From assembly GCA_002269645.1 (NCBI GenBank), contig NIVC01002947.1, positions 2,565-66,564 on the forward strand: DNA of 64,000 nucleotides, given 5' to 3'. The first letter of the stretch is position 1; each line of letters starts with the position of its first letter. The notes beneath the pieces are model-generated. The model did no database searches and had not been told where the DNA came from. It saw only the letters and a program-made list of their open reading frames with translations. Shown here piece by piece: positions 1 through 64,000 of this stretch. The translations under genes and the position numbers were made by a program. This DNA comes from Macrostomum lignano (taxonomy: Eukaryota).

Positions 1-3000
1 AAGCGTCATGTAAAAATCATAGAAGCGTCATGTAAAAATCATAGAAGCGTCATGTAAAAATCATAGAAGCGTCATGTAAAAATCATAGAAGCGTCATGTA
101 AAAATCATAGAAGCGTCATGTAAAAATCATAGAAGCGTCATGTAAAAATCATAGAAGCGTCATGTAAAAATCATAGAAGCGTCATGTAAAAATCATAGAA
201 GCGTCATGTAAAAATCATAGAAGCGTCATGTAAAAATCATAGAAGCGTCATGTAAAAATCATAGAAGCGTCATGTAAAAATCATAGAAGCGTCATGTAAA
301 CAATCATAGAAGCGTCATGTAAAAATCATAGAAGCGTCATGTAAAAATCATAGAAGCGTCATGTAAAAATCATAGAAGCGTCATGTAAAAATCATAGAAG
401 CGTCATGTAAAAATCATAGAAGCGTCATGTAAAAATCATAGAAGCGTCATGTAAACAATCATAGAAGCGTCATGTAAAAATCATAGAAGCGTCATGTAAA
501 AATCATAGAAGCGTCATGTAAAAATCATAGAAGCGTCATGTAAAAATCATAGAAGCGTCATGTAAAAATCATAGAAGCGTCATGTAAAAATCATAGAAGC
601 GTCATGTAAAAATCATAGAAGCGTCATGTAAAAATCATAGAAGCGTCATGTAAAAATCATAGAAGCGTCATGTAAAAATCATAGAAGCGTCATGTAAAAA
701 TCATAGAAGCGTCATGTAAACAATCATAGAAGCGTCATGTAAAAATCATAGAAGCGTCATGTAAAAATCATAGAAGCGTCATGTAAAAATCATAGAAGCG
801 TCATGTAAAAATCATAGAAGCGTCATGTAAAAATCATAGAAGCGTCATGTAAAAATCATAGAAGCGTCATGTAAACAATCATAGAAGCGTCATGTAAAAA
901 TCATAGAAGCGTCATGTAAACAATCATAGAAGCGTCATGTAAAAATCATAGAAGCGTCATGTAAAAATCATAGAAGCGTCATGTAAAAATCATAGAAGCG
1001 TCATGTAAAAATCATAGAAGCGTCATGTAAACAATCATAGAAGCGTCATGTAAAAATCATAGAAGCGTCATGTAAAAATCATAGAAGCGTCATGTAAAAA
1101 TCATAGAAGCGTCATGTAAAAATCATAGAAGCGTCATGTAAAAATCATAGAAGCGTCATGTAAAAATCATAGAAGCGTCATGTAAAAATCATAGAAGCGT
1201 CATGTAAAAATCATAGAAGCGTCATGTAAAAATCATAGAAGCGTCATGTAAAAATCATAGAAGCGTCATGTAAAAATCATAGAAGCGTCATGTAAAAATC
1301 ATAGAAGCGTCATGTAAAAATCATAGAAGCGTCATGTAAAAATCATAGAAGCGTCATGTAAACAATCATAGAAGCGTCATGTAAAAATCATAGAAGCGTC
1401 ATGTAAAAATCATAGAAGCGTCATGTAAACAATCATAGAAGCGTCATGTAAAAATCATAGAAGCGTCATGTAAACAATCATAGAAGCGTCATGTAAAAAT
1501 CATAGAAGCGTCATGTAAAAATCATAGAAGCGTCATGTAAAAATCATAGAAGCGTCATGTAAAAATCATAGAAGCGTCATGTAAAAATCATAGAAGCGTC
1601 ATGTAAAAATCATAGAAGCGTCATGTAAAAATCATAGAAGCGTCATGTAAAAATCATAGAAGCGTCATGTAAAAATCATAGAAGCGTCATGTAAAAATCA
1701 TAGAAGCGTCATGTAAAAATCATAGAAGCGTCATGTAAAAATCATAGAAGCGTCATGTAAAAATCATAGAAGCGTCATGTAAAAATCATAGAAGCGTCAT
1801 GTAAAAATCATAGAAGCGTCATGTAAAAATCATAGAAGCGTCATGTAAACAATCATAGAAGCGTCATGTAAAACAATCATAGAAGCGTCATGTAAAAATC
1901 ATAGAAGCGTCATGTAAAAATCATAGAAGCGTCATGTAAACAATCATAGAAGCGTCATGTAAAAATCATAGAAGCGTCATGTAAAAATCATAGAAGCGTC
2001 ATGTAAAAATCATAGAAGCGTCATGTAAAAATCATAGAAGCGTCATGTAAAAATCATAGAAGCGTCATGTAAAAATCATAGAAGCGTCATGTAAAAATCA
2101 TAGAAGCGTCATGTAAAAATCATAGAAGCGTCATGTAAAAATCATAGAAGCGTCATGTAAAAATCATAGAAGCGTCATGTAAAAATCATAGAAGCGTCAT
2201 GTAAAAATCATAGAAGCGTCATGTAAAAATCATAGAAGCGTCATGTAAACAATCATAGAAGCGTCATGTAAAAATCATAGAAGCGTCATGTAAACAATCA
2301 TAGAAGCGTCATGTAAAAATCATAGAAGCGTCATGTAAAAATCATAGAAGCGTCATGTAAAAATCATAGAAGCGTCATGTAAACAATCATAGAAGCGTCA
2401 TGTAAAAATCATAGAAGCGTCATGTAAAAATCATAGAAGCGTCATGTAAACAATCATAGAAGCGTCATGTAAAAATCATAGAAGCGTCATGTAAAAATCA
2501 TAGAAGCGTCATGTAAAAATCATAGAAGCGTCATGTAAAAATCATAGAAGCGTCATGTAAAAATCATAGAAGCGTCATGTAAAAATCATAGAAGCGTCAT
2601 GTAAAAATCATAGAAGCGTCATGTAAAAATCATAGAAGCGTCATGTAAAAATCATAGAAGCGTCATGTAAAAATCATAGAAGCGTCATGTAAAAATCATA
2701 GAAGCGTCATGTAAAAATCATAGAAGCGTCATGTAAAAATCATAGAAGCGTCATGTAAAAATCATAGAAGCGTCATGTAAAAATCATAGAAGCGTCATGT
2801 AAAAATCATAGAAGCGTCATGTAAAAATCATAGAAGCGTCATGTAAAAATCATAGAAGCGTCATGTAAAAATCATAGAAGCGTCATGTAAAAATCATAGA
2901 AGCGTCATGTAAAAATCATAGAAGCGTCATGTAAAAATCATAGAAGCGTCATGTAAAAATCATAGAAGCGTCATGTAAAAATCATAGAAGCGTCATGTAA

Positions 3001-6000
3001 AAATCATAGAAGCGTCATGTAAAAATCATAGAAGCGTCATGTAAAAATCATAGAAGCGTCATGTAAAAATCATAGAAGCGTCATGTAAACAATCATAGAA
3101 GCGTCATGTAAAAATCATAGAAGCGTCATGTAAAAATCATAGAAGCGTCATGTAAAAATCATAGAAGCGTCATGTAAAAATCATAGAAGCGTCATGTAAA
3201 AATCATAGAAGCGTCATGTAAAAATCATAGAAGCGTCATGTAAAAATCATAGAAGCGTCATGTAAAAATCATAGAAGCGTCATGTAAAAATCATAGAAGC
3301 GTCATGTAAAAATCATAGAAGCGTCATGTAAAAATCATAGAAGCGTCATGTAAAAATCATAGAAGCGTCATGTAAAAAATCATAGAAGCGTCATGTAAAA
3401 ATCATAGAAGCGTCATGTAAAAATCATAGAAGCGTCATGTAAAAATCATAGAAGCGTCATGTAAAAAATCATAGAAGCGTCATGTAAAAATCATAGAAGC
3501 GTCATGTAAAAATCATAGAAGCGTCATGTAAAAATCATAGAAGCGTCATGTAAAAATCATAGAAGCGTCATGTAAAAATCATAGAAGCGTCATGTAAAAA
3601 TCATAGAAGCGTCATGTAAAAATCATAGAAGCGTCATGTAAAAATCATAGAAGCGTCATGTAAAAATCATAGAAGCGTCATGTAAAAATCATAGAAGCGT
3701 CATGTAAAAATCATAGAAGCGTCATGTAAAAATCATAGAAGCGTCATGTAAAAATCATAGAAGCGTCATGTAAAAATCATAGAAGCGTCATGTAAAAATC
3801 ATAGAAGCGTCATGTAAAAATCATAGAAGCGTCATGTAAAAATCATAGAAGCGTCATGTAAAAATCATAGAAGCGTCATGTAAAAATCATAGAAGCGTCA
3901 TGTAAAAATCATAGAAGCGTCATGTAAAAATCATAGAAGCGTCATGTAAAAATCATAGAAGCGTCATGTAAAAATCATAGAAGCGTCATGTAAAAATCAT
4001 AGAAGCGTCATGTAAAAATCATAGAAGCGTCATGTAAAAATCATAGAAGCGTCATGTAAAAATCATAGAAGCGTCATGTAAAAATCATAGAAGCGTCATG
4101 TAAAAATCATAGAAGCGTCATGTAAAAATCATAGAAGCGTCATGTAAAAATCATAGAAGCGTCATGTAAAAATCATAGAAGCGTCATGTAAAAATCATAG
4201 AAGCGTCATGTAAAAATCATAGAAGCGTCATGTAAAAATCATAGAAGCGTCATGTAAAAATCATAGAAGCGTCATGTAAAAATCATAGAAGCGTCATGTA
4301 AAAATCATAGAAGCGTCATGTAAAAATCATAGAAGCGTCATGTAAAAATCATAGAAGCGTCATGTAAAAATCATAGAAGCGTCATGTAAAAATCATAGAA
4401 GCGTCATGTAAAAATCATAGAAGCGTCATGTAAAAATCATAGAAGCGTCATGTAAAAATCATAGAAGCGTCATGTAAAAATCATAGAAGCGTCATGTAAA
4501 CAATCATAGAAGCGTCATGTAAAAATCATAGAAGCGTCATGTAAAAATCATAGAAGCGTCATGTAAAAATCATAGAAGCGTCATGTAAAAATCATAGAAG
4601 CGTCATGTAAAAATCATAGAAGCGTCATGTAAAAATCATAGAAGCGTCATGTAAAAATCATAGAAGCGTCATGTAAAAATCATAGAAGCGTCATGTAAAA
4701 ATCATAGAAGCGTCATGTAAAAATCATAGAAGCGTCATGTAAAAATCATAGAAGCGTCATGTAAAAATCATAGAAGCGTCATGTAAAAATCATAGAAGCG
4801 TCATGTAAAAATCATAGAAGCGTCATGTAAAAATCATAGAAGCGTCATGTAAAAATCATAGAAGCGTCATGTAAAAATCATAGAAGCGTCATGTAAAAAT
4901 CATAGAAGCGTCATGTAAAAATCATAGAAGCGTCATGTAAAAATCATAGAAGCGTCATGTAAAAATCATAGAAGCGTCATGTAAACAATCATAGAAGCGT
5001 CATGTAAAAATCATAGAAGCGTCATGTAAAAATCATAGAAGCGTCATGTAAAAATCATAGAAGCGTCATGTAAAAATCATAGAAGCGTCATGTAAAAATC
5101 ATAGAAGCGTCATGTAAAAATCATAGAAGCGTCATGTAAAAATCATAGAAGCGTCATGTAAAAATCATAGAAGCGTCATGTAAAAATCATAGAAGCGTCA
5201 TGTAAAAATCATAGAAGCGTCATGTAAAAATCATAGAAGCGTCATGTAAAAATCATAGAAGCGTCATGTAAAAATCATAGAAGCGTCATGTAAAAATCAT
5301 AGAAGCGTCATGTAAAAATCATAGAAGCGTCATGTAAAAATCATAGAAGCGTCATGTAAAAATCATAGAAGCGTCATGTAAAAATCATAGAAGCGTCATG
5401 TAAAAATCATAGAAGCGTCATGTAAAAATCATAGAAGCGTCATGTAAAAATCATAGAAGCGTCATGTAAAAATCATAGAAGCGTCATGTAAAAATCATAG
5501 AAGCGTCATGTAAAAATCATAGAAGCGTCATGTAAAAATCATAGAAGCGTCATGTAAAAATCATAGAAGCGTCATGTAAAAATCATAGAAGCGTCATGTA
5601 AAATCATAGAAGCGTCATGTAAAAATCATAGAAGCGTCATGTAAAAATCATAGAAGCGTCATGTAAAAATCATAGAAGCGTCATGTAAAAATCATAGAAG
5701 CGTCATGTAAAAATCATAGAAGCGTCATGTAAAAATCATAGAAGCGTCATGTAAAAATCATAGAAGCGTCATGTAAAAATCATAGAAGCGTCATGTAAAA
5801 ATCATAGAAGCGTCATGTAAAAATCATAGAAGCGTCATGTAAAAATCATAGAAGCGTCATGTAAAAATCATAGAAGCGTCATGTAAAAATCATAGAAGCG
5901 TCATGTAAAAATCATAGAAGCGTCATGTAAAAATCATAGAAGCGTCATGTAAAAATCATAGAAGCGTCATGTAAAAATCATAGAAGCGTCATGTAAAAAT

Positions 6001-9000
6001 CATAGAAGCGTCATGTAAAAATCATAGAAGCGTCATGTAAAAATCATAGAAGCGTCATGTAAAAATCATAGAAGCGTCATGTAAAAATCATAGAAGCGTC
6101 ATGTAAAAATCATAGAAGCGTCATGTAAAAATCATAGAAGCGTCATGTAAAAATCATAGAAGCGTCATGTAAAAATCATAGAAGCGTCATGTAAAAATCA
6201 TAGAAGCGTCATGTAAAAATCATAGAAGCGTCATGTAAAAATCATAGAAGCGTCATGTAAAAATCATAGAAGCGTCATGTAAAAATCATAGAAGCGTCAT
6301 GTAAAAATCATAGAAGCGTCATGTAAAAATCATAGAAGCGTCATGTAAAAATCATAGAAGCGTCATGTAAAAATCATAGAAGCGTCATGTAAAAATCATA
6401 GAAGCGTCATGTAAAAATCATAGAAGCGTCATGTAAAAATCATAGAAGCGTCATGTAAAAATCATAGAAGCGTCATGTAAAAATCATAGAAGCGTCATGT
6501 AAAAATCATAGAAGCGTCATGTAAAAATCATAGAAGCGTCATGTAAAAATCATAGAAGCGTCATGTAAAAATCATAGAAGCGTCATGTAAAAATCATAGA
6601 AGCGTCATGTAAAAATCATAGAAGCGTCATGTAAAAATCATAGAAGCGTCATGTAAAAATCATAGAAGCGTCATGTAAACAATCATAGAAGCGTCATGTA
6701 AAAATCATAGAAGCGTCATGTAAAAATCATAGAAGCGTCATGTAAAAATCATAGAAGCGTCATGTAAAAATCATAGAAGCGTCATGTAAAAATCATAGAA
6801 GCGTCATGTAAAAATCATAGAAGCGTCATGTAAACAATCATAGAAGCGTCATGTAAAAATCATAGAAGCGTCATGTAAAAATCATAGAAGCGTCATGTAA
6901 AAATCATAGAAGCGTCATGTAAAAATCATAGAAGCGTCATGTAAAAATCATAGAAGCGTCATGTAAAAATCATAGAAGCGTCATGTAAAAATCATAGAAG
7001 CGTCATGTAAAAATCATAGAAGCGTCATGTAAAAATCATAGAAGCGTCATGTAAAAATCATAGAAGCGTCATGTAAAAATCATAGAAGCGTCATGTAAAA
7101 ATCATAGAAGCGTCATGTAAAAATCATAGAAGCGTCATGTAAAAATCATAGAAGCGTCATGTAAAAATCATAGAAGCGTCATGTAAAAATCATAGAAGCG
7201 TCATGTAAAAATCATAGAAGCGTCATGTAAAAATCATAGAAGCGTCATGTAAAAATCATAGAAGCGTCATGTAAAAATCATAGAAGCGTCATGTAAAAAT
7301 CATAGAAGCGTCATGTAAAAATCATAGAAGCGTCATGTAAAAATCATAGAAGCGTCATGTAAAAATCATAGAAGCGTCATGTAAAAATCATAGAAGCGTC
7401 ATGTAAAAATCATAGAAGCGTCATGTAAAAATCATAGAAGCGTCATGTAAAAATCATAGAAGCGTCATGTAAAAATCATAGAAGCGTCATGTAAAAATCA
7501 TAGAAGCGTCATGTAAAAATCATAGAAGCGTCATGTAAAAATCATAGAAGCGTCATGTAAAAATCATAGAAGCGTCATGTAAAAATCATAGAAGCGTCAT
7601 GTAAAAATCATAGAAGCGTCATGTAAAAATCATAGAAGCGTCATGTAAAAATCATAGAAGCGTCATGTAAAAATCATAGAAGCGTCATGTAAAAATCATA
7701 GAAGCGTCATGTAAAAATCATAGAAGCGTCATGTAAAAATCATAGAAGCGTCATGTAAAAATCATAGAAGCGTCATGTAAAAATCATAGAAGCGTCATGT
7801 AAAAATCATAGAAGCGTCATGTAAAAATCATAGAAGCGTCATGTAAAAATCATAGAAGCGTCATGTAAAAATCATAGAAGCGTCATGTAAAAATCATAGA
7901 AGCGTCATGTAAAAATCATAGAAGCGTCATGTAAAAATCATAGAAGCGTCATGTAAAAATCATAGAAGCGTCATGTAAAAATCATAGAAGCGTCATGTAA
8001 AAATCATAGAAGCGTCATGTAAAAATCATAGAAGCGTCATGTAAAAATCATAGAAGCGTCATGTAAAAATCATAGAAGCGTCATGTAAAAATCATAGAAG
8101 CGTCATGTAAAAATCATAGAAGCGTCATGTAAAAATCATAGAAGCGTCATGTAAAAATCATAGAAGCGTCATGTAAAAATCATAGAAGCGTCATGTAAAA
8201 ATCATAGAAGCGTCATGTAAAAATCATAGAAGCGTCATGTAAAAATCATAGAAGCGTCATGTAAAAATCATAGAAGCGTCATGTAAAAATCATAGAAGCG
8301 TCATGTAAAAATCATAGAAGCGTCATGTAAAAATCATAGAAGCGTCATGTAAAAATCATAGAAGCGTCATGTAAAAATCATAGAAGCGTCATGTAAAAAT
8401 CATAGAAGCGTCATGTAAAAATCATAGAAGCGTCATGTAAAAATCATAGAAGCGTCATGTAAAAATCATAGAAGCGTCATGTAAAAATCATAGAAGCGTC
8501 ATGTAAAAATCATAGAAGCGTCATGTAAAAATCATAGAAGCGTCATGTAAAAATCATAGAAGCGTCATGTAAACAATCATAGAAGCGTCATGTAAAAATC
8601 ATAGAAGCGTCATGTAAAAATCATAGAAGCGTCATGTAAAAATCATAGAAGCGTCATGTAAAAATCATAGAAGCGTCATGTAAAAATCATAGAAGCGTCA
8701 TGTAAAAATCATAGAAGCGTCATGTAAAAATCATAGAAGCGTCATGTAAAAATCATAGAAGCGTCATGTAAAAATCATAGAAGCGTCATGTAAAAATCAT
8801 AGAAGCGTCATGTAAAAATCATAGAAGCGTCATGTAAAAATCATAGAAGCGTCATGTAAAAATCATAGAAGCGTCATGTAAAAATCATAGAAGCGTCATG
8901 TAAAAATCATAGAAGCGTCATGTAAAAATCATAGAAGCGTCATGTAAAAATCATAGAAGCGTCATGTAAAAATCATAGAAGCGTCATGTAAAAATCATAG

Positions 9001-12000
9001 AAGCGTCATGTAAAAATCATAGAAGCGTCATGTAAAAATCATAGAAGCGTCATGTAAAAATCATAGAAGCGTCATGTAAAAATCATAGAAGCGTCATGTA
9101 AAAATCATAGAAGCGTCATGTAAAAATCATAGAAGCGTCATGTAAAAATCATAGAAGCGTCATGTAAAAATCATAGAAGCGTCATGTAAAAATCATAGAA
9201 GCGTCATGTAAAAATCATAGAAGCGTCATGTAAAAATCATAGAAGCGTCATGTAAAAATCATAGAAGCGTCATGTAAAAATCATAGAAGCGTCATGTAAA
9301 AATCATAGAAGCGTCATGTAAAAATCATAGAAGCGTCATGTAAAAATCATAGAAGCGTCATGTAAAAATCATAGAAGCGTCATGTAAAAATCATAGAAGC
9401 GTCATGTAAAAATCATAGAAGCGTCATGTAAAATCATAGAAGCGTCATGTAAAAATCATAGAAGCGTCATGTAAAAATCATAGAAGCGTCATGTAAAAAT
9501 CATAGAAGCGTCATGTAAAAATCATAGAAGCGTCATGTAAAAATCATAGAAGCGTCATGTAAAAATCATAGAAGCGTCATGTAAAAATCATAGAAGCGTC
9601 ATGTAAAAAATCATAGAAGCGTCATGTAAAAATCATAGAAGCGTCATGTAAAAATCATAGAAGCGTCATGTAAAAATCATAGAAGCGTCATGTAAAAATC
9701 ATAGAAGCGTCATGTAAAAATCATAGAAGCGTCATGTAAAAATCATAGAAGCGTCATGTAAAAATCATAGAAGCGTCATGTAAACAATCATAGAAGCGTC
9801 ATGTAAAAATCATAGAAGCGTCATGTAAAAATCATAGAAGCGTCATGTAAAAATCATAGAAGCGTCATGTAAAAATCATAGAAGCGTCATGTAAAAATCA
9901 TAGAAGCGTCATGTAAAAATCATAGAAGCGTCATGTAAACAATCATAGAAGCGTCATGTAAAAATCATAGAAGCGTCATGTAAAAATCATAGAAGCGTCA
10001 TGTAAAAATCATAGAAGCGTCATGTAAAAATCATAGAAGCGTCATGTAAAAATCATAGAAGCGTCATGTAAAAATCATAGAAGCGTCATGTAAAAATCAT
10101 AGAAGCGTCATGTAAAAATCATAGAAGCGTCATGTAAAAATCATAGAAGCGTCATGTAAAAATCATAGAAGCGTCATGTAAAAATCATAGAAGCGTCATG
10201 TAAAAATCATAGAAGCGTCATGTAAAAATCATAGAAGCGTCATGTAAAAATCATAGAAGCGTCATGTAAAAATCATAGAAGCGTCATGTAAAAATCATAG
10301 AAGCGTCATGTAAAAATCATAGAAGCGTCATGTAAAAATCATAGAAGCGTCATGTAAAAATCATAGAAGCGTCATGTAAAAATCATAGAAGCGTCATGTA
10401 AAAATCATAGAAGCGTCATGTAAAAATCATAGAAGCGTCATGTAAAAATCATAGAAGCGTCATGTAAAAATCATAGAAGCGTCATGTAAAAATCATAGAA
10501 GCGTCATGTAAAAATCATAGAAGCGTCATGTAAAAATCATAGAAGCGTCATGTAAAAATCATAGAAGCGTCATGTAAAAATCATAGAAGCGTCATGTAAA
10601 AATCATAGAAGCGTCATGTAAAAATCATAGAAGCGTCATGTAAAAATCATAGAAGCGTCATGTAAAAATCATAGAAGCGTCATGTAAAAATCATAGAAGC
10701 GTCATGTAAAAATCATAGAAGCGTCATGTAAAAATCATAGAAGCGTCATGTAAAAATCATAGAAGCGTCATGTAAAAATCATAGAAGCGTCATGTAAAAA
10801 TCATAGAAGCGTCATGTAAAAATCATAGAAGCGTCATGTAAAAATCATAGAAGCGTCATGTAAAAATCATAGAAGCGTCATGTAAAAATCATAGAAGCGT
10901 CATGTAAAAATCATAGAAGCGTCATGTAAAAATCATAGAAGCGTCATGTAAAAATCATAGAAGCGTCATGTAAAAATCATAGAAGCGTCATGTAAAAATC
11001 ATAGAAGCGTCATGTAAAAATCATAGAAGCGTCATGTAAAAATCATAGAAGCGTCATGTAAAAATCATAGAAGCGTCATGTAAAAATCATAGAAGCGTCA
11101 TGTAAAAATCATAGAAGCGTCATGTAAAAATCATAGAAGCGTCATGTAAAAATCATAGAAGCGTCATGTAAAAATCATAGAAGCGTCATGTAAAAATCAT
11201 AGAAGCGTCATGTAAAAATCATAGAAGCGTCATGTAAAAATCATAGAAGCGTCATGTAAAAATCATAGAAGCGTCATGTAAAAATCATAGAAGCGTCATG
11301 TAAAAATCATAGAAGCGTCATGTAAAAATCATAGAAGCGTCATGTAAAAATCATAGAAGCGTCATGTAAAAATCATAGAAGCGTCATGTAAAAATCATAG
11401 AAGCGTCATGTAAAAATCATAGAAGCGTCATGTAAAAATCATAGAAGCGTCATGTAAAAATCATAGAAGCGTCATGTAAAAATCATAGAAGCGTCATGTA
11501 AAAATCATAGAAGCGTCATGTAAAAATCATAGAAGCGTCATGTAAAAATCATAGAAGCGTCATGTAAAAATCATAGAAGCGTCATGTAAAAATCATAGAA
11601 GCGTCATGTAAAAATCATAGAAGCGTCATGTAAAAATCATAGAAGCGTCATGTAAAATCATAGAAGCGTCATGTAAAAATCATAGAAGCGTCATGTAAAA
11701 ATCATAGAAGCGTCATGTAAAAATCATAGAAGCGTCATGTAAAAATCATAGAAGCGTCATGTAAAAATCATAGAAGCGTCATGTAAAAATCATAGAAGCG
11801 TCATGTAAAAATCATAGAAGCGTCATGTAAAAATCATAGAAGCGTCATGTAAAAATCATAGAAGCGTCATGTAAAAATCATAGAAGCGTCATGTAAAAAT
11901 CATAGAAGCGTCATGTAAAAATCATAGAAGCGTCATGTAAAAATCATAGAAGCGTCATGTAAAAATCATAGAAGCGTCATGTAAAAATCATAGAAGCGTC

Positions 12001-15000
12001 ATGTAAAAATCATAGAAGCGTCATGTAAAAATCATAGAAGCGTCATGTAAAAATCATAGAAGCGTCATGTAAAAATCATAGAAGCGTCATGTAAAAATCA
12101 TAGAAGCGTCATGTAAAAATCATAGAAGCGTCATGTAAAAATCATAGAAGCGTCATGTAAAAATCATAGAAGCGTCATGTAAAAATCATAGAAGCGTCAT
12201 GTAAAAATCATAGAAGCGTCATGTAAAAATCATAGAAGCGTCATGTAAAAATCATAGAAGCGTCATGTAAAAATCATAGAAGCGTCATGTAAAAATCATA
12301 GAAGCGTCATGTAAAAATCATAGAAGCGTCATGTAAAAATCATAGAAGCGTCATGTAAAAATCATAGAAGCGTCATGTAAAAATCATAGAAGCGTCATGT
12401 AAAAATCATAGAAGCGTCATGTAAAAATCATAGAAGCGTCATGTAAAAATCATAGAAGCGTCATGTAAAAATCATAGAAGCGTCATGTAAAAATCATAGA
12501 AGCGTCATGTAAAAATCATAGAAGCGTCATGTAAAAATCATAGAAGCGTCATGTAAAAATCATAGAAGCGTCATGTAAAAATCATAGAAGCGTCATGTAA
12601 AAATCATAGAAGCGTCATGTAAAAATCATAGAAGCGTCATGTAAAAATCATAGAAGCGTCATGTAAACAATCATAGAAGCGTCATGTAAAAATCATAGAA
12701 GCGTCATGTAAAAATCATAGAAGCGTCATGTAAAAATCATAGAAGCGTCATGTAAAAATCATAGAAGCGTCATGTAAAAATCATAGAAGCGTCATGTAAA
12801 AATCATAGAAGCGTCATGTAAAAATCATAGAAGCGTCATGTAAAAATCATAGAAGCGTCATGTAAAAATCATAGAAGCGTCATGTAAAAATCATAGAAGC
12901 GTCATGTAAAAATCATAGAAGCGTCATGTAAAAATCATAGAAGCGTCATGTAAAAATCATAGAAGCGTCATGTAAAAATCATAGAAGCGTCATGTAAAAA
13001 TCATAGAAGCGTCATGTAAAAATCATAGAAGCGTCATGTAAAAATCATAGAAGCGTCATGTAAAAATCATAGAAGCGTCATGTAAAAATCATAGAAGCGT
13101 CATGTAAAAATCATAGAAGCGTCATGTAAAAATCATAGAAGCGTCATGTAAAAATCATAGAAGCGTCATGTAAAAATCATAGAAGCGTCATGTAAAAATC
13201 ATAGAAGCGTCATGTAAAAATCATAGAAGCGTCATGTAAAAATCATAGAAGCGTCATGTAAAAATCATAGAAGCGTCATGTAAAAATCATAGAAGCGTCA
13301 TGTAAAAATCATAGAAGCGTCATGTAAAAATCATAGAAGCGTCATGTAAAAATCATAGAAGCGTCATGTAAAAATCATAGAAGCGTCATGTAAAAATCAT
13401 AGAAGCGTCATGTAAAAATCATAGAAGCGTCATGTAAAAATCATAGAAGCGTCATGTAAAAATCATAGAAGCGTCATGTAAAAATCATAGAAGCGTCATG
13501 TAAAAATCATAGAAGCGTCATGTAAAAATCATAGAAGCGTCATGTAAAAATCATAGAAGCGTCATGTAAAAATCATAGAAGCGTCATGTAAAAATCATAG
13601 AAGCGTCATGTAAAAATCATAGAAGCGTCATGTAAAAATCATAGAAGCGTCATGTAAAAATCATAGAAGCGTCATGTAAAAATCATAGAAGCGTCATGTA
13701 AAAATCATAGAAGCGTCATGTAAAAATCATAGAAGCGTCATGTAAAAATCATAGAAGCGTCATGTAAAAATCATAGAAGCGTCATGTAAAAATCATAGAA
13801 GCGTCATGTAAAAATCATAGAAGCGTCATGTAAAAATCATAGAAGCGTCATGTAAAAATCATAGAAGCGTCATGTAAAAATCATAGAAGCGTCATGTAAA
13901 AATCATAGAAGCGTCATGTAAAAATCATAGAAGCGTCATGTAAAAATCATAGAAGCGTCATGTAAAAATCATAGAAGCGTCATGTAAAAATCATAGAAGC
14001 GTCATGTAAAAATCATAGAAGCGTCATGTAAAAATCATAGAAGCGTCATGTAAAAATCATAGAAGCGTCATGTAAAAATCATAGAAGCGTCATGTAAAAA
14101 TCATAGAAGCGTCATGTAAAAATCATAGAAGCGTCATGTAAAAATCATAGAAGCGTCATGTAAAAATCATAGAAGCGTCATGTAAAAATCATAGAAGCGT
14201 CATGTAAAAATCATAGAAGCGTCATGTAAAAATCATAGAAGCGTCATGTAAAAATCATAGAAGCGTCATGTAAAAATCATAGAAGCGTCATGTAAAAATC
14301 ATAGAAGCGTCATGTAAAAATCATAGAAGCGTCATGTAAAAATCATAGAAGCGTCATGTAAAAATCATAGAAGCGTCATGTAAAAATCATAGAAGCGTCA
14401 TGTAAAAATCATAGAAGCGTCATGTAAAAATCATAGAAGCGTCATGTAAAAATCATAGAAGCGTCATGTAAAAATCATAGAAGCGTCATGTAAAAATCAT
14501 AGAAGCGTCATGTAAAAATCATAGAAGCGTCATGTAAAAATCATAGAAGCGTCATGTAAAAATCATAGAAGCGTCATGTAAAAATCATAGAAGCGTCATG
14601 TAAAAATCATAGAAGCGTCATGTAAAAATCATAGAAGCGTCATGTAAAAATCATAGAAGCGTCATGTAAAAATCATAGAAGCGTCATGTAAAAATCATAG
14701 AAGCGTCATGTAAAAATCATAGAAGCGTCATGTAAAAATCATAGAAGCGTCATGTAAAAATCATAGAAGCGTCATGTAAAAATCATAGAAGCGTCATGTA
14801 AAAATCATAGAAGCGTCATGTAAAAATCATAGAAGCGTCATGTAAAAATCATAGAAGCGTCATGTAAAAAATCATAGAAGCGTCATGTAAAAATCATAGA
14901 AGCGTCATGTAAAAATCATAGAAGCGTCATGTAAAAATCATAGAAGCGTCATGTAAAAATCATAGAAGCGTCATGTAAAAATCATAGAAGCGTCATGTAA

Positions 15001-18000
15001 AAATCATAGAAGCGTCATGTAAAAATCATAGAAGCGTCATGTAAAAATCATAGAAGCGTCATGTAAAAATCATAGAAGCGTCATGTAAAAATCATAGAAG
15101 CGTCATGTAAAAATCATAGAAGCGTCATGTAAAAATCATAGAAGCGTCATGTAAAAATCATAGAAGCGTCATGTAAAAATCATAGAAGCGTCATGTAAAA
15201 ATCATAGAAGCGTCATGTAAAAATCATAGAAGCGTCATGTAAAAATCATAGAAGCGTCATGTAAAAATCATAGAAGCGTCATGTAAAAATCATAGAAGCG
15301 TCATGTAAAAATCATAGAAGCGTCATGTAAAAATCATAGAAGCGTCATGTAAAAATCATAGAAGCGTCATGTAAAAATCATAGAAGCGTCATGTAAAAAT
15401 CATAGAAGCGTCATGTAAAAATCATAGAAGCGTCATGTAAAAATCATAGAAGCGTCATGTAAAAATCATAGAAGCGTCATGTAAAAATCATAGAAGCGTC
15501 ATGTAAAAATCATAGAAGCGTCATGTAAAAATCATAGAAGCGTCATGTAAAAATCATAGAAGCGTCATGTAAAAATCATAGAAGCGTCATGTAAAAATCA
15601 TAGAAGCGTCATGTAAAAATCATAGAAGCGTCATGTAAAAATCATAGAAGCGTCATGTAAAAATCATAGAAGCGTCATGTAAAAATCATAGAAGCGTCAT
15701 GTAAAAATCATAGAAGCGTCATGTAAAAATCATAGAAGCGTCATGTAAAAATCATAGAAGCGTCATGTAAAAATCATAGAAGCGTCATGTAAAAATCATA
15801 GAAGCGTCATGTAAAAATCATAGAAGCGTCATGTAAAAATCATAGAAGCGTCATGTAAAAATCATAGAAGCGTCATGTAAAAATCATAGAAGCGTCATGT
15901 AAAAATCATAGAAGCGTCATGTAAAAATCATAGAAGCGTCATGTAAAAATCATAGAAGCGTCATGTAAAAATCATAGAAGCGTCATGTAAAAATCATAGA
16001 AGCGTCATGTAAAAATCATAGAAGCGTCATGTAAAAATCATAGAAGCGTCATGTAAAAATCATAGAAGCGTCATGTAAAAAATCATAGAAGCGTCATGTA
16101 AAAATCATAGAAGCGTCATGTAAAAATCATAGAAGCGTCATGTAAAAATCATAGAAGCGTCATGTAAAAATCATAGAAGCGTCATGTAAAAATCATAGAA
16201 GCGTCATGTAAAAATCATAGAAGCGTCATGTAAAAATCATAGAAGCGTCATGTAAAAATCATAGAAGCGTCATGTAAAAATCATAGAAGCGTCATGTAAA
16301 AATCATAGAAGCGTCATGTAAAAATCATAGAAGCGTCATGTAAAAATCATAGAAGCGTCATGTAAAAATCATAGAAGCGTCATGTAAAAATCATAGAAGC
16401 GTCATGTAAAAATCATAGAAGCGTCATGTAAAAATCATAGAAGCGTCATGTAAAAATCATAGAAGCGTCATGTAAAAATCATAGAAGCGTCATGTAAAAT
16501 CATAGAAGCGTCATGTAAAAATCATAGAAGCGTCATGTAAAAATCATAGAAGCGTCATGTAAAAATCATAGAAGCGTCATGTAAAAATCATAGAAGCGTC
16601 ATGTAAACAATCATAGAAGCGTCATGTAAAAAATCATAGAAGCGTCATGTAAAAATCATAGAAGCGTCATGTAAAAATCATAGAAGCGTCATGTAAAAAT
16701 CATAGAAGCGTCATGTAAAAATCATAGAAGCGTCATGTAAAAATCATAGAAGCGTCATGTAAACAATCATAGAAGCGTCATGTAAAAATCATAGAAGCGT
16801 CATGTAAAAATCATAGAAGCGTCATGTAAAAATCATAGAAGCGTCATGTAAAAATCATAGAAGCGTCATGTAAAAATCATAGAAGCGTCATGTAAAAATC
16901 ATAGAAGCGTCATGTAAACAATCATAGAAGCGTCATGTAAAAATCATAGAAGCGTCATGTAAAAATCATAGAAGCGTCATGTAAACAATCATAGAAGCGT
17001 CATGTAAAAATCATAGAAGCGTCATGTAAAAATCATAGAAGCGTCATGTAAAAATCATAGAAGCGTCATGTAAAAATCATAGAAGCGTCATGTAAAAATC
17101 ATAGAAGCGTCATGTAAAAATCATAGAAGCGTCATGTAAAAATCATAGAAGCGTCATGTAAAAATCATAGAAGCGTCATGTAAAAATCATAGAAGCGTCA
17201 TGTAAAAATCATAGAAGCGTCATGTAAAAATCATAGAAGCGTCATGTAAAAATCATAGAAGCGTCATGTAAAAATCATAGAAGCGTCATGTAAAAATCAT
17301 AGAAGCGTCATGTAAAAATCATAGAAGCGTCATGTAAAAATCATAGAAGCGTCATGTAAAAATCATAGAAGCGTCATGTAAAAATCATAGAAGCGTCATG
17401 TAAAAATCATAGAAGCGTCATGTAAACAATCATAGAAGCGTCATGTAAAAATCATAGAAGCGTCATGTAAAAATCATAGAAGCGTCATGTAAAAATCATA
17501 GAAGCGTCATGTAAAAATCATAGAAGCGTCATGTAAAAATCATAGAAGCGTCATGTAAAAATCATAGAAGCGTCATGTAAAAATCATAGAAGCGTCATGT
17601 AAAAATCATAGAAGCGTCATGTAAAAATCATAGAAGCGTCATGTAAAAATCATAGAAGCGTCATGTAAAAATCATAGAAGCGTCATGTAAAAATCATAGA
17701 AGCGTCATGTAAAAATCATAGAAGCGTCATGTAAAAATCATAGAAGCGTCATGTAAAAATCATAGAAGCGTCATGTAAAAATCATAGAAGCGTCATGTAA
17801 AAATCATAGAAGCGTCATGTAAAAATCATAGAAGCGTCATGTAAAAATCATAGAAGCGTCATGTAAAAATCATAGAAGCGTCATGTAAAAATCATAGAAG
17901 CGTCATGTAAAAATCATAGAAGCGTCATGTAAAAATCATAGAAGCGTCATGTAAAAATCATAGAAGCGTCATGTAAACAATCATAGAAGCGTCATGTAAA

Positions 18001-21000
18001 AATCATAGAAGCGTCATGTAAAAATCATAGAAGCGTCATGTAAAAATCATAGAAGCGTCATGTAAAAATCATAGAAGCGTCATGTAAAAATCATAGAAGC
18101 GTCATGTAAACAATCATAGAAGCGTCATGTAAAAATCATAGAAGCGTCATGTAAAAATCATAGAAGCGTCATGTAAAAATCATAGAAGCGTCATGTAAAA
18201 ATCATAGAAGCGTCATGTAAAAATCATAGAAGCGTCATGTAAAAATCATAGAAGCGTCATGTAAAAATCATAGAAGCGTCATGTAAAAATCATAGAAGCG
18301 TCATGTAAACAATCATAGAAGCGTCATGTAAAAATCATAGAAGCGTCATGTAAAAATCATAGAAGCGTCATGTAAAAATCATAGAAGCGTCATGTAAAAA
18401 TCATAGAAGCGTCATGTAAAAATCATAGAAGCGTCATGTAAAAATCATAGAAGCGTCATGTAAAAATCATAGAAGCGTCATGTAAAAATCATAGAAGCGT
18501 CATGTAAAAATCATAGAAGCGTCATGTAAAAATCATAGAAGCGTCATGTAAAAATCATAGAAGCGTCATGTAAAAATCATAGAAGCGTCATGTAAAAATC
18601 ATAGAAGCGTCATGTAAAAATCATAGAAGCGTCATGTAAACAATCATAGAAGCGTCATGTAAAAATCATAGAAGCGTCATGTAAACAATCATAGAAGCGT
18701 CATGTAAAAATCATAGAAGCGTCATGTAAAAATCATAGAAGCGTCATGTAAAAATCATAGAAGCGTCATGTAAAAATCATAGAAGCGTCATGTAAAAATC
18801 ATAGAAGCGTCATGTAAAAATCATAGAAGCGTCATGTAAAAATCATAGAAGCGTCATGTAAAAATCATAGAAGCGTCATGTAAACAATCATAGAAGCGTC
18901 ATGTAAAAATCATAGAAGCGTCATGTAAACAATCATAGAAGCGTCATGTAAAAATCATAGAAGCGTCATGTAAAAATCATAGAAGCGTCATGTAAAAATC
19001 ATAGAAGCGTCATGTAAAAATCATAGAAGCGTCATGTAAAAATCATAGAAGCGTCATGTAAAAATCATAGAAGCGTCATGTAAAAATCATAGAAGCGTCA
19101 TGTAAAAATCATAGAAGCGTCATGTAAAAATCATAGAAGCGTCATGTAAAAATCATAGAAGCGTCATGTAAAAATCATAGAAGCGTCATGTAAAAATCAT
19201 AGAAGCGTCATGTAAAATCATAGAAGCGTCATGTAAAAATCATAGAAGCGTCATGTAAACAATCATAGAAGCGTCATGTAAAAATCATAGAAGCGTCATG
19301 TAAACAATCATAGAAGCGTCATGTAAAAATCATAGAAGCGTCATGTAAACAATCATAGAAGCGTCATGTAAACAATCATAGAAGCGTCATGTAAAAATCA
19401 TAGAAGCGTCATGTAAACAATCATAGAAGCGTCATGTAAAAATCATAGAAGCGTCATGTAAAAATCATAGAAGCGTCATGTAAAAATCATAGAAGCGTCA
19501 TGTAAAAATCATAGAAGCGTCATGTAAAAATCATAGAAGCGTCATGTAAAAATCATAGAAGCGTCATGTAAACAATCATAGAAGCGTCATGTAAACAATC
19601 ATAGAAGCGTCATGTAAACAATCATAGAAGCGTCATGTAAACAATCATAGAAGCGTCATGTAAACAATCATAGAAGCGTCATGTAAAAATCATAGAAGCG
19701 TCATGTAAACAATCATAGAAGCGTCATGTAAAAATCATAGAAGCGTCATGTAAACAATCATAGAAGCGTCATGTAAACAATCATAGAAGCGTCATGTAAA
19801 AATCATAGAAGCGTCATGTAAAAATCATAGAAGCGTCATGTAAAAATCATAGAAGCGTCATGTAAAAATCATAGAAGCGTCATGTAAAAATCATAGAAGC
19901 GTCATGTAAAAATCATAGAAGCGTCATGTAAACAATCATAGAAGCGTCATGTAAAAATCATAGAAGCGTCATGTAAAAATCATAGAAGCGTCATGTAAAA
20001 ATCATAGAAGCGTCATGTAAAAATCATAGAAGCGTCATGTAAAAAATCATAGAAGCGTCATGTAAACAATCATAGAAGCGTCATGTAAAAATCATAGAAG
20101 CGTCATGTAAAAATCATAGAAGCGTCATGTAAAAATCATAGAAGCGTCATGTAAACAATCATAGAAGCGTCATGTAAAAATCATAGAAGCGTCATGTAAA
20201 AATCATAGAAGCGTCATGTAAAAATCATAGAAGCGTCATCTAAAAATCATAGAAGCGTCATGTAAAAATCATAGAAGCGTCATGTAAAAATCATAGAAGC
20301 GTCATGTAAATAGAAGCGTCATGTAAAAATCATAGAAGCGTCATGTAAACAATCATAGAAGCGTCATGTAAAAATCATAGAAGCGTCATGTAAACAATCA
20401 TAGAAGCGTCATGTAAACAATCATAGAAGCGTCATGTAAAAATCATAGAAGCGTCATGTAAAAATCATAGAAGCGTCATGTAAACAATCATAGAAGCGTC
20501 ATGTAAAAATCATAGAAGCGTCATGTAAAAATCATAGAAGCGTCATGTAAAAATCATAGAAGCGTCATGTAAACAATCATAGAAGCGTCATGTAAAAATC
20601 ATAGAAGCGTCATGTAAACAATCATAGAAGCGTCATGTAAAAATCATAGAAGCGTCATGTAAAAATCATAGAAGCGTCATGTAAAAATCATAGAAGCGTC
20701 ATGTAAACAATCATAGAAGCGTCATGTAAACAATCATAGAAGCGTCATGTAAAAATCATAGAAGCGTCATGTAAAAATCATAGAAGCGTCATGTAAAAAT
20801 CATAGAAGCGTCATGTAAAAATCATAGAAGCGTCATGTAAACAATCATAGAAGCGTCATGTAAAAATCATAGAAGCGTCATGTAAAAATCATAGAAGCGT
20901 CATGTAAAAATCATAGAAGCGTCATGTAAAAATCATAGAAGCGTCATGTAAAATCATAGAAGCGTCATGTAAACAATCATAGAAGCGTCATGTAAACAAT

Positions 21001-22946
21001 CATAGAAGCGTCATGTAAACAATCATAGAAGCGTCATGTAAAAATCATAGAAGCGTCATGTAAACAATCATAGAAGCGTCATGTAAAAATCATAGAAGCG
21101 TCATGTAAACAATCATAGAAGCGTCATGTAAACAATCATAGAAGCGTCATGTAAAAATCATAGAAGCGTCATGTAAACAATCATAGAAGCGTCATGTAAA
21201 AATCATAGAAGCGTCATGTAAACAATCATAGAAGCGTCATGTAAAAATCATAGAAGCGTCATGTAAACAATCATAGAAGCGTCATGTAAAAATCATAGAA
21301 GCGTCATGTAAAAATCATAGAAGCGTCATGTAAACAATCATAGAAGCGTCATGTAAAAAGTCATAGAAGCGTCATGTAAAAAATCATAGAAGCGTCATGT
21401 AAAAAATCATAGAAGCGTCATGTAAACAATCATAGAAGCGTCATGTAAAAATCATAGAAGCGTCATGTAAACAATCATAGAAGCGTCATGTAAACAATCA
21501 TAGAAGCGTCATCTAAAAATCATAGAAGCGTCATGTAAAAATCATAGAAGCGTCATGTAAAAATCATAGAAGCGTCATGTAAACAATCATAGAAGCGTCA
21601 TGTAAAAATCATAGAAGCGTCATGTAAACAATCATAGAAGCGTCATGTAAAAATCATAGAAGCGTCATGTAAAAATCATAGAAGCGTCATGTAAACAATC
21701 ATAGAAGCGTCATGTAAAAATCATAGAAGCGTCATGTAAAAATCATAGAAGCGTCATGTAAAAATCATAGAAGCGTCATGTAAACAATCATAGAAGCGTC
21801 ATGTAAACAATCATAGAAGCGTCATGTAAACAATCATAGAAGCGTCATGTAAACAATCATAGAAGCGTCATGTAAACAATCATAGAAGCGTCATGTAAAC
21901 AATCATAGAAGCGTCATGTAAACAATCATAGAAGCGTCATGTAAACAATCATAGAAGCGTCATGTAAACAATCATAGAAGCGTCATGTAAACAATCATAG
22001 AAGCGTCATGTAAACAATCATAGAAGCGTCATGTAAACAATCATAGAAGCGTCATGTAAACAATCATAGAAGCGTCATGTAAACAATCATAGAAGCGTCA
22101 TGTAAAAATCATAGAAGCGTCATGTAAACAATCATAGAAGCGTCATGTAAACAATCATAGAAGCGTCATGTAAAAATCATAGAAGCGTCATGTAAAAATC
22201 ATAGAAGCGTCATGTAAAAATCATAGAAGCGTCATGTAAAAATCATAGAAGCGTCATGTAAACAATCATAGAAGCGTCATGTAAACAATCATAGAAGCGT
22301 CATGTAAACAATCATAGAAGCGTCATGTAAAAATCATAGAAGCGTCATGTAAAAATCATAGAAGCGTCATGTAAAAATCATAGAAGCGTCATGTAAACAA
22401 TCATAGAAGCGTCATGTAAAAATCATAGAAGCGTCATGTAAAAATCATAGAAGCGTCATGTAAAAATCATAGAAGCGTCATGTAAAAATCATAGAAGCGT
22501 CATGTAAAAATCATAGAAGCGTCATGTAAAAATCATAGAAGCGTCATGTAAACAATCATAGAAGCGTCATGTAAAAAATCATAGAAGCGTCATGTAAAAA
22601 TCATAGAAGCGTCATGTAAACAATCATAGAAGCGTCATGTAAAAATCATAGAAGCGTCATGTAAAAATCATAGAAGCGTCATGTAAAAATCATAGAAGCG
22701 TCATCTAAAAAGTCATAGAAGCGTCATGTAAAAATCATAGAAGCGTCATGTAAAAATCATAGAAGCGTCATGTAAACAATCATAGAAGCGTCATGTAAAA
22801 AATCATAGAAGCGTCATGTAAAAAATCATAGAAGCGTCATGTAAAAAATCATAGGAGCGTCATGTAAACAATCATAGAAGCCTCATGTAAACAATCATCG
22901 AAGCGTCATTTAAAAAGTCGTAGAAGCGTCATCTAAAAAGTCATAG
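1..22946. repeat. 22-bp tandem satellite AAGCGTCATGTAAAAATCATAG, ~1,040 copies, continues beyond the window start
   Basis: Near-perfect head-to-tail repetition. The common variant is a +C 23-mer (TAAACAATC); there are occasional A-run +/-1 indels. Units degenerate in the last ~250 bp and end at ...AAAAAGTCATAG (22946). Confidence 0.99.
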
Positions 22947-22993
22947 ACTAACTAACTAACTAACTAATTAACTAACTAACTAACTAACTAACT
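22947..22993. repeat. (ACTA)n/(TAAC)n microsatellite
   Basis: About 11 copies of ACTA directly between the satellite and the FReD exon. Confidence 0.95.
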
Positions 22994-23001
22994 GCCGGCA
23001 G

Positions 23002-23625
23002 TGACTGCTGGACCACCGTGCAGCACAGGGTGTCCGGCTCAGTGGACTTTTACCGCAACTGGACTCAGTACCAGAGCGAGTTCGGTGACCGACTCGACGG
23101 AAACTACTGGATCGGTGAGCGGTGAATCCAAGATCTGCCTCATTCGCTTCCTTTTCGGTTGAGTCTGCTACGAGCTGTGCTCGATTTACAGGTCTGAACT
23201 CGCTTCACGAGCTCACGAGGTCTAAAAGCCGAAAAGTGAGGTTTTTGATCACTGATTGGGACCATTTGGAGACCTGGGCTGAGTACTCCAGCTTCTCAGT
23301 CGGTCCTGAGTCTCACAAGTATCGGCTGAACGTGTCCGGCTTCTCAACCGGCAGTGCCAAAGTGGGCGACAGCTTCTCGCACGGCAACGGCATGCAGTTC
23401 AGCACCAAGGACGCTGACAACGACATTTCCGGTTACAGCTGCGCTCAGGAATATTCTGGAGCCTGGTGGTTCGCCGCCTGCTTTCTCGCCCATCCGAACG
23501 GACAGTACAAGAACTTCTCTGAGGCCATCGGAGGTCCGTACGCTCAGGGCATCATGTGGATTCATTTTTATGATGTTTACTACTCGCTGAAGGAGTTCGA
23601 GATGATGGTCTTTTTGACTGACTAA
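23002..23625 (+). CDS. Fibrinogen-related domain protein (FReD; ficolin/tenascin/angiopoietin-like C-terminal domain), 5'-partial
   Basis: Exon 23002-23114 encodes [43 protein letters not shown] intron spans 23115-23191. Exon 23192-23625 encodes LNSLHELT...[14 protein letters not shown]...[14 protein letters not shown]...TAA. These are classic FReD motifs. The 5' boundary (CAG at 22999-23001) is uncertain, and no start codon or signal peptide lies in the window. Confidence 0.88.
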
Positions 23626-24623
23626 GAAAATTTGGACAAACTAGCTTGCATTGATTAACTGGAGTGCATTCTGGCGCATTGTCGAGGTCGATCAATAGTT
23701 ACGAGTACAACTTAATACTGAACTTTCGAAAGCTTCACTGACACTAAAAAGCAGAAAGCAAAGTTTTTATTGAGGATGCAAGAACTCGCTTTTGCGAGGT
23801 TCTAACGAACGAGTTATGTTTAAAACCTTTCGTCCCAGAAATGTAATCTGTAAGTCAAAATATTTGCAACTGCTTTATTGGCGTTGGTGAATGCAATAGC
23901 AACGCCTACAGTTATCTACCTTTCTTGACTATGCAGCCCCATTTCTTAAAACCTCTCGCTCTGCATGTCCCGCAAGCGGTTTGTCTTCAATTCTTGCTTT
24001 TTGGCTTCCTGTCTTGCGAAAGAACTTTCAGTCGTCAGCCAGCAGCCTTCCCGGACTTGCTTTGGCCTCCTGATGCAGCTGCAGCAGCAGACCTTTCAGC
24101 CCCTGCATTGCGTGCGCGCCGGCTCCGACGTTTGCCCATTTTCTTGCACCTCTTGCCACTCCGACCGGGATTCGATTGTGCAGTCAGGAGCGAAGTTTGG
24201 ACGCGCAGGGGACGAGCTGCAATTCCGGCGGGCCGCGCTGCCCGGGGTTCGGGCGATCGAGGCCTGAACTAAGCTGCAGTATTCGAAAGGAAGGCAAAGA
24301 GAAAGGGTGGGCGACTGCATGGCTAAATGCGAAGGATCGCTCTGACATTTCACCCCCTGGCCCACCAGAATTCTGCCTTTCGCCCGCTCTTCCTCCCACC
24401 GTCCTTGAACGGCAAGTCCCTGTCGAATACAACTGCAGCAGCCGGCACTTTCTCCCCAGGAGGCGGCGGAGCAACAGACGTCCCGGGCACCTTTTTCGCG
24501 ATTTTTTGGCCCCGGCTATTTGCCTGTTTTCTATTTGAGTCTTTCCTGCCCCCGGCCGGGCCTCTCTTTATTCGGAAGGCGGATTTCGCAAACGAGCCAC
24601 AGCAAAGGCGGCACTGACTGACC

Positions 24624-25855
24624 ATGGCGGTGCATCACGTGAGCCTGCGCCGCCCGGACCCGTCCTACTCGTGGGGCTTCCGTCTGCAGGGCGGCATCGA
24701 CTACCAGCTGCCGCTGAGTGTCGAGAGCGTCGCTCCGGGCACCGTGGCCGACCGTTGCGGCCTCGTACGCGGCGACTTCGTCGTTGGCATCAACGGCCAG
24801 CCAACGGACTACCTGCAGCACGAGGCCGCCAAGATGGCCATCATTCGGTCAGGCAACGAGGTGGCCCTCACTGTGCACCGCGGCAGCGGAGGCGGTGGAG
24901 GCGGGGGAGGCGGGGGAGGCGGCGTAGCTATCTACGAAGACTATGAAGGCAGCGGAGGCGGCGGTGGTGGCGGAGGCGGCGGTGGGGTGAACGTCTGGAG
25001 GCCGTCTGTGCAGTCGGTGACGCAGCTCTACCAGCAGCACCAGCAGCAGCGGCAGCAGCAGCAGCAGCAGCACCATGCCCCAGCCGCTAGACCCAGCGGT
25101 GTGGGAAGATTTCCCGCCGGCAGCGGCAGCATGTTCGCCGACCTGCCCAAGGTCAGTGAGAGCTGAATAGAAGTGGCACTTGGGTAGCAGTTAGTGCAAC
25201 TGCTCATGATAATTATGAGTAGCAACCCCAAGGGCGGCCTGCCACGTAGTCAAGGTGTGAGCTCGAGCGCTCGCTCAAGGTTCAGCGGGTCGGCGCTGTT
25301 GCTTTGATTGATAAACTCGGACGAATTAAAAGTACATTTCCTCCACATTAATTCGCGCAGGTGACGAACACGTCATTGGCGGCAAACAAAACGGACACGA
25401 ACGTCCGTCACTACGACAACAACTACAACAGCAGCCCGAGGCCGTTCACTCCGCACGGCTACGCCTACGGCCCGGCTGCTGCACAGCGTCATCACCGAGG
25501 CGGCGGCGGCGGCGGCACCAGCAACAGCTTCCACCAGCAGCAGCCGCACAGCCCGCACCTGCAAGACTCCACCAACGTGGCTTCAAGCCACGGCTATCGG
25601 CAGGTCCGCCCGCCGGAGCCCGGCGTGCCCCGGCCAGCGCCCGGCGGCGGCGGCGGCGGCGGTTTGATTTGCGCCGCGTGCGGCGAACTCGTCCGCGGCG
25701 TCTTCGTCAACGTCCAGGGCCGGCTGCCGATGCACCCGGAGTGCTTGAAGTGCGCCGCCTGCGGTGTTGGCCTGCGCCACTGCGGCTATTACTGCGTAGA
25801 GAACCGCGTCTTCTGCGAGGCCCACGCCAGGGCGGCCACTGCCGGCGGTCTGTGA
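24624..25855 (+). CDS. PDZ and LIM domain protein, ALP/PDLIM1-4-like (one PDZ, one C-terminal LIM), ~340 aa
   Basis: Exon 1 24624-25151 has the PDZ (SWGFRLQGGIDY...HEAAKMAIIRSGNEVALTV). Phase-0 intron 25152-25360 (GTCAGT...CGCAG). Exon 2 25361-25855 has YNSSPRPF (ALP/Enigma-family motif) and the LIM CxxC-x17-HxxCxxCxxC-x17-CxxH ending FCEAHAR. AATAAA at 26106. Confidence 0.9.
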
Positions 25856-27499
25856 GACACATTCGACGTGTCTCGCGGAGGTGGAGGGCACTGGTTGGGG
25901 ATTTGGTTGGCCGCTGACAGCTTTGAAACCTTAGACAGCTGAATCAGGATGCGCGCTGCACTTTCAGCTGGAGAAAAATTTGGGAATTTTTTCAGTTTCT
26001 TTCGCAACAGATTTCGCGACATGTTGCCATTGACAAATCCGCGCCAATGAAAGGCAGTAAAAAGACAGGAACAGCTGGAACTTGGTCTCTGGTTAGAATT
26101 TCATGAATAAACAGCTTAATCGATTTCCCATCGTACTACGTTCTTAACGCATTTTTGCCTCCAATATGGTAATAAATCAAATCGAAATTCCCTCGGGCCA
26201 AGCTACAGAATATCACCAGAATGCTCGATGAAGCTTATTTTTGAGAGAAAAACTGCTATTGGAAGAAGTTCTGGAGCGTGTTCTATCTAGTCTACTGTTG
26301 GACTGAAGGTTTTGAGTAGGCGAGTAGCGAATTTTAACGCCAAATATCTCCATGCAGAAAGTTTCAGCTTAAATGATCAGTCTGAGCTGTCTTCTGTAGC
26401 CGTTTTTGTACTTTTAAAAATAAGCAGGCAATATGATTATGGCTATGGAAATGTGCACCATTCTACTTAGCTGGAGTCAGTAGGTGGTTGAGCATGCGTC
26501 TTGTTATCGCCAATGCACTGGCCGGCCGAACAAAATTTATCGGATAATGCACATTGCGTGCACAAATGTTCGCACATCCTGCCTTAGTTGAGTTGCTTTC
26601 ACAAACTTCAGTTCCACCCACGCTTTTTGCCGCAACCCAAACCGCTTTTGTTGAACTGTTGAATTGAGTTGCAGGGGCTCGATTAGATAGATTTTTACAG
26701 AAATAGTTTTCTAAGGAAAGATAAGTTGAGGAGGAAACAAGAAAATTTTACTGTTATTGTACCGTCAGCAGTGTTTCTGAGAAACAGGGCCGATTTCCGA
26801 ACTTTAAATCTGCCCCCCATATGATGAGCTAATTTGGTGTGAAATTGTCTATGGCCAAAATCTTGGCATCCAAGTTTGAAAATTGATGTAATAGCTTTAA
26901 TCCAAGGTTCCTGTTCAACTCGCCCACACATTTCCTGTTCAATCTCCTGACCGTACAGATGACTGAGTCCTTCTCATTGGTTTACCCGAGACCCACTCAT
27001 CTTTTCCTAAATTCTTATACATGTATTTGTTTAATTACGAATTACATGTACTAATTCTATCCTCAGCAATCTTCACTTGCTTGTGCAACAGTTTTAATAT
27101 CGCACAATTTTTATAACTTCTAGTAGAGAACAAATAACTTATTAATCATAAATTTCAAATCTTAAAACTTCTGAAAAAACTAGACAGTTCTCAGTTGTCC
27201 TCGGCTGTGCGAGCTGTCATGACAACCTCTCCCCAAACTTCTCTCTGCTCTGAAAAAGTTGATAATATCCTGATTTATTTTTTTTGTCTTACCCCAACAA
27301 CTTCTTTGTGGCCTTTGAAACTAATCAAATAAATCTATTGGAATCTCTGTCATTTTAGCTATTTTGAAATAGTTGAATAAATGAGAGAATTTGCTTCTCA
27401 ACCGACCGCAGTTTGCTTTTCGTGTGCATCATTTTGTTTAGCCGGGACGGCGGTGGAAAATCCCGTGCTGGGCACCGATGCACTCAGCTACAACACCTG

Positions 27500-27584
27500 C
27501 CTACACTGCCTACAGTGCTTACAGTGCCTACAGTGCCTACAGTGCCTACAGTGCCTACAGTGCCCACAGTGCCTACAGTGCCTA
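27500..27584. repeat. 9-bp tandem repeat (CCTACAGTG)n
   Basis: About 9 copies visible. Confidence 0.9.
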
Positions 27585-27599
27585 TATGACTAACTGCCC

Positions 27600-28330
27600 A
27601 GCTACCTACCTACCTACCTAGCTACCTACCAACCTACCTACCTACCTACTCATAATCACCTAACTAGCTACCTACTTATCTACCTACCTACCAACCTACC
27701 TACATACCTGCCAACCTCCCTACCTACCTGCCAACCTACCTACCTACCTGCCAACCTACCTACCTACCTGCCAACCTACCTACATACCTGCCAACCTCCC
27801 TACATACCTGCCAACCTCCCTACATACCTGCAAACCTCCCTACATACCTGCCAACCTCCCTACATACCTGCCAACCTCCCTACATACCTGCAAACCTCCC
27901 TACATACCTGCCAACCTCCCTACATACCTGCAAACCTCCCTACATACCTGCCAACCTCCCTACATACCTGCCAACCTCCCTACATACCTGCAAACCTCCC
28001 TACATACCTGCCAACCTCCCTACATACCTGCCAACCTCCCTACATACCTGCCAACCTCCCTACATACCTGCAAACCTCCCTACATACCTGCCAACCTCCC
28101 TACATACCTGCAAACCTCCCTACATACCTGCCAACCTCCCTACATACCTGCAAACCTCCCTACATACCTGCCAACCTCCCTACATACCTGCCAACCTCCC
28201 TACATACCTGCCAACCTCCCTACATACCTGCCAACCTCCCTACATACCTGCAAACCTCCCTACATACCTGCCAACCTCCCTACATACCTGCAAACCTCCC
28301 TACATACCTGCCAACCTACTTACAAAGCTT
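27600..28330. repeat. CTAC-rich tract with 20-bp minisatellite TACATACCTGCCAACCTCCC
   Basis: About 27 near-identical 20-mers at 27780-28318 with C/A variants, grading into (CTAC)n on both sides. Confidence 0.93.
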
Positions 28331-29190
28331 ACCTACCTACTTATCTAACTAGCTACCTACCTTCCTACCTACAAACCTACCTACTTACCTGGCTACGTAT
28401 CTACGTATTTATACCGGTACATGCCTACGCCTACCTAATTAACTACCTACCTACTTACAAACCTATTTACCTATTTGCCTGACTACCTACTCACCTAGCT
28501 AACTTTATAGTTAGATGATTTTTATAGGTATAGATAAGTAGACGCTCACAAGGGGTGTACAGGGGTCCCGACATTCTCATCGTAAAGAAGCTGCGGCCCT
28601 CATAAACTGCTAGTTTAGAATTTTTTTACAGAATCGAACCCCGATGCTCTGTAGGCTAGCCAAGCCTTCTTTGGGTTGAGAGACCATTGCACCCAGGGTC
28701 GCGTGACCCCAGCCCCCACCCCTAGCGTCCCAATTTTCGTTCAAAAACAAATCGAACACGGGGAGCTCAAAAACAGGAAGCTGCACAAGTCCTTCTGGCA
28801 GCTGTGTGCCGGATCTCAGGCGCCTCAGCTGCCGCACAGGCTACAGAGAGGCCCGAACTGCCGGAAACGCAGTTAAACCCCTCAGCCTCACCCTCCTCCT
28901 TCTCCTCCATCTCCTCCATCTCTAGCTCCTCAGCTCCCCCATTTCTTACCTCGGCCAGAGCGTGAGGAAAGAAATCCGGGGGAGGTTAAGGGGCAGAGGC
29001 CGAGGCCTGAGCCGGAGAGCAGAGACGCGCGAAGCTCTCTCGTTCGCTCGAGACGCGCGGGCAAAAGTGATGGGGGAGGGGGAGAGACGGGGGGGGGGTC
29101 GGTCGGAGTCTTCAAACCGTCAGGCCATAGCAGCCGCTGAGCAGCCGCTCCTGAGCTCACCTGCCCAACGTGAGACCTGAACTACTGGGA

Positions 29191-36387
<7,197 letters not shown>

Positions 36388-36534
36388 CTGACCAACTTAC
36401 TGACCCAGTCACTGACCTCTGATCGAAGTGGATGCGCAACACTGTCAGCATTGTATTTTCACTCGCGCACAAACAAAATAAATATTTGCAGCACCGCATT
36501 CAGCATTCAGATTTCTCCGATCTGACAAGAATGA

Positions 36535-36815
36535 TGAGCAACTGACAGGAATATTTTGCAACTGACAAGAATATTGTGCAACTGACAAGAATGATGTACA
36601 ACTGACATGAATGATGTGCAACTGACAAGAATATTGTACAACTGACATGAATGATGTGCAACTGACAAAAACAATGTGCAACTGACAAGAATACTGTGCA
36701 ACTGACAAGAATGATATGGAACTGGCAAGAGTGATGTGAGACTGACAAGAATGGTTTGAGACTGACAAGAATGATCTGACAAGAACAGAAAAGAGTTGAG
36801 TGTAACTGACAAGAA
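36535..36815. repeat. 20-bp tandem repeat ACTGACAAGAATGATGTGCA (degenerate)
   Basis: About 13 copies just downstream of the PDE1 poly(A) signal. Confidence 0.88.
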
Positions 36816-37164
36816 GATTGAGCACTAAAAGCAAGAACAGCATAAAAGATGGCATATTATGTAATTATTTGCAAAATATATTTCACTGCCAGATAGAAAT
36901 TGGCAGCCACTGCGTGCAGTCTAGAAATGCAACGAACTGAAGGCATGCTGGCAGGGGCACGCTGTGGCCACAGCAAGTTGAAATAAGAAGCTACATTACC
37001 TAGGGTATAGCAGTATATGTAACTGCAAACATTACTACCTGCAGATACTACTTAATAAGCCCAAACAGTAGTAAGCAGAACATTTTATTAGTAAAACATT
37101 AGACAGGAGCATAAAATGCAACACATATCAACTACTTAGATTGAGTCAATAGAAAAATTACACT

Positions 37165-37960
37165 CGATTCTCAGGGCGATTCTCATGAGAGACAGTTTTC
37201 AGGGGTGATTCTCATGAGAGAGAGTCTTCAGGGGTGATTCTCATGAGAGAGAGTTTTCAGGGGTGATTCTCATGAGAGAGAGTTTTCAGGGGTGATTCTC
37301 ATGAGAGAGAGTTCTCAGGGGTGATTCTCATGAGAGAGAGTTTTCAGGGGTGATTGTCATGAGAGAGAGTTTTCAGGGGTGATTCTCATGAGAGAGAGTT
37401 TTCAGGGGTGATTCTCATGAGAGAGAGTTCTCAGGGGCGATTCTCAAGGTGAGACAGTTCTCAGGGGCGATTCCCAAGGGGAGACAGTTCTCAGGGGCGA
37501 TTCCCAAGGGGAGACAGTTCTCAGGGGCGATTCCCAAGGTGAGACAGTTCTCAGGGGCGATTCCCAAGGGGAGACAGTTCTCAGGGGCGATTCCCAAGGT
37601 GAGACAGTTCTCAGGGGCGATTCCCAAGGGGAGACAGTTCTCAGGGGCGATTCCCAAGGGGAGACAGTTCTCAGGGGCGATTCCCAAGGGGAGACAGTTC
37701 TCAGGGGCGATTCCCAAGGTGAGACAGTTCTCAGGGGCGATTCCCAAGGGGAGACAGTTCTCAGGGGCGATTCCCAAGGGGAGACAGTTCTCAGGGGCGA
37801 TTCCCAAGGGGAGACAGTTCTCAGGGGCGATTCCCAAGGGGAGACAGTTCTCAGGGGCGATTCCCAAGGGGAGACAGTTCTCAGGGGCGATTCCCAAGGG
37901 GAGACAGTTCTCAGTGGCGATTCCCAAGGGGAGAAAGTTCTCAGGGGCGATTATCATGAG
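37165..37960. repeat. 29-bp to 30-bp minisatellite (GAGACAGTTCTCAGGGGCGATTCCCAAGGG)
   Basis: 29-bp units containing TCTCATGAGA at 37165-37440 switch to 30-bp units at 37441-37960. Confidence 0.95.
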
Positions 37961-38042
37961 AGAGCGGCTCGGAGGAGCAGGAGCTCTGACAAATAATTGT
38001 CCAGAAGAGTCAAGCAAAGAACCAGAGCTGGCCGCCCGCAAC

Positions 38043-40352
38043 TCATGACTGGAAATTCTCGTCAATCATGGCCCTGCGCAGGGCATCGGATAGCGAGGCC
38101 TGCACCACGCTGAGCCGCTCCGCTGGGGCGCAGTCCGCCTGCCGCAGCTCCGCCAGCGCGTGCATCAGGTCGAACAGCTGGGCGGAGGTGAACACCGCCT
38201 GGTGACGCAGCTCTAAGAGGGGCAGGCAGTCCTGCAGCAGCGACAGCCAGTACCGCCTGCGGTAAGAGATGGGCCAGTGCTGCTGGTGCCTTCTCAGCTG
38301 CTCGCCATTTCCCGTGTGTTCTTACCCTACTTTCCCCTACTGCCCTCTCACCCCTACTCTCCCTCTCTCCTTCTCACCCCTACTCCCCCTACTATTCCTC
38401 TCTCCTCTTTCCTACTCCTTTTACCCCTACTCACCCTCTTTCCCTTATTTTCCTCTCTGCCCCATTCTCCCCTACTCTCCCTCTCAACCCTACTCTCCAT
38501 CTCTCCCTCTCACCCCTACTCTTCCTCTCTCCTTCTCTTCCCTACTCTCCCTCTCCCCCCTACTCTCCCTCTCACCCCTACTCTTCCTCTCTCCCCTACT
38601 CTTCCTCTCTCCTTCTCTTCCCTACTCTCCCTCTCCCCCCTACTCTCCCTCTCACCCCTACTCTCCCTCTCACCCTAGCCTTCTCTACTAACAGGTAGGT
38701 CCCTACATCGAGCTGCACAACTGCCTCACCTGGGAATCATTCGCGAGCTGAGCAGCTGCGCGGCCACATCGGCCGCTTCGGCCAGCTGTCCGGCGGACAC
38801 CCGATCGTGGAAGAGCTTGTACTGGCACAGGAAGGCCATTCGGTTGCTAAGCAGAGCGCTGGTTGCCAGGCAGTCGAGCGCATCAGCTGAAGCGGCCCTG
38901 GCCAGGCCGGCCGAGTCGCCGCCAGCTCCCAGCAGGAATTTATCCGCTATGGCCGCTACTAGACGAGGGTCGCGAGCTCGAATCGCCCAGGTAAGCGCGT
39001 TGCCTAGACAACCTTTGTCAAGGGCGCGCCTAGCAACGGTTCTGGCCACGGTGTTGGCGGAGTCTAGAAGGCCGCGGGCATGGCAGGCGGCGAAAATCTG
39101 CTCCGCTTTGCGCTGCGACTCCGGCGGCACGCGGACCAGCAGAGCCTCCTGCGGGGTGGCAGCGGCGGCGTGAGGGCTCGGCTGTGTAATCCTCTGGTTT
39201 ACAGAGCTGCTTCCATGCTCTATCTATGGCTGCTTCCATCCTCTATTTATGGCTGCTTCCATCCTCTATTTATGACTGCTTCCATCCTCTATTTATGGCT
39301 GCTTCCATGCTCTATCTATGGCTGCTTCCATGCTCTATTTATGGCTGCTTCCATGCTCTATTTATGGCTGCTTCCATGCTCTATCTATGGCTGCTTCCAT
39401 GCTCTATTTACGGCTGCTTCCATGCTCTATCATGGCTGCTTCCATGCTCTATTTACGGCTGCTTCCATGCTTTATCTATGGCTGCTTCCATGCTCTATTT
39501 ACGGCTGTTACCATGATCTGCTTAGAGCAGCTTCCAATAAGAGTAGAACTTATACAAGAAGATATTTACAAAGACCAGCAGCAGAGCCAGTCCGCTTACC
39601 TGATAGTGCCTGCCGTAGTTGGAGCAGTAGTCCAAGTAGCTCACGGCCAGCTGCCACAGCGCGGCCCGGCCCAGCATGCTGTGCGAGTACTCCAACAGGA
39701 AGTGCTCGCGAATGGCCCCGAACCCGCCGCCGCTGCCACTGTAGCCACCGACCTCGCCGCCCAGGCAGTGGTGCAGCAGGTCGGCCAGGTGCGCCACGAA
39801 CCACCAGTTGCTGCCGAGGCAGCCGGCCGCTTCGGCCAGGAACTGCCCGACCTGACCGTCGAACAGCAGGCGGACCAGCACGCCGTCCAGTAGGCCGTCA
39901 CCGTCGCCGTCCCGTTGACTGGGCCGGTCTCGCTTGTACAGCGCCTCGGCTTCGGGGGCCTCGCGTCCGAGGCAGTCCAGTGAGCCGGTGGGGTTGGTGA
40001 GCAGCAGGCGCGCCAGCAGCAGCTGGTACCAGGAGTCGCACAGGCCGACAATCTCCGGCCTAGCGAAGGCGTCCTCGTCGCCAGCCAGCAGTTCAACGAG
40101 CAGCTCCAGCTGCGGGTGGGCGGCGAACAGGCCGGCCTCGAGGCGCACGCGGACGTCCTTCTGCCACAGGCAGTGGGCGACATCGAACTTGCGCACTGAC
40201 TGGCTGTCGCGTACGAAGCTGTACTTTGGCATGTTGAGCAGCTCCATCGCGTCTTTGAGCTGCTGCTGACGGCCGGCCTGAGAGTGCTGAGACAGCAGGT
40301 TGCGGGCGTCCACGGTGCGGCCCTGCGGAGGGGCGGGTTTGGGATAATCTGA

Positions 40353-40416
<64 letters not shown>

Positions 40417-40423
40417 GTGTCTT

Positions 40424-40470
<47 letters not shown>

Positions 40471-40473
40471 GCC

Positions 40474-40540
<67 letters not shown>

Positions 40541-41247
40541 GTCTGTCAGTGCCCAGCTCGTACCTGCAGCACCAGCAGGTACAGTGAGTCCCAGAACCGC
40601 TGGTGCAGCTCGGGCGCATCAGTGGCGTTGGCAGACTCCAGCAGCTCGGCAATCCAGCGGTCGGGCTGCGGGCAGTGCAGCCGGGCCCAGTCTACCAGCT
40701 CCAGCAGAATTTGAGGGGCGGCGGCGGCGCTCTGATAGCGCGGCGCTACCCAGAGGATCTCCACCAGGTGCCACAGTATCTGGCAGGCAGCCAAAAGTTG
40801 CGACTGGTTCTCCAGGAAGGCGGCAGCTTCGGGCTCATCGGTAGCAGCAGCAGCGGAGTCCATCAGCTCGGAGGCGCAGTCGTGCATGAGGGCGCGGTAC
40901 TCCTTGCTGCAGCGGAGCAGAGCCTCGCGAGTCTCAGCGGAGCTGCCAACGGAGGCGTCGCCAAGTCGCTGGCAGGTGAGGAACACCCGGTGCGACTCGG
41001 CAGCCAGCCGGCGAAGGGTGTCGCAGTCGTGAAACTCGGTGGACCAGCGGCATTCAAGCAGGTGTCCGGAGCTGGCAGCAGCGACAGCTGGCCGAGAGCT
41101 GGCCGCGGCGGCCGCCTTGAAGACGGTGACGACCGCGCCTAGGGAGGACCAGGCGGCTCCCAGCTGACAGCCGGCTTCCACTGTCGGCAGCGGCAGCGCC
41201 ACCGAGCTCTCCGGCTGCTGAGATGAGGCCGCTTCGCCTTGGAACAT
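38043..41247 (-). CDS. NUP85: Nuclear pore complex protein Nup85, ~679 aa
   Basis: Exons 41247-40564, 40322-39600, 39148-38730 and 38256-38043; all GT-AG, total 2040 nt in frame. Motifs: [116 protein letters not shown]. Confidence 0.93.
38320..38685. repeat. CT-rich degenerate repeat (CCCCTACTCTCCCTCT) in NUP85 intron 3
   Basis: Recurring CCCTACTCT core. Confidence 0.85.
39200..39515. repeat. 23-bp tandem repeat ATGGCTGCTTCCATGCTCTATTT in NUP85 intron 2
   Basis: About 14 copies. Confidence 0.92.
40353..40540. repeat. (TCTG)n microsatellite in NUP85 intron 1
   Basis: About 46 units. Confidence 0.97.
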
Positions 41248-41296
41248 CACGGCTGGGCTGCGACAGTTGCGAGTGGCAGCTTTAATCTCATGAACC

Positions 41297-41915
41297 TCAC
41301 TTGAGATGCTTTGGGAATCTCACTGAGATTCTTTGGGAATCTCACTGAGAGGCTTTGGGAATCTCTCTGAGATGCTTTGGGAATCTCACTGAGATTCTTT
41401 GGGAACCTCACTTGAGATGCTTTGGGAACCTCACTTGAGATGCTTTGGGAACCTCACTTGAGATGCTTTGGGAACCTCACTTGAGATGCTTTGGGAATCT
41501 CACTGAGATGCTTTGGGAATCTCTCTGAGATGCTTTGGGAATCTCTCTGAGATGCTTTGGGAATCTCTCTGAGATGCTTAGGGAATCTCTCTGAGATGCT
41601 TTGGGAATCTCTTTGAGATGCTTAGGGAATCTCTCTGAGATGCTTTGTGAATCTCTTTGAGATGCTTAGGGAATCTCTCTGAGATGCTTTGTGAATCTCT
41701 CTGATGCTTTGGGAATCTCTCTGAGATGCTTTGGGAATCTCTCTGAGATGCTTAGGGAATCTCTCTGAGATGCTTTGTGAATCTCTCTGATGCTTTGGGA
41801 ATCTCTCTGAGATGCTTTGGGAATCTCTCTGAGATGCTTTGGGAATCTGGGAATCTCTCTGAGATGCTGGAAGGATGATTGGAATCTCTCTGAGATGCTT
41901 TGGGAATCTCACTTA
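41297..41915. repeat. 22-bp minisatellite GGGAATCTCTCTGAGATGCTTT
   Basis: About 28 copies in the UVSSA-NUP85 spacer. Confidence 0.93.
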
Positions 41916-42375
41916 GAGGCATTGGGAATCTCACTGGAAGTAATCTGGAATCCCACTGGAAGGAATCTGGAATTTCACTGGAAGGAATCTGGAATTTCAC
42001 TGGAAGGAATCTGGAATTTCACTGGAAGGAATCTGGAATTTCACTGGAAGGAATCTGGAATTTCACTGGAAGGAATCTGGAATCTCACTGGAAGTAATCT
42101 GGAATCCCACTGGAAGGAATCTGGAATCCCACTGGAGGGAATCTGGAATCTCACTGGAAGTAATCTGGAATCCCACTGGAAGGAATCTGGAGTCTCACTG
42201 GAAGGAATCTGGAGTCTCACTGGAAGGAATCTGGAGTCTCACTGGAATGAATCTGGAGTCTCACTGGGAGGAATCTGGAGTCTCACTGAAAGGAATCTGG
42301 AGTCTCACTGAAAGGAATCTGGAGTCTCACTGGAAGGAATCTGGAGTCTCATTGGGAGGAATCTGGAATCCTACT
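41916..42375. repeat. 22-bp GGAATCT-family minisatellite (GGAATCTGGAATCTCACTGGAA)
   Basis: About 21 copies; same family as 34168-34842. Confidence 0.93.
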
Positions 42376-42542
42376 AGAAAGCATTGGGAATTAAGCAAAC
42401 TCTAAACAATATCTAAAAAGTATAAAATTAAAACTAACAGAAGCATGATAAGAATAAAAATCAGCAGGATTACAAGACCATGGTATATTTACTGCATATC
42501 TACCCCAGCATAAAATATTCCAGTTAGGAAGGCCAGGCCAGC

Positions 42543-44681
42543 TCAGTTCAGGAACTGGTACTGGAACTGGTCTCCGAATTTCTCCTGCATTTTCCTTCGC
42601 CGTCTCGCCTCCTCGTCCTCGGCCGCCCGCCTCAGCGCGGCCTTGCTGGCCACCCGGGCTGCCAGGCGGCTCCTCGGCGTGTCCACCAGCGCCCGGATGT
42701 CCACCAGGCCGCCGGTGCCGTCCGCCGTTGCGCTGTCGGCAGTCCACTGCGGCTGCTTCTTCCTCTTGACGGCCGCTTTCTTCTTAGGCGACTGAGACTG
42801 CGACTGGCTGCCGGACGGCTCTGCAGCGGAAGCAGAAGTGGCAGCAGCGGCGGTCAGCTGCCCAGCCTCATCCCTGGGCAGGATGCGGCCATGGAACGGG
42901 CACTTCAGGCGGTCCATTCGGGCGCAGACGCCGCCGCCGGGCAGCGGGTGGCGGCAGGCCCAGCGCACCGGCTCCTCGGGCTTCGAGTACACCATGGTGC
43001 GCATCGTCAGGATGTGCCGACTGCCGCTGATCTCGAAGGCTTCGTCGCCGTCCAGCGGCCGGTAGCCGAACGAGTGGCCGCCGTCGTCCATCCTGTAGCC
43101 GATGGTGGCCGAGCTGAGCTCCGCGGCCGCGTCCTTCGCGCCCCAGTGCAGCAGGTCCAGGCCGAACGGCACCGTGGGAACAGCGCTGCTCTTCGTCGAC
43201 TCTGTCGCCGAAGCCGACGAAGCTGCTGCCATCGTAGTTGACGCTGAAGTCGAAGAGGCAGCCGGTCTTGAAGCTGCCGACGACGGCTTGCTGGCGCTGG
43301 CCGGAGCCTCCTCGGCCTCCGTCTCGAAGCCTTCCTTTTTTTCGACAGCCTCGAAGTCGGTCGTGGATTCGTCGTCGTCATCCGTCAGGTTGTCGCCATC
43401 GACATCGTCGCTGAGGTGCGGCTGTCGGTCTCCGGCTGGCTGCCGCAGGATCCTCAGACTGGCCGCCTGTCCGAGCAGCCGGTCGGCTCTGGCCAGCAGG
43501 TCGGCCAGCTGGGCTCGCAGCTGCTGGTCGCTGGAGGAGTCGCTGCCGTCCTGCAGGCCGCCGCAGCGATCGGCCAGGGCCAGCCAGCGGGCCAGCCGTG
43601 GCCGGAGCTTCTTGCGCAGCTGGCCGGAGCGAGTCGCCAGGGCTTCGACCAGCTCGGCGTTGTCCGGCGTCTCTCGGACAGTCGGACGGGCCAAGCGAAG
43701 TTGCAGCGTCGATGTAGAGGAGGCGGCGGAGGCGGCGGCGGCGGTGGCCGAGCAGCTGACGATGCCGTGCAGCCGGCGGCGCTCGTCCTCGGTGGCGCCG
43801 TCAAAATCGGCGTCGGTGTCGTCTTCGGCGTCGTCGATGCTGTCGGCGTCGCCGGTCACACGGCCGGAGGTGAGCGAGTTCACGTCGAATTCCTCCGGCC
43901 GGGGCACCAGCAGCTCCAGGCAGTTGGCAACGGTTGCTAGGCAGGCGTTGAGCTCGGCCTCCTCGTCTTGAAACTGCCGCCGCGCCTCGTCCAGCAGGTC
44001 GCGCTTTTTCTCAGCCAGCCGGCGCGCCTCCGCCTGGCGCTGCTCGGCCGCCGCGGCGAGGCGGGAGCGAACCTGCGACAGGCGCGACTGGGAGGGGGAG
44101 AATCTAATCTCACTCTGAGATATCGAATCTCTTTGTGGCCTGTGAAACATTTGATCTCGATGTGAGAAAGCCGTGGAAATCCGTAGAAATCGAATCTAAT
44201 CTCTGTTATTAAACATCAAATTTCTCTCTGTCAAACATCTAATCTCTCTGTTAGACATCAAATCTCCTTATTTGTTAGACATTTAATCTCTCCGTGAGAA
44301 GCATTTTAATTCGCAATTTCTGATAAAAAATGCATTCATGAAGATCGGATTCTCTGATAGAGAAGTCAGCTGACTTGGTGAAAAACCGAACCCCCCACAG
44401 TCATGTTCAGAAACAGATTCAATCACTAAGCCCATTGAAGTCACGAAGGGTCAATTGATGCTCACCGCGTGCGCTTGAGAAAGAAATCTGAAAGCGAACA
44501 GCAGCTTGGGCTGCTCAGCGCTGAACTGCTCATGCCAGTCGATGAAGGCTTCCAGGGCGATGTCGCCCAGCTGACGGAACACTGACACCGGCTTGGGTGG
44601 CGGCGAGCTCGCGTCATTGTCTGCGGGGTGGGATAGGATAGATAGATAGATAAATGAAGACGGACAGACAGACAGACAGGC

Positions 44682-44714
<33 letters not shown>

Positions 44715-44737
44715 GGCAGACACTAAGACAGACAGGC

Positions 44738-44790
<53 letters not shown>

Positions 44791-44806
44791 TACAGGCAGA
44801 CAGACC

Positions 44807-44842
<36 letters not shown>

Positions 44843-45269
44843 GGCAGACAGACAGGCAGACAGACAGACAGGCAGACAGACAGACAGGCAGACAGGCAGA
44901 CAGGCAGACAGACAGACACAGGCAGTTAAAAAACCCACCAGTGAGCACGGAGGCCACCAGTCTTTCGAACCTGTCCAGCACCAGTTCCCGGAAGCGGCGC
45001 GACCTTCTAAACAGCAGGTCGACAATCTGGAAGGCGGACAGGCGCACCTGAGCATGGTCCTGGGCCAGGCGGTGGCACAGCAGGCTGTGCGCCAGGTCCA
45101 CCAGCTGCTGGTCGGAGCGGCAGAGCCGCTTCAGCTCGGCGCTGTCCGCCGGGTCGAGGCTGGGCCGGCCGCTGCGCGTGAGCCGCTCGATGCAGCCGTG
45201 CAGGCGGTCCCGGGGGTCGGCGGCGGTGGCTGCGCCTGGACGACCGCGGCGACCCCGGGAGGCGTCCAT
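42543..45269 (-). CDS. UVSSA: UV-stimulated scaffold protein A (transcription-coupled NER), ~676 aa
   Basis: Exons 45269-44939, 44620-44466 and 44087-42543; an alternative in-frame acceptor gives a start at 44072. VHS-like N-terminus ([14 protein letters not shown]...ELKRLCR...[20 protein letters not shown]), CLELLVP, zinc-finger [31 protein letters not shown], and C-terminus [13 protein letters not shown]. Confidence 0.93.
44660..44920. repeat. (CAGA)n microsatellite in UVSSA intron 1
   Basis: About 65 units with CAGG variants. Confidence 0.96.
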
Positions 45270-45354
45270 GGCGACGGAATGACTGATGGGAGCGACTGGC
45301 GCAGCGCGGGATTGTCGCGCTGGAATGCGGCAAACTCAAGCTTGGATTTGGGAT

Positions 45355-45915
45355 CTTTGGGTTTGCGGACCTTTGATTGTGAGGATTCTGGGCACTGGGC
45401 TCTTTGAATGTGAGGATTCTGGGCCCTGGGACCTTTGATTGTGAGGATTCTGGGCACTGGGATATTTGAATGTGAGGATCTGAGAACTGGGATATTTGAA
45501 TGTGAGGATCTGAGAACTGGGATCTTTGAATGTGAGGATCTGAGAACTGGGATCTTTGAATGTGAGGATCTGGGCACTGGGACCTTTGATTGTGAGGATC
45601 TGGGCACTGGGACCTTTGATTGTGAGGATCTGAGAACTGGGATCTTTGATTGTGAGGATCTGAGAACTGGGATCTTTGAATGTGAGGATCTGAGAACTGG
45701 GATCTTTGAATGTGAGGATCTGAGGGATCTGACTGGGAACTGAGAACTGGGATCTTTGAATGTGAGGATCTGGGCACTGGGACTTTGAATGTGAGGATCT
45801 GGGCACTGGGATATTTGAATGTGAGGATCTGGGCACTGGGGTCTGGGCACTTGATTGTGAGGATCTGGGCACTGGGATAGTTGAATTTGGGGATCTGGGC
45901 ACTGGGATCGATCTG
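45355..45915. repeat. 30-bp minisatellite GAATGTGAGGATCTGAGAACTGGGATCTTT
   Basis: About 18 copies in the MTG2-UVSSA spacer. Confidence 0.92.
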
Positions 45916-46064
45916 GGCACTCGGCGACGTGAGAATCCAAGAAATATAAGACAGAAAACAGCTGACAGGTGGGTATCAAACAGAAATGTTTACTTCCTAC
46001 CGCACTAGCAATAATCTACAGAAGCGGACGCGCACAGATCAAAAGTCAAATGCCGCTATGACAA

Positions 46065-46958
46065 TCAAGCAAAAGACTTGTAGCAGAAGAATGAGTGCAA
46101 ATACTCCAGCAGCCGGTCAATATTGTGGCCAGTCTTGACCGAGATGGTCAGCACAGGGCCAGGCAGACTGTTTGCTTCTTGAAGCAGCAATTTCAGATTG
46201 TCCTCCGAGTAGCTGAGGTCGGCCTTGTTGGCAGCGATGAGTTTGACAGACCGGGACATGCCGGCGGAGAAGTGGTCCAGCTCGTCGCACAGGGTCTCCA
46301 CCTGGCCCAGGGGGTCCTGGGCGCCCAGGTCAATCACGCAGATCAGGCAGGGGCAGCGGGCGATGTGGCTGCAGGTTGCGGTGGGGATTGGAAAAGTACT
46401 TATGCAGCAGCCAAGGATGCCGGAGAATCACGCGGGCAACTCGTGGGCATTATAAAAATCCTCGAAAATAGCGAGAAAACCTGCGCAAAATTTATAAACT
46501 CGAAACTCCACAAACTCGAATCTCCACAAACTCGAATCTCCACAAACTCGAATCTGCACAAACTCGAAACTCCACAACTCGAATCTCCACAAACTCTAAT
46601 CTCCACAAACTCGAAACTCCACAAACTCGAATCTCCACAAACTCGAAAATTCACATCGCTAAAAAGTAACTCCCGCCATTACTAAAAACATCACAATTAG
46701 GAAGACGTGACATTTCGAGTTTATAAAAGCGACCTGGCTTACTTGCTAACCAACTGCAAACTGCAGCCTTACCGCAGAAAGTCGTGGCCCAGGCCCTGGT
46801 TGTCGTGCGCCCCCTCGATCAGGCCGGGGATGTCCGCCACGCTGACGTCCAGACTGGGGAACTTCACCACGCCAACGTGAGGCTGCAGAGTGGTGAAGGG
46901 CTGGGGTGACACCCGCGGCCGCGCCCTGCTCAGGGCCCTGAGCAGGGAGGACTTGCCA

Positions 46959-46990
<32 letters not shown>

Positions 46991-48149
46991 CAGCACGCGG
47001 AGCCGTAGCGACAGCGGCCTGCACTCGCCTTTGGCTCCGTACTCGGCCAGCTGCGGCGCTCGATTGCTGTTGCTAAGGAAGAATGCGTTGCCCTTGCCGC
47101 CGGCGCCGCCCCTGGCCGCGATGTACAGCTGGGGTTTGATGGGGTGGCTGCGATGTACAGCTGGGGTTTGAGGGGGTGGCCGCGATGTACAGCTGGGGTT
47201 TGAGGGGGTGGCTGCGATGTACAGCTGGGGTTTGAGGGGTGGCCGCGATGTACAGCTGGGGTTTGAGGGGGTGGCCGCGATGTACAGCTGGGGTTTGAGG
47301 GGGTGGCTGCGATGTACAGCTGGGGTTTGAGGGGGTGGCTGCGATGTACAGCTGGGGTTTGAGGGGGTGGCCGCGATGTACAGCTGGGGTTTGAGGGGGT
47401 GGCTGCGATGTACAGCTGGGGTTTGAGGGGGTGGCCGCGATGTACAGCTGGGGTTTGAGGGGGTGGCTGCGATGTACAGCTGGGGTTTGAGGGGGTGGCT
47501 GCGATGTACAGCTGAGGTTTGAGGGGGTGGCTGCGATGTACAGCTGGGGTTTGAGGGGGGTGGCTGCGATGTACAGTTTGGGTTTGAGGGGGGTGGCTGC
47601 GATAAAAAAGTGCCCCTCAGCCGCAAACCGCAAACAACTTACCTGGCCGTCCTCCTGCAGCTCGCACAGCAACTGGCCAGCCTCATCAAAAACCTGCGTG
47701 CCAGGCGGCACGTCCAGCATCCGGTGCTCGCCGTTCCGGCCGTGGCAGTTGGAGCCGCCGCCGCCGCGACCGGCCTCGGCGCGAACCTCCGGCGGGATGG
47801 CGCTGAGGTCGCGTACGGACTCGCTGCAGCGCAGCACCACGTGGCCGCCGTGGCCTCCGTCGCCGCCGCCGGGCCCGGCCAGGGGGTTGCAGAACAGCCT
47901 GTTGAACGACACCATGCCGTCGCCGCCGCGCCCGCCCGAACACTGCAGCTGGCGCGAGTCGGCGAATCCTCGAACGTCGGCATCGCCGGCCGCCCGTCGC
48001 TTTCGGTGCAGCGGGCGAGGCGGCGACGTCGCCGCGGACGACGACGAAGCGAGGCGTCGACCAGCAAGCGACGACGACGACGGCAGCGCTCTGCCGAGAG
48101 CCAACAGCGACTGCGCCGTTCGGAGAAAAGTTGGCTGCAATATCAGGCC
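46065..48149 (-). CDS. MTG2: Mitochondrial ribosome-associated GTPase 2 (Obg family, GTPBP5/ObgH1); start codon absent from the genomic exon
   Basis: Exons 48149-47643, 47128-46773 and 46368-46065; 1167 nt in frame. Obg fold FAD...GGRGGDG...[37 protein letters not shown]; G1 [10 protein letters not shown]2 FTTLQP, G3 [11 protein letters not shown]4 NKAD. N-terminal R/L/S/A-rich presequence. The Obg N-terminus matches MTG2 rather than GTPBP10. Confidence 0.9.
46495..46645. repeat. 16-bp tandem repeat CTCCACAAACTCGAAT in MTG2 intron 2
   Basis: About 9 copies. Confidence 0.88.
47113..47603. repeat. 32-bp minisatellite spanning the MTG2 intron1/exon2 junction
   Basis: About 15 units of 31-33 bp; the minus-strand unit is CCCCCTCAAACCCCAG|CTGTACATCGC(A/G)GCCA. 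Confidence 0.96.
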
Positions 48150-48164
48150 CTGATTAGTACTGAT

Positions 48165-48835
48165 GATTTCAAAACAAACCGGAAGCAAACAAAGACAAAC
48201 CGGAAGTCTAAGAAACACAAACCGGAAGCAAAAACACAAACAGGAAGAAAACAAAGACTCAAACCAGAAAAAAACACAAACAGGAAGAAAACAAAGACTC
48301 AAACCAGAAAAAACACAAACAGGAAGAAAACGAAGACTCAAACCAGAAAAAACACAAACAGGAAGAAAACGAAGACTCAAACCAGAAAAAAACACAAACA
48401 GGAAGAAAACAAAGACACAAACCGGAAGCAAAAACACTAACAGGAAGAAAACGAAGACTCAAACCAGAAAAAAACACAAACAGGAAGAAAACAAAGACAC
48501 AAACCGGAAGCAAAAACACAAACAGGAAGAAAACAAAGACAAAAACCGGAAGCAAAAACACAAACAGGAAGAAAACAAAGACAAAAACCGGAAGCAAAAA
48601 CACTAACAGGAAGAAAACAAAGACTCAAACCAGAAAAAAACACAAACAGGAAGAAAACAAAGACTCAAACCAGAAAAAAACACAAACAGGAAGAAAACAA
48701 AGACACAAACCGGAAGCAAAAACACAAACAGGAAGAAAACAAAGACACAAACCGGAAGCAAAAACACAAACAAGAAAGTAACAGACACAAATCTGAAGTC
48801 AAAAAGGACACAAACTGGAAGTTAAAACAAAGACT
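48165..48835. repeat. ~40-bp A-rich minisatellite (ACAAACAGGAAGAAAACAAAGAC...) in the TMEM70-MTG2 spacer
   Basis: Two alternating sub-variants (TCAAACCAGAAAAAAAC and ACAAACCGGAAGCAAAAAC); U-rich on the transcribed minus strand. Confidence 0.92.
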
Positions 48836-48972
48836 AAAAAATTATCAATTAAAAGCGACTGAAAGAAAGGAAGACAAAAAATTGACTGAAAATCAGACTT
48901 GCATTTGTATTTTATAGCTAAGCAATGGAGCAATGCTAATATTCTATAGCAATAAAGGAGGCGCAGAAATCG

Positions 48973-49560
48973 CTACTTGCTACTGCGGCCAGTAGTCTGT
49001 TGAAAAATTTTGGCCACAGAATCGAAGTCCAAGCTGGAGGCAGCGTCAACAAACAGTTTTGCACCGTTGCTGGGCACGCTTAAATTAGCAAACGGTATGC
49101 CAGTCTCTGTCAAGGCAACTTCGTCTGGCCGGAAATCGATAAACCGATTGCGCAACAACACAGTCTTGGTCACGGCTCGGTAGGCGGTGCCATCCGTGTT
49201 GGCAAACAGCCAGAACACGTAGGAAGATGTGAACAGGTGCAGCAGCAGTGGGGTGGCCAGGGAGAACAGGCCCAGACCTCCAATGAGCACAGCATCCACC
49301 GCTCCGCCCCTGCCAGCCATGATAACAAAGGCCTGGCCGCACAGCCCAGCACTGCTTGTGGCCAGCGAGAAAGCTTTCACGCCTCGAACCATCGCATTCT
49401 TGGGGCCCCGGTAAACTAAACGATAGTTGGAGCCGGCAAGCTGCTCTTCTGCTTGGCTTGCCTGGCACAGGGACCTCTGGCTAGATTGACAGCTGGGTGG
49501 TAAACTCAAAAAGTTTGAATGGGTAGAAATTCTGATGATGGCTCTTGATGCAGACAGCAT
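48973..49560 (-). CDS. TMEM70: Transmembrane protein 70, mitochondrial (ATP synthase assembly factor), 195 aa, single exon
   Basis: Presequence MLSASRAIIRISTHS, then RLVYRGP..AMVRGVKAFSLATSSAGL, two hydrophobic segments, TPLLLHLFTSSYVFWL and YRAVTKTVLLRN. This matches the remembered TMEM70 pattern (LIYTG...GVKCFSYSTS...TPVLLHFITKGYV). Confidence 0.85.
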   Translation of the reverse strand: MLSASRAIIRISTHSNFLSLPPSCQSSQRSLCQASQAEEQLAGSNYRLVYRGPKNAMVRGVKAFSLATSSAGLCGQAFVIMAGRGGAVDAVLIGGLGLFSLATPLLLHLFTSSYVFWLFANTDGTAYRAVTKTVLLRNRFIDFRPDEVALTETGIPFANLSVPSNGAKLFVDAASSLDFDSVAKIFQQTTGRSSK

Positions 49561-51387
49561 TGCAGAAGCAATGAAGCTGAAAGTAGTCAGAAATAAAACT
49601 AAGTCGAATGGACAGTGAAATTTTAGACTTTGTGCATATTATGCATCCATGATTTTTATACAATCTATAAGGAATAATGTAAAATGATTGAATGAGGTTC
49701 GAAACATCAACTGTGGTGATGATGAAGATTTAATATGAAATATTACTGCACAAGAAAACTACTTAACCCTCTCGATTTTAAACTGCCAAATAAGTTTTAT
49801 TCATTTTTTGGCTAAAATTAATTAGTTGATATTCTCCCTAAATCTACTTATAAATCATTGTTAACTGTCACTACTCAATTTTTTTTTATTTTGCCTTTAA
49901 AATTAACAAAACAACAAAAAAGATCTCTTTTATTGAATGCAGAGTTTTATTTTCATAGGATTTCATACAGGAAAGATATAATCATTCTAGTCTGATTATC
50001 AAGTCCATGGAGAGAACTCAGCTTTATATCTTAAGTCAAAAGCAAGCATTTGGTATGGAATAAGCAAGTGCTAGCATAGTAATGGATCCAAATATTTGGA
50101 TTTGAAATCAAAATGCATAAAATGTCTAACTTTTTTAGACATTTGAATGTTTTGAATTTAAAAATATTTCCAAATATCTGAAAATGTGCTTCTAAATATG
50201 AAAAAATTCAAGAAACCAAAAAAATGTAAAAATTAAAGAATAAAACTTTTGAAAGAAGACAGTACATTAAAAATTAAAATACTAAGTTTTATATTTTATT
50301 GTTCATTTTTACAATTGACAGTTTTTGCAATGGCATATATAGTTATAGTTATCAAAAATGTTATTAAACTTTGGGACCTTTTAAGGCATTAAGCCTGAAG
50401 TTGAAAAGTTTTTTAGGTAATCATTTTTAAGTGTAATCATAACTTAGCTTTTCAAAATGCAAATGCATAGACTATACAATATATATTTATGCATTGCATT
50501 ATACATGTATTGTACTTTGAAATTAATTATCTGGATTCATCATTCATTTATGTGAGAGAGTTTACAAGAACAATTCTTAGCACAAATATAGCCATGAACA
50601 TAGTACATAATAGAATACAATATAATATAATACATAATACAATAATATATATATAGGCCAAAAGGCCTAAAATATGCAGAGGGGCCTAACATAGGCCTAG
50701 TAAACAAAGTTACCATTATTTTAAAGTGCTAGGCCTAAAATTGAGAGTTGCAATTAATAGTGATCACATTTAGGCCCTAAAGGTTCACTGATTCAATAAT
50801 TGGCTAATTGATGAAGTGGGTTGAGGGCATTCCATCTTATATACTAAATCTGAAAATGTTTGTAACTTTGTTTATAAGTTTCGCATCTCCTCTTGAACCA
50901 CTTGGTAGATTTTCGTCAAATTTGTTTCATTCGATGTGGAATTCTACTGGGCCCATGTGGTCTAATTTTCATTTTGATGTTGTAGTGTGAAGCCTCTGAA
51001 ATTGGAGAAATACTGTACTTCGCCTATCTAATTAGTGTATTTTTCTCGCAGTCAGAGTTAAATTTTCAATTTTATATCTATGGTGGTCCGTGAAGTTGAC
51101 TACGCGGCCGCAGCATCAGCAGCAGCAGCAGCGGCGGCTCGAGTCTAAATAAAGTCTTTCAATATATAAAGCTAATTATATAGTGTATTTTTCTCGCATT
51201 GATTTTATAACCTTGAAGTTCTTTAAGGTGAGTTCAACCGGTGAGTTCAACCGTGAGTCTGTTCAACTTCGATTCATTCATATTCGTGCTGGATTGGAGT
51301 GATTTGTCTGATCTTCTGTTTGTTTGTTTGTCGGCCTGAACCGGTTGACCAGTCTCAACAATTTCATGTGAATGTGTCTCTTAGTTT

Positions 51388-51747
51388 TTGATACCTGGGC
51401 GATTAATCATTAAGGAATTGCGAAACAATATCTTACAATGTCAAATTGCTGCTGGTCAATTCAAAGGCGAAACAGTTTTGTTGCCGCGCGTACCATTGAT
51501 ACCAAGTAATTTGGATCTACCTGTTAAGTTCAGAAGGCTACAATTTCCTCTACGACCCTGTTTCTGCATGACTATTCATAAAGCACAAGGCCAATCCCTT
51601 GACGTAGTTGGAATTGACCTTGCAGGTAGCTGTTTTGTGCATGGACAGCTCTACACTGCACTTTCCAGAGCAAAAAATGTTTGTAATGTTTGAGTTCGAA
51701 TGTGCGGCAAAAGAACCAAAAATATCGTTTACCCAGAAGTTTTTTGA
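51388..51747 (+). pseudogene. Helitron RepHel PIF1-like helicase C-terminal fragment
   Basis: RLIIKELRNN...GETVLLPRVPLIP...FRRLQFPLRPCFCMTIHKAQGQSLDVVGIDL...CFVHGQLYTALSR (SF1B motifs V/VI). An in-frame TGA at 51691 is followed by KRTKNIVYPEVF*, the typical Helitron helicase end. Confidence 0.88.
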
Positions 51748-52184
51748 ATTGGACGTCTTTATTATCTATTAATAATTTTTTATAATTCAATTTAAAAAAA
51801 ATATGTTGCTATTTTACTATGAGCCACAATTAAATATTGAAAGTGCATGCTGTCACGCAAAACGTCTATGAGAAAATGTGTGTCCTGAAACTGTATTTTT
51901 CGCGGAATGCATAAGCTTGAGATGCATTTCTAGCTTAAGATGAATTTCTAGCTGCAAGTAGTAAATTCCATTAAATTTGTCTTCATCGTTATGTTAAAAG
52001 ATGGCAAGCAAGCTAAGCAAGTTAACGATTTCTTCTCTCTCTGTCGGTCCCATGCACGGCGTAGTCTCCGGAATTACTTTGTTAAGAACTGAGGTAAGCT
52101 TCCATAATTTGCTATTTTGCTTCATATATATACTTTTTTTAAAAAATCAATCCACTTAAACAACATCGTTTTTTACTAAACCAG

Positions 52185-53171
52185 ATTAGGGATGGCAAGA
52201 AGAACAAATGGTTTTCGTTTTTGATGTCAGATGAGTCAGGTGAAATCAGAGTGGCAGTTTTTGGCGATGAGTTGCAAGAACACTGGAGCATTTGCGAAAA
52301 CAGGCAAACAATCTCCATCTGTGAAGGAATGGTAAAGTGTGCTAATCCAAAATTCAACTGAACAAGCAATATGCATGAAGTTACTCTGTCAATCAATGAG
52401 GATAACAAGGACTCTCTCCGCCAGTGTAGCGATGCGATAGTTCCCATAAATGGTCCGTTCAAAGCGCTCTCCGAACTACCAAGAATTGGAGTGAATGGGT
52501 AAGTCCATCCTCAAAATGTAGAATAAACAGGAAGATATATATACTTCACACATTTTCATTCTTCATATTTTCAGTTTTGTTGATGTTCTCGGTGTCATTG
52601 TCAAAGTGGAACAACCCGTTGACGTCAACACGCGTTCCGGAAAGTTGGTGCAGCTCGCAAAAGTCTGCATCGTAGACAAATCTGGTTTTCAGACTTTTTG
52701 CAACTTCTGGGACGCCTCTGCTACCCAGGTACATTTGTGGAGACCAGGAGACATAGTTGCTATTAGAAAAGCCAAGATTCAAGAGTACGCCGGCTCGCTT
52801 TGTCTTGGTTGCTCATCATCAACTATTTCGTATTCGCCTGTTCATGACACTGCTCAAGATCTGAAAACCTGGTACGAAGAGTCTGAGAGCAGCACCCAAT
52901 TTCTACCGCTAGCTAATAGCTCAACTATGGACATTACTGACACCGCAGCTGACGACGTGCTTGCATTTGAATTCCTAGCATCGATGCAGCCGCATATCGA
53001 CCGGATGCGTCGAGTTGTTATCCGCTGTGGAGCGCAACGGGTACTTATATATACATATGTATATTAACGGGTATGATTTGACTTTTTAATAGATTGTACT
53101 TGAAGAACACATTAATACACTTTCCATTTTAGTACGTCGGCCTGTTGAACATTTGTAACGAATTCCTATGA
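52185..53171 (+). pseudogene. RPA70-like OB-fold ssDNA-binding protein pseudogene, copy 1
   Basis: Exons ~52185-52498, 52575-53040 and 53133-53171 with GT-AG introns. MSDESGEIRVAVFG...GMVKCANPKFN (DBD-A-like) and FVDVLGVIVKV...IVDKSG...FW...IVAIRKAKIQEYAG.LCLGCSSSTI...DLKTWY (DBD-B-like). In-frame TGA at 52359. Confidence 0.82.
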
Positions 53172-54400
53172 AAGATGGAAAGCTTACGGGAAACTCCCTG
53201 AAAAATACGGGAATCTGCTACAACCCCAAGTAACCGAGGATATTTTATGGTTAAATAATTATTTAGGATATGCTGCAAGTAATTTTAGGTTGCTGTTTAA
53301 GTTAATTGTTGTCGATTACGTTAAGATTCAATGCTGCTGAAAATTTCAATTTGCTAGATCAAACTTTTGTTCTCAAACTTTCAAGCAAATTAACTACTAC
53401 TTAAATTTGTTCCAGAATTTTTAATCGAATAAAACTAAACTAACCCAACTAACTAAACTATACTAACTAACGAAATTCACCCGCAAAAATACAATTGTAA
53501 CCTTATGCCACATGCTAAAAGTAATAATTAAAAGCGAGTCTCTGAAATAAAAAGTGATAAGTTCGCCCGCAATAACTTCAACATGTCCATGGTCGGATGC
53601 TTTTCTTACTTGTTCTGTATATCAGCATACTTTTGAGTACAAAATGGACGTCAGTTTTATTTGATTGTTAATTTAGGCCTTAAAAATCCAATGGAAGATT
53701 GCATCTAATCCAAAGAGAACTGTACAGTCTCCCCCCGAAAGGGGGGGGGGGCAAATTCTCTAGTCCAATATACTAAAGTTGAAAATGCTTGTTTATATAA
53801 TCTGCATCTCCTTTTTTTAAAGTGTTTGACGTATAGACATGGGATTTGCACCATTCGATGCAAAATTCTCCAGCAGTTGTGTATGACTAATAAAAACAGG
53901 GTGTCTAACCTTAAGAAATGGGTGAAAATGTACAAAAACCTGTTTTTTCCTATCTCTCCAATGTATTTTGACCTTGCTCCCTTGAATGATATAGTCTGTG
54001 GCAAAAACTGTGTATGTTAAAATTCTGCCAAGTAGCAACATGTATATTTTTCTATTTGTCTATTTGGGGCTAATATACTGCCTATGTTGAAATTCTACTA
54101 AACAGCTACCAGAGGTACATATTGCGCAGCTAAATAAACAATGAGAATATAGTCCGAAGCATCTAAAGAATGAGTATACAAGTGCACAATCTGACAGACA
54201 AGATGCCACGCGTGCTCATGCTGATGAACTGCAAGCTAATGAGACAGATGTAGAGCACTTGGCTAGAGTGAATGCTGTGCCTAGTTGCACTAAAAAAAGG
54301 TAAGCTGCTGAGACCAATGCTGAGCAACAGCCTCGCCTGAAATACAATAGAGTGCACAGAACTAAGGCACATTAATATTACTGGCCCAGGCGATGCTCGA

Positions 54401-54592
54401 GAAAGTGTTCCATTTCTGATGCAAGATAGAGTTCAGATCTCTCCAATCAGGGGTGGTGGAAACTGTTTTTTCTGGGCAGTAGCTTATCAGTTTGCAGGCA
54501 TGCCATTGCAAATACTCAACCATTGCAAAGTTGGAAGCTTAATGGCTACTGCTGCATCCAGACTGTTAATGGAACAGGCAGAGATTTTGTAG
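54401..54592 (+). pseudogene. OTU-like cysteine protease remnant
   Basis: Translates to ...SPIRGGGNCFFWAVAYQFAG..., resembling the OTU catalytic-Cys motif (D/G)GNCLFRAVxxQLxG. Short and closed by a stop; the catalytic His segment is not seen. Confidence 0.45.
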
Positions 54593-54887
54593 TCACAAGG
54601 CCTGAAAGTTGACGAGATTGTTTATGACACTCGATAAGATTGCGTTTATGTGCACAATTTTGTCGTACCTCTACTTGACAGAGTATTTGACCACAACTTG
54701 GAAATATATCAGCTAGACGAACGTAATGCTAGCAAAATGAATCTTCTTCAAGCTTCATTATCAGCCACCAGGCCACCTCTTGCCATTGCTAGGTTGCTCT
54801 ATAGTATTTCAGTACTGTTATTGTGCCTCATATGTGCTCTACTCTATGAAACCATGCCACTTTAACACCACTTTTTTACGAAACCAG

Positions 54888-55860
54888 ATACGAAATGGCA
54901 CTAAGAACAAGTGGTTTTTGTTTGTGACTTCAGATGAATCAGGTGAAATCAGAGTGGCAGTTTTTGGCAATGAGTTGCAAGAACACTGGGGCATTTGTGA
55001 AAATGGACTTGCTATTTACATCCACAACGGAATGGTAAAGTGTGCCAACCCAAATTTCAATAGGACAAGCAATCCTTATGAAGTTACTCTGTCAATCACT
55101 GAGGACAACAAGGACTCTGTACCAGTGTAGCAATGCAATAGTTCCCATTGTTTGTCCATTTAAAACACTGTCTAAACTACAGGGAATCGGATTAAATAGG
55201 TAAGTTCATGCTGAAAACATTTGAATAAACAAGAGAATTTTTTATTTCACATATCCTTCATTTCCATTCCTCACATTAACAGTGTGGTCAATGTTCTCAG
55301 TTTTATTGTCAAAGTAAAGCAACCTGTTGACGTCAAGACGCATTCTAGAAAGTTGGTGCGGCTAGCAAAAGGTCAGCATAGTGGATAAATCTGGCTATCA
55401 AACAACTTGCAACTTCTGGGAAGCTTCTGCTTTTGAAGTACAATCATGGTGAACAGGAGATGTGGTGGCTATTCAAAAAGCTAAGATCTAAGAGTATTCC
55501 GGTTTGTTGTGCCTGAGCTGTTCTTCATCAACTATTTCATATTCACTTATTGATGATATGGCTATGGCTCAGGACCTACACAGCTGGTACGAAGAGCTTG
55601 AAAGCAGCACCAAATTTGTACCACTAGCCAACAGCACTACAATGGACAGAACTGTTGATACTGCAGCCAATGGCAAACTGGCACTGGAATTCCCCGCATC
55701 GATGCAGTTGCATTTTGACTAGATGCATCGCATAGTTATCCGATATGGAGGAAAACAGGTAATTTTTTGCCAGTATGATTTTACCTATAATTATTCTTAC
55801 TTCAAAAATGCACAAATGCACTTTTCATTTTAGTACATGGGCCTGCTGAATGTAATGAAG
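54888..55860 (+). pseudogene. RPA70-like pseudogene, copy 2 (more decayed)
   Basis: Paralog of 52185-53171 (SDESGEIRVAVFGNELQEHW..., same intron positions) with frameshifts and stops. Confidence 0.8.
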
Positions 55861-55998
55861 GATTGAAAAGTTTTGAAACACGTGAGTCTACTGCAACCCA
55901 AGCTACTGAGGATTGCTTGCTGAAGATTTGTTTGAGTTTTTAACTACTGAGTTGTTAACTGAACATGACAAAAGTTTACATAGCTATTGATGCTGTTT

Positions 55999-56123
55999 TG
56001 TTTTGTGCATGGTCAACTCTACACAGCCCTTTCCAGAGCAAAAAATGTTTTTCAAGTTCAAGTTTAGATGTTGGTTGTTGTCTAGTTAAAAAAAACGAAA
56101 ACATTGTTTACCAGGAGGTCTAA
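55999..56123 (+). pseudogene. Second Helitron helicase C-terminal fragment
   Basis: CFVHGQLYTALSRAKNV ... KNENIVYQEV*; paralog of 51628-51747. Confidence 0.8.
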
Positions 56124-56794
56124 ATAAACTAAAACTCAAAGCTCAAAAACTGCCTGTCTATTGGCTTCAATGCTCAATTATCTAAATTCATGACTTTCCT
56201 TTAAGCTGTGTTCATACATGCTCTTCTTGAAAAAATATGACATTATTTTATTATGATGTGCGATAAAATACTGAAAGTATATATTGTCACGCCAAATTCA
56301 CTCACTCCTTCTATGGGAAAAGCTTCTCCTTACACTGTTATTTGCAAGTGCATAATCTTGAGATAGTGAGAATTGCTTGCTTGCTTGCTAACTAAAAAAT
56401 GGTAGCAAGCTAAGCTTTAGTTAGGCCTAGTACATTTTGACAACATATTAAAGACAAAATTCTAATAGCAAACAAGTATAAGAAATTTGTCTTTACTTCA
56501 TTTTTTATAAACATAAAATACCACATTTTACTCATCAAACAGCATTGACCATTGTTACTCACATCTAGGCCAGCCTCATAGAGTCAGTTAGGCCTAGACC
56601 TAGTCAGTCTAGCAAAGGTCTAAAACATTAAACATACTAGACAATAGATATATCTTAATTCCCCACAGAACCCCCTTGACATATTACATATATATAGGCT
56701 CTGAGGACTGAGTTGCAGATCTAGAATTCAACTTCGTCTTGACTTCTAAGTTTAACTTAATAAGAAAGGCAAAACATATCAAAATATTAGCTTT

Positions 56795-56967
56795 GGAAGT
56801 GGTTATTTTACGGCTGAGCCATAGATATAGCCAGCGAGGTAAGTAATACAGTAAGTAATACTTACGGCTCAGCCGTAATAATAACAATTTTTGACATTTC
56901 TACGGCCAGCCGTAAAAATTAGAATTTGGGCTATATCTACGGCTCAGCCGTAAAAATAACCACTTCC
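56795..56967. mobile_element. MITE, Mutator-like (173 bp, ~38-bp TIRs, 9-bp TSD)
   Basis: Left TIR GGAAGTGGTTATTTTACGGCTGAGCCATAGATATAGCC; right TIR GGCTATATCTACGGCTCAGCCGTAAAAATAACCACTTCC (1 substitution, 1 indel). Flanked by the exact direct repeat ATTAGCTTT at 56786-56794 and 56968-56976. Confidence 0.85.
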
Positions 56968-59148
56968 ATTAGCTTTAGGTCTGCGTCTGCTTTCTATCAA
57001 AAGCAATAACAATTTTATTATGAAAAAAGTCAAAATTTCCTATCTTCGTACTGAATTTTTCGGCAAAACAAGCCTCCTTAACTTTTTCTAAGAAGCGTAG
57101 TTTCCCATCCTTAACTTGAGTTGAGTTTAGTCTTCTAAGAGTCTGAAAGAGTTGTGACGGGGGACTTGTGGAAAACTTCATTGTTTTACTATCATTTTTA
57201 CTATCAGTAGACTACTACGTAAGTGTATCATATTTTGTATGAATTCTGTGTACGAGTACATTCATTGAATCGGCTTTTATATGTCGGCAAGTGATGAATT
57301 TTTAACAAATCAATAATTTGCCCAGCGCCCATCGTAACTCTCAGCCAATTACAATTCGCTGTATCATCTATCGTTTTATATTAACTGTTCGTTTTTCGTC
57401 GCTACTCAAAAACAAATAAAAAACTTGGCCAACTAAGCAAGCAAAATATATCAATTCAATTGAATATTGGACTGCGCTATACTTGCATTTTTCTTCGGTC
57501 TTGTTCGGTCTTGTTCTGCCAAGGACTGCCAGATTAGATTCGTCACAGAGTCTTCTTCACACGCTGTCTCTTTAAATTGGCGCCTTTCAAAAAGCTAATT
57601 GTTGACTCAAAGCCGTGACTAATCTGACACTACGTATTAGGCCGTGGAATGATTGCTAAACCCTACACAAAAATTACCGAAGCGAAAACTAAAGTTTTTG
57701 TTACTAGCCAGCCTATGAACATATGACCTACACAATTAAAAATGCAATATCAAGACGCATGCTTGATAAACTCGAGTATTAAGACTGTATGTTCATTCAG
57801 TGATTCTGCGTGCGAGTTAAAGTTCATGAAAATTTCGTGCCTAAATTTAGTAGCTGTTATTATGCTTTAGACCCCAATGTATGCATATACCGCTCAAACA
57901 GCAGAAAACTTAGAATTGCGCAGCATCTACGAATGAGTTCAGCTCGAAATTCGATCGTCGCGCGTTTTTGTGTAATGTATATACGTTGCACTGAACACTC
58001 GTACATTTTTTGTATTATTACAAGTAAAAATATTACGCGTCATTTCGCCCAAAAGTAATCAAAAAATCATTCGGCATAATTATTTAAAATCTAGAGGGCA
58101 ATAGCTTTTCCAGCAGTTCTAAAGTTTAAATTCAAATTGAACGTTTCTACGATTCCTATAAGGACGTATGTTTTTTGCATAGGGATGATAGCTCTCAAAT
58201 TTCAGAAGCCCATATTGATGTTGGTTTCGTGACCTTTCTAGCCCTCCAAGAAATTTAACAGTATGAAAAATTTTCTACGAGTAGTTGACAAACTCGATGC
58301 TTCATATGACAATGTCTTTTGTCCATCCAATTTTTATCTCAAGAAAAGCAACTCATTAAAAGTCGATTCTTAAAAGCGCAATTCTCATTCATACGGCAAT
58401 TCAATGTCGGACAGCTCACTGCTACATTTTAGACAAATTAATTTAACATACAGCACAGGTATTAACTGTGTAGTTTGTGTATATTTGAACCAGTTTTAAT
58501 AAGCACTCCAACAATTCTAACAAAGTATAACTTAACTTTTTATCAATTCTCTTTACGAATTTAAAATTAGTGGAACAGAGAACTAAAGTGACAATTTACG
58601 TACTAGCAGTAGTATTGCTAATGATAATAAGTATAACAAAGTTATAACCTGTAAATACAAACGAATAAGTATGCTTGAATCTAGAGAAAACCACTCTAAT
58701 TTAACAAACAAGACGAACAGTAGCGATTGGACAGGGAGCGCGGACACTACAGGCCATGATGCGCTCAAATCTCGAACACCAGAAACAGCAAATTGGCAAC
58801 TTTGTAAGCTTGCGATTCCTAGCTATTTAAGCAATTATGGTGAGTAGATTTCCAGTCACTTCACCTCGGTCTCGAGCTAGCAGATGGGGCGGTCAATGCA
58901 GAGAGGGGAACAGAAAAGCAAAAAAGCAACAACAGCAAAATGTGGAAAGAAAACTAGAAGAGAGCAAAACCAGGGAAGATTGGAAACATTCAACAGAATT
59001 AAACAGCGATAAGAAATTTTAAACGAGAAACATCGAGTGACAATGATAGACCAACAGCCTCAGCAATATTCATCAGAGACCTGACGCTTTCTAATATAAG
59101 TTTAACGCTTTTCACTAAAACCATCAAAACTCATCATGACTTGTCAGC

Positions 59149-62100
59149 TTACTCAATCAGCTTCTTGGCCTTGAAGTAGCGGCGCAGGTAGAGAACTTGC
59201 CAGGTGGCCAGGCCCAGCAGGCACAGCATGGAGAACACGGAGAAGTACAGCACTCGGGAGTGGGTGGACTCTGCGCGGGCAGTTGCGGTGACAGCAATGT
59301 TAGATTAGATCCAGTATTGAACTTCAATGAAAACGGCACATAAATGAAATCTGAATTTGAATTTAGATCTAATTAGATTCTAGATCTACAATCTCGCCTA
59401 ACTAGATCTACAATCTCACATAATTAGATCTACAATCTCGCCTAACTAGATCTACAATCTCACATAATTAGATCTACAATCTCACATAATTAGATCTAAA
59501 ATCTCGCCTAACTAGATCTACAGCCTTATCTAATTAGATCTACAGATCTTACCTAAATAGATCTACAGCCTTATCTAATTAGATCTACAGATCTTACCTA
59601 AATAGATCTACAGATCTTACCTAAATAGATCTACAGATCTTACCTAAATAGATCTACAGATCTTACCGAAATAGATCTACAGATCTTACCTAAATAGATC
59701 TATAGATCTTACCTAATTAGATGTACAGATCTTACCTAATTAGATCTACAGTCTCATCTAACTAGATTTACAGATCTTACCTAAATAGATCTATAGATCT
59801 TACCTAATTAGATGTACAGATCTTACCTAATTAGATCTACAGATCTTACCTAATTAGATCTACAGATCTTACCTAAATAGATCTACAGTCTCATCTAACT
59901 AGATTTACAGACCTTACCTAATTATACGTACAATCTCACCTAATTAGATCTACAATCTTATCTAATTAGATCATGCTTGGGCGCAACCTTGGGATTCACT
60001 CGGCCGTTTCTATTGGCAACACACACATGTAAGTCGCTATTGGACGGAATAGTAGTCACGTGACTGCTCTCAGCCAATAGCGACTTACATGTGTGTGTTG
60101 CCAATAGAAACGGCCGGGTGATTCCCAAAGTTGCGCATGTATGTTGATCAACAGATCTCACCTAATTATATCTACAATCTCACATTAAACAAAAATCCCA
60201 TCTAATGGTGATGATATTGATTAAAACAGAAATAATGTCTACAAGCTCATCTCATGCATTCTGCCAGTCCAACCCGCAAACTTGCAAGGAAGCTGTGCCT
60301 CTCACCGTTGGTGTCCCGCATGGCCTCCTCCCTGGAGCGCATGTAGGCGAAATCGTTAACAATGGATTCGCTCAGATCTTCCAAGCGCTTCAGTTCAACC
60401 TCCAGCGGCTTCAGCTTCTGAGCTTTGGCGATCTGCAGTTTAAGCATTGATTGAGTATTGTCAGTCTTGGCAGCTAATTATCAATATTCTGTTTACAAAT
60501 TAGCAGCATCTCGTAGGGTTGAAGCTGCTCGCTCACCTCGTCGTAGTTCTTGGCCTCGGCGCCGTGGCGCACGTCGACGTAGACCTCCAAATCGGCGCCG
60601 CGGCCGCCGCCCTCCATGTGCGATTCGAAGCAGACGTCAAACAGGTCGTACTCGTCAGAGTTGAAGGCAAATTTGCCCTCGCCTTTGGCGTTGTCCTTGT
60701 TGAAGAACACGTGCTTCTTGGAGTCGGTAACCTACATTTGAGAGATTGTTAATCATTAACATCTGGGTTTTCAAGCGTCAGAATCACAGTGCCATTTGGC
60801 ATCCTTGGTCCAAATTCAGGGTGCTGGCTGGCACTAGTAGAAAAATTACAATACCTCCTACTCTACCCTGTACACTGCTGAGCCTCTCTGACCTACAGAA
60901 GCTGTGCAGGTGTTTACCCAAAATTGATAATCAATAGAAGTTTTGAAATCCGAAGAATCTTAACAATTATTAAATTATTGATACTTTAAAGAACTACGAA
61001 TTACAGAAAAGATTGTTGAACTCAACTAAATTACATCTGGCTTAGAAACAATGTATTGTTAATTCGGCATCTGGGGTATAAATTCAGGATGCCAAAACTA
61101 AAGCTTCCTATTCCTAATAAGATTAACAATTCATCCCTATAAAAAGAAGACCAAGACTTATGATATTATAGAACTAATGAAGCATATACTCATATACCTT
61201 TGTTGGAGCAAATCGAAAATTGTATATAAAAGTACTAGTATATAAGCAAAATTTGATACTAGGCAAAAAACTACACCTTTTTACCTTTGGCTTTGTATTG
61301 CTTATTGGCAACAAACATTTGTTGTGTTTTGATGTTACTGTTTTGTTGTTTACTGTTTCTAGTGGCAACATACACACATGTAAGTCACTATTGGTGACTC
61401 AGAATAGTAGTCACGTGATTGCTCTCAGCCAATAGCAACTTACATGTGTGTTGCCACTAGAAATGGCTAGGTGATTCCCAAGGTTGCGCATGTATGGACT
61501 TATCACTGATATGACTGGTACCCTTCTATAGAACCTATATATATTCTTAGATTTTTATATTATATTATGCAATGTAATCAAAAAACTATATAATCTAAAT
61601 CCATTTTGCGGATGGTGGGTGTATGCCGGAAAATTCTGGCGTACACTTGATTTCCGTGGTGTACACCAGCGTACATTTCTTGGCTGTGTACAATGTGGCA
61701 TACAGTGTGGTGTATGGCAACTGGCGTAGAAATCAGTGCTGGGCAAGTTAGTCAATTTTTTTAACTTGTTAAAAGTTAAAAAGTTAATTTAATTGCTCCA
61801 AAAAATTAACTGTAACTAGTTAATTATTTATTAACTAGAATATCCGGAATATTCTATACATAATAACTTGTAACTGAAATATATACATGTAATAGTTTGT
61901 GACGTGTTAAATAATGCTAAGAAAGGTGAAGTTATTTTATGTATGTATTAATTTTACTTTATAATGGCATACAAGCTGCTGAAACTGCAGATTTTGAACC
62001 CGGTGAACTCCATTTCCTGGAATTATTAAATTTTGTCATTTAACTTTAACTTACAGAAAAAAATTAACAATTTTTGTTAACTAGTTAATGCAATTAATTC

Positions 62101-62524
62101 ATTAATTAACTAATTAATGAAATTCAAAAAACAAAAGTCAAAATAAATCATAATGTCATTGTAGCATATGCCAATCGAACTGTTCTAGTTGCCTTTTTTA
62201 ATATGATTATGAGCATGTCTTGAAAAGTTTGAGACAAATGACATCATGCATTTATTCTTTGATTCTATCTAAGCCATTTAATTCTTATATGTAACATATA
62301 AAACAAAACAAAATGGTTTTTTGCAAATTAATTTTTACCTTGATTGTAACCTTCTGATTAGGATCATCACTGATAGAATAATCTCCTTTTACCAGAACGT
62401 TTTTATGAATTTCCTCACGAAAACATTTCTTTGCATTTGATGGTAGATGGAACCTAAGAGAGAAAACTTGGTCCACCGCAAAAAGAAGCAGAATTGAGGA
62501 AATAAAAAGTAAGGGCGATTTCAT
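59149..62524 (-). CDS. TMED10: Transmembrane emp24 domain protein 10 (p24-delta), 209 aa
   Basis: Exons 62524-62339, 60731-60537, 60432-60306 and 59270-59149; 630 nt in frame. Signal peptide, [27 protein letters not shown] (GOLD), [52 protein letters not shown], and tail [13 protein letters not shown]. Confidence 0.95.
59380..59970. repeat. 23-bp minisatellite AGATCTACAGATCTTACCTAAAT in TMED10 intron 3
   Basis: About 25 degenerate copies with a recurring AGATCT palindrome. Confidence 0.9.
59981..60136. mobile_element. Foldback/MITE-like palindromic element, copy 1
   Basis: 63-nt inverted arms (GCGCAACCTTGGGATTCAC...GTCGCTATTGG / CCAATAGCGAC...AAAGTTGCGC, 3 mismatches) around a 30-nt core containing GTCACGTGAC. 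Confidence 0.75.
61356..61489. mobile_element. Foldback/MITE-like palindromic element, copy 2 (5'-truncated)
   Basis: Diverged paralog of 59981-60136 in TMED10 intron 1, same orientation; both copies are followed by ATGTATG. Confidence 0.7.
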
Positions 62525-64000
62525 GATCGAATACTTAGGGAGAAGTGGATTAGCAGAAACTTTTAACACTGTCGAATACCGCAAAAGGTCATAAAAGTGA
62601 CGATATAATTAAAAATATATGCACACGTCAAACTGGATATGTTTAAATAAAAAAATTAACGAAATCTGATTTGCTTTTTGAAATTCCATACGGTGTTTTT
62701 TACAATAATATATTTTAATGCAATGCAAATAAGGCTTTTAGCTGTAGTCCTTATTTAAAATTTAATTAATTTGTTTAAGTGTTAAATGTTTTCAAATAAA
62801 AAGTTACCGATCGTCCAATTGTAAAAATCGTAGCCTATATTTTCTATTTTCTTTGATTCTTTTAAAAATCAGGATTTATCTAGTGACCACGGAAAATTAA
62901 ATATATAGTTTTTGCTGACATTCAGACGCATATTTTTACAAATAAAATTAGCTAGGACTTCATAGAGTCGTCTACAAATTACACTCAATTGTCCGTCGTG
63001 CTTGAAGTAACGGATCGACCAGTTTTTTTATTAACGTGACAAGGATTGACTTTTGATCTATTGAAATTAAACTGTATTTGTAAATTCTAAAGCTGATTCA
63101 TGTCATTTATGTAAAATTGAGTCGTTCTCGGGTGAATACGAAGCTTTAGTTAACAAATATATATGACATTCAGCAAGACTTACTGTACTTTCTGATCTCC
63201 CATCTAATCAAACACATGAAAATAGGAAAAGTTAGTACTATAATTAGTACTAGCTGCACGTGCAGTACATGCTTTTGCTCCTAATAGGGATGTCAAGTTA
63301 AGCGCGCCTGCAATTAATCGACGATAATTCTTAATTGTCGACAAACTATAGTGATTTATAGCTAGATCGAGAGTAACGATCGGCGCTATGCTTCTGTTTT
63401 TACATGTATTGCACACTGCACGTATCTAAACTAGTTATCGATCGATCGTGTAAGATCCTACAAGATTTTTCCAAGAATTATCAAAAGATAGCTCCTAGGG
63501 CAGTTATAGAAACTAGCTACATGTACATTCCCGCTCAGGCAGATTCTAGCGAGTTTCTTTGGGGTCATACAGGTAGCAGTTGTACACTGTAGCTCGTACA
63601 TGTACTTCAACAGCAGAAAATTCGTTAAAGTATGAACGGAGCTTTCAAAATAAAGCTTTAAAGTGAACCTACATGTGTAAAACCATGTAAGGTGATCGCA
63701 TGAAAATCCACATCCACATGTACTCCATAGGTTCCGACGAAGCATATGCTCATGTACATGTACACACATAGAAGACAATTAAATGATAAATAATTCATCC
63801 ATGATTCAAGGTATAATTCATCCATGATTCAAGGTAAAGAGCGCATGTGTGCAGCTTAAACCTATTTTTGCGTTATCTTAGTAAAATAGTTAACTGTAAA
63901 CAATACACAAGGCCGAAATCAACAACTAAAGGTTTTGCATCTGCAGTTCTTAGTTCTCTGTAGATATAACGGACTACAGACTGCAATCGATTATTAAGTC

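What the first reader, a model, noticed from the sequence alone, without database searches (positions are those of the whole stretch)
47913..48160. MTG2 has no genomic start codon: its mitochondrial presequence may be initiated by the AUG at the end of the flatworm spliced leader
The reading frame upstream of the Obg fold has no ATG back to the TAG at 48440. The first in-frame ATG (47915) is residue 79, inside the conserved FAD...GGRGGDG motif, and starting there would delete the targeting peptide. A clean acceptor, ACTAATCAG| (branch-like CTAAT), sits exactly in phase 0 at 48149. Adding AUG yields [37 protein letters not shown]..., with 55 residues free of D/E and rich in R/L/S/A: a canonical presequence. 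Flatworm SLs end in a conserved AUG that can serve as initiator Met (shown in Schistosoma). Mitochondrial import of this protein would then depend on trans-splicing. The alternative is a 6-nt ATGCAA micro-exon at 48904-48899 with a weak GTCTGA donor inside the TMEM70 3' region.
Basis: partly seen in the sequence, partly recalled or inferred. Interest (0 to 1): 0.8.

Follow-up and report, generated by a model that had tools for sequence, protein, structure and literature searches.

The report
MTG2 gene lacking its own start codon
A mitochondrial ribosome-assembly GTPase gene (MTG2) in the flatworm Macrostomum lignano has no usable genomic start codon and most likely borrows the AUG at the end of the trans-spliced leader; this mechanism is already documented in other flatworms and there is no RNA evidence for it at this locus.

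Summary
The window is Macrostomum lignano: its PDE1 ORF is 99% identical to a UniRef M. lignano protein. A three-exon MTG2/Obg gene lies on the minus strand at 48149/48134..46065. Its first in-frame ATG (47915) sits inside the Obg fold, downstream of five invariant residues. The minus strand has no ATG in any frame from 48903 to 47984, and the first ATG after that (47983) is out of frame. One detail is wrong: the upstream in-frame stop is TGA at 48461-48459, not TAG at 48440.

The published M. lignano spliced leader (SL) ends in ATG. Three AG acceptors at the AT-rich/GC-rich boundary are in phase 0: 48149, 48134 and 48110. It matches the published SL-acceptor motif [T/C]TNCAG, and it lies 19 nt from the CTAAT branch-like site, against about 4 nt for 48149. 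Either acceptor gives a presequence-like N-terminus with no acidic residue for more than 50 positions.

The gene lies about 830 nt (about 170 nt after removing repeats) downstream of a same-strand TMEM70-family gene, with no consensus cis donor upstream. That matches published M. lignano operon geometry.

No transcript data could be reached, so trans-splicing here is inferred. Initiation at the SL AUG is already known in Schistosoma and Echinococcus, so this is a new member of a known kind. The main rival is loss of the start codon by an ATG-to-ATA change at 48143.

The parts
48973..49560 (-). Upstream same-strand gene: a TMEM70/TMEM186/TMEM223-family ORF of 195 aa with its own ATG at 49560. 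It is the probable first cistron of an operon-like chain.
   Evidence: Pfam PF06979 at 3.3e-15. ORF. The 5' flank 49600-52500 is AT-rich (22-40% GC) with no exon-like GC islands.
48174..48834 (-). 42-nt-period tandem repeat, T/G-rich on the transcribed strand. It fills the TMEM70-to-MTG2 spacer and is the probable intercistronic outron. It contains no ATG.
   Evidence: Tandem Repeats Finder: period 42, 16 copies, 88% matches. ATG census. Repeat-inflated operon spacers are described for M. lignano in PMC8629364.
48899..48904 (-). Judged unlikely.
   Evidence: The donor GTCTGA does not match the M. lignano consensus GT[G/A]AG. No GT[AG]AG occurs anywhere on this strand from 50300 to 48150.
48153..48159 (-). 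TACTAAT branch-point-like element, with the putative branch A at 48154.
   Evidence: Read directly. The A is 4 nt from the AG at 48151-48150 and 19 nt from the AG at 48136-48135.
48150..48151 (-). Exon start 48149, phase 0. SL-AUG would give [12 protein letters not shown]...
   Evidence: Does not match [T/C]TNCAG.
48135..48136 (-). AG of the favoured acceptor (TTGCAG|CCA). Exon start 48134, phase 0. SL-AUG would give [16 protein letters not shown]...
   Evidence: it is the only nearby AG matching the published SL-acceptor motif [T/C]TNCAG. The 8-mer TGCAGCCA is the same as at the intron-2 acceptor of this gene.
48141..48143 (-). In-frame ATA codon, a possible relic of an ancestral ATG (MLQPTFLRT...). 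This is the basis of the start-loss rival.
   Evidence: An inference; not testable here.
47976..48134 (-). Presequence-like coding stretch: no D/E, rich in R, S, A and L.
   Evidence: features; orthologues carry 45-75 residues before the Obg fold. Codon statistics are uninformative here.
47981..47983 (-). First genomic ATG a scanning ribosome would meet. It is out of frame (+1), so an mRNA without the SL AUG would be misread.
47913..47915 (-). First in-frame genomic ATG. It is an internal Met of the Obg fold (GGRGGDG-M), not a start.
   Evidence: The Pfam GTP1_OBG match begins 19-20 residues upstream of it.
47643..48134 (-). Donor CAG|gtaagt.
   Evidence: In the Obg part, frame-0 codon log-likelihood ratio is +57 bits and third-position GC is 0.90.
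47129..47642 (-). Intron 1, almost entirely a 32-bp tandem repeat whose unit copies the acceptor plus the first ~15 nt of exon 2.
   Evidence: Tandem Repeats Finder 47113-47603, 15.3 copies, 96% matches. Sequence.
46773..47128 (-). MTG2 exon 2: end of the Obg fold, G1 motif GYPNAGKS and G3 motif DIPG.
   Evidence: The junction DGQ|[11 protein letters not shown] aligns with the orthologues.
46065..46368 (-). MTG2 exon 3: G4 motif NKAD, C-terminus and TGA stop.
45989..45994 (-). AGTAAA, a candidate poly(A) signal about 70 nt after the MTG2 stop.
   Evidence: The same hexamer follows the UVSSA stop at 42493.

Best explanation
MTG2 is most likely the second gene of an operon-like transcription unit: TMEM70-family gene, then MTG2, then UVSSA, then Nup85, all on the minus strand.

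Proposed sequence of events:
1. The T/G-rich tandem repeat between the TMEM70-family gene and MTG2 is removed as an outron.
2. The 35-nt M. lignano spliced leader (SL) is trans-spliced onto an in-phase AG acceptor at the 5' edge of the GC-rich exon. The best candidate is TTGCAG|CCA, exon start 48134.
3. The SL's 3'-terminal AUG then becomes codon 1 of the protein.
4. The product is [32 protein letters not shown]... (or M-GLILQPTF...). It has a basic, hydroxylated N-terminal extension with no acidic residue for over 50 positions, comparable in length to the N-terminal extensions of orthologous MTG2 proteins.
5. Without the SL, the mRNA has no in-frame AUG ahead of the conserved Obg residues, and its first AUG (47983) is out of frame.

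Shown here: the species, the gene model, the lack of a genomic start, the phase of the acceptors, the spacing, and the SL sequence (from the literature).
Inferred: that this mRNA is trans-spliced, which acceptor is used, that the SL AUG is the start used in vivo, and that the N-terminus acts as a mitochondrial import signal.
For: - Species is M. lignano: 99% identity of the PDE1 ORF to A0A1I8FXM7.
- The M. lignano SL ends in ATG. About 30% of genes are trans-spliced, with enrichment among conserved genes. The SL-acceptor motif is [T/C]TNCAG. Operon spacers are inflated by repeats, with a repeat-adjusted mode of about 100 bp and a 1 kb threshold (PMC8629364). [quoted passage not shown]
- No in-frame ATG for 104 codons upstream. 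No ATG in any frame from 48903 to 47984. The first downstream ATG is out of frame.
- Three consecutive phase-0 AGs (48149, 48134, 48110) sit at the AT-to-GC composition step.
- No GT[AG]AG donor on this strand in the 2.15 kb upstream.
- The spacer from the TMEM70-family stop to the acceptor is about 825-838 nt. Of this, 661 nt is tandem repeat, leaving about 165-177 nt adjusted. The next two spacers are about 252 and 227 nt adjusted.
- Invariant Obg residues lie upstream of Met79, and orthologues have 45-75 residues before the fold, against 55-60 here.
- The N-terminus has presequence-like composition.
- Precedent: use of the SL AUG as initiator is documented in S. mansoni, S. japonicum and E. 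granulosus.
Against: - No transcript, EST or SL-read evidence for this locus could be reached. The protein database holds no M. lignano MTG2 at all (best hit 45% identity), and the exact look-ups and a metagenome scan found nothing.
- Codon-usage scoring does not favour frame 0 in the presequence region. Its coding status rests on continuity with the conserved [17 protein letters not shown] block and on N-terminal length.
- Recalled Kozak rules: the SL gives a weak initiation context (U at -3), and with 48134 the +4 base is C.
- For the three neighbouring genes, the SL AUG would be out of frame at their likely acceptors. The SL AUG must therefore often be bypassed.
- An ATA at 48143 could be a recently mutated ATG.
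Confidence: 0.7

Rival explanations
1. Start-codon loss in this copy. The in-frame ATA at 48143-48141 was an ATG (giving [11 protein letters not shown]...), and this homeologue or haplotype of the neopolyploid genome carries a G-to-A start-loss mutation, or less probably an assembly error. The copy would then be defective, or would rely on weak near-cognate initiation. This partly overlaps with the main explanation, because an in-frame SL AUG would make such a loss neutral.
For: - ATA lies exactly where an ATG would give a typical presequence start, 2 codons after 48149.
- M. lignano carries many duplicated gene copies: BUSCO duplication is 79% and a large chromosome is duplicated.
- No M. lignano MTG2 protein is present in the database for comparison.
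Against: - The rest of the gene is intact over three exons, with all G motifs and invariant Obg residues present.
- With the favoured acceptor at 48134, the ATA lies in the outron and is irrelevant.
- Recalled, not tested: substitution errors are uncommon in polished long-read assemblies.
- Nothing positively indicates that an ATG ever stood here.
Confidence: 0.1
2. Near-cognate (non-AUG) initiation on an mRNA that does not use the SL AUG, for example at CTG 48146, ATA 48143, TTG 48140 or CTG 48107.
For: Several in-frame near-cognate codons cluster at the 5' end of the exon. They would yield the same presequence.
Against: - None has a strong context.
- Recalled: near-cognate starts are generally inefficient.
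- A ready-made AUG is supplied if the mRNA is trans-spliced, and the gene's position favours trans-splicing.
Confidence: 0.06
3. A cis-spliced upstream exon supplies the ATG. This would be either the 6-nt ATGCAA at 48904-48899 (donor GTCTGA) or an exon beyond the TMEM70-family gene.
For: ATGCAA spliced to 48149 or 48134 would be in frame.
Against: - The donor GTCTGA departs from the GT[G/A]AG consensus.
- No consensus donor occurs in the 2.15 kb upstream.
- The candidate lies in the 3' region of the TMEM70-family gene, next to its TATAAA/AATACA hexamers.
- The 3 kb beyond the TMEM70-family gene is 22-40% GC with no exon-like islands.
Confidence: 0.04
4. Translation starts at the genomic Met at 47915 and gives an N-terminally truncated protein with no targeting sequence.
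For: It is the only in-frame genomic ATG.
Against: - It would delete five invariant Obg-fold residues and the start of the Pfam GTP1_OBG match.
- An out-of-frame ATG (47983) precedes it.
- Nematode orthologues have the same internal GGDGMVSF Met.
Confidence: 0.02

Closest known systems
[quoted passage not shown] 2006, J Biol Chem 281:733, as cited in PMC9851317, PMC12582326 and PMC3510090; called 'slORFs' in PMC9851317)
   Same: - The SL ends in AUG.
- The acceptor is in phase with the main ORF.
- No genomic AUG would give an N-terminus matching conserved orthologues.
- Reported for more than 40 S. mansoni cDNAs, 35 S. japonicum genes and many E. granulosus clusters, including ones for mitochondrial proteins such as a NADH-ubiquinone oxidoreductase subunit and COX6B.
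   Different: - The case here is in a free-living macrostomid.
- I found no paper among those read that examines SL-AUG initiation gene by gene in M. lignano.
- No cDNA evidence is available for this locus.
Macrostomum lignano SL trans-splicing and operons (Ustyantsev & Berezikov 2021, PMC8629364; Wudarski et al. 2017, PMC5730564)
   Same: - Same-strand genes are separated by repeat-filled spacers whose repeat-adjusted length is well under 1 kb.
- The acceptor matches [T/C]TNCAG.
- The downstream gene is conserved between flatworm and human.
   Different: Membership of these four genes in an annotated operon, and SL reads at MTG2, could not be checked here.
Echinococcus granulosus thioredoxin glutathione reductase: trans-spliced mRNAs encoding mitochondrial and cytosolic variants (Agorio et al. 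2003, cited in PMC3510090 and PMC2873472)
   Same: Trans-splicing of a flatworm gene determines whether the product carries a mitochondrial leader peptide.
   Different: There, two alternative trans-spliced mRNAs give two localisations. Here a single product is expected, and the SL would only supply the Met.
Human MTG2/GTPBP5 (ObgH1), late assembly factor of the mitochondrial large ribosomal subunit (PDB 7ODT, 7OF5, 7OF7, 7O9K)
   Same: Obg fold plus G domain. E-value 2.6e-85, with residues 25-376 aligned to 39-387 of the human chain. An N-terminal extension of similar length precedes the fold.
   Different: About 42-45% identity. The human gene has its own genomic start codon (recalled, not tested here).

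Membership tests
SL-AUG-initiated flatworm mRNAs (slORFs) | The organism's spliced leader ends in AUG directly before the donor site. | tested here: met
   The window is assigned to M. lignano. The published 35-nt SL ends ...TTATTGCATG and is followed by GTAAG in the SL RNA gene (PMC8629364). The SL gene itself is not in the window.
SL-AUG-initiated flatworm mRNAs (slORFs) | The trans-splice acceptor is in phase 0 with the main ORF. | tested here: met
   AG acceptors with exon starts at 48149, 48134 and 48110 are all in phase 0 and open through to the exon-1 donor.
SL-AUG-initiated flatworm mRNAs (slORFs) | No genomic AUG can give an N-terminus that corresponds to conserved orthologues. | tested here: met
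   No in-frame ATG for 104 codons upstream. The first in-frame ATG lies after invariant Obg residues. An out-of-frame ATG precedes it.
SL-AUG-initiated flatworm mRNAs (slORFs) | The mature mRNA actually carries the SL at that acceptor. | not testable with these tools
   No M. lignano transcript or read data could be reached. Supplements searched for MTG2, GTPBP5, TMEM70 and UVSSA gave no hit.
SL-AUG-initiated flatworm mRNAs (slORFs) | Translation initiates at the SL AUG in vivo. | not testable with these tools
   This needs ribosome profiling, N-terminal proteomics or reporter assays.
MTG2 / ObgH1 (mitochondrial Obg GTPase) | N-terminal Obg fold followed by a G domain carrying G1, G3 and G4 motifs. 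| tested here: met
   PF01018 at 8.3e-45 (residues 60-210) and PF01926 at 6.1e-22. [12 protein letters not shown] and NKAD are present. The best hits in the Protein Data Bank search are human MTG2 chains (2.6e-85), far ahead of GTPBP10 (4e-41); a bacterial Obg (1udx) follows closely at 2.2e-83.
MTG2 / ObgH1 (mitochondrial Obg GTPase) | N-terminal mitochondrial targeting presequence. | tested here: inconclusive
   Only crude features were computed. In the first 40 residues there are 0 D/E, 4 R/K, 11-13 S/T and 14-15 A/L. The first acidic residue is at 52-57, and the extension length is like that of orthologues. No trained predictor (TargetP, MitoFates) was available.
M. lignano operon (as defined in PMC8629364) | Same-strand neighbours with a repeat-adjusted intergenic distance under 1 kb. 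| tested here: met
   About 165-177 nt (TMEM70-family to MTG2), 252 nt (MTG2 to UVSSA) and 227 nt (UVSSA to Nup85) after subtracting tandem repeats.
M. lignano operon (as defined in PMC8629364) | The downstream genes are SL trans-spliced. | not testable with these tools
   No SL-read data. YTNCAG-type or similar acceptors lie 10-50 nt upstream of the ATGs of TMEM70, UVSSA and Nup85.

The most novel reading that the evidence does not exclude
The TMEM70-family gene and MTG2 form a conserved 'mitochondrial biogenesis' operon in Macrostomum. Its downstream cistron has permanently given up its genomic start codon in all homeologues and sister species. Both synthesis and mitochondrial import of a mitoribosome assembly GTPase would then depend strictly on SL trans-splicing, and choice between the alternative in-phase acceptors (48149, 48134, 48110) would tune the presequence.
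Probability: 0.2. Interest if true: 0.45.

Novelty: new member of a known kind. Interest (0 to 1): 0.3.

Why it matters
If correct, this is a clean example from a free-living model flatworm of an essential, conserved mitochondrial protein whose start codon is not in its gene.

- Annotation. Gene finders that demand a genomic ATG, or pipelines that trim the SL together with its ATG, will truncate or drop such genes. No M. lignano MTG2 appears in the 5.8-billion-protein collection, although a neighbouring gene from the same window does. That absence is compatible with the problem but does not prove it.
- Experimental design. Transgene or knock-in designs for such genes in M. lignano need to allow for the missing start codon.
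- Mechanism. It adds nothing new, because SL-AUG initiation has been known in flatworms since 2006.

Tried and rejected
- SL gene in the window: searched for the SL 3' half with up to 2 mismatches and found none. An Rfam scan of the whole window found nothing.
- Direct transcript or protein evidence:
  - A homology search with the full MTG2 model found no M. lignano or Macrostomum relative; the best hit was 45% identity.
  - An exact look-up of the TMEM70-family ORF found no record.
  - The best homologue's contigs are Tara/JGI metatranscriptome contigs and are uninformative.
  - An exact 24-mer scan of metagenome contigs found nothing.
- Literature:
  - Supplements of two M. lignano transcriptome papers have no occurrence of MTG2, GTPBP5, TMEM70 or UVSSA.
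  - PMC8629364 has no supplements held.
  - Cheng et al. 2006 and Wasik et al. 2015 are not held.
- Codon-usage log-likelihood, intended to show that the presequence is coding in frame 0, was uninformative. All three frames are open and GC is flat across codon positions.
- The bacterial promoter/terminator scan is irrelevant to a eukaryote.
- Rejected readings: Met79 as the start (it deletes invariant residues); the ATGCAA micro-exon (non-consensus donor, located in the neighbour's 3' region); acceptor 48159 (it would give AUG-UAC-UAA); acceptor 48257 inside the repeat (weak TTTGAG, and it would add 36 hydrophobic repeat-encoded residues).
Full report
**Organism and locus**

The window is from Macrostomum lignano or a near-identical line. 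A PDE1 catalytic-domain ORF at 30985-31920 (+) is 99% identical to UniRef A0A1I8FXM7 (M. lignano), and other M. lignano paralogues follow at 78-80%. Other ORFs are metazoan: fibrinogen-C, PDZ/LIM, Nup85, UVSSA, and a TMEM70-family protein.

**Gene model**

An Obg-type GTPase gene lies on the minus strand.

| Feature | Coordinates | Note |
|---|---|---|
| Exon 1 | ends at 47643 | donor CAG\|gtaagt |
| Exon 2 | 47128-46773 | CCCCAG\|CTG ... CTGCG\|gtaagg |
| Exon 3 | 46368-46065 | CTGCAG\|CCA ... TGA |

The junctions restore the conserved DGQ|[14 protein letters not shown] and FLR|HIARC blocks. Pfam gives GTP1_OBG at 8.3e-45 and MMR_HSR1 at 6.1e-22. The best solved relative is human MTG2 in mitoribosome assembly intermediates (7ODT, 7OF5, 7OF7, 7O9K) at 2.6e-85, well ahead of GTPBP10 at 4e-41. 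The identification as MTG2 is sound.

**The observation**

- Counting back in frame from 48149, there is no ATG for 104 codons, up to TGA at 48461-48459.
The TAG at 48439-48437 is in another frame.
- The whole minus strand from 49000 to 47900 holds only three ATGs: 48904 (frame 1), 47983 (frame 1) and 47915 (frame 0).
- The Met at 47915 is the residue after GGRGGDG. Five columns that are invariant in a 13-sequence alignment (D64, G73, G75, G76, G78) lie upstream of it, and two nematode orthologues have the same internal GGDGMVSF. It cannot be the start.
- A ribosome scanning an mRNA without an added AUG would first meet the out-of-frame ATG at 47983.
- Orthologues carry 45-75 residues ahead of the FVDxRRV block; this gene has 55-60 if it starts near 48149 or 48134.
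- The N-terminus has no acidic residue for more than 50 positions and is rich in R, S, A and L. I could compute only crude features, not a trained targeting predictor.

One caution is needed. A codon-usage log-likelihood trained on confident exons in the window separates frames sharply in the Obg part of exon 1: +57 bits in frame 0, with third-position GC of 0.90. It does not separate them in 48134-47916, where GC is flat at 0.71-0.74 at all three codon positions and all frames are open. The coding status of the presequence therefore rests on two things: continuity with the conserved block starting near residue 58, and N-terminal length.

**Acceptors**

The composition steps from 30-40% GC (a tandem repeat) to 65-75% GC between 48160 and 48120. 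The AG dinucleotides in this zone are listed below.

| Exon start | Context | Phase | Consequence with SL-AUG |
|---|---|---|---|
| 48159 | CATCAG\|TAC | 2 | AUG-UAC-UAA, non-productive |
| 48149 | AATCAG\|GGC | 0 | M-GLILQPTF... |
| 48134 | TTGCAG\|CCA | 0 | M-PTFLRTAQ... |
| 48110 | GCGCAG\|TCG | 0 | M-SLLALGR... |

The published motif enriched at M. lignano SL acceptors is [T/C]TNCAG (PMC8629364). Only 48134 matches it. That is 4 nt from the AG at 48151-48150 and 19 nt from the AG at 48136-48135. From general splicing knowledge (recalled, not tested), an AG that close to the branch point is normally skipped, and about 18-25 nt is typical. I therefore favour 48134, which gives [16 protein letters not shown].... 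The choice does not affect the main claim, because 48149 is also in phase.

**Is trans-splicing likely here?**

- The M. lignano SL is a single 35-nt sequence, CGGTCTCTTACTGCGAAGACTCAATTTATTGCATG, followed by GTAAG in the SL RNA gene.
- About 30% of genes are trans-spliced, and 70% of trans-spliced genes are conserved with human.
- Operon spacers are inflated by repeats, with a repeat-adjusted mode near 100 bp and a working threshold of 1 kb.
- Here a TMEM70-family ORF (49560-48973, same strand) ends 825-838 nt upstream of the acceptor. Of this, 661 nt is a 42-nt-period tandem repeat (48174-48834), which leaves about 165-177 nt.
- The chain continues with UVSSA (ATG 45269) and Nup85 (ATG 41247). 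Their spacers are about 252 and 227 nt once tandem repeats are removed.
- Upstream of the TMEM70-family gene lie about 3 kb of 22-40% GC with no exon-like islands.
- No GT[AG]AG donor occurs on this strand in the 2.15 kb upstream of the acceptor. The acceptor is therefore unpaired in cis, which is the condition reviewed in PMC8629364 as sufficient for SL trans-splicing.

**What could not be shown**

I found no RNA evidence. The 5.8-billion-protein collection has no M. lignano MTG2; the best hit is 45% identity. A metagenome scan was empty. Supplements of two M. lignano transcriptome papers do not list the gene. Trans-splicing of this mRNA, the acceptor used and initiation at the SL AUG are all inferences.

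**Rivals**

1. The in-frame ATA at 48143 may be a mutated ATG (MLQPTFLRT...). That would be a start loss in one copy of a highly duplicated genome. It cannot be tested without the other copies, and it is compatible with the main explanation as its evolutionary route.
2. Near-cognate initiation at CTG 48146, TTG 48140 and similar codons.
3. A cis exon. The ATGCAA|gtctga at 48904-48899 has a non-consensus donor and lies among the neighbour's poly(A)-like hexamers.
4. Met79 as the start, rejected as described above.

**Comparison with what is known**

All reported flatworm SLs end in AUG (PMC12582326). According to PMC9851317, which cites Cheng et al. [quoted passage not shown] Some of these require it in order to match conserved orthologues, and its use is conserved for 10 of 15 orthologues of S. 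japonicum SL-AUG genes. Examples include mitochondrial proteins. Trans-splicing that determines mitochondrial versus cytosolic variants is known for E. granulosus TGR. For Macrostomum, the SL ATG has been noted as a likely start codon. In the papers I read, I found no gene-level analysis of SL-AUG use in M. lignano.

**Verdict**

This is a new member of a known kind, and its main value is as an annotation caveat. Interest 0.3.

Noticed in passing
window 1-22947: A 22-bp satellite (AAGCGTCATGTAAAAATCATAG) with about 1038 copies at 99% identity fills the first 23 kb of the window. Its composition is very uniform (GC 0.32, AT skew 0.33).
   Followed up: partly
window 49560-39522, minus strand: Four same-strand genes (TMEM70-family, MTG2, UVSSA, Nup85) are separated by 0.8-1.3 kb spacers that consist mostly of different tandem repeats (periods 42, 30 and 22 nt). 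The repeat-adjusted spacers are 165-250 nt, which fits published M. lignano operon geometry.
   Followed up: partly
window 47113-47603 (MTG2 intron 1): The intron is almost entirely a 32-bp tandem repeat (15.3 copies). Its unit reproduces the intron-1 acceptor plus the first ~15 nt of exon 2 (CCCCAG|CTGTACATCGC[A/G]GCC), giving about 15 decoy acceptors. Two reading frames stay open across the repeat.
   Followed up: no
window 49577-49560; 45321-45269; 41257-41247 (minus strand): The TMEM70-family gene, UVSSA and Nup85 each have a CAG acceptor (TTTCAG, TTCCAG/ATCAG, TCGCAG) 10-50 nt upstream of their genomic ATG. At these sites the SL AUG would be out of frame and would open an overlapping upstream ORF. 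If these genes are trans-spliced, the SL AUG must be bypassed on their mRNAs.
   Followed up: partly
window 45994 and 42493 (minus strand): AGTAAA hexamers lie about 70 and 50 nt after the MTG2 and UVSSA stop codons and are possible variant poly(A) signals. The TMEM70-family gene has TATAAA/AATACA at 48916/48911 instead.
   Followed up: no
window 44658-44918 and 40354-40540: Long tetranucleotide microsatellites, (AGAC)65 in UVSSA and (TGTC)47 in Nup85 as written on the plus strand, sit between the conserved-domain ORFs of these genes and read through as open frames (for example repeated 'CLSV').
   Followed up: no
MTG2 locus as a whole: No M. lignano MTG2 protein is present in the 5.8-billion-protein collection (best hit 45% identity), whereas PDE1 from the same window has a 99% UniRef match. 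The gene may have been missed or truncated by annotation pipelines because it lacks an ATG.
   Followed up: partly
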